In this document: positions 1-37,864 of the stretch, in pieces
Numbering within the stretch: position 1 is the first letter of the stretch
How the letters are laid out: each line of letters begins with the position of its first letter
Source: a virus
Virus record (IMG/VR): IMGVR_UViG_3300045221_000018
DNA length: 37,864 nt
Direction: 5' to 3' (one strand)
Notes under the pieces: model-generated
Databases searched by the model: none
What the model was told of the DNA's origin: nothing
What the model saw: only the letters and a program-made list of their open reading frames with translations
Position numbers and translations under genes: made by a program

Positions 1-127
1 AAAAGAGTAATAAACGCCAGTTGAATATCGCTAAACAAAATAGCGCTGCATTGGCTAAGGCAATTGAAAATGCAAATACAAAGTTGAATATTATCTCAAA
101 AGATGGGGTTTGGTACGAATATGGGGG
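1..127. repeat. 127-bp exact terminal duplication (identical to 37738..37864), consistent with a circular-assembly overlap
   Basis: Direct comparison: aaaagagtaataaacgccag...tacgaatatgggg occurs at both ends. An ORF reads straight through the junction. Confidence 0.95.
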
Positions 128-146
128 TAATGATGTAGATGAGTAG
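1..146 (+). CDS. 3' end of the Tal-like tail-associated protein gene that starts at 36771 and wraps across the junction
   Basis: The frame of ORF 36771.. continues through 37864 and position 1, ending at TAG 144..146. Combined length is about 370 aa. Confidence 0.8.
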   Translation, partial: KSNKRQLNIAKQNSAALAKAIENANTKLNIISKDGVWYEYGGNDVDE

Positions 147-540
147 ACCAATAATTACAAAAGGAAAAACAGGCATCGGTAATTTCGGCGTTGGCGTTAT
201 GCCAGATGGGACGTCAGATACTTTGCGATTATTAATCAAACCTGATGGGTTTCACTTTGAACCATCTGATTTTGAAGATTTAGTGTTACCTCACATCGTT
301 TTTGATACACCAGATGGATCTAAGTATGATTTGAGCTTTAGTGATGACGGTGAGTTACTGATCAACGGTACCAAGTTGGTCGCTTCTACTAATCAGGAAG
401 ATGAAACTATTGGGGGTAATAAAACTTACACAAACAACATAAACGTTAATGGTCAACTGATATTAGCATCAAACGGAAAACAATATATTGTTTCAGTAGA
501 CGAAAATAAAAATTTGATAGCAAACGAGGTAAAACAATAA
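139..540 (+). CDS. small tail-tip/baseplate-associated protein (133 aa), function unknown
   Basis: Track ORF. Its start overlaps the Tal stop and its stop abuts the next start (taATG), indicating translational coupling within the tail module. Confidence 0.6.
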   Translation: MSRPIITKGKTGIGNFGVGVMPDGTSDTLRLLIKPDGFHFEPSDFEDLVLPHIVFDTPDGSKYDLSFSDDGELLINGTKLVASTNQEDETIGGNKTYTNNINVNGQLILASNGKQYIVSVDENKNLIANEVKQ

Positions 541-2753
541 TGGACAGATTAGTCACTAATTTAAACACAAGTTTAGGACAGGTTATTCGAGATCAATTAG
601 ATGATAATTTCAAAAAAATTCAGCAAGGTCTTGATTCACAATCTGATTTAACGGATAAACAGATTGAAAAATTACTTGGTGACGTTAATGCGCAAGATAA
701 AAATGAAGTCACACAAGCTCGAATTGATGCCAATGGTGAATCATTTCAAACGTTAAAAGGGCGCATTGATAAAGACCAACGAAATGGGGAAACTGCCTTA
801 AATGAGGGACGTGAGACTGCAACAGAAGTCGCTAATGCTCGTATTAGTCGTTTAGGTAAATCTTATAGTTCGCTAAAAGAACGTATTGATAATGAATCTG
901 ATGCCATTAACGCTTCTTTTAATGAAAAGTTAGCTTACATGAGTCTTATTCCAGAAGCATTCGAGAATTTAAATGATTTAAAAAATAAATATCCAAACGG
1001 CAGGTTAGGTGTTTTTGTAACAGTAGATAATGGGCACAAATATATTTGGTCAAAAGGGGAATGGAAAGATGCTGGCATTTACCAAGCAGTTGGGTTGAGT
1101 GACAAAAACAAAGGTGATATATCATCATTTGTGTTTGGCGAAACTAGTTTAATTAAAAACGGTAACTTCAGTAACGGTATTGTTGATCCAGCTTATTTAT
1201 TTTCACCGTCTACGACAGCAACAATTGAGCAACCTTTATTTGGGCGCAATTGGTTACACGTAACAAGTACGGATGTTAAAGATGATTATGCCGGTGTGAA
1301 TTTTAAAATAGAAAACGAATTGTTTAATCAGGTGATAACTTTAAATAATTCATTTTCATCTTTGAAATTTAAAGCTCTTTTATTTTCTCAAAAAGTGCAA
1401 ACTATCACTTTTGTTATTGGTTATTACGATAGTAATGACAATCAAATTTCTAACGAATCTTTAACAACTAGACAACTAGATGTTAATAGTTTAGAAGAAT
1501 TAGATCTTTCATTTATTCCTAAGGATATTGCAAATGCTAGTTATTTACGTCTAGGAGTAGTTAGTGAAAAAAATAAATTAGTTGATGTGTTCATTACTGA
1601 TATCACTTTCAAACCTAGTTTCAATAATGATATCAAATGGATTAAGAACGGCAATTTAACAAGGCTTAATACTGGTAATGCTGTTGGTGAAAGAGGTATG
1701 ACACTATCGGTATTGCCAGATTTTAATAAAAAAGGATGGTTAAAAGCAAGTTGGAAAAATTCCACATTTGCCAGAGTTACTTGGACATTGCCACTTGATA
1801 AAATTAAAAAAATTGGTAGCGCTAATCTGTTAGTTAAATTGAACCTATTTGCTAATCAAGATAGTGATAATATTGGCATCAGATTGTCAACGTATGGTAC
1901 AAGCACGATTAACAAAGATATTTCTTTTCCTGTTAAAAAAGGAAAGTTGTATAAAAAGAATATTACATTACCTTTAAATTTAACTGATGACATTAATGAT
2001 ATTAAGCTGTTTGTTTTTGATATAACAGGAAATAAAACCGACGGTGAAATACTAATTTCAGATATCTCTCTTGATTTAATTAGATCAACAACCATTGATG
2101 ATTCACCAGAATTTAAAGCAGTTGAAGATTTGATTGCTTTTGGTGACTCAATCACTTGGGGGCTTCATTCAAGCGATAACACCGTTAATTCATGGACGGC
2201 TAACTTGATGGCGTATGGTGATATTAATATCACGAATACTGCTATTTCTGGGGCAACTTGGCAACATCAAGATAATAAAACAAGTAGCATTGTTGATGTT
2301 ATTCAAGCAACTGATGTGACTAACGTTAGAAATATTATTGCCTTTGGTGGTACGAACGACTTTGCGCAAGATTTGCCAGTTGGTACAATCGACGACACCG
2401 ACCCGACAACATTGTACGGTGCAATGAATGTCGGTATTCAATCTATCTATGAGCGTAACCCTAAAGTGTCTATTTATCTAGTCACACCAATGTGGCGTGC
2501 TCGTATTAATGACGCTAATTCACCTGTTGATGTTGAAACAACACCTAATAGCGTAGGACTTTATTTGCGCAACTATGTCGAGGCTGTTATTGCCATTGGT
2601 AAGAAATATCATTTGCCAGTGCTTGATTTGTATCACGAATTACCAATTAATCAATACAATTCAACGTCATTATTGGCTGATGGACTTCATCCTAACGACG
2701 ACGGTTATGTGTTGTTAGCTAAAAAAATTGGTAAATTCTTGAATGGCAATTAA
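540..2753 (+). CDS. tail fibre / receptor-binding protein with C-terminal SGNH (GDSL) hydrolase domain
   Basis: 737 aa. The N-terminus is a coiled-coil typical of phage fibre/baseplate proteins. The C-terminus carries block I AFGDSITWG and block V DGLHPNDDGY of SGNH esterases. Confidence 0.75.
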   Translation: MDRLVTNLNTSLGQVIRDQLDDNFKKIQQGLDSQSDLTDKQIEKLLGDVNAQDKNEVTQARIDANGESFQTLKGRIDKDQRNGETALNEGRETATEVANARISRLGKSYSSLKERIDNESDAINASFNEKLAYMSLIPEAFENLNDLKNKYPNGRLGVFVTVDNGHKYIWSKGEWKDAGIYQAVGLSDKNKGDISSFVFGETSLIKNGNFSNGIVDPAYLFSPSTTATIEQPLFGRNWLHVTSTDVKDDYAGVNFKIENELFNQVITLNNSFSSLKFKALLFSQKVQTITFVIGYYDSNDNQISNESLTTRQLDVNSLEELDLSFIPKDIANASYLRLGVVSEKNKLVDVFITDITFKPSFNNDIKWIKNGNLTRLNTGNAVGERGMTLSVLPDFNKKGWLKASWKNSTFARVTWTLPLDKIKKIGSANLLVKLNLFANQDSDNIGIRLSTYGTSTINKDISFPVKKGKLYKKNITLPLNLTDDINDIKLFVFDITGNKTDGEILISDISLDLIRSTTIDDSPEFKAVEDLIAFGDSITWGLHSSDNTVNSWTANLMAYGDINITNTAISGATWQHQDNKTSSIVDVIQATDVTNVRNIIAFGGTNDFAQDLPVGTIDDTDPTTLYGAMNVGIQSIYERNPKVSIYLVTPMWRARINDANSPVDVETTPNSVGLYLRNYVEAVIAIGKKYHLPVLDLYHELPINQYNSTSLLADGLHPNDDGYVLLAKKIGKFLNGN
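2131..2750 (+). other. SGNH/GDSL esterase domain within the receptor-binding protein
   Basis: Contains GDS(I)TWG, then FGGTNDF (Gly/Asn blocks), then DGLHPN (Asp-x-x-His catalytic block). Confidence 0.7.
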
Positions 2754-2767
2754 GCGGAGAAATAGAT

Positions 2768-3004
2768 ATGAAAAACTTTATGCCGCACGACTTAATCGGG
2801 TGGCTTACTGTACTAACATCGATTAGTGGTGCGGTTTGGGTGGTTATTAAATTCACGTTCGTTAAATCATTCGACATGCTGAATGAGACAATGAAAGAAT
2901 TAAAAAACACAATTGGGTCAGTTGACCAACGCATTGATAACTTAGATCGGCGTACCAGTATACTCGAAGATTGGCGTGCATATCACGATAAAAAGGGTGA
3001 TTAA
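2768..3004 (+). CDS. small single-TM membrane protein with coiled-coil tail (lysis-cassette accessory, possibly holin-like)
   Basis: 78 aa. Hydrophobic segment GWLTVLTSISGAVWVVIKF followed by a charged helix. Lies immediately upstream of the holin and endolysin. Confidence 0.5.
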   Translation: MKNFMPHDLIGWLTVLTSISGAVWVVIKFTFVKSFDMLNETMKELKNTIGSVDQRIDNLDRRTSILEDWRAYHDKKGD

Positions 3005-3006
3005 AA

Positions 3007-3321
3007 ATGAATCTAAAAACAATTGGAGAAATTATTTTATTTCTCTGGAATACAGGCATATTAACGGCAGTTGCATACGCAGCTAGTCGTTTTTTTATTG
3101 CCCACACAAAGAATAAGAACTTGTTGTTGCTAGAACAGTGGGCGTTGCAAGCCACTCAATACGCAGAAATGCACATACAAGGGTCAGATAAAAAGAAGCA
3201 AGTGGCTTTAAATTTTCTAGCTGATCGTTTAAATGCAAATAAATTAGGTTTGAAGTTTGATGCTAAGCAACTTGATACAGCTATTGAACTGGCAGTTAAG
3301 CAATTGAAAGGAAGCAAATAA
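3007..3321 (+). CDS. holin (LL-H-type, N-terminal TM)
   Basis: 104 aa. N-terminal TM segment IILFLWNTGILTAVAYAA and a charged C-terminus. Directly abuts the endolysin start (taATG). Confidence 0.65.
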   Translation: MNLKTIGEIILFLWNTGILTAVAYAASRFFIAHTKNKNLLLLEQWALQATQYAEMHIQGSDKKKQVALNFLADRLNANKLGLKFDAKQLDTAIELAVKQLKGSK

Positions 3322-4217
3322 TGGTTAAAAACATTAATGGCGACATCTATTCAGATTTGATTACAAGCTATGACAAGCGAGCAATGGCAGCGGGTTATTT
3401 TACACGAAAGCCAATTGATAGAATTTTAATTCATCACAATGCCACAACCAACAAAGATGTTGCGATTAACACTTGGTTGGCTACTGGTGCAGCACAAACA
3501 TCAGCCCACTATGAAATTGCCGACAATGAAATTATCGGGACGGTTGGTGAGCAAACTGCCGCATGGCATGCTGGTAACGCTGATATGAATGCACGTTCTA
3601 TCGGTATCGAACACAAGAATGCCACTGGGGGGCCAACGTGGACGATTTCAGAAGCAACATATATTAGTTCAGCTAAGTTAATTGCCGACATTGCCAAGCG
3701 CTATGGTTTCTATCCAGATAGCACACACGTTATTCCACATAAACATGTGGTTGCCACAGCTTGCCCAGGTGGCATTGATATGAACAAATTAATTACCATG
3801 GCACAAAAGGTATACAATGGCGGTAAGATAACCATTCACTCAAAAGTGGCTGTCAAACCAGATCAAAGCAAAGTAGATCAAGTACTTAACCCGGGCGAGT
3901 TCTTTAAAGCTAAGCCAGCTTATCGTGTTGACGCTATGAAAGAAGTTAATGGCATCTGGCAAGTTGTCAACTTCTCACTAGCAGGTGGCAAAGATATTGA
4001 CTGGACACTTAACGGATTAGGTGTTGAATCAGTTGATAAGGTGGATAAGGCTGGAAAGAAAACAGCCAACCAAACATTAGCAGTTGGTGACTACTTCCGT
4101 TTGCATTCAGATAGAATAAAAGTTATTGATAGTGATGATGCTACTAATGCTGTTTCGTTTAGTACCCGATATGGTGATGTATGGGTATCAGCAGATACAT
4201 TAACAGAAGTTAAATAA
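3321..4217 (+). CDS. endolysin: N-acetylmuramoyl-L-alanine amidase (Amidase_2/PGRP type) with C-terminal cell-wall-binding region
   Basis: Motifs ILIHHNAT, SAHYEI, AWHAGN, SIGIEH and PHKHV..CPG are typical of zinc amidase_2. Gene follows the holin. Confidence 0.85.
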   Translation: MVKNINGDIYSDLITSYDKRAMAAGYFTRKPIDRILIHHNATTNKDVAINTWLATGAAQTSAHYEIADNEIIGTVGEQTAAWHAGNADMNARSIGIEHKNATGGPTWTISEATYISSAKLIADIAKRYGFYPDSTHVIPHKHVVATACPGGIDMNKLITMAQKVYNGGKITIHSKVAVKPDQSKVDQVLNPGEFFKAKPAYRVDAMKEVNGIWQVVNFSLAGGKDIDWTLNGLGVESVDKVDKAGKKTANQTLAVGDYFRLHSDRIKVIDSDDATNAVSFSTRYGDVWVSADTLTEVK

Positions 4218-4224
4218 TATTCAG

Positions 4225-4253
4225 GCGCTCAACTTCGGTTGGGCGTTTTTTTA
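4225..4253 (+). terminator. rho-independent terminator after the endolysin
   Basis: Stem gcgctcaac / gttgggcg(t) with loop ttcg, followed by tttttttat. Confidence 0.8.
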
Positions 4254-4302
4254 TTGCTCTCAAACGCATTCTACAAGCATTTTTAAATGATTAGACGTAT
4301 AA

Positions 4303-4320
4303 TTGTCCACTTTTGGACAA
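4303..4320. promoter_or_regulatory. inverted repeat TTGTCCA-cttt-TGGACAA (operator-like)
   Basis: 7-bp perfect arms read directly. Shares the TTGTC/GACAA half-site with the repeat at 4371..4388. Confidence 0.4.
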
Positions 4321-4370
4321 AATAAAAAGGCTCATCTTCTACAGACGAACCTAGATTATTTTTAGTTTGA

Positions 4371-4388
4371 ATTGTCTTTATTGACAAT
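4371..4388. promoter_or_regulatory. inverted repeat ATTGTC-tttatt-GACAAT (operator-like)
   Basis: 6-bp perfect arms. Overlaps a TTGACA hexamer at 4381..4386. Confidence 0.4.
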
Positions 4389-4399
4389 CTCCCTGTGTA

Positions 4400-4428
4400 T
4401 TGACATGTCAACCATACATTGGTATGAT
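4400..4428 (+). promoter_or_regulatory. strong sigma-70-type promoter with extended -10, driving the ORF-free region
   Basis: -35 TTGACA (4400..4405, inside the perfect palindrome TTGACATGTCAA 4400..4411), 17-nt spacer, then TGg-TATGAT (-10 at 4423..4428). Confidence 0.65.
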
Positions 4429-4434
4429 AAACAC

Positions 4435-5385
4435 ATCAATTAAATATTAGAAAGTCTTGAAGTAGGAATTGGCGTTCCTAAATCAAGATGTGCCAAGAAT
4501 ATCATACTATTCGAGGTACGTGTTACTTCCTAACTGATATAACTATTGTATCAAATTAGAGGTAAAAATCAACAGGTAAGAACCAACAGGACGTAAAAGT
4601 CAGGAACTTACCAGAGGGTTATACAGCGTACTTTGAATAAGGCGCAAATGTATAACTCTTTTTTTATACAAGTATTCAACAGCAACGGTCAAAATGCACA
4701 GCCGTTATCCACATATCCTAGCAACTAGGCGGAGAACACTAACTCCGATGATTCAAAACAGTGCCCAAATGCAGTGTAATCTCCACTGGTGCGGGTTGTG
4801 GGGCGTGAAGCAGTCTTTGATACGTCCAAACCGAATGGTAAAGCCTAAACGAGTGATCGCAAGGTAAAAACAGAAGTTATTAACCGATAACAGACAGGGT
4901 GGCTAAAAGGCTGTCAGGTGCTTTCTAAGCATTTGATATGCAGAGACATGTAAGGCAGTACAATCAGTCGGAAACGGCAACACAGAGGAATGTCAGAGCT
5001 GTGGTAGTAAGGTGCTAATCAACGAGATGAGTTTGCGATAGGCGTGCTTCGTGACGAAGTGGCTAAACAAGCGGTTGTCCTAACAGAAGTAAGTTATTTA
5101 TTTTTTAACTTATTTCTCAATTTCAGGGGACAACTGTATACTCCTGACGAACTAGCGTTCAAAAGTGGCTGATTTGGTCTGGTTCTTCAAGGTTTTTTTG
5201 AACGAAAGTGAAAGAAATGCCTGCCGGCTTGAGGCTTCCAAGTGAGCTAACCTGAACAACAATCGGGGCAGTAATTAAAATGCTCTTGACTTAGCCTAAA
5301 CTTGTACAGCGAGCGTTGGTGCAGCGTTGACAAACGACTTCATGTTACACTGTTGCGATAGCCAGTAGAAACGAGGTCCTTACAC
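4435..5385 (+). ncRNA. candidate large structured non-coding RNA or structured leader (about 950 nt), family unassigned
   Basis: The track has no ORF of 60 aa or more on either strand across 4218..5385. The promoter at 4400..4428 lies upstream. Many perfect helices are present (coordinates in findings), including a GAAA tetraloop hairpin at 4967..4978. G+C is about 48-50% on two hand-counted 60-nt lines (4741.., 4801..). Confidence 0.55.
4618..4666 (+). terminator. internal terminator-like or attenuator-like hairpin with a U-run
   Basis: gttataca (4618..4625) pairs perfectly with tgtataac (4649..4656), followed by tcttttttta. The alternative pairing tgtata (4649..4654) with tataca (4665..4670) competes. 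Confidence 0.35.
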
Positions 5386-5733
5386 ATGACTAACGGCAGC
5401 ATTTGGCATGAACATTTAGCGAAATTTTTTAACTATAAAAGATTTAAAATATTTGATATTGAAGCTGAATTTGATGAGAAAGTTAATCAAGGTCTTGAGC
5501 CTAAAACAGCTTTAATGTTGGTCACACAAGATTATTTAGCGTTAAAGTTATCATCTTACAATGTGCCAGTTGTTGATTATCAGCAATTATTTAGAGAACA
5601 TTATACTGAAGCTAAGTTTGATTATGATCATGTACTAGCTTGGGCTAAGTTAGTTAATGAGTTTGGCATTGAACCAGCTAATGCACATTGGGATTCTTTA
5701 ATGCCTAATTTATTAGATGATATGTTAGAATAA
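5386..5733 (+). CDS. hypothetical protein (115 aa)
   Basis: Track ORF. GAGGT lies about 9 nt upstream of the ATG, and a strong terminator follows. Confidence 0.6.
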   Translation: MTNGSIWHEHLAKFFNYKRFKIFDIEAEFDEKVNQGLEPKTALMLVTQDYLALKLSSYNVPVVDYQQLFREHYTEAKFDYDHVLAWAKLVNEFGIEPANAHWDSLMPNLLDDMLE

Positions 5734-5753
5734 ACCCATACCACATTTTGTAA

Positions 5754-5790
5754 ACACCATAGGCTTTGTCATTTCCTATGGTGTTTTTTT
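5754..5790 (+). terminator. rho-independent terminator
   Basis: acaccatagg (5754..5763) pairs with cctatggtgt (5775..5784), followed by tttttt. Confidence 0.85.
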
Positions 5791-5910
5791 GTGTATTAAT
5801 AACAGAACCCCTGTTCAGTCATACAAACAATAAGACAACTTAGACATTTTAATTAATTAGTTGAACGTTTAGTGAACAACCATTCATTTAATGCTAGTAG
5901 TCTTTTTTGT

Positions 5911-5938
5911 TTGTTTGCTAAACGTTTGATGTTATGAT
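5911..5938 (+). promoter_or_regulatory. candidate promoter for the 5980 gene
   Basis: TTGTTT, 16 nt, TATGAT. Weak -35. Confidence 0.3.
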
Positions 5939-5979
5939 TGTTTGTATGATATGTCTAGATTGTTCGTTGGAGGTTATAC

Positions 5980-6480
5980 ATGCATAAATTTGATACTAAA
6001 ACTGCTTTAGCAAAAGAACTCAATATTACACGAGGAACTTTATACGCAAGGGCTGAAAAATATGATATTAACATTAATCAGTTGAACAGTGTTGGTTTAA
6101 CTGATGAAGAGTTAGCTCAACTTTCGTCAGATGGGAATGTAGAGTTAAACAATAAATCAAACAAAGAATTTGCACGTTTGTCGGCGGAGATTGAACGTTT
6201 GAACAAGTTGAACGAGGAGCTTTCAAACGAACGTACGAATGCACAAACAGAAGCGACAGAATACAAGGAAAAGTTTGAAGCGTTAAACAAAGATTTTATT
6301 TCCTCATTAAAGGAAGCTAATGAAAAATACTATCGTCTGTTCGATCAGTCTCAGATTTTACAATTGAACGGTAAAACAAGTAAGGATGAAGATGTTACTT
6401 TAATTGATAAGGACAAAACTGAACAGACACCCGAATTAGAACCTAAAAAAGGCTTCTGGTCACGTTTATTTGGTAACTGA
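5980..6480 (+). CDS. putative DNA-binding protein: N-terminal HTH plus coiled coil
   Basis: 166 aa. TKTALAKELNITRGTLYARAEKY resembles a helix-turn-helix. The remainder is heptad-like and charged. SD GGAGG lies upstream. Confidence 0.55.
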   Translation: MHKFDTKTALAKELNITRGTLYARAEKYDININQLNSVGLTDEELAQLSSDGNVELNNKSNKEFARLSAEIERLNKLNEELSNERTNAQTEATEYKEKFEALNKDFISSLKEANEKYYRLFDQSQILQLNGKTSKDEDVTLIDKDKTEQTPELEPKKGFWSRLFGN

Positions 6481-6569
6481 TACAATTGGTCTACATTGTG
6501 AAATTTACCAAAATATGCGCTTGTGAAGAGTGAAAATGGGCTTATGATGAGTTTGTGAAGTGACCTGAT

Positions 6570-6599
6570 TTCACTAATGGTTGAAAACGTTGGTATGAT
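6570..6599 (+). promoter_or_regulatory. candidate promoter with the same extended -10 11-mer (TTGGTATGATA) as at 4419..4429
   Basis: TTCACT, 18 nt, TGg-TATGAT. The exact 11-mer ttggtatgata is shared with the 4400 promoter. Confidence 0.4.
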
Positions 6600-6679
6600 A
6601 GGTACTTTCAGTAATATGTGTTATGTAACCTTTGATTGGTATACGTAGATCACGTTAAAATTTATAGGAGTAGTTCGAT

Positions 6680-7345
6680 ATGAAGTATTGGAAATATTAT
6701 GTGGGCACAATTGTGGTTTTGTTGTTAGTTGTGGGTGGTGTTATGACGGTAAATCACCACAATAAACAAAGTAAGTCAGCTGAATCGCATGTGGTGGTTA
6801 AAAAACACGATAGCAAACCTAAAAAAGTGAAAGCAAAGAGTAGTAGCAAAAAAGAAAAAGCAAAATCTTCTGATGAGGTAAGTTCATCAACAATCAGTTC
6901 TAGTGAAACATTGTCATCTCAACCACAAGTAAGTTCTTCTGTGGTAACCGATGACACAACTGATTCTGGTTTTGCTGAAGGTCAACCAACGTCAAATCCT
7001 ACATTAACAGCGTTTTTGAACAAATATGGTGTAACACCTGCACAGTGGTTGGTGCAAAATAAAGGTATGTCATTTGAAGATGCACTATATGCAACACCTG
7101 ATGAACAGGAAATGTCTGGTGAATTACAGAGTGAGTGGGCATATAAGCAAGGCACTCACGATCAAATGGTTGATGATAGTGATAATTATCAATCAGAAGA
7201 CTCAACCGATGTAATATGGGAAGACAATGCTGATTTTTACGGTACTGATGGGACACATTACCACAACGATGATCAAGGACACACTTATGACGATGATGGT
7301 AATGTTATTGGTAAAGGTAGTAATACAGTAGGAATGGGAGAGTAG
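6680..7345 (+). CDS. membrane-anchored Ser-rich, acidic protein of unknown function
   Basis: 221 aa. N-terminal TM segment YYVGTIVVLLLVVGGVM, a Lys/Ser-rich linker and an acidic C-terminal region. SD TAGGAG lies upstream. Confidence 0.6.
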   Translation: MKYWKYYVGTIVVLLLVVGGVMTVNHHNKQSKSAESHVVVKKHDSKPKKVKAKSSSKKEKAKSSDEVSSSTISSSETLSSQPQVSSSVVTDDTTDSGFAEGQPTSNPTLTAFLNKYGVTPAQWLVQNKGMSFEDALYATPDEQEMSGELQSEWAYKQGTHDQMVDDSDNYQSEDSTDVIWEDNADFYGTDGTHYHNDDQGHTYDDDGNVIGKGSNTVGMGE

Positions 7346-7347
7346 AT

Positions 7348-7557
7348 ATGAAAATTGGTGTAAGAAAGCCAAGTATTAAGAAGTCATTTAAGGCACGTAC
7401 AACGGCGAAATGGAAGCGTGAGTTAAAGTCAGCATTTATCCCTTGGTACGGTAAGAAAGGGGCAGGTTGGCTACACCCTAAGCGTAAAATTTACAATAAG
7501 GTGTACAGCAAGACAACAGTAGATGCATTGAAGCCACTAAAAGATTTATTTAAATAA
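7348..7557 (+). CDS. small highly basic protein (69 aa)
   Basis: Track ORF, coupled to the upstream stop (tagATATG). Lys/Arg-rich. Confidence 0.5.
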   Translation: MKIGVRKPSIKKSFKARTTAKWKRELKSAFIPWYGKKGAGWLHPKRKIYNKVYSKTTVDALKPLKDLFK

Positions 7558-7566
7558 CTGCACAAG

Positions 7567-7600
7567 AAAAGCCCTGATTTAATTATCGGGGCTTTTTTAT
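7567..7600. terminator. bidirectional rho-independent terminator between convergent genes
   Basis: aaaagccctga / tcggggctttt stem with one G-U pair. T-runs are present on both strands. Confidence 0.8.
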
Positions 7601-7604
7601 TTAT

Positions 7605-8477
7605 TTAGTTTTGAATCAAAGTAGCGTCTGTTAATTTGAAATAATCGTCCATTTTATCTTTTTGATATAAAGTGGCTATTCTATCTAATTTACCTGAAAT
7701 AGTAACGTCATCCATTGGATTTAGTGTAAAGAATTGATTTCCGTTGGTTTCAACTCTGAAAATTTTATGTTCCTTCTGGTTAAATTGAAAATAATCTTCT
7801 GCCTGAACAGGTTGTGTTATGTTCGTACCGGGAATATCTTTACCAGCATAGACCATCATTTTATTTCCTTGATTTTGTATGTTAAAAGCAGAACCTTTAA
7901 TGGTTACAGTTAGGTCTTCGTCTACTAGCGCACGATAATATTTGCTCTGTTCGGGAATCGTCATAGCAGTATATTCATCAATGAAATCACCTGTATTGCC
8001 GTTTTGTAATTCGTTAGAAAGTGAATTAAGTTTATTTTGATCAATAACAACATCAGAATACGTTTGATTTTTCTTTGAATCTGGAGCAGTGTTACTAATA
8101 TTTATTTTTTCAGCAGTTAGCTTAGTACCGTTATTTGTTTTTGTTGATTTAATATTTATTTTAGCGTGTGTTACATCAAGAATTTTTTTAAATTGTTTTT
8201 TTGTAACATGTAATTTAAAACGTTCATGATTAGAACCAGCAATAAAAATATAAGAATTTTTATTTTTATTGTTTGGTTTATAAATTGCAACGTTGGTTTT
8301 GTACAATCCATTTTTTAATTTGTTTTTATCAGCTTTGTTAATCAATTTATTAGCACTAATTTTAGTTATGTCTGTTCTTTTTGAATCAGCATAGGCATTA
8401 TTTGTACCACTTATTAAAAGTATCGTTGCACCCAAAACTAATAAAAATACAGCCAGTCCCTTTATTTTTTGCGCCAT
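7605..8477 (-). CDS. secreted or surface protein with signal peptide (candidate superinfection-exclusion or moron protein)
   Basis: 290 aa. N-terminus MAQKIKGLAVFLLVLGATILLISGTNNAYA-D looks like a signal peptide. The gene is co-oriented with the repressor operon. Confidence 0.6.
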   Translation of the reverse strand: MAQKIKGLAVFLLVLGATILLISGTNNAYADSKRTDITKISANKLINKADKNKLKNGLYKTNVAIYKPNNKNKNSYIFIAGSNHERFKLHVTKKQFKKILDVTHAKINIKSTKTNNGTKLTAEKINISNTAPDSKKNQTYSDVVIDQNKLNSLSNELQNGNTGDFIDEYTAMTIPEQSKYYRALVDEDLTVTIKGSAFNIQNQGNKMMVYAGKDIPGTNITQPVQAEDYFQFNQKEHKIFRVETNGNQFFTLNPMDDVTISGKLDRIATLYQKDKMDDYFKLTDATLIQN

Positions 8478-8523
8478 AACACTACTCCTTAAGCTTTTAA
8501 CGTGATTCTTTTTTGCACGTAAT

Positions 8524-8898
8524 TTAATTTGCTACTACCAATAGCCGTTCAATTAAATATTCAGGTGTTCCACTAACCTCAATGAAGTGTTGTACGTATT
8601 CAACAGTACCACCTAATTGCACATATATTGCCCACAAATAGGCGGTAGCGGCAACATTTGCATCGTGTTCTTGCTGGTTTCGAATGTCGTTATCAAATTT
8701 TCTTTTACTATGATTATTTATTTTATGAAACATTTCATGAGCTAATATAAAAGGTGATGCTTGATTTCTATCATATAAGCCTCTGTTTTCCTTAGGATTT
8801 ATCACAGCGACTGCGTCTAAATGGTCGACAGCCCGAAAATCGACACCCAACTTCCTAATATCTCTAATTATAATATCAATAATATCGTGCTTATCCAT
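8524..8898 (-). CDS. ImmA/IrrE-family zinc metalloprotease
   Basis: HEXXH motif in ILAHEMFHKINNH. About 124 aa, immediately downstream of and coupled to an XRE-type repressor, which is the classic pairing. Confidence 0.75.
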   Translation of the reverse strand: MDKHDIIDIIIRDIRKLGVDFRAVDHLDAVAVINPKENRGLYDRNQASPFILAHEMFHKINNHSKRKFDNDIRNQQEHDANVAATAYLWAIYVQLGGTVEYVQHFIEVSGTPEYLIERLLVVAN

Positions 8899-9258
8899 TT
8901 AATCACCAAAAATCACACGTAATAAGTTCTTATCGTGATCAGACAGTGGGCGACCGTCAGCAGATAGATAATCGTCCCAATTATCATTTTCGGCAACTTC
9001 TTTCAAATCTACTGGATTATTGCTAGTTGCTTTTTTATTAGCGTGCATATCATCAGTCTTGCCCAATAAGTAGTCGACCGATACGCCTAGTGCACCTGCT
9101 ATTGCATTAACTGCAGTATCAGTAGGTGTAACACCTTGCTTATATCTTGATATAGCACTTGGGCTTTTAAAGCCTGATTTTATCGACAATTGACGTAAGC
9201 TAAGATGTTGATTGTCTGCTTGTTCTTTGATTCGTTCGTATATTAGATTCGTTGTCAT
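8899..9258 (-). CDS. cI-like XRE-family HTH repressor
   Basis: LSLRQLSIKSGFKSPSAISRYKQG is an HTH_3-type motif. I prefer ATG 9258 (SD AGGAGA upstream) over the track start 9354, which would run through the operator sites. Confidence 0.75.
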   Translation of the reverse strand: MTTNLIYERIKEQADNQHLSLRQLSIKSGFKSPSAISRYKQGVTPTDTAVNAIAGALGVSVDYLLGKTDDMHANKKATSNNPVDLKEVAENDNWDDYLSADGRPLSDHDKNLLRVIFGD

Positions 9259-9293
9259 AATAGGTATTATCTCCTGATTGACAAACAAAGTGA

Positions 9294-9304
9294 ACACTAA
9301 GTGT
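9294..9304. promoter_or_regulatory. operator O1, ACACTaAGTGT
   Basis: One of three copies of the palindromic motif ACACT-n-AGTGT in the switch region. Confidence 0.5.
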
Positions 9305-9324
9305 ATATTTTTAGTTGCAATCAA

Positions 9325-9335
9325 ACACTGAGTGT
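9325..9335. promoter_or_regulatory. operator O2, ACACTgAGTGT
   Basis: Perfect 5+1+5 palindrome, 31 bp from O1. Confidence 0.5.
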
Positions 9336-9456
9336 TGTATACTTGGTTCATCAAGTAATTTAAGCAATAAAAAACGAGTTACATTATTAACAATCTTTGG
9401 CGAGAAACGTTAACGTAACAGTATTTTATTAGCTGTTTTAACTATGCCTTTATTGT

Positions 9457-9467
9457 ACACTTAGTGG
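9457..9467. promoter_or_regulatory. operator O3, ACACTtAGTGg
   Basis: Third copy with one mismatch, near the start of the rightward genes. Confidence 0.45.
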
Positions 9468-9517
9468 TCAAATAAAGCAACTTTTACTTGATAAATTATA
9501 AAAAGGAGGTTTTGAAG

Positions 9518-9667
9518 ATGAGTGAAAAACAATTCAAAGCAGAAATTAGTGAATTAAAAAAAGAAGTCGCTTCGCTTAAAAGTGAAGTAACTTCTTTGAA
9601 AACAACAGGTCATCAAAAAACAGAACTAATCCGTCAACAAATTATCAAGAGTATTCAAAACAAGTGA
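9518..9667 (+). CDS. small coiled-coil protein (49 aa), below the track cutoff
   Basis: Strong SD AAAGGAGG 7 nt upstream of the ATG. Sequence MSEKQFKAEISELKKEVASLKSEV... Its 3' end overlaps the convergent ORF 9626..9823. Confidence 0.45.
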   Translation: MSEKQFKAEISELKKEVASLKSEVTSLKTTGHQKTELIRQQIIKSIQNK

Positions 9668-9823
9668 GTCGACATAATTCATAATCGTAACAACTTCAGC
9701 ACTGTGAATATCTTCGATAGTTAAATTGTCAGATGGTATTGCATCTTTAAAATTTTTTGACGCTTCATGACGAGAAACATCTTGAGCTGCCAGAAACGCT
9801 TCGTGAATTCTTTCTTTTTCCAT
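9626..9823 (-). CDS. hypothetical protein (65 aa)
   Basis: Track ORF with GAAAGGAA upstream on the minus strand. Convergent with and overlapping 9518..9667, so both may not be real. Confidence 0.4.
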   Translation of the reverse strand: MEKERIHEAFLAAQDVSRHEASKNFKDAIPSDNLTIEDIHSAEVVTIMNYVDSLVLNTLDNLLTD

Positions 9824-9916
9824 AGATGAGAGTTCCTTTCATCAGTGTAGGGGAGCGTTGTGACACTCACAAATTAATTATAAATCTTTTTAAGCTTGAA
9901 AGGAGGCGAAATATAT

Positions 9917-10165
9917 ATGTCTACAACAGAAGCATCATCAACCATTTTAGATGCAGTCGACACGTTTGAACTGTGGCTGAAAAACAACGGCTATGGACGT
10001 GGAAGTGGCGCACGTCAAATGTTTTCTGAAAGAACCGGTAAATCTGAACAGTACATTTCACATGTGTTAGGTGGTCGGGAACATGGTACGGCAGCCTACA
10101 ACACTTTAAACCAAATATTTTTGATCGTTGGTTACAAGGGTAGTAACTGGGTCATTCACAGATAA
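9917..10165 (+). CDS. Cro-like / HTH early regulator
   Basis: SD AAGGAGG upstream of ATG 9917. ARQMFSERTGKSEQYISHVLGG resembles an HTH. First substantial rightward gene after the switch. Confidence 0.5.
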   Translation: MSTTEASSTILDAVDTFELWLKNNGYGRGSGARQMFSERTGKSEQYISHVLGGREHGTAAYNTLNQIFLIVGYKGSNWVIHR

Positions 10166-10207
10166 AGGAGAAACGACATGACACAAAGTGAATTGGAGGT
10201 ATAGGAA

Positions 10208-10441
10208 ATGAATTGGAGCGATGTAAGTTTAGGATTTCAAGTTATGTGGTTAATCACCAAGGACTTGGTACTGCCAGCTGTGTTTGTCAGTGGTCTGATT
10301 TGGTTAGCAGTTGAATATATGGAAGCAATTAAGTATTGGTTGCAAGTCGCATCACGTACCGTTAGTTGGGTGTTTTTAAAACTAGCATGGTTAATCATCC
10401 GATTGATTGACGGCAAAGAAGCAGCCGATAAGAGGATTTAA
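10208..10441 (+). CDS. small membrane protein (2 TM)
   Basis: 77 aa with two hydrophobic segments. SD GGAGG lies upstream. Confidence 0.5.
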   Translation: MNWSDVSLGFQVMWLITKDLVLPAVFVSGLIWLAVEYMEAIKYWLQVASRTVSWVFLKLAWLIIRLIDGKEAADKRI

Positions 10442-10443
10442 AA

Positions 10444-10983
10444 ATGAACGAACATAGCGCTGGTTCAACAGGAATCGCAAAACTTCATTATAACTTTTCA
10501 AATGAAGACAGATTGCATAGTTTACCTGAACAACCAACTTATAAACAACCAACTCAAAGTGGTGTAGGCATGCCGATCAATAGGCAAAGAACTGTCCCTG
10601 ATTATCCATACGAACGGTTTGAACGTTTGATGAATGAGTATAGGAATGGCCGTAAAAACGTCAGCAGAGACGAGTTACGAAAGATGTTAAGCAATACTTC
10701 TAAGCGAATGTATTACAACGTGAAGACGTTACGTGCTAAAAGATATTTGGGAAAGTACAAGCAACGAACTGGTTTGATTGTTGACGATACAAACAAAAAA
10801 ACCGAAGAGTATGAAGCTAAATATTCAGCTTATAAATCAATCAGAGACGAATACCCCGATGTATTTGGTAGCGATAGAGCTAGGTTGTTAGAACAAATTT
10901 CTAGTGAAATCGGCATTACAGTTAGCAGGTTGTATTCATATAATTACGAGGGGACATGGCGAAAAGAACATGAAACTAAGTGA
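10444..10983 (+). CDS. hypothetical early protein, possible C-terminal HTH
   Basis: 179 aa track ORF, coupled to the previous stop. Confidence 0.5.
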   Translation: MNEHSAGSTGIAKLHYNFSNEDRLHSLPEQPTYKQPTQSGVGMPINRQRTVPDYPYERFERLMNEYRNGRKNVSRDELRKMLSNTSKRMYYNVKTLRAKRYLGKYKQRTGLIVDDTNKKTEEYEAKYSAYKSIRDEYPDVFGSDRARLLEQISSEIGITVSRLYSYNYEGTWRKEHETK

Positions 10984-11203
10984 AGCTGAACAAATAGTCA
11001 CACTAGTTAATGATTATCTGCCAGAAAGTGAACTGGTGTATATGATTAACCCTTATTTCAAAGAAGATGATAAACACGATAATGGCTTTGAAATCGTTGT
11101 TGATAGGTTCAACACGATCGTGTCGGACTTCCAACTGGCGCAATGCTATTACGCAGTATTAGTAGACCAAACAAAAAAACGCCTAGCTATGAGCAGTGGC
11201 TAG
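10970..11203 (+). CDS. hypothetical protein (77 aa)
   Basis: Internal ATG of track ORF 10904..11203, chosen to minimise overlap. The start is uncertain. Confidence 0.4.
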   Translation: MKLSEAEQIVTLVNDYLPESELVYMINPYFKEDDKHDNGFEIVVDRFNTIVSDFQLAQCYYAVLVDQTKKRLAMSSG

Positions 11204-11267
11204 GCGAAAGGTACTTATATAAAGGAGTAATAATTTTATTTTAACACTAAATGCGAAAGGTTGAAAT

Positions 11268-11657
11268 ATGAATAGACTGAAAAAATTGCGAAAACAAAAT
11301 CACTACACTCTACAAAACATTGCGGATGCTATTGGTGTGTCAAATGGTGCAGTTGCAAACTATGAAAATGAAAAGCGTGAGCCAAATATAGCAACGCTAA
11401 TTGAATTGGCTAATTACTTTGATGTATCAGTTGACTATCTAATAGGAAAAGAACCAATGAAAATTGAACAACAAATTGACCCACCAGAAGATGAAATCTG
11501 GGGTCACACACTATACGGCGAAGAAATTTTAGTTGGTGAGACAGACATTCGAGAGACGATTGACGGCGAATATATGAAGCCTGATGAGTTTGAACGATAC
11601 GCTTATGACACCAGCACACCAGTCGATACGGAGGCGCACAGAAATGAATTTATATGA
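11268..11657 (+). CDS. XRE-family HTH protein (second repressor-like regulator)
   Basis: MNRLKKLRKQNHYTLQNIADAIGVSNGAVANYENEKREPNIATLIELANYFDVSVDYLIG is a canonical HTH_3 domain. Confidence 0.75.
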   Translation: MNRLKKLRKQNHYTLQNIADAIGVSNGAVANYENEKREPNIATLIELANYFDVSVDYLIGKEPMKIEQQIDPPEDEIWGHTLYGEEILVGETDIRETIDGEYMKPDEFERYAYDTSTPVDTEAHRNEFI

Positions 11658-12120
11658 TTTAACGAGCAATTGGCAACAAGTCTATGACATGGACATAGAT
11701 GAAGAAACGTGGCGAGATACGCTTGACGCAATTGACGAAAGCATCACTGATAAGGCTAACAGTATCGGGTTCATTATCCAAAATCTGAATGCTGATATTG
11801 AGAACTATAAACGTGAAGAAAAGCGTTTAGCAAGCAAACGGCGTTCCGCTGAAAACAAGGTTAAGGGCTTGAAAGCTTACTTACAAGACAACATGGAGCG
11901 ATTAGATCGCAAACAACTTAAAACTGACCTATTCAACTTCAATATTCAAAATAATCCAGCAGGAACGAATATCACGGATGAACAGTTAATCCCTAGCAAG
12001 TATTACGAGACTGAAACGGTCAAAAAGTACGATAAGCGAGCTATGCTGGACGATTTGAAAGCGGGTCAAGTAATTGCAGGGGTTGAGTTAAAACAAGCAC
12101 AATCGCTTCGTATTCGATGA
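11644..12120 (+). CDS. Siphovirus Gp157-like protein
   Basis: N-terminus MNLYDLTSNWQQVYDMDIDEETWRDTLDAIDE is typical of the family. Sits upstream of an AAA_24 ATPase as in many LAB phages. ATG 11644 preferred over the track start. Confidence 0.6.
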   Translation: MNLYDLTSNWQQVYDMDIDEETWRDTLDAIDESITDKANSIGFIIQNLNADIENYKREEKRLASKRRSAENKVKGLKAYLQDNMERLDRKQLKTDLFNFNIQNNPAGTNITDEQLIPSKYYETETVKKYDKRAMLDDLKAGQVIAGVELKQAQSLRIR

Positions 12121-12138
12121 TTAAGAAAGGGGAATAAT

Positions 12139-12813
12139 TTGAAATTCTATCAAGCAGGCGAAATACCTAGTGTAGGAAATATGTATTTCGTTTATGGCGG
12201 AAAAGGCACTGGTAAAACAAGACTTTCTAAGCAATTGAAAGGTCGTAAATTGTTATTAAGTTTTGATGGTTCAACTAATGCAATTGCCGATACAAATGAT
12301 ATTAGAGTAGTGGCCTTTCAAAAATCAGATGCACCAATAATTCAAAAATCAGTTGAATATTGGTTAGAAAAACTTTTATATACAACTGACGATAAAGGCA
12401 AGCGAGTATTATCAAAAGAATTTGACGCACTAATTATCGACAATGTGACTGCCTTGCAAAACTGGGTTATCTCAAACATTGAGAATGCTAGTAAGGATGG
12501 TAGGCAAAACTGGAACTTGGTTCAACAATGGTTTAGAGATTTAGGCATGTGGTTACGTGAAACAGATTTGCCAGTGTTGGCAACTGCTCACGAACTGAAA
12601 ACTGATCTAACTAATCAACTTGGGCAACCGTTGTATAAACCTGATATGAACGATAAAACGTTCAATGCTTTCGCAGCACCATTTGATGTAGTGGGTTATA
12701 TCTCCATTAAGAATGGTGAACGCATTATCGACTTAGACCCAGAAGCAGGTAATCAAGGGGCTAATCGACTAGATGAACGAAAAACAACAACAACTTCAGA
12801 ACTAATCAAATAA
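12139..12813 (+). CDS. AAA_24 / Sak4-like RecA-fold ATPase (recombination)
   Basis: Walker A in VYGGKGTGKT and a Walker B-like ALIIDN. Synteny with the Gp157-like gene. TTG start with an upstream SD. Confidence 0.65.
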   Translation: MKFYQAGEIPSVGNMYFVYGGKGTGKTRLSKQLKGRKLLLSFDGSTNAIADTNDIRVVAFQKSDAPIIQKSVEYWLEKLLYTTDDKGKRVLSKEFDALIIDNVTALQNWVISNIENASKDGRQNWNLVQQWFRDLGMWLRETDLPVLATAHELKTDLTNQLGQPLYKPDMNDKTFNAFAAPFDVVGYISIKNGERIIDLDPEAGNQGANRLDERKTTTTSELIK

Positions 12814-12839
12814 AAAAGAAAAAACGGAGATTATATATC

Positions 12840-13400
12840 ATGGCTTTTATTTTTAACTCAAACGACATCCAACGCAGCGCAACTTCAAAGTCACTAGCAT
12901 TTGGTGGTGATTACTTAGTAAAGATTAAGCAAGCAGATTATTACGGAAAAGAAACTGTTAAGTCTCTCAAGACATACGGATCAGAAAAATTCCGAGTGGT
13001 TTTCGAGGTACTAGACGGCACGCAGCAAGGCGCAACGTTCTCACACTTCTTCCTAGATGATTCAGGCGTAAAAGAATATACACCGTTCCGTTACCGTGAA
13101 ATCAACGCAATGTTGGCAGGTATCGGTGGTATTCAAGATGGTGTGTCATTTGAGCTTGCTAATGTCGGACAATTCTTACCTGAAAAAATTTTAGCAGTTC
13201 GAGTTGAAGAGTTTAAAAAGCGTGTATTAGACAATGGAAATACCGTATACAACCCAGTTGTTTCAAACTTCGGTGAGCCAATTCAAAAGTCAGTGCCAAA
13301 CGAAAATAACCCACGTCCAAAGATGGAAAAGAAAGAAGATAAAGAAATTACGTTAGATGACACTCCTGATTTCAATGATCTAACGAACCCATTTAACTAA
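12840..13400 (+). CDS. hypothetical replication-module protein (position of DUF669/SSB-like proteins)
   Basis: Called from synteny only. Acidic C-terminal tail DDTPDFNDLTNPFN resembles an SSB-type tail. Confidence 0.35.
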   Translation: MAFIFNSNDIQRSATSKSLAFGGDYLVKIKQADYYGKETVKSLKTYGSEKFRVVFEVLDGTQQGATFSHFFLDDSGVKEYTPFRYREINAMLAGIGGIQDGVSFELANVGQFLPEKILAVRVEEFKKRVLDNGNTVYNPVVSNFGEPIQKSVPNENNPRPKMEKKEDKEITLDDTPDFNDLTNPFN

Positions 13401-13403
13401 GCT

Positions 13404-14285
13404 ATGTATGCATTCAAAAAATCGGGTATCTATGACGATTACGATGTGGTTGATGAACTAGATGTGATTGCTTATGTTGAGAGTTTGCCTCAAAAGCACG
13501 AGCCGATTGAAGATGTTGATGAATTTAAAAAAATATCAGCGCAATATTTCACACCATCAAATTTAAAAGATGGTTTGAGACGTGCTAACAGTAACGTTGC
13601 CGACATTCAAGGAATCGTGTTCGACCTAGACTACGTGATTGATTTGTCAGAATTTCAAAATGACTTTTATCAGTTTGCTATCAACTCACAACTCGAAATC
13701 TACACATGGTTGACACCTTCTGCTATTGCAAGCAATGGAAAGCACACAAACGGCAGTCGGTTGTTCATACCGCTTGAAACGGCAATCAATCCACGATTAT
13801 TAGCAAAAGCAGTTGATGAGTTGATTGTAGAATTAGCAACCCAAGGTTTCAACTTATTAAGTTATGGCGTAGACATTACCGCTTCCAAGACTATTGGTAG
13901 ATTGATGGGGCTTCCACTTCAAAAGGAAAACACAATCGTGCCATGGGACATTGAATCGACCCATAGATATACCGTAAAAGCAAAAATAATAGATAGTGGT
14001 TTCGTGCCACTTTTAGAAACAAACACATTCGGATTTGATAACGGAAATGACCAGCAAAACTTAGAAACGTTTATTGCTAGATATTGTGAAAAGCACCAAA
14101 TAACATTCAATGTTGGTGAACGTGATAATAATCTAACCAAACTAATTGGAGCAATAAGTAAAGCATTTAGTGACGTAGATGATAGCGAATTATTGAGTGC
14201 TATGGAAGCCACTGGCATTTCGTCGTTATTGGACAATCCTGAAAAAGATATTTTGAGAAAAACAAGGAGGTTAATGAAAAAGTGA
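13404..14285 (+). CDS. putative primase-polymerase (AEP/prim-pol) domain protein
   Basis: GIVFDLDY gives a DxD motif. Position is immediately upstream of, and overlapping, the SF3 helicase gene. Confidence 0.45.
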   Translation: MYAFKKSGIYDDYDVVDELDVIAYVESLPQKHEPIEDVDEFKKISAQYFTPSNLKDGLRRANSNVADIQGIVFDLDYVIDLSEFQNDFYQFAINSQLEIYTWLTPSAIASNGKHTNGSRLFIPLETAINPRLLAKAVDELIVELATQGFNLLSYGVDITASKTIGRLMGLPLQKENTIVPWDIESTHRYTVKAKIIDSGFVPLLETNTFGFDNGNDQQNLETFIARYCEKHQITFNVGERDNNLTKLIGAISKAFSDVDDSELLSAMEATGISSLLDNPEKDILRKTRRLMKK

Positions 14286-15697
14286 TTGATGATAAACCAC
14301 GTTTACGTTCAGTTGATGCGTTTAATCGGGTTGAAATACCGCACACATTGGATGACGTTTATGAAAAAGGTATGGACACAAGTTTGAAAGATAATTTTGA
14401 CTGGTTGGAAACAAGAGTTGTGAACCGCTCAAAAGACGGAATGAAAGGGGATATTAAGTACAAAATATCATCCGTTTCAAAGTTCGCAAGGTGGTTGATT
14501 AAGTTTGACGACTACGTTGTTAAAAATGATTGGGGCTATAAGTGGAATGGCAATTATTGGGATCGCATCAAGGTTAAAGATGTGCAAAACATGATAGACG
14601 TTTCAATTGTAGCAATTGCAGATGAACTGAAACTAGCAACCAACAAGAAGAGAGAGTTGCAAAAAGATGTTAAGACTTACTTGTTAGAAGTGTCTCAAAC
14701 GTTTGATGATAGCGTGAAACCTGATTATATTGCTTTCAAAGAATGGACACTTGACGTCACGACTAACATTTTCAGCAAGCCTGATAAAGATAAAAATATC
14801 ATTGGTGGTTTCAACTTCCTGCCAGTTCCAAACGAAACACCTGAAACTTGGGTAGCTTATTCAAAATACATGTTTGGAGAAAATAGCGACTTCTTTTGGG
14901 CATGGTTAGGTTATGCCTTTCAAAACGATATGAGTTGGCGTCAAGGTGCATTGTTCCTACTAGATCCAATTGGTGGTACGGGTAAAACTCATTTCATTAC
15001 GAAAATAACACAAGCCATGTTTGGTGAGAAACGTGTTGGTGCATTCAAACTAGAAAGTTTACAAGGAAATGAAGCTAAGTTCCAAACTGCTCGTTTTGTC
15101 GACAAATCATTGATGATTGATGACGATGCAACCAAAGTTAGATTTAATCGAGATGACGTATTCAAAGCTGTTACAGGTGGAGGACTAACACCTATCGAGC
15201 ATAAAGGTATTGATGGTAGTGAGTATTTAATTACGGCAAAGATGATCATCAATGTAAATGAAATGCCTATCTTCAATAATGCAGGAGCAATTAAGAGGCG
15301 TTTGCACATAATCAAAACGCAAGCTCCTTTTGCGAGCTTTGAAGAGATTAAAAAGCGCAACAAGTTGTTCCCAGAAGATAAGTTAAACGAAGAAAAATCA
15401 ATGTTAGCAACTTACGCTATTGAAATGTTTCAAAAGGCAGTCCGTGAAGACTGGCATATTAAAAATGACATTGTTGATGACATTGTCGCTACTGATCCAT
15501 TTGTTCTTTGGTTTAGCGAACACGAAAAAGGAACGTTTAAATTTAATGAACTTTACAAAGATTTCAACGCTTACTTTGAAGATTTGAGTTTAGGGGAAGA
15601 AAGCGCACCAATGAGTAAAAATGCATTTGGTCGCAAGATGACGAATTACGCTACCAAAGTCAATAAAATGGACGGAAAATACTACCAAATTAAATAA
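14282..15697 (+). CDS. phage/plasmid primase-helicase (P4/D5-like SF3 helicase C-terminal domain)
   Basis: 471 aa. Walker A in DPIGGTGKTHF and Walker B in LMIDDDA. GTG start overlaps the upstream stop. Confidence 0.65.
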   Translation: MIDDKPRLRSVDAFNRVEIPHTLDDVYEKGMDTSLKDNFDWLETRVVNRSKDGMKGDIKYKISSVSKFARWLIKFDDYVVKNDWGYKWNGNYWDRIKVKDVQNMIDVSIVAIADELKLATNKKRELQKDVKTYLLEVSQTFDDSVKPDYIAFKEWTLDVTTNIFSKPDKDKNIIGGFNFLPVPNETPETWVAYSKYMFGENSDFFWAWLGYAFQNDMSWRQGALFLLDPIGGTGKTHFITKITQAMFGEKRVGAFKLESLQGNEAKFQTARFVDKSLMIDDDATKVRFNRDDVFKAVTGGGLTPIEHKGIDGSEYLITAKMIINVNEMPIFNNAGAIKRRLHIIKTQAPFASFEEIKKRNKLFPEDKLNEEKSMLATYAIEMFQKAVREDWHIKNDIVDDIVATDPFVLWFSEHEKGTFKFNELYKDFNAYFEDLSLGEESAPMSKNAFGRKMTNYATKVNKMDGKYYQIK

Positions 15698-15940
15698 TGA
15701 CTGATTTATTACCAATTATTACAGATTGAATGACCGATTACACCCAAACATATAGGCGTTATTACAGATATTACTAATTATTTTTCTTTATTATATTAAT
15801 ACTAAAAAAGTAAAAAAATAGTATATATAAAGAGGAAATCGCATAAACGGTAATTCGACCTAAATCCCTTGGGAGAGTAAGTGTGGGTGCAGTTTACAAT
15901 CAGTAATAGAACGGTCATAAACGGTCATAAGGTCATAAAA
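15698..15940. repeat. ori-like intergenic region: direct repeats plus an AT-rich tract
   Basis: ttattacagat occurs twice (15716..15726, 15759..15769). An AT-rich block lies at 15781..15835. The tandem acggtcataa-acggtcataa-ggtcataa lies at 15911..15938. Confidence 0.45.
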
Positions 15941-16414
15941 ATGAACAAAATATTTGAAGCAAAAATAGAACTGCCTGTTAAGTTTTCGTCAGGTAATCAA
16001 ATTGAACAGGGCAAAGGTAGGATATATCGTTCTAAAAAGTACCACACTTACCATGATTATTTAAAAGCTAGTTTAGAAGATGTATTGGATGAAGTAGAAC
16101 CAACAATAACAGGTGGCGTCGCTTACTGGTTGAGAACGATGTTCATTTATCCAATTCCTAAGTCGTTAGTAGCAAGCAAAAAGAAGATGATTGAGTTTAA
16201 TTCAAGTCGCATATTACCTATCACTAGGGGAACAATTGATTTGGATAATTCAGCCAAGGGTACAAATGATGTTTTGCAAGAAGTGCTTGGGTTTGATGAT
16301 AGTCAAATTGTGAGTGAGGAGTTACATAAACGATATTGGCTAGGCGATACCTATGTATTGAAGTTGGAACTATATGAAGTCCCGAGTGGCATGGAGATTG
16401 AATTTTATGATTGA
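15941..16414 (+). CDS. rusA: RusA-family Holliday-junction resolvase
   Basis: IDLDNSAKGTNDVLQEVLGFDDSQIV matches the RusA catalytic Asp cluster pattern. Alternative GTG starts at 15881 or 15887 would put the tandem repeats inside the ORF. Confidence 0.6.
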   Translation: MNKIFEAKIELPVKFSSGNQIEQGKGRIYRSKKYHTYHDYLKASLEDVLDEVEPTITGGVAYWLRTMFIYPIPKSLVASKKKMIEFNSSRILPITRGTIDLDNSAKGTNDVLQEVLGFDDSQIVSEELHKRYWLGDTYVLKLELYEVPSGMEIEFYD

Positions 16415-16760
16415 TAGGAAAAAACAAAAACGACTATACGATAAATTTGTCGTTAGGTATGAACAAGGTTGGGGACTGGATAAGATAGCCAACGCTTTGG
16501 GCATAGATGAAACTGAATTAGCTGGCAATGGTTATTTAGGAAGATTAAACCGTGAAATGGCAAGTGAACAGCGGGGCCATAAGATTGACCGCAAATTAAT
16601 GTATGAGTTGATTCACTTATTAGAAAAGCGTTATCACGTTGGAAAACATGTTGATATTGACGGTGTTAGAAGTTACATCATTCGATTCGATGACAGAACG
16701 ATACCAAATGATGATCCTGATTTTATCAGATTACAAAAAGTGGTTCACGCTAATCACTAG
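16407..16760 (+). CDS. hypothetical protein with HTH-like segment
   Basis: ATG 16407 overlaps the rusA stop. GWGLDKIANALGIDETELAG is HTH-like. Confidence 0.45.
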   Translation: MIDRKKQKRLYDKFVVRYEQGWGLDKIANALGIDETELAGNGYLGRLNREMASEQRGHKIDRKLMYELIHLLEKRYHVGKHVDIDGVRSYIIRFDDRTIPNDDPDFIRLQKVVHANH

Positions 16761-16775
16761 AACAAACAGCCGAGG

Positions 16776-17153
16776 GTGAAAAGACTGAAAGCCCGTCTAA
16801 AAATGAGAAATATTTTTAAGATTTCAGTAGTAATTGCCTTTGTATTAGGCGGAATATTCTTAATTAAATCAGCGGTAGATGCTTATAAGCAACCACACGT
16901 TAGATCTGGTGAGATAACTAATTTATATGTAAAAAACAAGCGTGATGATAGTGATTTTTTTATCGTGCTAAACGATGATGAGGTCATCAAAAATGATGAT
17001 AGCTTTCTATTTGGTAAGTTCAACAGTGCTGATATTCAAGCCAAATTATCTGTAGGCGACAAGGTGAACATAAAAACAGCTGGCTTTAGAAACAACCTAT
17101 TTAGTCAGTATGAAAATTTAGTGTCTGTTAAGAAAGCAGGTAATGGCAAGTGA
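16776..17153 (+). CDS. membrane-anchored hypothetical protein
   Basis: 125 aa with N-terminal TM segment ISVVIAFVLGGIFLI. Confidence 0.5.
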   Translation: MKRLKARLKMRNIFKISVVIAFVLGGIFLIKSAVDAYKQPHVRSGEITNLYVKNKRDDSDFFIVLNDDEVIKNDDSFLFGKFNSADIQAKLSVGDKVNIKTAGFRNNLFSQYENLVSVKKAGNGK

Positions 17154-17338
17154 AACATGAAATTGATGACATCATTGCTGTCACTAGAAATTTACAACTC
17201 ATCCAAAGCGATTTTGAGCTCATGGAAACTATGACGCATCAAAAAGATGATTTTAAATTGCAGCGGCAAACGCTGTTTAATGAAATTTGGGATTTTTTAG
17301 GAGTAGAGGCTAATGACAAAGCTTACACAGCTGAATGA
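17150..17338 (+). CDS. hypothetical protein (62 aa)
   Basis: Track ORF with a 4-nt overlap on the upstream gene. Confidence 0.45.
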   Translation: MKHEIDDIIAVTRNLQLIQSDFELMETMTHQKDDFKLQRQTLFNEIWDFLGVEANDKAYTAE

Positions 17339-17441
17339 ATTCGCTGAAAGCCGTGGCTATCGTGACTGGATCGAATTTAAGGCGTATGAAGAACCTGAAA
17401 CGGTGCAAGAAGCACGCAAGATGATTGAGAGGGGCTATTAA
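17313..17441 (+). CDS. small hypothetical protein (42 aa), below the track cutoff
   Basis: ATG 17313 preceded by GGAGTAGAGG. Ends at TAA 17439..17441, which overlaps the next ATG. Confidence 0.3.
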   Translation: MTKLTQLNEFAESRGYRDWIEFKAYEEPETVQEARKMIERGY

Positions 17442-17549
17442 TGGATAACGAAGATGAAAATGGTGGTCACGGATATATGGAATTTGGCAGCATAGGCAGT
17501 GCTGTCGTGCAGGTATTTCGTGCAGATGATAATGACGGAGGTGAAGTTT

Positions 17550-17972
17550 ATGAGTGATAAATATGTGGTGTCGCAGGAGTTTATGGATGAGTTGGAAGAG
17601 TGGAAACAACAAGGAAATACTGAGGAATATTTGGTTGGCTGGTATGACATATCAGTGTTACCAGATGACGTTAAACGTTGGTGGACCTACCCAGAAATAA
17701 ACAATTTCGAAACTAACAACCGCCTAATCGCAATCATTCGTTGGGTGAACGGTGAAGATGTATTTGAAGTTGATAAACCTAAGAAGTGGGTTGTGAGAAG
17801 TAAAGAACCACAAGGCAGTGTAGATGGTAAGCCACTTTATGGATGGTTTGTTGATGAGTATACAGTAGAACTAGAAGCAACTATGCCACCTTATGTCGAC
17901 CGTTTCAACACCCGTGAAGAAGCCGAGAGTTGGGCTAATTCGCATCAGGAAGTTGTTGAGGTGGAAGAATAA
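17550..17972 (+). CDS. hypothetical protein (140 aa)
   Basis: Internal ATG of track ORF 17499.., preceded by GGAGGTGAAG. Stop overlaps the next start. Confidence 0.55.
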   Translation: MSDKYVVSQEFMDELEEWKQQGNTEEYLVGWYDISVLPDDVKRWWTYPEINNFETNNRLIAIIRWVNGEDVFEVDKPKKWVVRSKEPQGSVDGKPLYGWFVDEYTVELEATMPPYVDRFNTREEAESWANSHQEVVEVEE

Positions 17973-18397
17973 TGAGAGAGATTAAATTTAGAGCATGGGA
18001 CAAAGCATTAAAAATTATGGGTCGGGTAGTTGAGTTATCGTTTGCTGACAACGGCAAGGTTTTTAAACCAGCTGTTGCCCGTGTTCAAAATTTACGTGAC
18101 TTTGGTCAGGTGGAGCACTATGTCACGTCTGACGAAATTGAGAACCAACTTTATATTGAACAGTACACGGGACTCAAAGACAAAAACGGTGTTGAAATTT
18201 ATGAAGGCGATATTATTCAGACTAATGAAAGTTTAGTACAGACCGTTGTAGGGATTACACCAATTTACATTAACGAAAATATCTATACATTAGTACAAGC
18301 AACAAAATCATTGTCTGGTGAAATTTTCATTCTTGATAATAGTGATGTTGTGATTGGTAATATCCACGAGAACCAAGAGTTGTTGGAGGTTGATTAG
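17972..18397 (+). CDS. YopX-family protein
   Basis: The N-terminal signature MREIKFRAWDK and YTGLKDKNGVEIYEGDI are typical of YopX. Confidence 0.7.
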   Translation: MREIKFRAWDKALKIMGRVVELSFADNGKVFKPAVARVQNLRDFGQVEHYVTSDEIENQLYIEQYTGLKDKNGVEIYEGDIIQTNESLVQTVVGITPIYINENIYTLVQATKSLSGEIFILDNSDVVIGNIHENQELLEVD

Positions 18398-18696
18398 TGA
18401 TGATATATGACGCTGTAAAGCACCCTAAGCACTATTTATTGAGTGATGGTACAGAAGTGAAAGACCATATCAATAGTATCGTAGGGGACATGCTAGGACG
18501 TTCAGCATGGAAAGCTGCTAATGTGATTAAGTACGTGGCACGAGCTGATAAAAAGAATGGCTTAGAAGATTTAAAAAAGGCACGTGAATATATTGACATG
18601 TTAATTGAGGATAAAGAAAAATGCACAAAAATTATGAAACACCAAAATATGTCGTTTCTAACACGCTTGCGAGAGATATTGACGGTAAAGCACTAG
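18397..18696 (+). CDS. DUF3310-like protein
   Basis: VKHPKHY...NVIKYVARA..K.....DL.KA..YI pattern. Confidence 0.5.
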   Translation: MMIYDAVKHPKHYLLSDGTEVKDHINSIVGDMLGRSAWKAANVIKYVARADKKNGLEDLKKAREYIDMLIEDKEKCTKIMKHQNMSFLTRLREILTVKH

Positions 18697-18800
18697 TTAC
18701 GGCAAGCGGAAACGATTTAGAAGAATTATTGAGTGCTTATCACGGCAAGGCGTATCAGATTATGAAAGTTAAATCATTGAGTGATCGGGAGGAATGGTAA
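18621..18800 (+). CDS. hypothetical protein (59 aa), one residue below the track cutoff
   Basis: ATG 18621 with GAGGA 9 nt upstream. TAA 18798..18800 overlaps the next ATG (taATG). Overlaps the tail of the 18397 ORF. Confidence 0.4.
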   Translation: MHKNYETPKYVVSNTLARDIDGKALVTASGNDLEELLSAYHGKAYQIMKVKSLSDREEW

Positions 18801-19165
18801 TGACGTTTGATGAAGTGGTTGAAATTATTTGGGGCAACATATTGGGCATAGATGCATCTGATGAACCAGGTAAGAAAGATTTTATTATTAAAGACGATAT
18901 GGTTGCTACTGGTCGTGAAGGTTTGACTTTTTTAATTATGGAATTAAAAGACACTTATGCACCAACTATTGAGATGACGCATTACGAAAAGCAAGTATTT
19001 GACAGCTGGTTAAAGGAAGATGATTTTGATACACCTTTTTCTGGTTTCCTACACCATCTAGGTGAATTAGGTGGATATGAAGATAGAGGATTATTCTTAG
19101 ATTTATCAGAAAAAGATTTAATGCAAGCGTGGTTGCATCCAGAAACGATTAAAGTAGTTGACTAA
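18800..19165 (+). CDS. hypothetical protein (about 121 aa)
   Basis: Track ORF 18794..19165. ATG 18800 is coupled to the upstream stop. Confidence 0.55.
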   Translation: MTFDEVVEIIWGNILGIDASDEPGKKDFIIKDDMVATGREGLTFLIMELKDTYAPTIEMTHYEKQVFDSWLKEDDFDTPFSGFLHHLGELGGYEDRGLFLDLSEKDLMQAWLHPETIKVVD

Positions 19166-19181
19166 AAGGGAGATTAGATTA

Positions 19182-19877
19182 ATGAGTTATTTAAAGTGGT
19201 TAGGAACAGAATTAAAGAGTATTAATACAGCTGGTGGTGTGATGTTGGCATTTATTGTCGGCGTACAATTAGCATTCTACTTGTCAGCACCGATTACAGG
19301 GCTATCAACGATTACACTGGTGGCAACTTTGGTTGGTTCAGCATGTACTGTTTATATGTCACTTGGAAAGCCAATTAATGGACTGCTAGGACTAATCAGT
19401 GCGATTGGGTTCATCTACATTAATTGGACCGCAGGACACTATGCGAGTGTGTTAGATCAATTAGTATTTATTGCATTGATTGACCTGCCGTTAATCTTCA
19501 CGTGGAAAACGTGGGGACACAAAGTTGAAAATGGTGTGAAGTTCTTAACTAAAACAGGTTGGCTATTAACAATTGCTTTCATCTTAATCGCTTGGTACCC
19601 GATGATGTTGGCTTATCAAACATTAGGCGATACTAATCCACTTTGGGACAGCATCGTGTTGATTATTGGAGCAATGGCTAGTTTGTATGTATTCAAAGGT
19701 TACGGCGATAGCTACACACTTTGGTTGGCATCTGATGCCGTTAATATTCTGCTATGGGTATCAGCGCTATTTGCAGGATATTCAGCAAGTTCACTGCCAA
19801 TGCTACTAACTATGAGCTTCTACCTTGCAACAGCCTTATATGGTCGTTTCTGGAGCATTTGGCGAGGTAATAAGTAA
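19182..19877 (+). CDS. pnuC: PnuC-like nicotinamide riboside/NMN transporter
   Basis: About 231 aa and multi-TM. NPLWDS...NILLWV...YGRFWSIW resembles the conserved PnuC segments PFWDS...NWLLWV...GxxxW. ATG 19182 has an upstream SD. Confidence 0.6.
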   Translation: MSYLKWLGTELKSINTAGGVMLAFIVGVQLAFYLSAPITGLSTITLVATLVGSACTVYMSLGKPINGLLGLISAIGFIYINWTAGHYASVLDQLVFIALIDLPLIFTWKTWGHKVENGVKFLTKTGWLLTIAFILIAWYPMMLAYQTLGDTNPLWDSIVLIIGAMASLYVFKGYGDSYTLWLASDAVNILLWVSALFAGYSASSLPMLLTMSFYLATALYGRFWSIWRGNK

Positions 19878-19952
19878 ATGGATAAGTTAATCGTATTAGT
19901 GTTCTTTCTGATGCTTATAGCGATTGCTTTAATGGGGTATTGGTTGGTATGA
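19878..19952 (+). CDS. 24-aa hydrophobic peptide (possible)
   Basis: ATG directly follows the pnuC stop. Sequence MDKLIVLVFFLMLIAIALMGYWLV. Confidence 0.25.
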   Translation: MDKLIVLVFFLMLIAIALMGYWLV

Positions 19953-20164
19953 GAACTTACTATTTTTTTAAAGGAAAAGACGGTTGGTTTCGAGATAGTT
20001 ATACGCAAGCAGGAGATTTGGTTTGGGTGCAAGTAACTGATATTAAAAAAGCCTATCGAGTATCTAGTGCGTGGTTGATTAAGCACATGGTATCAGATGA
20101 ACTATCTGGTTATGAGTATCAAGTTGAAAGGCGCAATCGTAAGTATGAACTGATTGAGGAGTAG
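19949..20164 (+). CDS. hypothetical protein (71 aa)
   Basis: Track ORF 19940.., ATG at 19949. Confidence 0.45.
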   Translation: MRTYYFFKGKDGWFRDSYTQAGDLVWVQVTDIKKAYRVSSAWLIKHMVSDELSGYEYQVERRNRKYELIEE

Positions 20165-20166
20165 GC

Positions 20167-20607
20167 ATGGCAGATAAATTGGATAAGCTATTGAGTGATT
20201 ACTTCACAGGTGTTTTAGATGCCAACATTAAATTACGTAGAGCAGAATTGAAATATTTTAGTAAGCATGTACCAGATGAAAATATCGGTGGCGGACGTAA
20301 ACAGAATGATTATAGTAATCCAATTGAGTTGTCTATGATCCGTGAAGAAGATGATGACGAGTTGAGCGCTTGGATTTGGCAAAAGGAAATCATTGATATG
20401 TGGTATGAATTAACAGTTGAACCGCAACGAACAATATTGTCTGAACGTTATGGTCGTAAGAAAAGCTGGTTAGCAATTTCATTGATTGTACATGCTGATG
20501 AGCGTACATGTAGGGAATGGCGAGATAGATTCAAGCAGGGAGTAGGAGTTTGGTTAAGTGATACACCTGAGAGGGTGCACCGTTTTAATTCCATTAACCA
20601 CCCGTAA
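20167..20607 (+). CDS. late-gene transcriptional activator (RinA/ArpU type)
   Basis: 146 aa. It is the last early-region gene before the HNH and terminase genes. C-terminal HTH-like segment SWLAISLIVHADERTCREWRDRF. Confidence 0.5.
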   Translation: MADKLDKLLSDYFTGVLDANIKLRRAELKYFSKHVPDENIGGGRKQNDYSNPIELSMIREEDDDELSAWIWQKEIIDMWYELTVEPQRTILSERYGRKKSWLAISLIVHADERTCREWRDRFKQGVGVWLSDTPERVHRFNSINHP

Positions 20608-20610
20608 CGA

Positions 20611-20630
20611 CTGATATATCAGCCTATAAT
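20611..20630 (+). promoter_or_regulatory. palindrome CTGATATATCAG followed by TATAAT (-10-like, no good -35): candidate activator-dependent late promoter
   Basis: Perfect 12-bp palindrome at 20611..20622. TATAAT at 20625..20630. Confidence 0.35.
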
Positions 20631-20724
20631 AGGTATTGTGGAAAGTTGGTTAGTTAGTCACACAGTCGTAAATTGACGCTTTGCTTAATATGCTAAAACA
20701 ACAACAACTAACCAATGATTCATA

Positions 20725-20836
20725 GCAAGCGTGGCGGAATAGGTAAACGCTAGTCACAAGTAAAAGCAGTACATTAGCTGAGGCGTGTACGTGACGATAC
20801 GTAAGTAATGTTAGGTGCGAATCCTAACCGCTTGTA
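20725..20836 (+). tRNA. class II (Leu-like) tRNA-like element with a non-canonical, expanded anticodon arm
   Basis: Acceptor gcaagcg/cgcttgt. U8. D-arm GGCGGAATAGGTAAACGC is nearly identical to bacterial tRNA-Leu D-arms. Variable arm is tac-GTAA-gta. T-arm is ttagg-TGCGAAT-cctaa. No 7-nt anticodon loop is present. Confidence 0.45.
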
Positions 20837-21089
20837 TAGTAAGTTAATGTAAATGTACGTAATAGGCAACACCGAGTATGTCCGTCATGAGGACGCCTTA
20901 ACTAGCTAGGCATTACATACTTACGAAAGTCCACGGTAACTCGTGGCATACCACAAACGAAAGTATGAAGGTGACTGTCTTGCACAACATTATGGCAGGA
21001 CAGAATACTAGTTATCACTTTAATTATTAGTTGTGGATAAACGATAGAAACTAACATAGTTATCAGTGCAGGGCACGTTACTATCGTTG

Positions 21090-21153
21090 GCAATAGCAGG
21101 TGGTCTTATTTCTTAATTGGAATTATGCAAGGTTCGAATCCTTGGCTATTGCG
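21090..21153 (+). ncRNA. tRNA-like acceptor/T-arm minihelix (64 nt, no D-arm)
   Basis: gcaatagc (21090..21097) pairs with gctattgc (21145..21152). Canonical T-arm caagg-TTCGAAT-ccttg at 21128..21144. Confidence 0.5.
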
Positions 21154-21162
21154 TAAGACACA

Positions 21163-21193
21163 AGGTTATCCAATCGGGTAGCCTTTTTATTTT
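21163..21193 (+). terminator. rho-independent terminator
   Basis: aggttatcc / gggtagcct stem (two G-U pairs), loop aatc, then tttttatttt. Confidence 0.75.
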
Positions 21194-21214
21194 GCACTGA
21201 AAAGGAGTAAAGAT

Positions 21215-21514
21215 ATGAACTTATACAAGATTAGCCAAGACGTGAATAATGACTGGGATACATTTGATTCCGCTGTTGTGGTTGCTAACAGCGCTGAAGA
21301 GGCTAAGAAGATTATTCCATATTTTACAAATCAAAACATTGACACTTTGTCTAATCTCCCATTTTTGGATTTGATATGTGGAGATCATAATAGCACCGAT
21401 AAGTGGGCGAAACCAGAAGATGTGAAAGTTGAATTAATTGGCGTTGCCGATAATGATTTCTTAGATAGTTTAGACGGACGAACAACGGTTGTTGCTAGTT
21501 TCAACGCAGGGTAA
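21215..21514 (+). CDS. hypothetical protein (99 aa)
   Basis: Track ORF with SD AAAGGAG upstream. Confidence 0.6.
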   Translation: MNLYKISQDVNNDWDTFDSAVVVANSAEEAKKIIPYFTNQNIDTLSNLPFLDLICGDHNSTDKWAKPEDVKVELIGVADNDFLDSLDGRTTVVASFNAG

Positions 21515-21526
21515 AGGGGTATTGAT

Positions 21527-21712
21527 ATGAATAAGCTAATTAAATATGCATTGGTATTAACTGTTATTACAGTTTTTCCTGCAGGTGTTATCACATTGTT
21601 TGCACATTTTGGTTTAGATGAGTATATGCAAGGTGTGGTAAGTGCAGCGATAGGATATATGGCCATTCAAATGACTGATGAATATTTTAAGGATAAGGAG
21701 TACGACCAATGA
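21527..21712 (+). CDS. small membrane protein (61 aa)
   Basis: Two hydrophobic segments. SD AAAGGGG upstream. Confidence 0.5.
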   Translation: MNKLIKYALVLTVITVFPAGVITLFAHFGLDEYMQGVVSAAIGYMAIQMTDEYFKDKEYDQ

Positions 21713-21921
21713 AAATTATTGTTGTAGTATCGAAACCAAATAAATATGACAGAGACGGAGTTAGATTGATGACACCACGACAGGTGTTGAAAGCCGATGG
21801 GTTAAAGATAGACGACTATGTATTGTCATCTGAAGTTCTTCATAATACTAATGCTGATGTATTAAAAAAGATTGATGATCATTTATCTAATGCGATGGTG
21901 ACAAGTAATGTGAGGTTATAA
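21709..21921 (+). CDS. hypothetical protein (70 aa)
   Basis: Track ORF with a 4-nt overlap on the upstream gene. Confidence 0.5.
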   Translation: MKIIVVVSKPNKYDRDGVRLMTPRQVLKADGLKIDDYVLSSEVLHNTNADVLKKIDDHLSNAMVTSNVRL

Positions 21922-21928
21922 GATGTAG

Positions 21929-22501
21929 ATGATTAAAGATAAAGAATACGGTCTGGTATCTGGTTGGGAAGAACTGAAGATACTAAGGAGATTAGATAAG
22001 AGTATGAGAGTACATAGATGTGCAGAGATAGGATGCAGGGAACTAATCAAGTTGGGCTGGGACTATTGCGAACCACATTATAAGAAACGTGTTGGCAACT
22101 ATGTGAAGATAAGCAATGCTAATCGTGAACAGTATGCTAAGACTTTGAGAGGTCAAGCTAAGACAGCTGAACGAGCTAAGGACTATGACGCCACAAGGCG
22201 ACAGGAGCTTCACAGTGGATTTTATAATAGCAAGCAATGGTATAAGGTTAGTGACTACGTAAAACAGCGTGACGGCTATTCTGATGCGATTAACGGCATG
22301 CTATGGAGTAAAGGGGACTTAATTGTTGACCATATTGTGCCTAGACGGCTATTACCAGCTGAAAAACAGTTAGATACTGATAATTTGTGGCTATTAACAA
22401 GGGAACAACATAATCACAAGACATCAGTTGAAAATAAATTGAATGAAAATGTATTAAAGCATGCAAAGCGTGAGTGGTGGATAAAAGTTTTGTCGAAGTG
22501 A
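21929..22501 (+). CDS. HNH endonuclease (terminase-associated)
   Basis: DHIVPRR...N...LT..QHNHKT HNH motif, plus Cys/His pairs CAEIGC..C..H. Immediately upstream of cos and terS. Confidence 0.8.
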   Translation: MIKDKEYGLVSGWEELKILRRLDKSMRVHRCAEIGCRELIKLGWDYCEPHYKKRVGNYVKISNANREQYAKTLRGQAKTAERAKDYDATRRQELHSGFYNSKQWYKVSDYVKQRDGYSDAINGMLWSKGDLIVDHIVPRRLLPAEKQLDTDNLWLLTREQHNHKTSVENKLNENVLKHAKREWWIKVLSK

Positions 22502-22633
22502 AAAAATATTTTACAAAATTTTAAAAATACCCCCGCCCCTGAGTGAGTAGAGATAACCGAATATCAAGAGTTCCCACCTCTTACACACGCTGCAGTTATA
22601 ATTATTTTTCAAATATCGAAAGGAGGTGATTAC
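22502..22633. other. candidate cos / packaging-recognition region
   Basis: Intergenic between the HNH and terS genes. An isolated GC-rich run cccccgcccctgagtgagtagag lies in otherwise AT-rich DNA. Confidence 0.4.
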
Positions 22634-23098
22634 ATGACACGAAAAGCAAAAATCACTAATGATGAGGACGAACGCAAGGATCAACGTGAACGAACTGACA
22701 AGTTGAAGCAAACCTTACAAGGAAAGGCTAAATTACCAGTTGAAGCACCTAAGCATTTGACTGGATATGCCAAAGACTTGTGGGAAGTCATCGTTCCTGA
22801 ATTAAATGAAACAGGTTATGTCATCAATGTGGATAGTTCAGAAGTTGAGACATTGGCTATGAATTATCAAATGTTGCGACAAGCGTATGAATCAGTTAAG
22901 TCGATTGGTATTACGTATGAAGCTGGCGATAAGATTTTTAAGAACCCAGCAGTTAGCATTATCGATTCAGCAACTAAGGTTATTAAGTCAATTGGTAGCG
23001 ATTTAGGTTTGAGTCCACAATCACGTGCCACTCTAATCGATATGGCAAGCAGTGAAGATGATTCAGAAAATGACTTAGCAGATTATTTCAAGGGGTAA
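22634..23098 (+). CDS. terS: terminase small subunit (P27 family)
   Basis: Pattern L...AK.LW..IVPEL...G......D...LE.LA..Y......NPA......GLSPQSRATL. Position upstream of terL. Confidence 0.75.
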   Translation: MTRKAKITNDEDERKDQRERTDKLKQTLQGKAKLPVEAPKHLTGYAKDLWEVIVPELNETGYVINVDSSEVETLAMNYQMLRQAYESVKSIGITYEAGDKIFKNPAVSIIDSATKVIKSIGSDLGLSPQSRATLIDMASSEDDSENDLADYFKG

Positions 23099-23101
23099 GC
23101 A

Positions 23102-24928
23102 ATGGATAGATATACAGATTTATTTCAACGCTATCCTAATGACCCTGCGTTACGGTATGCGGTCGATGTTGTGACTGATAAGGTAATTGCAGGGGTCAAG
23201 ATGAAACAGGCGTGTGAGCGTCATATAAGCGATTTAAGACGTATCGGCAACGATCCAGAATTTCCGTATATATACGATGAAAAAGAAGCAGAAAAGATTA
23301 TTAAATTCGCAATGTTGCTTAAAGATGTTTCATCAGGTGAACCATTTGTGCCTAGTCCATATCAGCAATTTATTTTTGCTTTGATACAAGGTTGGCGTAA
23401 TCCGAAAACAAACGGTATGCGGTTTAAGAATATTTTTATTAGTATGGCCCGTACAAACGGAAAGACACAATTGCTATCAGCTTATGCGTTGTACAATTTT
23501 TTGTTTGGCTTTCCTAAAATTAACAGGCGTTTGGCGGTTACATCAATCGATATTGCCCACACTTCGAATTTGTATAAATACATGACGTTTAATTGGTCGC
23601 AATTAGAGCAAAAGGTATTCAAAAAGTTGGCCCGAGAATGGGGAGTTGAATTTAACCGTAATGAAATGCGTATTGATACGCAGTCAACTTCTATGAAGCG
23701 TTTATCAGCGCAGGGTAGTCCATCAGATTCAGACCACTACACCACAGGTATTGTTGATGAGTACCACTTATTTGGTGAGGGGCAACGTGATTTCATCAAT
23801 TCAATGACATCAGGAATGGTTAATAACCCACTGGCGCAGATGTTTTACATTTCAACAGCTGGTTTAGATCCAAACGCACCAATGTTTGAAGATTATCGCA
23901 GATACAGTAAATATTTGGAAAAAGGTAATTGGAATGAAATTGATAAAGACTTGGTTTTAATTTGGGAACAAGATGATGCTGATGAAGCTTACTTGCCTGA
24001 AACGTGGCAAAAGTCTAACCCGCTAATGGAACTGCCAGCTATGCATGACAATCTAGTTGAAGGAATGATTACTGAACGTGATTCTAAAGCGTCACAGGGC
24101 AAGTTAGCAGACTTCATTGTTAAGAATATGAACTTGTGGCAAAACGCTAAGGATAACGCATTTTTGCCGATTGATTTGATTCAAAATAGCGTGATTGATG
24201 ACTTCAAAATGTTTGGTCGTGATGTATTTATCGGGTTTGACTATTCGCAAACAAATGACGACACCGCATTGGCTTTTGTCTTCCCTTACATTGGGAGTGA
24301 TGGTAAGCAGAAGTTCCATTTGTACCAGCATTCATGGATCCCGTTATCAAAAGCAGGCTCGATTGAGGCAAAGGAACAACGAGATAATATTAACTATCGT
24401 GATGTTGAAGCAAAAGGTTTCGCCACAGTTACACGTGACCGTTTTGGGTTGATTGATGAAGACGAAGTATTTAATTGGATGCTTAATTTTATTGAAACAA
24501 ATGAGTTAAATGTTAAAGCAATTTTGTATGACCAATGGGGAACAGGTCGAGTGATTAGGCGCTTAGATGAAATTAAAGAAGAGTATCTAATTATTCCTGT
24601 ACGACAAGGTATTAAGTCGTTAAATGAGCCCACTAAGTTTTTGCAAAATTCATTTATTAAACACAACATCACAATGTTAGATGATGTAGCCATGCAACAA
24701 GCGTTAGTTAATTCAGTAATTGTTTCAGATAACAATGGCATCAAGATTGATAAGAACGTTAACTCTCAAAAAATTGATATTGTCGATGCAATTATTGATG
24801 CGTTATTTGAAGGTCAGTTCTACTTCACTGATTTTACTAATGTTGAAGAAAAGGCAACAAAGTCACCGTTTGGCAATATGTCAGATGATGAAATTAATAA
24901 TTACTTTGTTAATGATTTTAGTTTTTAA
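23102..24928 (+). CDS. terL: terminase large subunit
   Basis: 608 aa. Walker A-like MARTNGKT and Walker B-like GIVDEYH. A nuclease domain is presumed from length. Synteny supports the call. Confidence 0.85.
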   Translation: MDRYTDLFQRYPNDPALRYAVDVVTDKVIAGVKMKQACERHISDLRRIGNDPEFPYIYDEKEAEKIIKFAMLLKDVSSGEPFVPSPYQQFIFALIQGWRNPKTNGMRFKNIFISMARTNGKTQLLSAYALYNFLFGFPKINRRLAVTSIDIAHTSNLYKYMTFNWSQLEQKVFKKLAREWGVEFNRNEMRIDTQSTSMKRLSAQGSPSDSDHYTTGIVDEYHLFGEGQRDFINSMTSGMVNNPLAQMFYISTAGLDPNAPMFEDYRRYSKYLEKGNWNEIDKDLVLIWEQDDADEAYLPETWQKSNPLMELPAMHDNLVEGMITERDSKASQGKLADFIVKNMNLWQNAKDNAFLPIDLIQNSVIDDFKMFGRDVFIGFDYSQTNDDTALAFVFPYIGSDGKQKFHLYQHSWIPLSKAGSIEAKEQRDNINYRDVEAKGFATVTRDRFGLIDEDEVFNWMLNFIETNELNVKAILYDQWGTGRVIRRLDEIKEEYLIIPVRQGIKSLNEPTKFLQNSFIKHNITMLDDVAMQQALVNSVIVSDNNGIKIDKNVNSQKIDIVDAIIDALFEGQFYFTDFTNVEEKATKSPFGNMSDDEINNYFVNDFSF

Positions 24929-24941
24929 AGAAAGGAGAGCT

Positions 24942-25088
24942 ATGAAATATCTACCAATTATTTTTATATTGATCGCAATCACGCTTATCTCGGTAGGCGT
25001 TTTCTTTTTGTCGTTGCCACTTGGCTTTATCGTAACAGGCATTATGGTTGCACTATTGGCTTATATGATTGCTCCTAAGGGTGTTTAG
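24942..25088 (+). CDS. small 2-TM membrane protein (48 aa)
   Basis: SD AAAGGAGAG upstream of ATG 24942. The track ORF 24720..25088 is an artefactual 5' extension into terL. Confidence 0.45.
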   Translation: MKYLPIIFILIAITLISVGVFFLSLPLGFIVTGIMVALLAYMIAPKGV

Positions 25089-25090
25089 TT

Positions 25091-26170
25091 ATGAGCTTAT
25101 TAAATCCATTTGAAAGGCGTGATAGTAGATCTATGGGGTCGACAGCGTCCTTCATCGTGCAAGGGCAACATTTAGTACCTAATAACTTAATTTCAGCAAT
25201 GGAAGCGTTGAAAAACAGCGACTTGTATTCAGTTACGAGTTTGATTTCGAGTGATATTGCAGGTGCTGATTTCATTGGAACAAACGAAAACGTGACATTG
25301 CTTAATAAACCAAACACATTGTCTAATAAGGTAAATTTTTGGCAAACAGTCGTGTTGAATTTATTGTTGAGCGGTAATGCGTTTATCTATTTGGAAAAGA
25401 ACCCAGAGGGTATTATCACGAATATGAGACCAATTCCATCAAGTATGGTTACCGTTGATTTAACTGATGATGTATTAAGTTATGACATTATGGCGTATGA
25501 CACGTTCTTAGGCGGTACAGCTAGTGCTGATGAAATGATTCACGCACGTATTATGGCGTACGGAGAAAGCCCACTAGACGCTTTGGTGGGACATTCACCA
25601 CTAGAAGCATTAGGTAATGAGGTGGCACAACAAAAAGAAGCCACACGTTTAACGCTATCAACAATTAAGAATGCGATTAATCCAACTAGTGTCATTCAAA
25701 TACCTGAAGGTACTTTGAGTAAAGAAGCTAAAAATACGATTAGAACAGAGTTTGAACAAGCAAACACCGGCAAAAATTCAGGTCGAGTTATGGTATTAGA
25801 TCAATCAGCAGATTTTAAAACAATTTCTATCAATGCTGATGTGGCTAAGTATTTGACACAATTAGATTGGGGACGTAACCAAATCACTAAAACTTTTGGT
25901 GTTCCTGATTCTTATTTGAACGGTCAAGGAGATCAGCAATCATCATTAGACCAAATTAGTTCGTTGTATGTGGGTGGGTTAAATCGGTATATTGAACCAC
26001 TACTATCTGAACTTAATTTTAAATTAGGTGATGGTATTCGCTTGGATATGTCACAAATCATGGACTATTCAAAAACTACATTTAAGAAAGATATTTCTGA
26101 TTGGGTCAAGAATGGCGTATTAACACCAGATGAAGCAAAGCAATTACTTATTAGAAAGGAGGTGATTTAG
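25091..26170 (+). CDS. portal protein (HK97 family)
   Basis: 359 aa, placed between terL and the prohead protease. The sequence style is typical of HK97-family portals. Confidence 0.8.
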   Translation: MSLLNPFERRDSRSMGSTASFIVQGQHLVPNNLISAMEALKNSDLYSVTSLISSDIAGADFIGTNENVTLLNKPNTLSNKVNFWQTVVLNLLLSGNAFIYLEKNPEGIITNMRPIPSSMVTVDLTDDVLSYDIMAYDTFLGGTASADEMIHARIMAYGESPLDALVGHSPLEALGNEVAQQKEATRLTLSTIKNAINPTSVIQIPEGTLSKEAKNTIRTEFEQANTGKNSGRVMVLDQSADFKTISINADVAKYLTQLDWGRNQITKTFGVPDSYLNGQGDQQSSLDQISSLYVGGLNRYIEPLLSELNFKLGDGIRLDMSQIMDYSKTTFKKDISDWVKNGVLTPDEAKQLLIRKEVI

Positions 26171-26748
26171 TGAGTGAAAAACCATTAGAGCGGTATTTTG
26201 TTGATACCAACGATTTAGAAACACGTAAAGCTAAGAGTTCTGATTTTATTGGGCAAATTGCAGGATATGCGATTAAGTTTGATAAACCAAGTGTTGCAGA
26301 AGCACCGTTTACTGAATATGTTGCTCAAACAGCGCTGAATGGCGTGGATATGAGTAAAGTATTAGCACTATATGACCATGACTATGCCAATATTTTAGGT
26401 CGTGTGGATGCGGGTACATTGGCATTAGATGTTGATAAAATCGGACTGCATTTCGTGCTAGATTTACCAGACACGTCACTAGGAAGAGATGTCTATGCGA
26501 ACGTTAAGGCGGGTAATTTAAAGGGTATGAGCTTTGGTTTCACAGTCGCTAAGGGAGGTGATGTTTGGAAAAGAGATGGTAAGCCAGTCAGAGTAATTAA
26601 CAAAATAGATTCTCTAAGAGAAATTAGTGTTGTAAGCGTACCAGCCTATGATGATACAAGCGTTTTAGTGACTAGATCACTAGACGCTTTTTTATTAGGC
26701 GAAAAAGAACAAATTTATAGAGCGAAAATAAAGGAGCTTTTGCGATGA
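26170..26748 (+). CDS. prohead maturation protease (HK97 family)
   Basis: 192 aa. GYAIKFD...LYDHD...LGR motif. Position fits. Confidence 0.8.
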   Translation: MSEKPLERYFVDTNDLETRKAKSSDFIGQIAGYAIKFDKPSVAEAPFTEYVAQTALNGVDMSKVLALYDHDYANILGRVDAGTLALDVDKIGLHFVLDLPDTSLGRDVYANVKAGNLKGMSFGFTVAKGGDVWKRDGKPVRVINKIDSLREISVVSVPAYDDTSVLVTRSLDAFLLGEKEQIYRAKIKELLR

Positions 26749-28007
26749 GCAAACTAGAAAAATTAACTAAGGAAGTTGCTGAAAAGCAAGCAGAATTAAA
26801 AAACCTAACCGCTGAAACACGTTCAGCAGCTGAAGATGAAACAAAGTCGGTTGATGACGTTAAGGCAGGTATGGATCATATTGATGCAATCAAAGCAGAT
26901 ATTGAAAAGTTGCAAGCAGATATTTCAGTATTGCAAGGAGCAGAATCATTGCCAACCGAAGAACGTGATGAAGATGAAATTGTCGTTGATGATTCTGGTG
27001 ATGAACCGGTTGAAGAAAATGCAGTTGAAGTTGAATCAAAAAAACCAGAAATCGAAAAAGAAGATGAAGAAGAAAAACGAGGAGTTGAAGATATGAAGAA
27101 GCAAGTAGTAGCTACTGGAGCAGAAAACGAAACAGCAGCATTTGAAGAGTTTTTGAAGACTGGTGAAGTTCGTGACGTATCAGGACTTGCATTACAAGAT
27201 GGAGCAGTGATTATTCCTGAAACGATTCTCGCACCAGAACATGAACAACACCAATACCCACGCTTGGGTAACTTAGTTCGTAAGGTTGCTGTATCAACAA
27301 CGACTGGTAAGTTGCCAGTATTTATGACTTCAACAGATACGTTGAAAGCACATACTGAATACGCACCAACGGACAAGGGTGCTACACCTGAAATCAAGCC
27401 TATTCTTTGGGACTTGAACACATATACTGGTGCATACGCATTCTCACAAGAGTTGATTTCAGACTCATCATACAACTGGGAAGCTGAATTGCGTTCACGT
27501 TTGGTTGAATTACGTGATAACACAGATGACTCACTAATTATGTCAGCATTAACAAATGGTGTTACAGCAGTTGCTTCATCGGATCCAGTATCAGCATTAA
27601 AGACTGCTTTGAACGTAACTTTGAAGCCACAAGATTCTCAATCTGCTTCAATTATTTTGTCACAATCAGCTTACGACATCATCGATCAAATTGTTGACGG
27701 TGAAGGACGTCCACTATTGCAACCTGCTGTTGCAAATGCTACTGGATATTCAATCTTAGGTAAGACAGTGGTTATCGTTGATGATAACCTATTCCCTAAG
27801 AACGTAAACGCTATTGTTGCGCCATTGAATAAGGCAGTCATTAACTTCAAGTTGGCTGAAATTACTGGTCAATTCCAAGATACTTACGACATTTGGTACA
27901 AGCAACTAGGTATTTTCTTGCGTGAAGATGTGGTGCAAGCTCGTAAAGATTTAATTGTTAACTTGAACTTGTCAAAGCCAGCCGTTACACCAACGTCAGC
28001 TGGATAA
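26745..28007 (+). CDS. major capsid protein (HK97 fold) with N-terminal coiled-coil, acidic delta/scaffold domain
   Basis: 420 aa, following the protease. N-terminal 120 aa are coiled-coil and Glu/Asp-rich. Confidence 0.85.
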   Translation: MSKLEKLTKEVAEKQAELKNLTAETRSAAEDETKSVDDVKAGMDHIDAIKADIEKLQADISVLQGAESLPTEERDEDEIVVDDSGDEPVEENAVEVESKKPEIEKEDEEEKRGVEDMKKQVVATGAENETAAFEEFLKTGEVRDVSGLALQDGAVIIPETILAPEHEQHQYPRLGNLVRKVAVSTTTGKLPVFMTSTDTLKAHTEYAPTDKGATPEIKPILWDLNTYTGAYAFSQELISDSSYNWEAELRSRLVELRDNTDDSLIMSALTNGVTAVASSDPVSALKTALNVTLKPQDSQSASIILSQSAYDIIDQIVDGEGRPLLQPAVANATGYSILGKTVVIVDDNLFPKNVNAIVAPLNKAVINFKLAEITGQFQDTYDIWYKQLGIFLREDVVQARKDLIVNLNLSKPAVTPTSAG

Positions 28008-28020
28008 GAAGGTGATTTAA

Positions 28021-28314
28021 ATGGAACTAGTGAAAGCAAATGAATTACTAGACGAGTTGCATATTGATGGATCGCCTGAAGAAATTGCAACTATGGGTAG
28101 TCTAATAAGTGACGCTAGTGCATTAATTCGTGGTTCAATCGCCGATGATGCAACTGAAGAAGAGTTGTTGGCAGTGTCGGGAAATGTATTTAATCGTTTG
28201 GTTTCGTCACTAGCTTCTAAAATGTATTATGAACGTGATTTATCAAGCGGTTATGGCGCAGGTATTCAAATTATGCTGAACCAATTGCGCGCAAGATATT
28301 TAGGAGGCAAGTAA
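28021..28314 (+). CDS. head-tail connector (gp6-like)
   Basis: 97 aa, first gene after the capsid gene. Called from synteny. Confidence 0.55.
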   Translation: MELVKANELLDELHIDGSPEEIATMGSLISDASALIRGSIADDATEEELLAVSGNVFNRLVSSLASKMYYERDLSSGYGAGIQIMLNQLRARYLGGK

Positions 28315-28649
28315 TGACAACATTTAAACCTTCTGATTTTAATAAAAAGGTCACTTTTGGCGAAGTTAAAAGTGTTAAGAACCCGAACACTGGGTCGACA
28401 CAACAAAAATTTGTGCCAACATTAAATCTTTGGTATGCAGCTAAAACTCGTACACTAAGCCAGCAGTATCAGTTGCAAGGCACTTCATTAGAGAATACAA
28501 ATGTCATCATCGTTCGACATCATGCAGCATTAGAGGGCTTTAAAGTGGCTCAAATAAATGAAGCGATGTTTGATATTGTTCAAATTTCGCCTGATGAAAG
28601 CAACAACTATATTACGTATGACTTCGTGACTTTGAAACGGAGGACGTAA
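28314..28649 (+). CDS. head closure / head-tail adaptor protein
   Basis: 111 aa. Called from synteny and coupling (taATG). Confidence 0.55.
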   Translation: MTTFKPSDFNKKVTFGEVKSVKNPNTGSTQQKFVPTLNLWYAAKTRTLSQQYQLQGTSLENTNVIIVRHHAALEGFKVAQINEAMFDIVQISPDESNNYITYDFVTLKRRT

Positions 28650-28650
28650 T

Positions 28651-29127
28651 ATGGCAGAGCAAACATTGGAACAAATATTGAATCAAATAGTAGATGACGC
28701 AGAAGCAATCACAACTAAGATGTCCGTTGAAGATAAAGCAAAAATCACGAAAGCAGGTGCAAATGTATTTGCTAAGGAACTTGAACAAGTCGTGAAAGAT
28801 AAGCATTATCGGCATCGTAAAACTGGTGATGATCCACATTTAGCTGATTCAATAATTGTGCAAAACAAAAACATTGATGGCATTAAAAACGGATCATCAG
28901 TCGTAGGTTGGAATTACTCAAAATCTCGTGTTGGTCATTTAATTGAGAATGGTACGAAGTTCCCGATGTATACCAAAGCCGGACATAAATATAAGCATGG
29001 TGGACAAGTAGCTGTGCATGCTGACCACTTTTTGCGTGATTTACGCAGCGATCAAACTATTCAAGAAAAAATGTTGAAAGCAGAAGCAGCAGCTTACAAG
29101 AAAATTATTGATAAGAGGTACAAGTGA
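28651..29127 (+). CDS. HK97 gp10-like tail-attachment protein
   Basis: 158 aa. Called from synteny. Confidence 0.5.
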   Translation: MAEQTLEQILNQIVDDAEAITTKMSVEDKAKITKAGANVFAKELEQVVKDKHYRHRKTGDDPHLADSIIVQNKNIDGIKNGSSVVGWNYSKSRVGHLIENGTKFPMYTKAGHKYKHGGQVAVHADHFLRDLRSDQTIQEKMLKAEAAAYKKIIDKRYK

Positions 29128-29513
29128 TGCGTCCAGTAGATGAAGTAGCTAAAATCATCACTGAAACGTTTGTTGATTGGCAAGTGTACAGCGATGCGAT
29201 ACCAGAAGAAGTAATCGATGACCGACACGTTACGCAGGTACTGTTAAAAGAAGCAGAATCGGACGTATCAGGATATGGCGGTAACACATTTAATATGATG
29301 AATTTGGGCGTTGATATTCAAATATTTTACAGCCTAGATTATGACAAAAATATGCTATTGTCAGAAGTCATTTTGATGAAACAACTTGAAGATAACCGTT
29401 GGCGTGTCGTTGATAGTCAAGCACATTATTTGGACATGTCACAAACCGACAATCAGCAAACAATCAAAAATATAACAGTAAATAAAACAGTATTAGTTGA
29501 CGAGATTGGATAA
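29124..29513 (+). CDS. tail terminator / tail completion protein
   Basis: 129 aa. It is the last gene before the major tail protein gene. Confidence 0.45.
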   Translation: MMRPVDEVAKIITETFVDWQVYSDAIPEEVIDDRHVTQVLLKEAESDVSGYGGNTFNMMNLGVDIQIFYSLDYDKNMLLSEVILMKQLEDNRWRVVDSQAHYLDMSQTDNQQTIKNITVNKTVLVDEIG

Positions 29514-29531
29514 CCAGTCTCGTTTTTATTT
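29501..29531 (+). terminator. hairpin with a U-run overlapping the stop codon, upstream of the major tail gene
   Basis: cgagattgg / ccagtctcg stem (one G-U pair), loop ataa, then tttttattt. Confidence 0.5.
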
Positions 29532-29550
29532 TGAAAGGAAAATATAAATT

Positions 29551-30159
29551 ATGGCAAACGTAGGATTAAAGCACACTTATTTAGCAGTATTGGACAAGGA
29601 CGGCAAGATTTTAAAGGGTGAAACTGGTCTATCAGCAGATGGACTTTATACATCAAATGCTAAGGACTTGGGTACGGCATCAGCTAACATTTCTAACATC
29701 GCAACAGCAGGTACAGCTGTTTACGGAGACAACGGACAAGTTGATACGACTAAGTCAAAGTCATTCCCATCAGTTGCTGGTGTATGGAACAACTTACCTT
29801 GGGACATTAAGACAAAGATTTTAGGTCGTGAATCAGACGGCAAGGGTGGTTATGTACAATCAATGGATTTGCCACGTGTTGCTTTGATTGTTGAATCAGA
29901 GACATTAGATCGTCAAAACTCATTCTTCTATGCGTTCTCAAATGGTCAAATGATTGAATCAGCTTTGAACTTGCAAACTGACCAAAACACTGAACAACGT
30001 GTTACTGATGCTTTGACTTATCAATCATTTGGTGATGACCGTTGGGACGGACAAGGTATCAAGATTTTCTATTCAGGTGATGATGCCTTTAAGAAGGAAG
30101 ACATGTTGAAGGAAGTTATGGGTGGATATGTAGCTACTACCGCTCCTGAAGCTGGTTAA
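29551..30159 (+). CDS. major tail protein
   Basis: 202 aa. SD GAAAGGAA upstream. Position is upstream of the G/T chaperone pair and the tape measure gene. Confidence 0.8.
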   Translation: MANVGLKHTYLAVLDKDGKILKGETGLSADGLYTSNAKDLGTASANISNIATAGTAVYGDNGQVDTTKSKSFPSVAGVWNNLPWDIKTKILGRESDGKGGYVQSMDLPRVALIVESETLDRQNSFFYAFSNGQMIESALNLQTDQNTEQRVTDALTYQSFGDDRWDGQGIKIFYSGDDAFKKEDMLKEVMGGYVATTAPEAG

Positions 30160-30236
30160 TAAAAAAATATAACTTGACAGCGCAAGGATAAAAGCTCAAA
30201 TGGGGTGAAAAGCCCAATAAATCAAGGGGATAAACT

Positions 30237-30605
30237 ATGAATATTAAAATTGCACAATTACAAGCGAAGCCTTTTACAGTAAAAGGCTCATTAAAAAATT
30301 TGAAGAAGACCTATACTGTGTTGCTAGATATGGCAAAACTTGAAGAGGCTTCAGAACAACAGTCAGGTGTTGAGGGACTGGAAGCTATCTTAAAGTTTGA
30401 AAATAAATTAACTGAATATTTGACTGATATTTTGAAGCTATCAGTGAAGCAACAAAATTCAATCGAAGAACTAGAACAAAACGAAGTCGTTGAAGTTGTT
30501 CAATATGTGGCAATGCGACTAATGGGCATGTCAGATGAAGATATTACAGAATCAATTACTAACAGTGCTGACGATGCGGGTTTAGCAATCCCAGAAGCAG
30601 AATAA
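30237..30605 (+). CDS. tail assembly chaperone (gpG-like)
   Basis: 122 aa and acidic. Contains a slippery heptamer near its 3' end. Confidence 0.75.
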   Translation: MNIKIAQLQAKPFTVKGSLKNLKKTYTVLLDMAKLEEASEQQSGVEGLEAILKFENKLTEYLTDILKLSVKQQNSIEELEQNEVVEVVQYVAMRLMGMSDEDITESITNSADDAGLAIPEAE

Positions 30606-30784
30606 TTGAATATGATAATCGGTTGATTGACATGCGCTTGTTTGAAAAAGATGCGATGCAACAAATGCATTGGACGCTTGATGATGTTGACGAACAAGAT
30701 TATCAAGAATTAATGAGCGTGTTAAATGCTGATGAAAATGAAAAGTCAGTTGATCCAGCTGAATTTGCTAAACAATTTATGTAG
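30237..30784 (+). CDS. gpGT-like frameshift fusion chaperone (-1 shift at 30578..30584)
   Basis: The -1 frame continues ...SNPRSRIIEYDNRLIDMRLFEKDAMQQMHWTLDDVDEQDYQELMSVLNADENEKSVDPAEFAKQFM and ends just before the tape measure SD. Confidence 0.65.
30578..30584 (+). promoter_or_regulatory. -1 programmed frameshift slippery heptamer G_GGT_TTA
   Basis: X_XXY_YYZ pattern in the zero frame of the chaperone ORF. The -1 frame is open from 30572 to TAG 30782..30784. Confidence 0.7.
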
Positions 30785-30798
30785 GAAGGAGGTATTAA

Positions 30799-33700
30799 AT
30801 GGCAAAAGAAAAAGTTTCCGAGTTACAAGCAACAGAGCTAACTGTTGGGACACAGCACGCGGTTGAATCGATTAACAAATTGAAGTCAGCTGTTAAAGAT
30901 AGTACGAACGAGTGGAAAGTTATGGAGTCCCAGATGAAACAGTCTGGAGACGCTGTCGGCGCTTCTGAAGCTAAGTACAAAGGACTTACGCAATCAGTTT
31001 CTAATCAAGAAAACGTGCTTCAGAAGTTACGAAAAGAGCAATCAGAAGTAAATCGCAGTACGGAAGCTGGTGAACAAACTTATCAGAAGTACGCTACGCA
31101 AATAACGACTGCTGAACGTCAATTGGCATCAATGACGAGGCAACAAGAGCAAGCCAAGCGTGCCTATGAAATGCAAGAATCAGGAATTGCTGGGCTTAAC
31201 AAAGAAATACAGAACTCTATTAAAGAGACTGATGCTTACGTTGACCGCTTAAAAGCAGAAGGTAAAGAAGAAGAGGCGCTTAAAGCTCAAAAAGAGGGGC
31301 TTTCACGTACGTTAGACAAGCAATCTAAGTTGTATGAAGCGCAATCAAAAGAGCTTGAAAAACTTTCTAATTCAGGAGAAGCAAGTGCTGATTCAATTAG
31401 CAAACAAAAAATAGCGCTGGATAAAACAGCGACTTCAATTGCTAAAAACAAAAACTCGTTGAGTGAACTGGACGGCGAACAAGGCAAGTTGGGTAAAAAC
31501 AACGGTGCTGAAGAAGCAGGCTCAAAAATGGAACGCTTTACAGGCAAAATCAGCAAGTCTAAGGCTGGTTTGATAGCAATGGGTGCAAGTGCTGGAGCAG
31601 TATTAGCTGGCGTTGCCAAGGGTGTTAAATCCATTTATGATGCACAATCTCGTGTAAATGAGATGCAAGCTACAACCACATTGGGATACAAGCGCTCAAA
31701 AGAAAGTATATTGGCAATTAATAAACTTTACACTGCTGGATATGGTGAAAGTATTGATGAATTGCAAGAAGTTTATACGAAAATTGAACAATCACATCCT
31801 GAATTTTTCACAAAAGAGCTTGCCGAAAATACAAAATTAGTATCAACCTATGCAAAAATGTCAGGTGCTGATGTCCAAGAAGTATTAAATGGTGCTGATA
31901 AAGCAACACGTAATTGGAATATTTCTTATCAAGAATATTTTGATAACATGACAGTTTTACAAAAGATGGGTGATGACCAATCTGGTGACATTTCTGACAA
32001 TATGGCTGAATACTCACAAGTATTGGGTCAGATGGGTATATCAATTAGTGATTCAATGGCACTAATTGATAACGGTGTTAAATCAGGTGCTTATAATGGT
32101 GATAAGTTATTGGACTTCACAAAGGAGTTCCAAATTAGCTTAAATGATGGTCGAATGGATGAAGCCATAACCTCATTTTCAAAGAAGTCTCAAGATATGT
32201 TCAAGGGATATAAGGACGGCAAAGTAACCGCAGGTGATATGTTTAAACAAATCACTAGTGAAATGGGTGAAATGACCGACAAACAGAAGGAAGCAACTAT
32301 TGCTTCTAATTTGTGGTCAGCGCTTGGAGAAGATAATTCATTAAAGGTTATTGGTTCTTTAGGAAAGACAAATTGGGCTTTTAAAGATGTTAAAGGCGCT
32401 GCTAAGGAAACAGCCGATCAACTTAAAGAGTCCAACCCTTTAGAATTACTTAAACGTTCAGCAGAAGCCTCTACACAATCATTAGCAATGAGTGCTGGTC
32501 AAACAGAAAAGTTTAAGGATGCTTTAAAACCCATGCAAAAAGCGATAAATAGCTTGTTAAAATCAGCTATTAAAGCTATGCCTGGAATCATGAAAGCCCT
32601 CACTCCAGTTATTGATTTGATCGCAAATCACGGCAAAATGATCGTTGGGATTCTCTCTTCAATCCTAGCTATTAAATTTGGGTCTAAGGTAATAAATTCA
32701 GTGAAGGGGATTTATACCACGTTAAAGCCATTGATGTTGCTTATGAAAGCCAATCCGTGGACCATTTGGATAACGGCAATTACAACTGTTATTGCTGGAC
32801 TGGTTGCGTTGTATAAGCACAACAAAACTTTTAGAGATTTTGTCAATGGTTTAGCAAAAGCAGTTGCCGACTTTGCAAAAGATTTTGCCAAATGGTTTGG
32901 AAAGGCAATTGATGCAGTTGTTGATTTTGTAAAAGGTATTGGTAAGTGGTTTGGAGAAGCATGGAAAACAATCTCTGACTTCTTTAAAAAAGTTATTAAA
33001 TTTATTAAGAATGATTGGAAAGAGTTGCTACTGCTGATCGTTAATCCATTTGCTGGTGCATTTGCTTTAATTTACAAGCATAACGATAAGTTCCGAGATA
33101 ACATCAACAAGCTTGTTAAAAATGTCGCTAGCTTTTTTAAAGGTATTGGTAAGTCAATTGGCAGTGGTGTTAATGCAATTACAGATTGGTTTAAAGGATT
33201 AGCCAAGGGCTTCAAAAAGGGCTGGGATGCATTCTTAAAGTTGGCAATTAAAATTGCTAAGGGATTTGGTCGAGCAATGATTATTGCATTAGCCATTCCT
33301 GTTGGTATTGCCATGATTATCACTAAACCATTAGTGAAGCCACTGCAAAATATTTTTAATGCTTTGATTAAATGGATTAAATCCGCATGGAATGGGCTTA
33401 CAAAGTTCCTTAAAGCCATTTGGACACCCGTACAAAAGGTATGGACGTCAGCTTGGGATGCAATCTCTAAGTTCTTTGTTACAACATGGAAGCTGATTTC
33501 AAAAGCTTTTAAGATGTACCTCAATCAGGTCAAGAAGAATCTTACAACTGTTCTTGGTTTCATCACTAAAACTTGGAATAAAGTTTGGAAATCAATATCA
33601 AACTTTTTCAACAAGGTTTGGAAAGCAATTAAAAAGACGTTATCTAATGTTTTGAACACGATTAAAAAGACACTTGTGTCATCATTGAATGCCTATATTA

Positions 33701-35916
33701 AGCTATGGTCGAAAGCATGGAAATCTGTTTCAAAAACGTTTAGTAACATTTGGAATGGAATTAAGAAATTTTTAAAACCAATACTTAGTTGGTTAAGAAA
33801 TGCAATTGATGATGCAATGGACTTCGTTTACAAAATCTGGCACAAAGGTTGGAATAAAATTAGTTCATTCTTTAGCAACACCTGGAAAGGTATGAAGAAA
33901 TTTGGGCATGATGCTATCTGGTCGTTAAAAAACACTTTTGACGGTGTATTAAGCAAGATACATGATGCTTTTTCTAATACATGGACTGGCATCAAAAATG
34001 GGTTTAGCGACATGTGGCAAGGCATGAAAGACTTAGCTCGAGACGGAATTAATGCCGTTATTAAGATACCTAACGCAGGTATTTCAGGTATTAATGGTTT
34101 GATCCATGACTTCGGTGGTCCTAAGCATGCTATTAGCAAGATACCAAGTGTTAAAAAATTTGCAACTGGTACTGGAATGTTTAGCAACGTGCGTAAGGCG
34201 ATTACAAAGCCAACACTAGCATTATTGAATGATGGTAATGATTCACCTGAAACTGGTAATCAAGAAACGCTAATCCACCCTAATGGGGCTATGGAGCTAG
34301 TACAAGGACGCAATACTAAGCGTATATTAGCACCCGGAACAGAAGTCTTAAATGCAAGCGAAACAGCTATGATGTTAGGTATGAAAGCTATGCCATTCAA
34401 GTCAGGAACAGGTTTCTGGTCTGGTGTATTTGGTGGCGTAACTAAGGTTGCTGGCAACGTTTGGAACGGTATGAAGAACGGTGTTAAGAAGTTCACTGAA
34501 ATGTTTAAGTTCATTACAAACGCCGTGGCGCACCCAGTTAAGACATTGCAGGATAAGTTTAACCCGAGTGCTAAGGGACTAGCTGGTATGTTTGATAGCT
34601 TTGGAACAGCAATGTTTAAGAAGCCTAAGTCTCAAGCCAAAAACTGGTGGAAGACACTTTGGTCAATGGCTAACGATGCTTCAGCAGTAGGAGCAAGTGC
34701 AGGTAATTTGGGAGATGATTACCAATTTAAGAACAAAGCTAAAGACGAGGGTATGCCGAGCGGAGATCCATGGGGATACTTTTTCCGAGAATGTGTTTCT
34801 TTCGTTGCTAGTCGTTTATCTAATTTAGGTGTTTCGGCAAGTAAGTTTAGTTTCTTAGGAAATGGACGAGATTGGGTTAATGCACGAGTGCCACATAGTT
34901 CAAAACCAAAGCCCGGAGACGTTGCGGTATATGCAGCGGGTTCAGCTTATGGTAATCACGTGTCTATGGTTAATGGCGTACAAGGCGACACAATTTCTGG
35001 TGAAGAATATAACTTCAATAACAATGGGAAGTATCACCAATATTCAGGACGGCCAGCCAGCGGCGCAACAACTTTCTTAGATTTTGGTGTCAGACCAAAA
35101 AGCAAGGACGGCGATAGCGTTAAAGCTAATTCAGGACTAGAAAAGCTAATCAAGAAACAAACAGGCGGCATGCTTAAATGGATTCAAAAGTTTATTGCAC
35201 CACTTAATGAAGATGGAACGGGTGGTAGTGGTCAACAAGCACCTGCTGGTACCGGTGTAAGGCGTTGGCGTTCACAAGTTGAAGATGCCTTGAGAGCCAA
35301 TGGGCTATCAACATCAGACAGTATGATTAATAAAATATTAACGCAAATATCTACCGAATCAGGTGGTAATCCACGTGCTAGTCAACATGGAGACCCTGAT
35401 GGTGACGGTTCAGGTCCAGCTATGGGATTGATGCAGGTTAAACGTGATACTTTTAATGCTAATGCGTTTAAAGGACACAAGAACATTTGGAACGGTTATG
35501 ATTCACTTCTAGCTGGTTTGAATTACGCAAAAAAACGTTATGGATCAAGCCTTTCATGGTTGGGTCATGGTCAAGGATATGAGCGTGGCGGATTAGTAAG
35601 CACTCACGGTTTATATGAGATTGCTGAAAAGAATAAGCCAGAAATGATTATTCCACTAGCAGGAGATAATGTACGAGCTAACCAATTATTGGATGAAGCT
35701 AGTTTGCGTATTAATGGTAAGAAAAACAATACAATCGAACCAGTCAAAACTGATGTTTCAAAGTTAGAAAAAAAGTTGGATAACATGATTGAATTGCTAT
35801 CAAAACTAGTTTCTGGTCAAGGCAATCAAGTAGTTCAAGCTGTTATTGATAAGAATGAACTTTATAAAACACAAGCCAATGATGCTAATATTCGTGGTTA
35901 TCAATCATTAATTTAA
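30799..35916 (+). CDS. tape measure protein with C-terminal CHAP and lytic transglycosylase domains
   Basis: 1705 aa. Coiled-coil N-terminus, TM-like segments, a long Trp/Phe-periodic repeat region and two C-terminal hydrolase motif regions. Confidence 0.9.
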   Translation: MAKEKVSELQATELTVGTQHAVESINKLKSAVKDSTNEWKVMESQMKQSGDAVGASEAKYKGLTQSVSNQENVLQKLRKEQSEVNRSTEAGEQTYQKYATQITTAERQLASMTRQQEQAKRAYEMQESGIAGLNKEIQNSIKETDAYVDRLKAEGKEEEALKAQKEGLSRTLDKQSKLYEAQSKELEKLSNSGEASADSISKQKIALDKTATSIAKNKNSLSELDGEQGKLGKNNGAEEAGSKMERFTGKISKSKAGLIAMGASAGAVLAGVAKGVKSIYDAQSRVNEMQATTTLGYKRSKESILAINKLYTAGYGESIDELQEVYTKIEQSHPEFFTKELAENTKLVSTYAKMSGADVQEVLNGADKATRNWNISYQEYFDNMTVLQKMGDDQSGDISDNMAEYSQVLGQMGISISDSMALIDNGVKSGAYNGDKLLDFTKEFQISLNDGRMDEAITSFSKKSQDMFKGYKDGKVTAGDMFKQITSEMGEMTDKQKEATIASNLWSALGEDNSLKVIGSLGKTNWAFKDVKGAAKETADQLKESNPLELLKRSAEASTQSLAMSAGQTEKFKDALKPMQKAINSLLKSAIKAMPGIMKALTPVIDLIANHGKMIVGILSSILAIKFGSKVINSVKGIYTTLKPLMLLMKANPWTIWITAITTVIAGLVALYKHNKTFRDFVNGLAKAVADFAKDFAKWFGKAIDAVVDFVKGIGKWFGEAWKTISDFFKKVIKFIKNDWKELLLLIVNPFAGAFALIYKHNDKFRDNINKLVKNVASFFKGIGKSIGSGVNAITDWFKGLAKGFKKGWDAFLKLAIKIAKGFGRAMIIALAIPVGIAMIITKPLVKPLQNIFNALIKWIKSAWNGLTKFLKAIWTPVQKVWTSAWDAISKFFVTTWKLISKAFKMYLNQVKKNLTTVLGFITKTWNKVWKSISNFFNKVWKAIKKTLSNVLNTIKKTLVSSLNAYIKLWSKAWKSVSKTFSNIWNGIKKFLKPILSWLRNAIDDAMDFVYKIWHKGWNKISSFFSNTWKGMKKFGHDAIWSLKNTFDGVLSKIHDAFSNTWTGIKNGFSDMWQGMKDLARDGINAVIKIPNAGISGINGLIHDFGGPKHAISKIPSVKKFATGTGMFSNVRKAITKPTLALLNDGNDSPETGNQETLIHPNGAMELVQGRNTKRILAPGTEVLNASETAMMLGMKAMPFKSGTGFWSGVFGGVTKVAGNVWNGMKNGVKKFTEMFKFITNAVAHPVKTLQDKFNPSAKGLAGMFDSFGTAMFKKPKSQAKNWWKTLWSMANDASAVGASAGNLGDDYQFKNKAKDEGMPSGDPWGYFFRECVSFVASRLSNLGVSASKFSFLGNGRDWVNARVPHSSKPKPGDVAVYAAGSAYGNHVSMVNGVQGDTISGEEYNFNNNGKYHQYSGRPASGATTFLDFGVRPKSKDGDSVKANSGLEKLIKKQTGGMLKWIQKFIAPLNEDGTGGSGQQAPAGTGVRRWRSQVEDALRANGLSTSDSMINKILTQISTESGGNPRASQHGDPDGDGSGPAMGLMQVKRDTFNANAFKGHKNIWNGYDSLLAGLNYAKKRYGSSLSWLGHGQGYERGGLVSTHGLYEIAEKNKPEMIIPLAGDNVRANQLLDEASLRINGKKNNTIEPVKTDVSKLEKKLDNMIELLSKLVSGQGNQVVQAVIDKNELYKTQANDANIRGYQSLI
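34711..35091 (+). other. CHAP-like peptidase domain inside the tape measure protein
   Basis: GDPWGYFFRECVSFVASRL supplies the catalytic Cys context, and GNHVSMV supplies the His. Confidence 0.6.
35254..35582 (+). other. lytic transglycosylase (SLT-like) domain inside the tape measure protein
   Basis: ILTQISTESGGNPRA...GLMQV...YA motif order, with catalytic Glu in TES. Confidence 0.6.
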
Positions 35917-35920
35917 GGAG

Positions 35921-36754
35921 GTGAAAATCATTAAACCAACGTTTTTAATCAAGTTAAAAGGGCAAGATGAAATTGATATAACTGACGTTCTACCAGACGT
36001 TAAATATTTGGGCGGCGATTCAACACCTGAATTCAACAATTCATATCAAGACAACATAAATGATGGAAGTACGTTTATCAAAACGACTTTTGGAAAATTG
36101 ATATTCACTGCAAATTTTATAATGCGATCACATGATTATTACGATCAGAAACTAACACGTCATGCGATATATCAATTATTTGGCGACAGAGGAATGGTGA
36201 GAATTAGAACTAACGTTGATCTACAAAAAGTTATGTTTGGTCGTCCGGTTTCATTTGATATTAAATTTGTTAATGATGGCAGTGTTGATTCGCTATTTTC
36301 TATTCAGTTTGAAATTCCATCGGGTTATAAATATTCAAGAGCACGTAGTGATGCGATTGATTCAGAAACTGTTTCGTTTGGAATGAACTTTGAATTGACT
36401 GATACGCCTGTTTATAAGCATACAGCTACTAATTTCAAGATTTATAACCCTAGCGATATTGCGATTGATCCATATTATCAACACCATGATTTGGCGCTGT
36501 TGATTAAATTTTCTGGCAATTCTTATCAGATTACGAATAAAACGAATGGCACGAGTTATAAATATAATAAAGCAATTAAAAGTAGTGATAATCTAATTTT
36601 AAATGGACTAGCTACTACATTGAACGGTCAATCAGATTCACTTAATAGTGATTTTGGGTATTTAAAACTAGAAAAAGGGTGGAATGACATCATGGTATCG
36701 GGTGCTACCAGTCACGAAACCACTTTTAGTTTTCCTTTCATTTATATTGACTAA
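35921..36754 (+). CDS. distal tail protein (Dit)
   Basis: 277 aa. GTG start 5 nt after GGAGG. Immediately follows the tape measure gene. Confidence 0.7.
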   Translation: MKIIKPTFLIKLKGQDEIDITDVLPDVKYLGGDSTPEFNNSYQDNINDGSTFIKTTFGKLIFTANFIMRSHDYYDQKLTRHAIYQLFGDRGMVRIRTNVDLQKVMFGRPVSFDIKFVNDGSVDSLFSIQFEIPSGYKYSRARSDAIDSETVSFGMNFELTDTPVYKHTATNFKIYNPSDIAIDPYYQHHDLALLIKFSGNSYQITNKTNGTSYKYNKAIKSSDNLILNGLATTLNGQSDSLNSDFGYLKLEKGWNDIMVSGATSHETTFSFPFIYID

Positions 36755-36770
36755 TGAAGTGATAACGGTA

Positions 36771-37864
36771 ATGAAGCGAGACGGCACCCTTCAAGAACCG
36801 CTTCAATCAATAATCAATTCAACATTCAATGTCAGCTGGGAAAATAATAGTCAGTATCAAATAACGTTCACTGCATATGATGACAAAAGCGTGGCATACG
36901 CCTTATTAACAGCTGAAAATATCGTGACTTTTAAAGGGCAACAGTTTGTTATTAAGTCAAATGTTCCTAATTATTCAGGTGGTTATGCCACCGTTGCTAT
37001 TACAGCAACTCACATTTACATGGATAGTCGAAAAATATTTCAACACAAAAAGAAAGATGGCACATTAACTTATTCAGTTAATGATGTGCTGTCTTTTTAT
37101 TTTGCCAACAATCAGTTTGGCTATTCGTATGAAGTGAAAGGAACGTTTACTAAACAACAAATTAGTGATCTGGGTGGTAGCAATGCTTTTGATGGTTTGA
37201 GTCAGATTATATCAACTTGGCCAGATGCATTTATTTTTCCAGATAATAAGAAAATTGTTGTGTATGATAAGGCGACTTTTTCTAAGAATTTAGGCAATCG
37301 ACTAGGCTATGGTCACAACTCTGACAACATGACTTTGACTTATGATTCAACGAACTTAGTTAATCAATTAACAGTGGTTAGTGCGCAAAAAGATGACGGC
37401 AGTTCTTATTGGCAACCACACGTTGTGAAAGATGAGACGTCAATTAGTGAATATGGTGTTTGGGACGGCGGTGATTTTAGTGATGATCGTTTTACGGATG
37501 TGAATGCAGCGGATAAAGCAGCAAAAGCACAGTTGGTCACTGAACCATCAATCTCAATCACTCTTGATTATTTGGATAGTGATGTGCCGATTGCAGGCGA
37601 AATGAGACGGTTAGAAATCTTAGATACAGGCTTTGTGACTGATGTGATGGTGTTGGCTTATAGCTACTATCCATTAGATAAAAGTCAGAATCCAACTGTT
37701 ACATTGAACAGCAATTCTAAGACGATATTAGATTATCAAAAGAGTAATAAACGCCAGTTGAATATCGCTAAACAAAATAGCGCTGCATTGGCTAAGGCAA
37801 TTGAAAATGCAAATACAAAGTTGAATATTATCTCAAAAGATGGGGTTTGGTACGAATATGGGGG
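36771..37864 (+). CDS. tail-associated protein (Tal-like, N-terminal structural domain); continues at 1..146
   Basis: Open frame to the window end and through the 127-bp overlap. Position after Dit. An alternative GTG start is at 36759. Confidence 0.75.
   Translation, partial: MKRDGTLQEPLQSIINSTFNVSWENNSQYQITFTAYDDKSVAYALLTAENIVTFKGQQFVIKSNVPNYSGGYATVAITATHIYMDSRKIFQHKKKDGTLTYSVNDVLSFYFANNQFGYSYEVKGTFTKQQISDLGGSNAFDGLSQIISTWPDAFIFPDNKKIVVYDKATFSKNLGNRLGYGHNSDNMTLTYDSTNLVNQLTVVSAQKDDGSSYWQPHVVKDETSISEYGVWDGGDFSDDRFTDVNAADKAAKAQLVTEPSISITLDYLDSDVPIAGEMRRLEILDTGFVTDVMVLAYSYYPLDKSQNPTVTLNSNSKTILDYQKSNKRQLNIAKQNSAALAKAIENANTKLNIISKDGVWYEYG
37738..37864. repeat. second copy of the 127-bp terminal duplication
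   Basis: Identical to 1..127. Confidence 0.95.

Follow-up and report, generated by a model that had tools for sequence, protein, structure and literature searches.

A large structured non-coding RNA common to a phage and to Weissella plasmids is a candidate RNA-based replicon

Replicons of the ColE1/pMB1 type comprise an RNA II preprimer, an RNA I antisense, and a cer/XerCD site and possess no plasmid-encoded initiator. In pAMbeta1, the rep transcript doubles as primer. The RNAs GOLLD and ROOL occur in phages and plasmids of Lactobacillales. In temperate phages, attP and int are usually found directly after the lysin gene. For extrachromosomal prophages of non-RepA mycobacteriophages, non-coding transcribed regions of ∼600 bp are necessary and sufficient for replication (PMC7157519). 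The non-RepA origins of cluster A lie downstream of the virion genes and adjoin partition functions, in temperate phages without integrase and Rep (Wetzel et al. 2020, PMC7157519).

The window analyzed here is a stretch of 37,864 nucleotides from a virus (IMG/VR record IMGVR_UViG_3300045221_000018), to which all positions refer. Downstream of its lysin gene lies a non-coding region that we consider, with a probability of roughly 0.6, to be a replicon based on RNA, free of an initiator protein and controlled by antisense/attenuation, by which the phage would be kept as a plasmid prophage and which would drive a family of Weissella plasmids as well. Like the non-RepA mycobacteriophage origins, the region lies beside a lysis gene, no integrase is recognizable, and the copy in a phage relative (L022) is found beside ParA. 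Unlike those origins, it belongs to a different host phylum and shows no detectable sequence similarity to them (blastn against 50,697 phage records). The unit is also longer (about 0.95–1.1 kb, as predicted), features a covariation-supported multi-domain fold and an antisense/attenuator leader, and serves as the backbone of ordinary plasmids, its function being predicted here from sequence.

The region is bounded upstream by the intrinsic terminator of an amidase endolysin gene (3321-4217; Amidase_2 and ZoocinA_TRD domains). A terminator scan places this element at 4223..4258 on the plus strand (hairpin 4223-4248 plus T run), in agreement with the 5′ boundary drawn in an earlier sequence-only reading. 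Neither strand of 4218-5385 has coding potential. The longest ORF spans 57 amino acids, and the region is indeed free of ORFs of at least 60 amino acids on either strand, as had been claimed; each of the six frames contains 20–32 stops, and the six-frame translations gave zero Pfam matches at E ≤ 1. Across 16 homologues, codon periodicity is absent (variable columns 113/111/103, p = 0.60), gaps are mostly of 1–2 nt, and zero frames are open throughout. The position is one where temperate phages usually carry their integrase and would suit a decayed integrase or another pseudogene, which the earlier reading had itself raised, or a non-functional spacer. The data refute such an origin, as the stops in every frame, the empty Pfam search, the missing codon periodicity, and the short indels all argue against it, together with the mostly invariant central core and the abundant compensatory pair changes described below.

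Transcription probably starts at ∼4435, downstream of a σ70-type promoter at 4400..4428 on the plus strand (TTGACA-17-TG-n-TATGAT), which matches the consensus at 11 of 12 positions, bearing out its earlier description as near-consensus. Its −35 element, spacing, and −10 element are kept in the 4 clades whose leaders are homologous, as seen in alignments A2 and A3 and in scans. Upstream of this promoter, the terminator scan also found a terminator-like hairpin on the minus strand (4328..4352), which could stop leftward or antisense transcripts. The block in common with the W. cibaria and W. confusa plasmids begins only at 4418 and does not include this hairpin. A GC enrichment of the whole region had been proposed; it holds for the structured core (4668-5250), which at 44.1% G+C falls in the top 0.6% of equal-size windows of the genome (37.1 ± 3.0%), and fails for the leader, at just 33.5%.

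Homologues with 54–96% identity are present on 9 Weissella plasmids, on 2 phage contigs of IMG/VR, and on 13 contigs from metagenomes. The RNA is therefore not specifically a phage RNA, as had been suggested, since the carriers include ordinary Weissella plasmids of 10–32 kb. No match outside Weissella was obtained by blastn against 72,556 plasmids, and a two-anchor pattern searched in 185,579 species genomes returned W. cibaria only. One hit of the two-anchor pattern, L025 (= L041), was a chance match inside a 533-amino acid ORF, and L030 was rejected for want of a profile match. A pattern scan of viral contigs with GGAATGTCAGAGCTGTGGT gave nothing. A search of phage genomes had been proposed at the outset; in the 50,697 phage records, neither 4200-5450 nor the copy of L022 had a match by blastn at word size 11. 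Nor did the window's initial 12 kb, so the phage lineage is absent from this collection. The element is an example of one module that moves among plasmids, complete phages, and a phage-like plasmid lacking a tail.

The unit is built of three modules: a fast-evolving leader, a conserved core, and a 3′ extension. No sequence other than the core is shared by all carriers. When every ORF of the smallest plasmid was compared by tblastn with six other replicons, two things proved to be present in all of them, the RNA region and the ORF166 family (discussed below), and nothing else was. No replication gene is annotated on six complete circular plasmids of 10–32 kb, no initiator was found in 97% of a seventh carrier plasmid, MOB-suite assigned no replicon type to any of the nine carrier plasmids, and a Pfam search with the main ORFs from the 10.3-kb plasmid revealed no initiator. 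This absence is one of annotation and profile searches, in which an initiator among the hypothetical proteins could pass unrecognized (ORF166, where present, being the obvious candidate), and the PLSDB gene tables omit pseudogenes. Directly supported are the non-coding, structured nature of the RNA, the conservation of its promoters and terminator, and the modular build of the unit. Because the RNA is the sole component common to an integrase-less phage and to rep-less Weissella plasmids, a function in plasmid replication appears most likely. No terminal overlaps were found in the short metagenome contigs, which were inspected for a natural minimal replicon.

Folding of 4425-5385 gave a z-score of −4.75 for the plus strand versus −0.25 for the minus strand. 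The conserved structured core comprises ∼580 nt (4668..5250, plus strand) and, in alignment A4 (16 sequences, 5 clades), assumes an RNAalifold consensus of 22 helices with 123 pairs, 97% of which are paired across the 16 sequences. Both sides have changed in 32 pairs, compared with 13.7 ± 2.2 in shuffled alignments (0 of 500) and 5–10 in slid controls. The homologues thus show the compensatory changes that had been named as the check, and the proposal of a large, highly structured, promoter-driven non-coding RNA of ∼1 kb is corroborated by fold and covariation alike. The core is closed by long-range helices (4801-4806/5155-5160 and 4810-4827/4987-5002) and contains a GAAA hairpin (4967-4978), in which 4/4 pairs covary, as well as a long hairpin (5071-5137). 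The central core is mostly invariant across clades that are only 54–77% identical overall, and it includes the invariant motif GGGTGGCTAAAAGGC at 4897-4911. Several helices previously read by eye are borne out in the homologues by conservation or covariation, namely the stacked hairpin 4454-4489, the pairing 4618-4656 (an intrinsic terminator), the GAAA hairpin, and 5074-5134 enclosing the inner helix 5086-5116, in which 7/12 pairs covary. Two others (5156-5164/5196-5204 and 5047-5059) are missing from the consensus, and 4893-4915 falls inside the invariant stretch of the alignment.

A search of the whole window and six homologous loci against Rfam 15 returned zero families at gathering score. 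With permissive filters (E ≤ 10, 4150-5900), only chance-level matches to unrelated small RNAs appeared, and no tRNA or tmRNA was found. The kinship with GOLLD or ROOL suggested earlier does not hold up, as neither covariance model matched even at E ≤ 10. Because no Rfam 15 family matches, GOLLD, ROOL, OLE, HEARO, raiA, and group I/II introns are ruled out, and the prediction of a new RNA stands. Judged by its alignments and predicted fold, the RNA is a well-supported large structured family absent from Rfam. Whatever its function, this new family with its consensus pairs in five clades is suited to inclusion in Rfam and to structural study.

The core also invites the view that this is a large “ornate” RNA resembling GOLLD and ROOL and unrelated to replication (a scaffold, a decoy, or an anti-defense RNA), whose dosage is tuned by the antisense RNA, with the plasmids replicating by unrecognized means. 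Its big core with long-range helices, invariant loops, and GAAA tetraloop, its own promoter and unit-end terminator, and its occurrence in phages and plasmids of Lactobacillales would all agree with this. Indeed, the size class, the non-coding nature, the complex conserved fold, and the link to phages and plasmids in lactic acid bacteria are shared with GOLLD and ROOL. However, besides the failure of both models to match, at least seven plasmids and a temperate-type phage lacking an integrase would under this explanation have no replicon or maintenance system, although the RNA is all that they share. Unlike GOLLD and ROOL, the RNA has an antisense/attenuator leader and resides on carriers without a replication gene. 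We regard the ornate-RNA explanation as rather unlikely.

The description as a structured ∼1-kb RNA has to be revised for the first ∼230 nt, which do not belong to an ornate fold and form a control leader with a convergent antisense promoter and an attenuator-type terminator. This leader (4435..4667, plus strand) folds with a z-score of −5.7, and RNAalifold on 10 leaders yielded 41 pairs, 14 of which have changed on both sides, including pairs of the hairpin SL1 and of the terminator. SL1 is a stacked hairpin (4454-4489, plus strand) with an apical hairpin at 4465-4478 and a 6-nt loop, TTGGCG. It is followed on the same strand by hairpins near 4490-4519, 4523-4565, and 4575-4612 and by the attenuator-type intrinsic terminator (stem 4613-4629/4642-4662, U7 at 4659-4665), which shows compensatory changes.

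A promoter scan identified a convergent antisense promoter on the minus strand (4545..4572, TTGATT-16-TG-a-TACAAT). The predicted countertranscript of ∼100 nt would run from ∼4538 down to ∼4440, its 3′ part consisting of the SL1 complement and a U-rich tail. Four clades retain the antisense promoter; it occupies the same place in L013 (TTGATT-16-TATACT) and L021 (TTGATT-16-TATAAT), as found in scans, and is readable in L022 (A3). In L029 the leader is non-homologous, yet an analogous antisense promoter is present and the same layout is rebuilt. The predicted antisense RNAs of three clades fold with z-scores of −4.5, −2.9, and −2.0.

Among close relatives, divergence amounts to 17–28% in SL1 and/or the antisense target versus 2–6% in the central core. 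In strain N17, which harbors two co-resident plasmids with the element, the SL1 hairpin is exactly inverted between them (loop TTGGCG versus CGCCAA), a change that would abolish cross-recognition. In these respects the leader has the typical marks of a copy-control region of a plasmid. Control by an antisense RNA and an attenuator, like loop changes between co-resident plasmids that would alter recognition, is typical of replicons and speaks further against an ornate RNA with another role. By eye, candidate anti-terminator pairings can be drawn between 4537-4543 and 4616-4622 and between 4493-4502 and 4675-4686; both are short, alignment A5 shows only partial compensation, and RNAalifold retained only three pairs of the second (4491-4493/4682-4684). 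Because no convincing covarying anti-terminator pairing was found in the leader, the attenuation switch is incomplete on paper.

Downstream of the core, an alignment across clades defines a 3′ extension (5251..5385, plus strand) with two conserved patches, CTTGTACAGCGAGCGTT at 5301-5317 and TGTTGCGATAGCCA at 5351-5364. It continues to an intrinsic terminator at 5752..5791 (plus strand), which consists of a perfect 12-nt inverted repeat and a T run and closes the unit. The block past the terminator (5786-5830; homology 5781-5830) is homologous to the post-terminator sequence of the plasmid RNA units. In the window, a lineage-specific cargo gene, ORF115 (5386..5733, plus strand), is located between the 3′ extension and this terminator. 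The small ORF at 5386 and a terminator behind it had been recognized at the outset; the terminator closes the whole transcription unit.

ORF115 shares the promoter-to-terminator unit with the RNA and is preceded by a GAGG ribosome-binding site (5373-5376), and the RNA could accordingly be viewed as the 5′ untranslated region of this gene, long and structured, through which its translation or transcription is regulated. ORF115 was found only in the window lineage and a W. hellenica plasmid, however, and is absent from the W. cibaria and W. confusa plasmids and from the other clades, in which the RNA reaches the terminator without an intervening ORF. Conservation of the RNA hence does not depend on ORF115, which makes a role as its leader very improbable. 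ORF115 belongs to no Pfam or PHROG family, an ORF115-anchored search of viral contigs gave no related loci, and exact-protein look-ups returned identical copies of the same phage only.

The next gene, ORF166 (5980..6480, plus strand), encodes a protein with an N-terminal HTH, a central coiled coil, and a C-terminal KKGFW(A/S)RLFG motif (family alignment A1). ORF166 relatives lie 3′ of the RNA in 9/9 plasmids, in the window, and in most metagenome contigs. All seven family members examined (7/7) match NCBIfam NF038291, named “plasmid replication DNA-binding protein,” over their full length, if weakly (best E 8.5e-5, below cutoff), and TTGTGAA(A/T)TT motifs are repeated just downstream of the gene. 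ORF166 might thus be a new kind of initiator, with the RNA acting in cis as its regulatory leader, as a transcript of the origin, or as a transcriptional activator of an ORF166-bound origin. Several observations make this improbable. No ORF166 relative is present within 1.4–3.2 kb downstream of the RNA in L022, L029, L035, and L037 (metagenome/viral-contig fragments), and by profile comparison the small ORFs that replace it in L022 and L035 are unrelated to it. The RNA and ORF166 are parted by a terminator in every case. The combination of HTH and coiled coil is not that of a winged-helix initiator, a PDB search gave coiled-coil matches only, and comparison with PHROGs gave nothing consistent. 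NF038291 proteins are themselves accessory, found beside a separate replicase and interchangeable with KfrA (PMC12375680). On these profile and structure matches, ORF166 is probably an accessory DNA-binding or segregation protein, not an initiator.

A role in segregation is also suggested by the phage relative L022, in which the lysin gene is followed by the RNA and then by ParA in the place of ORF166. No convincing direct-repeat family that could represent iterons was found inside or adjoining the RNA. Near ORF166, the window contains a dif/cer-like Xer recombination site (ACTTTCAGTAA-TATGTG-TTATGTAACCT, 6604..6631, plus strand) with 7 mismatches to Bacillus subtilis dif, versus 9–10 for the best shuffle matches. 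Comparable dif-like sites adjoin the ORF166-like gene in L012, L013, L021, L033, and L038.

The gene order of the window is lysin, RNA, ORF166, and repressor module, and the RNA also directly follows the lysin gene in W. confusa N17 p1, L021, and L022. The phage carries a cI-like repressor and an ImmA-like protease, and no integrase is recognizable among its large ORFs. Its contig is circular, with a 127-nt terminal overlap. In the assembly collection the phage occurs in about 260–290 index blocks, never on a contig of >50 kb. From these features, the phage looks like a plasmid prophage. Given that there is neither a plasmid rep gene nor a phage integrase, and that ParA or an HTH/coiled-coil protein and a dif-like site lie nearby, the context points to a function in plasmid replication or maintenance that stands in for the integrase.

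From this arrangement we infer the replication function, the antisense/attenuation mechanism, and the priming chemistry of the proposed replicon. The constitutive promoter at 4400-4428 would start a long non-coding RNA, the first ∼230 nt of which may act as a copy-number sensor. The convergent promoter (4572-4545, minus strand) would produce the ∼100-nt antisense RNA, which would pair with the leader, beginning at the 6-nt loop of SL1. This pairing would favor the terminator at 4613-4665, where most transcripts would end. Transcripts that read through would hold the ∼580-nt core and the 3′ extension, and the folded RNA would initiate replication with no protein encoded by the plasmid, most likely through a persistent RNA–DNA hybrid from which host enzymes make a primer. 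ColE1 works in this way, its hybrid at the origin being processed by RNase H to prime DNA polymerase I, and an RNA primer has likewise been proposed for the non-RepA origins of mycobacteriophages. The HTH/coiled-coil neighbor (ParA in one relative) and the dif-like site would provide segregation and multimer resolution.

Two features sit less easily with this replicon model. The efficient-looking unit terminator also fits a free, trans-acting RNA and counts against it. The ∼580-nt core, with its long-range helices and near-invariant center, would seem more elaborate than priming requires. Neither an RNA-to-DNA transition point nor a primosome site nor a G-rich tract prone to R-loops was found in the unit. 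It is possible, as a tentative alternative, that the core is more than the precursor of a primer and represents a new class of giant RNA that replaces the initiator protein (by origin recognition or opening, by recruitment of host proteins, or as a trans-acting RNA “Rep”) or else a new ornate RNA unrelated to replication. Either giant-RNA reading, if true, would place it at the head of a family that Rfam lacks and make it a good candidate for structure determination.

The proposed RNA-based replicon resembles ColE1 in that the Weissella plasmids carry no recognized initiator (as judged from annotation and profiles only) and in its predicted long structured RNA with a constitutive promoter and a ∼100-nt antisense RNA at the 5′ end, where hairpin loops would set specificity. 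A dif-like Xer site near the RNA is a further parallel. Unlike in ColE1, the hosts are Gram-positive, the Rfam RNAI model is unmatched, no sequence relation exists, and control apparently operates via an intrinsic terminator (attenuation) rather than via preprimer refolding. The convergent antisense promoter in the leader, the terminator just past the target, and the Gram-positive hosts are instead reminiscent of pT181 and of the Inc18 plasmids pIP501 and pAMbeta1, in which a countertranscript drives transcriptional attenuation of the rep gene by blocking an anti-terminator structure. In contrast to these, no Rfam ctRNA family is matched, and the attenuator is followed by the ∼580-nt structured RNA with no rep ORF, the next ∼700 nt being non-coding in all clades.

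A literature search gave nothing relevant on RNA replicons or phage-plasmids of Weissella. If the replicon model is true, this would be, to our knowledge, the first described initiator-protein-free RNA-based replicon in lactic acid bacteria. It would explain the upkeep of Weissella plasmids that have no replication gene and are left untyped by replicon-typing tools, and it would allow lysogeny of a temperate-type Weissella phage without integrase, extending the idea of an RNA origin from mycobacteriophages to Firmicutes. Food-grade vectors for Weissella, and perhaps for other Lactobacillaceae, could then make use of a compact origin (∼1 kb) that needs no protein and whose incompatibility determinant can be exchanged. 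In these small mosaic replicons, GC skew tracks gene orientation.

The region downstream of the lysin gene, proposed from sequence alone to specify a large structured RNA, is indeed ORF-free. Within 4218–5385, the longest ORF comprises 57 amino acids, each of the six frames contains 20–32 stops, and none of the six translations shows protein similarity in Pfam (E ≤ 1). The predicted boundaries are also in place, namely a promoter at 4400–4428 (TTGACA-17-TATGAT, with a TG upstream), the lysin terminator (4223–4258), and the ORF115 terminator (5752–5791). Folding of 4425–5385 yields a z-score of −4.75 on the plus strand and −0.25 on the minus strand. The suggested G+C enrichment holds for the core (4668–5250), which at 44.1% ranks in the top 0.6% of genome windows of its size (37.1 ± 3.0%), and fails for the first 230 nt of the unit. 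Variable sites lack codon periodicity (p = 0.60), and gaps are mainly 1–2 nt long. A decayed integrase or other pseudogene is excluded by the stops, the blank Pfam results, and the lack of codon periodicity.

The RNA is non-coding and structured. For an alignment of 16 core sequences, RNAalifold predicts 123 pairs in 22 helices. Pairing is retained in 97.0% of cells, compared with 92.0% in shuffled alignments and 32–49% when the partner is slid by 1–3 columns; both sides have changed at 32 pairs (13.7 ± 2.2 when shuffled, 0/500; 5–10 when slid) and in 93 cells (24 in shuffles), a contrast that is somewhat inflated because the same alignment was the source of the structure but that still leaves a large margin. 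Helices 4730–4734/4743–4747, 4771–4776/4784–4789, 4850–4852/4857–4859, and 4945–4952/4959–4965 are well supported. Two helices picked out in the sequence-only reading reappear: the GAAA hairpin (stem 4967–4970/4975–4978) covaries at 4/4 pairs, and 5086–5095/5107–5116 is recovered as 5085–5096/5106–5117, with 7 of 12 pairs covarying. Two long-range helices (4801–4806/5155–5160 and 4810–4827/4987–5002), each closing a large domain, are nearly invariant and therefore beyond the reach of covariation testing.

The RNA family is new, as had been anticipated should no known family match: we found neither an Rfam match nor a paper describing it. Neither the window nor any of six homologous loci matched an Rfam 15 model at the gathering score, so that the suspected resemblance to GOLLD and ROOL was not borne out, and 4150–5900 gave no credible match at E ≤ 10. 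To the extent that covariance models can show it, GOLLD, ROOL, OLE, HEARO, raiA, and introns are thus excluded; a search for tRNA and tmRNA genes found none.

Similar DNA is absent from the phage collection, and in PLSDB the element occurs in nine Weissella plasmids. The Weissella hellenica plasmid CP042401.1 shows 92% identity over the matched pieces, and its joined match also takes in flanking genes. Eight plasmids of W. cibaria or W. confusa share a sharply bounded block corresponding to 4418–5244 (77–78% identity), with no annotation beneath the match. Scanning for a pattern of two invariant motifs brought in two IMG/VR phage contigs (L021 and L022), 13 genuine metagenome contigs, and one W. 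cibaria draft genome, the sole match among 185,579 species genomes. The copies form five clades with 54–77% identity between clades, and all identified hosts are Weissella. One carrier, W. confusa N17 p1 (31.6 kb), is a phage-like element recorded as a plasmid; it encodes terminase, portal, capsid, holin, lysin, a repressor/ImmA pair, and phage replication genes, has no annotated tail genes, and also holds a FokI-type restriction-modification system and an ABC-F resistance-type gene.

Ten homologous leaders (window 4435–4667) have in common a first stem-loop, SL1 (4454–4489), three more hairpins, and an intrinsic terminator (4613–4662) followed by U7, with compensation at 14 of 41 pairs. A convergent minus-strand promoter (4572–4545) occupies the same position in the other clades with homologous leaders and is often nearer consensus there (TTGATT-16-TATACT in L013, a W. 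cibaria/W. confusa-type plasmid; TTGATT-16-TATAAT in L021; TTGCTT-18-TATAAT in L022, as read from the alignment). The predicted antisense RNA of ∼100 nt includes the SL1 complement with a U-rich tail after it and has a stable fold. In the fifth clade, a leader without sequence similarity (L029 2000–2350 and L035 3061–3420, both minus strand) is joined to a homologous core and keeps the same layout of sense promoter, antisense promoter, and terminator. The promoters and terminator are conserved, and the unit is modular. The L029 and L035 copies are flanked by genes for an AAA/helicase fragment and an FtsK/SpoIIIE-like protein, which points to another type of mobile element.

Close relatives diverge by 17–28% in SL1 and/or the adjacent antisense-target segment, by 2–6% in the central core, and by 0–9% in the terminator. 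W. confusa N17 harbors two element-bearing plasmids in one strain. In p2, the exact reverse complement GGAACGCCAATTCC stands in place of the apical SL1 hairpin GGAATTGGCGTTCC, and the lower SL1 stem and the 5′ end also differ between p1 and p2. Because the inversion sets loop TTGGCG against CGCCAA, neither plasmid's antisense RNA could recognize the sense loop of the other. This is the pattern expected of antisense-controlled replicons that have to share one cell, and it hints at an incompatibility determinant. The exact inversion of the 14-nt hairpin relative to L013 characterizes one plasmid lineage (L014, which is N17 p2, L031, and L034). In the 3′ extension of L013 and L016 (L013 8306–8380), a 4-nt inversion (GTGC to GCAC) has produced a perfect inverted repeat of 16 nt; both inversions look like template-switch mutations in hairpins.

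We propose, with a probability of roughly 60%, that the RNA is a replicon. When the ORFs of pCYLB30-6, at 10,284 bp the smallest plasmid, were each compared with six other carriers, only the RNA and the ORF166 family were common to all. No replication initiator is annotated on six complete circular plasmids or in 97% of a seventh, Pfam identifies none among the main ORFs of pCYLB30-6, and a replicon type was found for 0 of 9 carrier plasmids. The case for a missing initiator is made from annotation. The RNA directly follows the lysin gene in the window, N17 p1, L021, and L022, a slot that is the usual place of attP and int. The shared RNA, the lack of an evident initiator, this position, ORF166 or ParA, and an Xer site together point to a plasmid maintenance module, of which the RNA is the only universal part. 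The core fold seems more elaborate than priming demands, and the RNA could instead be an ornate mobile-element RNA with some other function, which we consider unlikely.

Were the RNA a replicon, the antisense RNA, by analogy to pT181 and Inc18 plasmids, would pair with the nascent leader and favor termination at 4659–4665, so that read-through to the core would be curbed in proportion to copy number. The read-through RNA would start replication, probably by serving host polymerase as a primer derived from an R-loop, an analogy drawn from the origins of ColE1, pAMbeta1, and non-RepA mycobacteriophages. We hold this specific priming chemistry to be less certain than the replicon reading as a whole; searches for a covarying anti-terminator and an RNA–DNA transition site found neither. 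This kind of system is already known from ColE1 and mycobacteriophages, but to our knowledge no such RNA replicon has been described in lactic acid bacteria, nor an attenuator-type leader preceding a non-coding effector. For replication of non-RepA mycobacteriophages, a non-coding transcribed region of ∼600 bp is both necessary and sufficient (PMC7157519).

The 3′ extension contains conserved patches at 5301–5317 and 5351–5364, past the limit of the blast match. The plasmid units close at a terminator ∼100 nt further on, and window 5786–5830 is homologous to the plasmid sequence directly past it, indicating that the window and W. hellenica acquired ORF115 (5386–5733) by insertion 3′ of the RNA and ahead of its terminator. 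ORF115 belongs to no Pfam or PHROG family, and beyond this phage lineage it has relatives only in the W. hellenica plasmid. That the RNA is a leader for ORF115 is highly improbable, as ORF115 is lineage-specific. Situated within the promoter-to-terminator unit of the RNA, ORF115 is moron-like, riding on the transcript of the putative replicon.

ORF166 (5980–6480) combines an HTH with a coiled coil and has weak similarity along its full length to NF038291 ("plasmid replication DNA-binding protein"), a family of accessory proteins beside replicases that is interchangeable with KfrA (PMC12375680). In L022 and three metagenome contigs (L029, L035, and L037), ORF166 does not adjoin the RNA and the replacement ORFs are unrelated; that ORF166 is the actual initiator and the RNA its partner appears quite improbable. 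ORF166 relatives always end in KKGFW(A/S)RLF(G/K) (window 6445–6477), which we take to be closely like the membrane-targeting amphipathic helix ending Escherichia coli MinD. This likeness suggests that ORF166 may be a DNA-binding protein tethering the plasmid to the membrane. Just 3′ of the ORF166-like gene lie (A)TTGTGAA(A/T)TT repeats (window 6495–6512; L013 9521–9537 and 9578–9594; L012 6155–6166 and 6213–6224; spacing in the plasmids 57–58 nt), which may be binding sites of the ORF166-like protein, either centromere or operator. A dif/cer-like Xer site of the type ACTnAGnATAAT-N6-ATTATGTAAnC adjoins this gene in six carriers (window 6604–6631, plus strand; L012 6268; L013 9633; L021 3927, L033 2426, and L038 4279, minus strand) and could serve multimer resolution or Xer-dependent integration. 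Downstream of the RNA in L022, the place of ORF166 is taken by three small ORFs and a ParA ATPase (598–1389, minus strand), which suggests that phage-plasmids of a second lineage carry a classical partition system. A uracil-DNA glycosylase family gene immediately precedes the RNA in most W. cibaria/W. confusa plasmids (L013 6041–6613; equivalents in L014, L016–L020, L023, L031, L033, L034, and L038); the window, W. hellenica, L012, L021, and L022 lack it. A connection of this gene, which is not universal, with single-stranded DNA exposed by R-loops is a tempting idea.

The window spans a complete genome of siphovirus type, with 127 identical nt at either end (1–127 and 37738–37864), which indicates a circular assembly and a true genome of 37,737 bp; such ends are the usual circular-assembly signature, and start points vary among copies from other samples. 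The same phage occurs in ∼260–290 index blocks of a public assembly collection, always on contigs of ≤50 kb; the contigs that were read come from JGI metagenomes, and every phage copy retrieved is 100% identical across the region. Upstream of the ORF-free stretch, tail genes are followed by a GDSL tail-associated protein, a holin, and an Amidase_2/ZoocinA_TRD endolysin (3321–4217); 3′ of it come ORF115, ORF166, and ORF221. A leftward module encodes a 290-aa protein, an ImmA-like protease, and a cI-like repressor (8899–9354). The early genes comprise Gp157, AAA_24, a single-strand-binding protein, a D5_N/DUF5906 primase-helicase, and RusA; after them come genes for terminase, portal, capsid, and tape measure. 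No integrase or recombinase domain was recognized among the window ORFs. The 290-aa ORF (7605–8477, minus strand), adjoining the repressor/ImmA pair and without Pfam or PHROG match, is the sole sizeable lysogeny-region protein lacking an assignment, so that it could conceivably be a novel recombinase. Among the early/middle genes, 19158–19877 (plus strand) encodes a PnuC-type nicotinamide mononucleotide transporter (PF04973) and is an auxiliary metabolic gene.

Follow-up and report, generated by a model that had tools for sequence, protein, structure and literature searches.

What does a phage keep in a gap that holds no gene between its late activator and its packaging genes, and is it one RNA or several? 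The question is raised by positions 20608-21214 of the window, which is the whole stretch of DNA analysed (37,864 nucleotides, IMG/VR record IMGVR_UViG_3300045221_000018). The first-pass annotation had described this stretch as gene-free and structured, and had proposed a single large RNA of the ROOL or GOLLD type. The gap is indeed free of genes: no sense ORF of at least 60 amino acids (aa) lies between the DUF722/ArpU-type activator gene (20167-20607) and a 99-aa ORF (21215-21514), the only sense ORF of at least 25 aa is a 27-aa ORF with a TTG start that overlies the terminator, and an antisense 63-aa ORF (20902-21093) is disrupted in relatives by frame-shifting indels, which leaves no credible ORF. 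The 99-aa ORF is followed by HNH, TerS and TerL genes, and the locus serves the late (packaging) genes of a cos-type siphophage as their untranslated leader, with a modular make-up; the host genus is probably Weissella.

The expectation of a structured RNA on the + strand was borne out, as the + strand of the stretch folded with z = -2.64 and none of 100 shuffles did as well, compared with z = -0.59 for the - strand, so that only the + strand beat its shuffles. All six helices read in the first pass pair as claimed, five of them perfectly and one with a single G-U. Among the modules the fold of 20946-21089 is strongest (z = -3.7), followed by the leader hairpin (-2.5) and module B (-2.4). The features are as follows:

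20611..20630, + strand: promoter-like element, palindrome CTGATATATCAG followed by TATAAT (direct reading)
20637..20724, + strand: leader hairpin, 10-bp helix 20646-20655/20706-20715 with outer pairs (z = -2.5)
20725..20836, + strand: module A, anticodon-less tRNA-Leu-like RNA, 112 nt (model R1, covariation)
20837..20922, + strand: phage-specific multi-branch domain (MFE fold only, z = -1.1)
20923..20946, + strand: octamer ACGAAAGT and hairpin CCACG-GTAACT-CGTGG (helix confirmed by reading)
20950..21089, + strand: conserved structured domain 'mid2', 140 nt (z = -3.7; relatives L004/L079 and L233)
21090..21153, + strand: module B, mini tRNA-like element (direct reading and fold, z = -2.4)
21162..21195, + strand: intrinsic terminator, AAGGTTATCC-AATC-GGGTAGCCTT followed by TTTTTATTTT (terminator scan)
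21202..21217, + strand: RBS AAGGAG and ATG of the first late ORF, 99 aa (sequence and ORF reading)

Relatives and the conserved frame

Because a blastn search of the locus against 50,697 phage records gave no match, relatives were reached through the ArpU protein and through DNA patterns. An exact-protein look-up found ArpU in 275 collection blocks, and 2 loci were retrieved; in both the RNA locus was identical to that of the window, and therefore no variation was gained from them. In the Weissella-phage relatives the frame has a fixed order, namely the promoter-like motif, the leader hairpin, the 112-nt tRNA-Leu-like element, a variable slot, and the terminator with the RBS. The 12-bp palindrome CTGATATATCAG (20611-20622) and the -10 hexamer TATAAT (20625-20630) lie after the activator gene as first reported, with no -35 evident, and the aligned motif in these relatives reads TAATAGG..(C/T)ATAAT-N5-TTGTGGAA with unchanged spacing to the leader hairpin, so the element is a candidate promoter. 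The leader helix is a perfect 10 bp (20646-20655/20706-20715), and its hairpin stops at the 5′-end of the tRNA-like element. The base of this helix (GAA..TTGG / CCAA..TTC) is kept in divergent relatives despite differing loops, and one U-A pair has become U-G through an A-to-G change in L001/L002.

At the other end, the clean terminator seen in the first pass was recovered at 21162-21195, where a 10-bp stem (21162-21185) and the U run TTTTTATTTT satisfy the definition of an intrinsic terminator. It is 90-98% identical in L001, L002 and L005, is always directly 5′ of the RBS of the first late ORF, and recurs with small changes in L100 and L233. Because this terminator stands directly before the late genes, late expression needs read-through. 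Complementarity of any module to the rest of the phage genome, as expected of an antisense RNA, was not above chance.

tRNA-Leu look-alikes without an anticodon

Two tRNA-like modules had been noticed in the first pass, and both are present, at 20725-20836 and 21090-21153. Module A, the first of them, has a 7-bp acceptor (20725-20731/20829-20835) with G1-U72, U8 at 20732, a D arm at 20734-20750 (GCGG-AATAGGTAA-ACGC) with G18G19, a 59-nt insert (20751-20809) where an anticodon arm would stand, U48 immediately 5′ of the T stem, a T arm at 20810-20828 (GTTAGG-TGCGAAT-CCTAAC) with a 6-bp stem and the loop UGCGAAU, and A20836 as the discriminator (A73). Acceptor, U8 and D arm with G18G19 are those of a canonical tRNA; a 5-bp T stem with a U54-U55-C56 loop and a 5-bp anticodon stem with a 7-nt loop are both lacking. 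ARAGORN at default settings found no genes and called neither module, and when introns of as much as 300 nt were allowed and the thresholds relaxed it returned only poor, implausible models, while Rfam RF00005 (tRNA) had no match at E<=10 in 20500-21300 with permissive filters. A tRNA with a short intron was rejected, since these intron models are implausible; real group-I-intron tRNA-Leu genes of the same scan have a quite different appearance. No tmRNA was found in the window by ARAGORN (including a run with -m) or by Rfam.

Module A belongs to a very large, very widespread and hardly ever annotated phage class of tRNA-Leu look-alikes without an anticodon. A covariance model, R1, was built from 109 phage copies from which the window and its Weissella relatives were left out, and module A scored 69.6 bits against it (E = 1.1e-16, model positions 1-110 of 110) and has every feature of the family (acceptor, T stem, U8, U48, UGCRAAU loop and insert). 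The family combines a covarying 7-bp acceptor, U8, a tRNA-Leu D arm, U48, a 6-bp T stem and a UGCRAAU T loop with a hypervariable, structured variable arm of about 30-200 nt that replaces the anticodon arm. It spans more than 120 IMG/VR contigs, with copies also in Acidobacteria and Kiritimatiellia MAG contigs, and about 50 cultured Firmicutes phage records gave two-block matches (SPP1, phiJL-1, Sha1, LP65, and Listeria and Enterococcus phages, where the family is known in the form of such matches). R1 scores were 81.9 bits in SPP1, 81.9 in phiJL-1 and 70.1 in Sha1, and an identical set of departures from the canonical tRNA (T stem of 6 bp, G55, lack of an anticodon arm) occurs in phages of Weissella, Lactiplantibacillus and Bacillus.

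Selection on the RNA is visible in the stems. Across 117 distinct copies, 92% of cells were paired compared with 67% in shuffles, and compensatory changes were found in all 7 acceptor pairs and in 4 of the 6 T-stem pairs. The covariation score was 0.665 versus 0.154, a value reached by none of 500 shuffles, and slid controls stayed at or below 0.15. The sixth T-stem pair itself covaries (G-C in 101 copies, A-U in 6, G-U in 6 and C-G in 2). Moreover, the stems hold 49 G-U or U-G pairs against 16 A-C or C-A, an excess that speaks for strand-specific selection at the RNA level. Part of the invariance that D arm and T loop show in the alignment results from the search pattern by which the copies were collected, and position 55 (20817 in the window) is G in all pattern-selected members, a G that the pattern demanded. 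The discriminator is A in only 59% of family copies.

Compared with bacterial class II tRNA-Leu, the window copy shares the 7-bp acceptor, U8, G18G19, C56, U48 and A73, its D arm GCGG-AAUAGGUAG-ACGC is the same as in real tRNA-Leu genes of the same scan, and the long arm of the family enters just 5′ of the T stem, as a class II variable arm does. The family differs in having no anticodon stem-loop, with a linker of about 2-15 nt or a tiny hairpin instead, in a T stem of 6 rather than 5 bp, in the T loop UGCRAAU with G55 for U55, in an extra arm of 30-200 nt, and in escaping both ARAGORN and RF00005. The tRNA-like domain of tmRNA is similarly an acceptor/T-arm module that does not decode, and a large insertion likewise parts its 5′ acceptor strand from its T arm; unlike tmRNA, module A has a full D stem and far smaller inserts, and has no tag ORF, G3-U70 or pseudoknots. 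A domain of bacterial Y RNA (YrlA), reported in phages too, also mimics tRNA through D and T arms without an anticodon, with an acceptor-like helix that is closed and RNA termini that form the Ro-binding stem. Module A differs in that its termini form the acceptor stem, and it has no Rfam match. The tRNA-like domain of YrlA is the topic of a preprint (bioRxiv 10.1101/312249).

The genomic setting of the element varies. It lies inside a tRNA gene cluster in LP65, between RinA and HNH-TerS-TerL in Sha1, and between head genes 9 and 11, mid-genome, in SPP1, intergenic and on the same strand in each case, and part of the IMG/VR set has DUF722, DUF1492 or sigma-like genes upstream and HNH or terminase genes downstream. 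An attP remnant was rejected, as both tRNA halves are present and covarying and the element is also carried by LP65 (family Herelleviridae) and SPP1, two virulent phages that do not integrate. No conserved protein partner was found among 193 flanking ORFs, and this lack of a constant neighbouring protein family implies host factors.

Rfam 15 does not contain the family and ARAGORN does not detect it; among the matching records of cultured phages that were listed, nearly all carry no annotation there or place it under a hypothetical ORF (LP65 orf80, Listeria B025 gp64, Enterococcus PEF1). A literature search found no description of an anticodon-less tRNA-Leu-like class, and the SPP1 genome revision paper makes no mention of tRNA. 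Fremin et al. (2023) reported 10,006 unnamed structured-RNA candidates from IMG/VR, including 'tRNA or tRNA-like' ones in phages; their main text shows only five candidates overlapping ARAGORN tRNA calls and does not describe an anticodon-less tRNA-Leu-like class (PMC10690425). The module A family may be among these candidates.

A variable interior

In phages with 97% identical ArpU the first 150-155 nt of the locus survive, together with the terminator and the 3′ part of module A, and the interior is replaced by unrelated RNA or ORFs; in L100 only 12 nt separate module A from the terminator. Conservation is per module and not across modules. In the window's phage the slot is occupied by additional RNA modules, among them mid2 and module B. 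The multi-branch domain may close through 20839-20852/20911-20922 or alternatively through 20875-20881/20915-20921, in either case enclosing small hairpins, and a homologue of 20837..20922 was found in none of the collections searched. The adjoining 20923-20948 is identical in the metagenome relative L233, with no sequence variation between the copies. The octamer ACGAAAGT recurs as first described at 5202, 20923 and 20957, and a further copy lies at 6120 on the - strand; its enrichment is marginal, because the 4 matches, compared with 1.3 expected, were reached in 3 of 100 shuffles. In L004 the second octamer copy reads AGGAAAGT.

The mid2 domain is built from the helices CCACAA/TTGTGG, GTGA/TCAC, CTGTCT..GC/GC..AGGACAG, GTGC/GCAC and AACGATAG/CTATCGTT, and is 75-79% identical in L004/L079 and L233; over 35 consensus pairs there are 3 compensatory changes, 5 one-sided changes that still pair and 2 broken pairs, in a thin sample of three sequences. 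Module B joins an 8-bp acceptor (GCAATAGC/GCTATTGC) to a canonical T arm (CAAGG-TTCGAAT-CCTTG), with only 30 AU-rich nt in place of D and anticodon arms. With 11.9 bits against R1 it falls outside the module A family, and its T-arm/acceptor 25-mer had no match in IMG/VR and no exact relative; at the same position L004 and L233 carry other anticodon-less tRNA-like elements. An 18-mer of the middle region gave only chance matches in IMG/VR, and a single metagenome scan for that region yielded one useful relative, L233.

Processing, function and rival readings

The proposal of one folded or multimeric ROOL/GOLLD-type particle had real attractions, as about 555 nt separate the putative start from the terminator, the + strand outdoes its shuffles in folding, and ROOL and GOLLD, which are likewise non-coding, prophage-borne and of similar overall length, sit near tRNAs. 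It did not survive the Rfam check of the stretch, which matched no family. Rfam 15 (including the ROOL, GOLLD, tRNA and tmRNA models) gave nothing at gathering score in the whole window and only chance-level matches (E>1) in sensitive mode in 20500-21300, and ROOL (RF03087) and GOLLD (RF01998) had no match at E<=10 in 20500-21300 with permissive filters. Weak Rfam matches to FMN and SpF41 reflect only T-loop-like sequence or the acceptor/T-arm and terminator, and GGTGCAAATCC, which recalls a cobalamin-riboswitch feature, was rejected as such with no Rfam match. Moreover, a single ornate RNA would keep one multi-helix fold of ~580 nt whole among relatives, and here the interior is swapped wholesale at 97% ArpU identity and can shrink to 12 nt or hold ORFs; the locus is a set of exchangeable modules and not one ornate fold kept as a whole. 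A single RNA of ~555 nt is therefore already largely refuted, and we give it next to no weight. A DNA-level site, for cos/packaging recognition or recombination, is just as improbable. The element does lie 10-740 nt from the record end in several small-siphophage records (the phiJL-1 record ends 3 nt after it, and those of Leuconostoc Ln-9, Listeria B025 and LP-101, and Enterococcus VEsP-1 are similar), but record ends are often set arbitrarily at terS, the element is mid-genome in the pac phage SPP1 and in LP65, its stem sequences covary freely, and they tolerate G-T three times more than A-C, which is not expected of a duplex DNA site.

Decay of functionless tRNA genes, left over from a phage tRNA cluster, would explain why tRNA finders reject both modules, why the AU-rich centre of module B is degenerate and this module lacks relatives, and why sequence is gained and lost so often in this region. 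Degraded pseudogenes had been named in the first pass as the outcome that would undo the idea of a structured locus; for module A this option is wrong, given strong structural selection across >100 phages. Its acceptor and T stem stay perfect through dozens of differing stem sequences, identical non-canonical features recur in phages of distinct hosts, and the family extends to the two-block matches in Listeria and Enterococcus phage records and to the Acidobacteria and Kiritimatiellia contigs. This upkeep of stems and shared oddities amounts to purifying selection on module A and not to decay, which we regard as quite improbable for the locus. More credible, though still unlikely, is a leader that acts mainly in cis, like the 6S leader between PR' and tR' of lambda, a promoter-proximal RNA that ends at a terminator; read-through into the packaging genes would be controlled, and the tRNA-like folds would do no more than signal processing or stability, in the manner of plant mitochondrial t-elements. 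Promoter-like motif, leader hairpin, and terminator with RBS are conserved as a frame around variable content, and both Sha1 and part of the IMG/VR set likewise have the element directly after an activator of ArpU/RinA type. However, the placements in the LP65 tRNA cluster and between SPP1 head genes show that the element is not tied to a late-operon leader, and a pure processing signal leaves the conserved G55, the 6-bp T stem and the structured variable arm unexplained.

The explanation that we prefer, and hold to be moderately probable, is a modular late leader from which the tRNA-like modules are excised as non-decoding tRNA mimics. Late transcription of the leader would run along the + strand; RNase P and RNase Z of the host would know the modules by their acceptor/T-arm stack and D/T-loop elbow and release them by cleavage, trimming the late transcript and releasing stable tRNA-shaped RNAs unable to decode. 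Plant mitochondrial t-elements and the mascRNA of MALAT1 are tRNA-shaped, non-decoding folds within longer transcripts that RNase P and RNase Z can read, and module A is likewise a fold embedded in a longer stretch, with an acceptor/T-arm stack, an elbow and no decoding. Those RNAs are eukaryotic or organellar and unrelated in sequence, the phage family adds G55 and the 6-bp T stem, and cleavage here is putative: module A is a candidate substrate by its geometry, that is, the acceptor/T stack and the elbow nucleotides. Several points count against the preferred explanation: the acceptor/T stack of the family is 13 bp compared with the 12 bp measured by tRNA enzymes, processing signals alone would need neither a conserved G55 nor a long structured arm, the promoter is a candidate by its conserved motif, the search pattern accounts for part of the D-arm and T-loop invariance, and the terminator makes late expression dependent on a read-through that this explanation does not account for.

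A released mimic might have a role in trans, its target being a host factor that reads the tRNA-Leu shape without the anticodon. LeuRS would be the obvious target, and a tRNA-directed processing or defence enzyme another. The identity set of bacterial LeuRS includes U8, A14, G18G19, C56, U48 and A73, the anticodon arm is dispensable for leucylation, and G18-U55 was reported critical for it (PMC2377443). In the window A73 (A20836), U8-A14 (U20732/A20738) and G19-C56 (GG at 20742-20743 with C20818) are present, and the G18-U55 tertiary pair is absent, with G at 20817. Charging of the family by LeuRS is doubtful because position 55 is G and not U and only the stated share of copies has an A discriminator. 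That module A represents an undescribed, very widespread class of phage non-decoding tRNA mimics, descended from tRNA-Leu, which are made in infection and work in trans against a shape-reading host target (LeuRS, an enzyme that processes or modifies tRNA, or a defence nuclease directed at tRNA), is a tentative proposal, which we think possible and would not yet bet on.

The usual explanations for tRNA genes in phages are codon usage and escape from anticodon nucleases, and an abundant, strongly selected tRNA look-alike that does not decode fits neither explanation. For annotation, what looks like a long 'empty' gap ahead of the packaging genes in LAB cos phages is a cassette of tRNA-derived RNAs between a conserved promoter-like motif and a conserved terminator, and should not be taken for a single giant RNA. 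Because the family is present in SPP1, genetics and biochemistry are immediately possible, and a mimic acting in trans, if true, would be a new layer of phage-host conflict that can be tested in SPP1 and B. subtilis.

The ORF-free leader and catalogued RNAs

The window corresponds to JGI metagenome contig Ga0485922_00523 (37,864 bp), a siphophage genome in which the DUF722/ArpU-type gene (20167-20607) ends 607 nt upstream of a 99-aa ORF, followed by two small ORFs, an HNH endonuclease, TerS and TerL. We found no credible ORF between the ArpU-type gene and the 99-aa ORF, confirming the gap described in the first-pass annotation, and an antisense 63-aa ORF is disrupted in the relative L004 by indels of 1, 1, 1 and 11 nt. 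The helices, the palindrome with TATAAT and the terminator reported earlier were all in place, and only the + strand folded better than shuffles (z = -2.64, versus -0.59 for the - strand). The repeated octamer ACGAAAGT does exist in the copies described, although its enrichment is marginal (4 versus 1.3 expected).

The proposal that this is a ROOL-like RNA is rejected. Rfam 15 gave no match at gathering score in the whole window and, in sensitive mode on 20500-21300, nothing above chance level; the leader thus matches no catalogued RNA, neither ROOL nor GOLLD. ARAGORN reported no tRNA or tmRNA in the window, and an intron-containing tRNA was discarded, as allowing introns with lowered thresholds yielded implausible models only. 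The embedded tRNA-like modules that had been suspected proved to be the real finding at the locus, and they lead to a large phage RNA family without annotation.

Two other parts of the window deserve mention. The second ORF-free unit (4217-5386, about 1.17 kb) had nothing in Rfam at E<=5 beyond chance level, no blastn match among 50,697 phage records and no tRNA-Leu-like element by R1, the covariance model described below. A PnuC-type nicotinamide mononucleotide transporter gene (19158-19877; Pfam NMN_transporter, E = 4e-26) precedes the ArpU-type activator by two genes, with a 74-aa ORF in between; it is an auxiliary metabolic gene.

A tRNA-Leu-like RNA family without anticodon arm

Module A (20725-20836) was read directly and consists of the following parts.

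Acceptor: GCAAGCG/CGCTTGT, then U8-G9
D arm: GCGG-AATAGGTAA-ACGC
Insert: 59 nt
T arm: GTTAGG-TGCGAAT-CCTAAC, with discriminator A73

Its D arm equals that of bacterial tRNA-Leu genes letter for letter, and the 97 genome matches to its 5' half are mostly real genes of that kind; module A-like copies are a minority of these matches plus >120 IMG/VR contigs, a lower bound from a scan with a two-block pattern. The copies share odd features, namely no anticodon arm, a 6-bp T stem, a UGCRAAU loop and Y-A-U abutting the T stem on its 5' side. The usual insert is a short linker or mini-hairpin and then a long hairpin, which stops two nucleotides short of the T stem and sits where a class II tRNA has its variable arm. 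Inserts vary even between phages with identical acceptor stems, and within lineages they carry compensatory changes (e.g. L107 versus L115, two family copies). When R1 was built from 109 copies, with the window and all Weissella relatives left out, it recovered module A at full length (69.6 bits, E about 1e-16). Covariation across the aligned family supports RNA-level selection on the strand of module A. That the D arm and T loop are invariant in the alignments follows from the pattern with which the copies were collected; those reached by other routes vary slightly (LP65 GGTATACGC, phiJL-1 GTGG, and the loops of L055 and L096).

R1 or blastn searches placed the element between head genes 9 and 11 of the Bacillus phage SPP1 (81.9 bits), which offers a test system for function, and in the L. 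plantarum phages phiJL-1, Sha1 and LP65. Sha1 has the synteny of the window (RinA, element, terminator, HNH, TerS, TerL), and in LP65 the element lies within a tRNA gene cluster, on the strand of those tRNAs as read here. INPHARED gave matches in 134 records, with both conserved blocks in about 50, and hosts include Enterococcus, Listeria, Leuconostoc, Lactobacillus, Paenibacillus, Brochothrix and Weissella; an annotated feature is missing at nearly all of the matches listed. The 193 ORFs compared beside IMG/VR copies included no constant protein partner; late regulators (DUF1492, DUF722, sigma-70 r4) recur on the upstream side and HNH or terminase genes on the downstream side. Typical members had no Rfam match even at E<=10. 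We found no description of an anticodon-less tRNA-Leu-like class in the literature searched, and the 2018 SPP1 genome revision mentions no tRNA. A 2023 catalogue holds 10,006 unnamed phage RNA candidates (PMC10690425), which may include the module A family.

Several records merit separate comment. In LP65 (L230 2294-2434) a hypothetical protein, 'orf80', is annotated across the directly read element and is probably a spurious CDS; hypothetical CDSs beneath the blastn matches in Listeria B025 (gp64) and Enterococcus PEF1 may be spurious too. The phiJL-1 record ends 3 nt past its element (L232, 36569-36674), and the element lies within about 100-740 nt of one record end in Leuconostoc Ln-9/LN34, Listeria B025 and LP-101, Enterococcus VEsP-1 and Liquorilactobacillus UCMA21115. 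The element may be a mark of the stretch immediately ahead of cos/terS, or the pattern may be an effect of linearisation. On Lachnospiraceae contigs, the Rfam motif gut-2 (42.9 bits, L055 5013-5060) lies within about 15 nt of a Leu-like element, the Rfam motif int-alpA (40.2 bits, L044 6513-6666) about 230 nt from one, and ordinary tRNAs are also nearby, so that such slots seem to gather several small phage RNAs. The element of INPHARED record OP650937.1 ('Hujiaoplasma phage zrk29-2', 37992-38101), whose host is listed as a Tenericutes bacterium, is 100% identical over 110 nt to that of the IMG/VR contig L115, a type otherwise matched in L. plantarum phages only; host assignment or record purity may be questionable.

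Modular organization of the leader

Relatives were reached through the ArpU protein, DNA patterns and one metagenome scan. They occur in genomes of Weissella fangxianensis, W. thailandensis and W. sagaensis, which makes Weissella the probable host. An identical copy of the 146-aa ArpU-type protein is listed for 275 blocks in the index of a public assembly collection; among 24 contigs read, both retrieved ArpU-bearing loci had an RNA locus identical to that of the window, so that sequenced samples contain this phage commonly and in almost clonal form. L001 and L002 (ArpU 97% identical) have window 20600-20754, 20809-20838 and 21162-21219 in common and differ in the remainder, the interior holding another tRNA-like RNA and ORFs in L001 and ORFs in L002. 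In L100 only 12 nt separate module A from the terminator, and HNH follows directly. By these comparisons the leader is modular, not one RNA. All Weissella relatives have a common frame of five parts, 5' to 3': a promoter-like motif (TAATAGG..(C/T)ATAAT-N5-TTGTGGAA), a leader hairpin with conserved base and variable loop, module A, a variable slot, and a terminator with RBS. Of the features below, the first four lie in the slot of this phage and the last two in other phages.

20837-20922: multi-branch domain, predicted fold, no homologue found
20923-20946: identical in the relative L233
20950-21089: structured domain, conserved in three lineages, z = -3.7
21090-21153: module B, perfect 8-bp acceptor and canonical T arm enclosing 30 AU-rich nucleotides
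L231 (Sha1) 2278-2338 and L232 (phiJL-1) about 1158-1218: second kind of mini tRNA-like element, adjoining the Leu-like element
L234 (SPP1) about 1614-1661: acceptor/T-arm mini-helix, TTTTT directly after

Of 35 pairs in 20950-21089, 3 show compensatory and 5 one-sided changes and 2 are broken, thin evidence on which this is probably a real structured module. Module B falls outside the module A family by R1 and had no relatives in IMG/VR; in L004 and L233 its place is taken by different tRNA-like elements that also lack an anticodon. The pairing of a Leu-like with a mini tRNA-like element recurs in Sha1, phiJL-1 and SPP1. In the first two the mini element is about 60 nt overall, without anticodon arm (acceptor, TG, GGC-TAATTGG(C/T)AA-GC(C/T), 10-nt linker, T arm, acceptor), and the SPP1 mini-helix may double as a terminator.

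L233 and L001 have a second terminator/RBS copy around extra small ORFs, resembling moron slots. The terminator tail and RBS, CTTTTTATTTTGCACTGAAAAGGAG (window 21178-21214; L001 5677-5718; L233, - strand, about 730-790 from the high-coordinate end of the locus), repeat behind differing hairpins, bordering inserted small ORFs, and look like a reusable recombination cassette boundary. In the variable slot of L001, a close relative, lies a 103-nt sequence (4808-4910) to which the Rfam tRNA model gives 38 bits but which ARAGORN does not call; its acceptor, D arm and T arm are normal and its anticodon arm is over-long (8-bp bulged stem, 8-nt loop). A 9-nt direct repeat, ATACCAGTG...ATACCAGTG with 12 nt in between, lies within the insert of the Weissella 46-nt variant (L004, locus 660-715, - strand; also L001, L002 and L036), for which slippage or an insertion scar are candidate causes.

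Possible processing and function

The leader is a sense-strand modular non-coding unit between a conserved promoter-like motif and a terminator, and its tRNA-shaped RNAs, a form of tRNA-like RNA without anticodon, are under strong structural selection. RNase P and RNase Z require just the acceptor/T stack and elbow. Because exactly these parts are conserved, we infer that the host enzymes would cut out the tRNA-like modules, which would shorten the late transcript and free stable tRNA mimics.

More speculatively, a freed mimic might bind a factor that reads tRNA-Leu minus its anticodon. LeuRS would fit in that it charges tRNA-Leu with the anticodon arm dispensable, and A73, U8-A14 and G19-C56, which belong to its identity set, are retained (PMC2377443); however, the G18-U55 pair reported there as critical for leucylation is lost because the family has G55. 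A73 is moreover present in just 59% of copies, which also counts against LeuRS. The 13-bp stack of the family resembles that of tRNA-Sec, which EF-Tu rejects, so that its members might conceivably be kept off the ribosome. A terminator placed immediately ahead of the late genes implies that read-through is regulated or partial.

Follow-up and report, generated by a model that had tools for sequence, protein, structure and literature searches.

In the window, i.e., the entire stretch of 37,864 nucleotides of Weissella phage DNA that was analysed, an RNA element is located in the front part of a non-coding unit of ~590 nt, which follows a late-regulator gene, ends at a terminator and precedes the packaging genes. 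The regulator encoded directly upstream matches Pfam family DUF722 at 2e-11 and the NCBIfam RinA model with 25.5 bits, the latter score being under the cutoff. The element itself occupies positions 20725-20836 on the plus strand (112 bases) and folds like a tRNA-Leu from which the anticodon is missing. The terminator ends about 20 nt ahead of the first late open reading frame (21215). The features of the locus, with the insert and its two stems taken from a constrained fold, are as follows.

20167..20607, plus strand: late-gene regulator, DUF722, with a weak RinA-family match, directly upstream of the element
20725..20731, plus strand: 5' strand of the acceptor stem, GCAAGCG, pairing with 20829-20835; the match to covariance model R1 begins here
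20732..20733, plus strand: U8 G9 junction, invariant in 138/138 aligned scaffolds
20734..20750, plus strand: D-arm of the tRNA-Leu type, GCGGAATAGGTAAACGC, with a stem of 3 bp (GCG/CGC) plus G13-A22 and the loop GAAUAGGUAAA
20751..20809, plus strand: variable insert ('cargo'), 59 nt
20753-20757 and 20791-20795, plus strand: insert stem of 5 bp at the anticodon-stem position, gtcac/gtgac
20769-20773 and 20786-20790, plus strand: extension of the insert stem, gtaca/tgtac
20774-20785, plus strand: insert loop of 12 nt, TTAGCTGAGGCG
20798-20807, plus strand: mini-hairpin tac-GTAA-gta at the variable-arm position, followed by A-U at 20808-20809
20810..20828, plus strand: T-arm with a 6-bp stem (G20810-C20828 plus ttagg/cctaa) and the loop UGCGAAU, with G at position 55
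20829..20835, plus strand: 3' strand of the acceptor stem, CGCTTGT, complement of 20725-20731
20836, plus strand: A at the discriminator position, with no encoded CCA
20837..21090, plus strand: non-coding spacer RNA between two tRNA-like elements, without a plus-strand open reading frame of 60 or more amino acids
21091..21153, plus strand: second, smaller tRNA-like element with acceptor GCAATAG/CTATTGC and T-arm caagg-TTCGAAT-ccttg, lacking a proper D-arm
21162..21195, plus strand: intrinsic terminator hairpin and T-run (terminator scan), conserved in the related loci L001 and L129

Direct reading of the sequence bore out, to the base, all coordinates given for the element in an initial annotation that had been made from the letters alone. 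The acceptor stem of the window consists of a G1-U72 wobble and six Watson-Crick pairs (7 bp), and the 3' half reads AT-GTTAGG-TGCGAAT-CCTAAC-CGCTTGT. One detail had to be corrected: C20828, previously taken for an unpaired extra base, pairs with G20810 as the sixth pair of the T-stem. This pair (46-64) is kept in 138/138 scaffolds, as GC in 129, GU in five and AU in four. The observation that a 7-nt loop comprising U33, an anticodon and R37 cannot be fitted held up as well. The 5-bp stem in the anticodon-stem position closes a loop of 33 nt, ARAGORN reports 0 genes on the window both by default and with introns allowed (-i), the latter being a check that the annotation had named, and Rfam 15 yields nothing on the element at the gathering score or at E<=10 (slices of 37.9 kb, 3.5 kb and 0.5 kb/501 nt). 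The unconstrained minimum free energy of the element is -32.5 kcal/mol (z = -1.47 versus shuffles), and the cloverleaf-constrained fold reaches -29.4 kcal/mol. Taken alone, these modelled energies would lend weak support to the fold; the comparative evidence is decisive.

Fifty-five homologues went into the covariance model R1, to the exclusion of the window and of L001 and L002, which are closely related to it. Within the window, the model picks out exactly positions 20725-20836, aligned over its full length (positions 1-111 of 111) with 71 bits and E 2.3e-16, and the runner-up scores within the 37.9 kb are 13 and 11 bits. At least 118 IMG/VR stretches carry an 18-mer D-arm signature pattern and at least 120 a T-arm signature pattern, while a two-half query retrieved 186 GenBank phage records with related sequence, nearly all of which leave the element unannotated. 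The GenBank carriers include SPP1, phi3T/SPbeta-like phages, Enterococcus phage EFDG1 and Listeria phage B025; R1 scores amount to 78.8 bits for SPP1, 65.7 for phi3T, 51.5 for EFDG1 and 44-70 for Weissella prophages. The approximate coordinates are 6647-6756 on the plus strand in SPP1 (NC_004166.2), 50191-50326 on the minus strand in phi3T (KY030782.1) and 46493-46697 on the minus strand in EFDG1 (NC_029009.1). Among cultured phages, the family occurs in those of Bacillota only. Short signature patterns were needed to find these homologues: when the gap was queried in full (621 nt), BLAST had no match among GenBank phages, and the sole match obtained by megablast with half the window was a distant one, in the capsid region of Lactococcus phage bIL309. 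In the openly accessible full-text literature, which was also searched for the signature sequences, no description of the element was found; it is absent from the SPP1 re-annotation, from the 224-motif paper, from the YrlA paper and from phage transcriptome papers. Apparently, we are dealing with a large, undescribed family in phages of Bacillota.

The initial annotation had made its case depend on conservation, and conservation across phages is indeed what R1 and the covariation of the scaffold reveal. Double-sided changes occur in 13 of the 16 scaffold pairs, 99.5% of the cells are paired, and the covariation score is 0.758, whereas shuffles give 0.171 and slid registers no more than 0.154; note that these statistics are partly inflated, as locus extraction required pairing of the acceptor and the T-stem. 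All seven acceptor pairs are kept in the family, six of them with double-sided changes. Pair G7-C66 and the adjoining U8 G9 are invariant in the 138 scaffolds, and GCAAGCG-TG in the window conforms to this. In the T-stem, double changes are found in five of six pairs, and the D-stem covaries in loci that were retrieved by the T-arm alone (10-25 as GC, AU or CG; 11-24 as CG or UA). The D-loop is nearly invariant across the family, and the D-arm of the window is an exact match to the family pattern GYGGAAUAGGUARACRC. Nearly all members have UGCAAAU or UGCGAAU (UGCRAAU) as the T-loop, with G at position 55. U8, A14, A15, G18, G19, C56 and the U directly before the T-stem are invariant. The conserved L-shape core comprises a 7-bp acceptor helix stacked on a 6-bp T-stem, i.e., a 13-bp stack, and a D-arm of the Leu type. 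The D- and T-loops vary less than generic tRNA processing should demand, a hint that the scaffold itself may have a dedicated partner.

Base tallies for the ends of 146 members gave U at position -1 in 42%, A73 in 64% (93/146) and U at +74 in 58% (84/146), and CCA was not among the common trailers tallied. The window has A at both -1 and 73. Among 83 distinct acceptors, -1 pairs with 73 in 67%, compared with 41% in shuffles, and the pairs are of the types UA, AU, GC and CG. Judged by these pairings, the closing helix frequently exceeds 7 bp, which does not agree with a discriminator that is left free and an RNase P site at a fixed place.

Kinship with tRNA-Leu (RF00005) is evident from the 7-bp acceptor, U8, G9 and a near-identical D-arm (GCGGAAUAGGUARACGC versus GCGGAAUUGGUAGACGC); G18-G19, C56 and A58 are present, as is A73 in the majority of the family. 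The earlier remark that the D-arm almost equals that of bacterial tRNA-Leu is sustained, and a true phage tRNA-Leu scores 28.5 bits with R1. On the other hand, the family differs from tRNA in being devoid of an anticodon arm, in its 6-bp T-stem and 13-bp stack, in G55 and in that G1 is not favoured, unlike in real tRNAs. The window goes undetected by ARAGORN and the Rfam tRNA model, and ARAGORN finds almost no scanned members, with a tRNA call at only one of 33 IMG/VR elements (L044).

In principle, the scaffold itself could be the effector, acting as a non-decoding tRNA-Leu mimic that is bound or even leucylated by LeuRS and that sequesters the enzyme, reports on it or donates leucine non-ribosomally, with the insert being tolerated. 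The D-arm would suit such a role, as would the facts that tRNA-Leu is the only true tRNA to score with R1, that the residues listed above as invariant remain so throughout, and that 64% of members, among them the window, have A73. A protein reading the elbow would likewise be in keeping with the extreme conservation of the loops. Bacterial LeuRS recognises its substrate through A73 and the tertiary core, and complete deletion of the anticodon arm lowers LeuRS affinity just 2.5-fold (PMC2377443). However, the G18-U55 contact is reported to be critical for leucylation and loss of A73 costs the A. aeolicus LeuRS 45- to 143-fold (PMC2377443), while nearly all members carry G55 instead of U55 and 36% lack A73. 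Furthermore, the 13-bp acceptor/T stack shifts where the 3' end lies with respect to the elbow, two thirds of members have a -1:73 pair, and the inserts are under selection, as seen from compensatory changes and from conserved loops within classes. We regard a role centred on LeuRS as unlikely.

The segment between D-arm and T-arm is hypervariable. The 146 elements fall into 113 insert clusters, of which 97 are singletons, and the inserts, 23-232 nt in length across the family, are structured. In most members, a single-stranded linker of ~10 nt follows the D-stem, and 2 nt separate the closing stem of the insert from the T-stem. Linkers are ~2.7-fold enriched in a motif with TAAG (24% versus 9%), which is not general enough to define the family. 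Within insert classes, stems show compensatory changes and loops are fixed (L014 versus L138, L137 versus L154, L131 versus L150); since compensatory evolution and conserved loops coincide inside the classes, the inserts are under selection. They also change places. One insert class is found on different acceptor stems and one acceptor stem with different inserts, inserts are swapped between near-identical Weissella prophages, and unrelated inserts sit on the same scaffold in L001, L002, L126 and L128 and again in L127 and L129. Two to four tandem copies with inserts of differing length are present in 10 of 234 loci, and L140 has a natural copy that lacks an insert. No homologue of the insert in the window was found: an 18-mer from its loop gave 0 matches in IMG/VR, and a metagenome scan with the acceptor and D-arm of this lineage returned only two unrelated phages with other inserts. 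A search for antisense targets of the window insert within the phage produced only chance matches of up to 10 nt, mimicry of CRISPR type II-A repeats or tracrRNA was found in none of the inserts, and the large inserts of EFDG1 and L129 matched no Rfam family.

Three readings had been offered initially, a tRNA with a short intervening sequence, a non-decoding tRNA mimic and an integral domain of a large RNA. As far as the identity of the element is concerned, the second has prevailed: the acceptor/D-arm/T-arm core is conserved and covarying, and the anticodon region is replaced. From its sequence and that of its relatives, we conclude that the element is a non-decoding tRNA mimic and that it cannot read codons. 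The intervening-sequence reading fell with the empty ARAGORN -i run and with the geometry of linker and insert in the family, which allows no anticodon arm. Because the D-stem leads into the ~10-nt linker and the insert stem ends 2 nt before the T-stem, no intron removal can rebuild such an arm, and the canonical anticodon arm that homologues might have brought to light was looked for and did not appear. A decoding tRNA with an intron, or a decaying tRNA pseudogene, would account for the class II tRNA-like arms and for the 5-bp stem at the anticodon-stem position in the window, where the enlarged loop starts with AAGUAAA, reminiscent of the CUGUAAA loop of tRNA-Tyr. However, ARAGORN with relaxed thresholds of 70-80% gave only inconsistent calls (Ala with an intron, Arg and a 'permuted tmRNA' with an implausible tag), which contradict each other and were dismissed as noise. 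Most members lack any anticodon stem, a group I intron would not fit into inserts of 23-232 nt, and these have no intron core in common. Decay is excluded by strong purifying selection and by covariation over hundreds of phages. For practical purposes, the intron-tRNA and pseudogene readings are refuted.

A different possibility is that the element lures away host enzymes, either anti-phage factors or toxins, whose targets are the acceptor end or the elbow of tRNAs, for example MenT/AbiEii-type nucleotidyltransferase toxins, CCA-end pyrophosphokinases or acceptor-stem nucleases, and that, as a decoy or sponge, it thereby shields genuine tRNAs late in infection. Conservation falls precisely on the acceptor/T helix and the elbow, and the element is phage-borne, being restricted to Bacillota among cultured phages. 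It sits with late genes, whose products often trigger abortive-infection systems (a link that we infer), in a mosaic and fast-changing locus. A decoy would, however, leave unexplained why inserts are diverse, structured and conserved within classes, and why tandem copies carry different inserts. Nor does it have a consistent gene partner, as neighbour clustering revealed no consistent co-occurrence of a defence or counter-defence gene, and the missing CCA together with frequent -1:73 pairing makes the 3' end uncertain. We therefore give a decoy function little credence.

The genomic surroundings bear on two further explanations. The usual position of the family is between late regulator and terminase genes, with regulators of the DUF722 type upstream of 12 loci and of the ArpU type upstream of 15; the order of regulator and element seen in the window recurs in Listeria phage B025, and in SPP1 the element resides between late genes 9 and 11. 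Family elements also occur inside phage tRNA arrays and are co-oriented with their neighbours. In EFDG1, the element begins 2 nt past the 3' end of the phage tmRNA. Terminators are located within 100 nt downstream of 19 of 111 elements and upstream of two of 111. A constant protein partner did not emerge from neighbour clustering, which returned only late regulators, HNH proteins, terminase and the like, none of them universal. The element of the window is most likely expressed along with the late genes and is probably co-transcribed with the structured RNA downstream, of which the part at ~20930-21090 is conserved at the sequence level in a W. sagaensis prophage (L128). In other Weissella relatives, the scaffold is followed by a protein gene (L126), directly by a terminator (L129) or by an unrelated RNA (L002).

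These arrangements could point to punctuation or stabilisation, with the tRNA-like units being cut by RNase P and RNase Z, or blocking exonucleases, so as to release or protect an RNA of ~255 nt or a late mRNA. Mitochondrial tRNA punctuation and MALAT1-mascRNA are known tRNA-like cleavage signals and provide precedents. In the window, two tRNA-like units flank the conserved structured RNA at 20837-21090 and a terminator comes after them; the late-gene position in SPP1, the usual site by the late regulator and terminase and the enrichment of downstream terminators would all be in line with such a role. Against it, there is no constant RNA to release, given the terminator directly behind the scaffold in L129 and the protein gene in L126, and a pure cleavage signal needs neither a selected, diverse insert nor loops of such invariance. 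We consider this role rather improbable. Still less can be said for the proposal, also put forward, that the element is a built-in structural domain of a single large non-coding RNA (~20700-21195). The whole gap of ~600 nt is non-coding, contains several structured pieces and a single terminator, and the downstream RNA is partly conserved in L128. Yet the differing neighbours in L126, L129 and L002 speak against a fixed larger unit, and elsewhere the element stands alone, with other partners or in tRNA arrays. The Rfam models for ROOL, GOLLD and all other large RNAs were negative on the window; the same search found ROOL in another locus (L005) at 292 bits, showing that it works. A large-RNA domain thus appears very unlikely.

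At a probability of roughly 0.5, our preferred explanation is that these phages of Bacillota share a family of tRNA-Leu-derived, non-decoding tRNA-like chassis, each presenting a variable RNA module. The tRNA core would fold independently as the chassis, and its ends would probably be recognised by RNase P, RNase Z and the CCA-adding enzyme of the host. The outcome would be a compact, nuclease-resistant RNA that presents a phage-specific module, with the insert acting as the effector, and recombination within the conserved scaffold halves would exchange inserts between phages. More tentatively, and with less than even confidence, sequence comparison may be read as indicating a hitherto unrecognised and very abundant class of natural tRNA scaffolds in phages of Bacillota, built on a tRNA-Leu body that lacks the anticodon and has a 7/6 helix and G55, and carrying well over 100 structured modules exchanged like cassettes, possibly RNA effectors such as anti-defence factors or late-expressed regulators. 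If the chassis explanation is true, phage annotation has a sizeable blind spot, namely a conserved non-coding RNA missed by tRNA finders and by Rfam in SPP1, phi3T/SPbeta-like phages, Listeria phage B025, Enterococcus Schiekvirus, many phages of lactic acid bacteria and hundreds of metagenomic viral contigs. Nature would then already be using the engineers' trick of stabilising foreign RNAs in a tRNA scaffold, and the more than 100 structured RNA modules at a conflict-prone locus would be candidate RNAs for anti-defence, for regulation or for binding proteins. Tractable systems for direct testing include SPP1 or phi3T in B. subtilis. For tRNA biology, the family raises the questions of how a 13-bp stack and G55 affect recognition by RNase P, RNase Z, the CCA-adding enzyme, LeuRS and EF-Tu and of how tRNA genes turn to non-decoding roles.

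Several known systems resemble the element in part. Engineered tRNA scaffolds, attributed to Ponchon and Dardel in 2007, reportedly stabilise inserted RNAs in a like manner. In MHV68 vtRNA-miRNA chimeras and in MALAT1-mascRNA, tRNA-like units serve processing. All of these share with the element a tRNA body whose anticodon region is replaced by or linked to another RNA; they differ in being man-made, eukaryotic or herpesviral. A natural bacterial or phage tRNA scaffold with a library of inserts was not found in Rfam or in the accessible literature. The tRNA-like domain of tmRNA also has an acceptor/T-arm/D-loop core without an anticodon arm, and tmRNA-SmpB structures place the exit of the remaining RNA where a class II variable arm would be. 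The element differs from tmRNA in its full D-stem and in the lack of a conserved G3-U70 (pair 3-70 is G-U in 3 of 146 members), a tag frame and pseudoknots, and the Rfam tmRNA models gave no match on it. The species 1 and 2 RNAs of T4 (rnaC/rnaD) are likewise small, stable phage RNAs whose function is unknown and which are encoded with tRNAs, and rnaC ends in a T-arm and an acceptor-like helix. They were rejected as relatives, as there is no similarity in sequence or model, R1 is empty in the T4 region at E<=0.01 and the host belongs to another phylum.

The YrlA/Y RNAs (Chen et al. 2014, PMC4201824) are non-decoding as well, and their D-arm, T-arm and acceptor-like helix mimic tRNA. They are bound by Rsr/Ro60, some of them are phage-encoded, and in M. 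smegmatis RNase P cleaves YrlA and CCA is added to it (PMC4201824). The architecture is reversed, however: the Ro-binding stem of YrlA is made up of its two ends and lies at the anticodon side, with a closed hairpin as the 'acceptor', whereas in the element the ends lie at the acceptor and the insert closes the anticodon side. No Rsr/TROVE domain was present among the 20 window proteins scanned, and YrlA models gave no match on the window among those listed at E<=10. A YrlA match of 14.9 bits in EFDG1 proved to be an artefact that spans the T-arm of the tmRNA and the D-arm of the element. The second, smaller tRNA-like element of the window (21091..21153) was rejected as a member of the family, with an R1 score of only 10.8 bits, and bears a weak resemblance to the Rfam SpF41 sRNA (18 bits, E 3.3).

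Re-reading of the sequence confirmed that window 20725-20836 (+), an element of 112 bases, is laid out as the initial annotation had described it, with all coordinates and pairings correct. Its 5' part comprises a 7-bp acceptor stem, U8, G9 and a Leu-type D-arm. At the position of the anticodon stem there is a 5-bp stem whose loop is enlarged to 33 nt and holds an inner 5-bp helix with a 12-nt loop. The variable-arm position is occupied by a 3-bp/GUAA mini-hairpin, and the 3' part consists of the T-arm, the 3' acceptor strand and a discriminator A. The C at 20828 is indeed there, but it is neither extra nor unpaired: it pairs with G20810 as a sixth T-stem pair, which explains the "extra C" reported earlier. 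Folding energy is not convincing by itself for this copy (z = -1.47), and the cloverleaf-constrained fold lies 3.1 kcal/mol above the minimum free energy. ARAGORN reported no tRNA in the window, with introns allowed or not. The proposal of a tRNA with a short intervening sequence was wrong, and both an intron-bearing tRNA and a pseudogene are excluded in practice. Rfam 15 returned nothing for the element at any threshold tried.

Exact copies of the D-arm 18-mer are present in at least 118 IMG/VR contigs, and these loci share a common plan: an N7 acceptor strand, GUGGCGGAAUAGGUARACGC and a variable segment on the 5' side, followed on the 3' side by (C)AUG-NNNGG-UGCAAAU-CCNNN-C and N7' complementary to the first seven bases. 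A second IMG/VR scan anchored on the T-arm alone yielded at least 120 stretches; they share the D-arm, with covarying stem variants (GCGG..ACGC, GUGG..ACAC, CUGG..ACAG, ACGG..ACGU). When 138 distinct scaffolds (acceptor stem, D-arm and T-arm) were aligned with the inserts trimmed, 99.5% of the cells were paired, a percentage partly built in because the extraction scripts demanded acceptor and T-stem pairing. Free of this bias are the number of pair types per position, the exact register and the sixth T-stem pair, which was not a requirement for the first locus set. Changes on both sides were found in 13 of the 16 pairs, and the covariation score was 0.758 as compared with 0.171 in shuffles and at most 0.154 with the 3' partners slid. 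The sixth T-stem pair is kept in all 138 scaffolds (GC 129, GU 5, AU 4), so that the acceptor/T stack amounts to 7 + 6 = 13 bp. Invariant or nearly so in the family are G7-C66, U8, G9, the D-loop GAAUAGGUARA, the A-U dinucleotide 5' of the T-stem and the T-loop UGCRAAU, which carries G in place of tRNA U55.

As an independent test, a covariance model (R1) was built on 55 members that included neither the window nor its close relatives. It matched 20725-20836 over all 111 model positions (71 bits, E 2.3e-16) and gave no score above 13 bits elsewhere in the window. Bacillus phage SPP1 scored 78.8 bits, phi3T 65.7 bits, Enterococcus phage EFDG1 51.5 bits and Weissella prophages 44-70 bits, compared with 28.5 bits for a genuine phage tRNA-Leu and nothing in the T4 tRNA/rnaC/rnaD region. 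In sequence and structure the element agrees with the R1 family in every test, and it fails the defining tests for a tRNA, an intron-bearing tRNA, tmRNA, YrlA and ROOL/GOLLD. With a probability above 0.9 we take it to be a tRNA-like RNA of this scaffold family that is conserved and does not decode. A conserved tRNA-type core is present and a decoding apparatus is not; the way the element works is that of a tRNA mimic, the one among three earlier readings that proved right. An integral domain of one large RNA, another of these, is contradicted by the modular occurrence of the element in other phages. Its nearest natural analogues are the tRNA-like domain of tmRNA, T4 rnaC and the YrlA/Y RNAs, the last having the reverse topology and being bound by Rsr. 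Functionally, engineered tRNA scaffolds and the tRNA-like processing units of herpesviruses or eukaryotes come closest.

In five loci (L033, L054, L070, L083 and L094) the conserved acceptor and D-arm lead into GCAAGGTGACTATACGAGTAA-type sequence where the T-arm normally stands. Three of them (L054, L083, L094) gave full-length R1 matches of 175-185 nt with 46-51 bits; L033 and L070 reached no more than about 29 bits across some 97 nt. They may form a sub-family whose 3' part is larger or interrupted.

A query of the two scaffold halves matched 186 GenBank phage records; the hosts include Enterococcus, Lactobacillus and relatives, Listeria, Bacillus, Leuconostoc, Paenibacillus, Weissella and Brochothrix, and there is one Tenericutes phage. 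The Synechococcus matches listed sit on annotated tRNA-Leu genes; Salmonella matches were obtained as well. For nearly all family matches the GenBank records annotate no feature at the site, and in a few a hypothetical ORF is drawn over it (old "gene 10" of SPP1, LP65 orf80, B025 gp64). No RNA is given at the SPP1 site in the 2018 re-annotation of that phage, and our search of the literature outside subscription-only papers, with the signature sequences included as text, returned no description of the element. The single copy is of less interest than the phage RNA family to which it led, which is widespread and unannotated, carries a variable module in the manner of a cassette and has members in tractable model phages.

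The segment between D-arm and T-arm is 23-232 nt long (median 76) and, across 146 distinct elements, falls into 113 clusters, 97 of them singletons. In most members, a single-stranded linker of about 7-13 nt follows the D-stem and leads into one hairpin or multi-branch domain; between the stem that closes this domain and the T-stem there are 2 nt (A-U). Compared with a tRNA, these members have lost the anticodon arm and carry the insert at the class II variable-arm site. The window copy is less reduced than most, retaining both the 5-bp stem at the anticodon position and a mini variable arm. Comparison of related sequences indicates that the inserts are under selection. Within insert classes (L014/L138, L137/L154, L131/L150) stems change compensatorily while loops are fixed; between loci L014 and L138, GAAC..GUUC is replaced by GGCUUG..CAAGCC, with conservation of GGUGGUCGGG, GGAGGACGC and UAGGAAUGC. 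There is reassortment between scaffold and insert as well: a single insert class is found on the acceptors UGAUGCG, UAGAUAG and UGAUGUG, and the acceptor GUGCUUG carries at least three unrelated inserts. Tandem arrays of 2-4 copies with inserts of different length occur at 10 of 234 loci. The window belongs to a Weissella lineage, with the same acceptor and D-arm in W. fangxianensis, W. thailandensis and W. sagaensis prophages, in which flanks and scaffold are near-identical and inserts differ:

Inserts in the window lineage
Window: 59 nt
L001, L002, L126, L128: unrelated, 47 nt
L127, L129: about 190 nt
L140: almost none

In the L140 copy (~188-300; IMG/VR UViG 2898938953_000003), which comes from a close relative of the window and shares its flanks and acceptor, the D-loop is joined almost directly to the T-arm (GCAAGCGTGACAGAATAGGTCATGTTAGGTGCAAATCCTGACCGCTTGC). 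R1 gave it only 25.5 bits; it is a natural insert-less or decayed version.

The element combines a conserved core with a selected, modular, hypervariable insert and behaves like a tRNA in its genomic settings. The core would fold into an L-shape via U8-A14, A15-U48, G19-C56 and G18 with G55. RNase P and RNase Z would generate the ends, CCA would be added, and the product would be a stable RNA presenting the insert, the scaffold serving as chassis and the insert as effector. We give this mechanism even odds. Consistent with such processing are U at -1 in 42%, A73 in 64% and U after the discriminator in 58% of members, the absence of CCA from the common trailers tallied, and a 2-nt junction with tmRNA in EFDG1. 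Against canonical processing, -1 pairs with 73 (UA, AU, GC, CG) in 67% of 83 distinct acceptors versus 41 +/- 5% in shuffles; the lack of a preference for G1 likewise calls for caution. The helix may often be 8-9 bp long, with ends that differ from tRNA ends. The window has A/A at -1/73 and hence just 7 bp. Family-wide, the closing helix tends to run one or two pairs past the 7-bp acceptor, -2 pairing with 74 in 57% versus 45% expected, and this is unusual for tRNA precursors.

A mimic directed at LeuRS is attractive because the bacterial enzyme recognises A73 together with the tertiary core and can dispense with the anticodon arm (PMC2377443). Four points weaken this idea: G55, the lack of A73 in 36% of members, the 13-bp stack and the evidence for a role of the inserts. 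A decoy for enzymes attacking tRNA ends or elbows would account for the invariant loops and the phage setting but leaves the insert library unexplained.

Two genomic settings recur: tRNA arrays of larger phages, and the late-regulator/packaging junction of temperate or small siphophages. At this junction the element lies directly 3' of the late (packaging/lysis) regulator, of the ArpU family in 15 loci and DUF722 in 12, and 5' of HNH, TerS and TerL. The order in Listeria phage B025, which is DUF722, element, gp64, HNH, agrees with that of the window. Late genes 9 and 11 flank the SPP1 copy. In the tRNA cluster of EFDG1 (L123) there is a phage tmRNA that lacks annotation (L123 2145-2492, minus strand, NC_029009.1 ~46700-47047; ARAGORN tag AKNEELLAVA*; Rfam tmRNA 140.6 bits), and the element starts 2 nt past its 3' end. 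Element and neighbouring genes are always co-oriented, and terminator-like hairpins are enriched within 100 nt downstream (19 of 111 elements versus 2 of 111 upstream). Other RNAs on element-bearing contigs are a ROOL RNA in the same tRNA array (L005 3293-3916, 292 bits), a group I intron (L013 1379-1706), a type II hammerhead ribozyme (L014 8558-8625) and an abiF RNA motif (L049 74-110).

With its roughly 37.9 kb, the window represents the complete genome of a temperate siphophage, circularly permuted and encoding a tail/GDSL protein, an amidase endolysin, replication genes, portal, capsid protein, tape measure protein and Dit. Here the element heads a non-coding unit:

Features around the element in the window
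20167-20607 (+): DUF722/RinA-like late regulator, upstream of the gap
20608-21214: gap of 607 nt holding the element, no + strand ORF of 60 aa or more
~20930-21090: structured non-coding module between two tRNA-like elements, conserved in L128 (W. sagaensis prophage)
21091-21153: second, smaller tRNA-like element directly before the terminator; acceptor GCAATAG/CTATTGC, canonical T-arm caagg-TTCGAAT-ccttg, no proper D-arm
21162-21195 (+): strong intrinsic terminator, ending about 20 nt before the RBS/ATG of the first late ORF (21215)

Three small ORFs, then HNH endonuclease, TerS and TerL follow 3' of the gap. No sigma-70-type promoter is evident in 20608-21214. The terminator hairpin, also kept in L001 and L129, leaves no space for a promoter on its 3' side. 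Expression of the late genes would depend on read-through or antitermination, or else on a promoter that overlaps the hairpin. Between the regulator gene and the element (20620-20724) lies a conserved block, CATAATAGGTATTGTGGAA(A/C)AGTTGGTTAG, present in the upstream regions of all Weissella relatives (L001, L002, L126-L129). This stretch lacks a sigma-70 consensus, and the block may be the regulator-dependent late promoter. A short way upstream of the regulator, 19158-19877 encodes a PnuC-like nicotinamide mononucleotide transporter (Pfam NMN_transporter, 4e-26).

The module at ~20930-21090, probably the "large RNA" of the initial annotation, has no Rfam match. It shows apparent long-range pairings (CCACAA...TTGTGG and AACGATAG...CTATCGTT), together with a hairpin in which differences are of the wobble or compensatory kind. 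With two tRNA-like units around an RNA, the window layout fits a punctuation or stabiliser role, against which stand relatives with nothing constant flanking the element. The second tRNA-like element scored only 10.8 bits with R1 and was rejected as a member of the scaffold family; its likeness to the Rfam SpF41 sRNA is weak (18 bits, E 3.3). At its site, L001 carries another tRNA-like unit (3808-3910, 38 bits with Rfam tRNA), L128 a tRNA body without anticodon arm, and SPP1 a minihelix with a T-run (L122 ~1618-1665).
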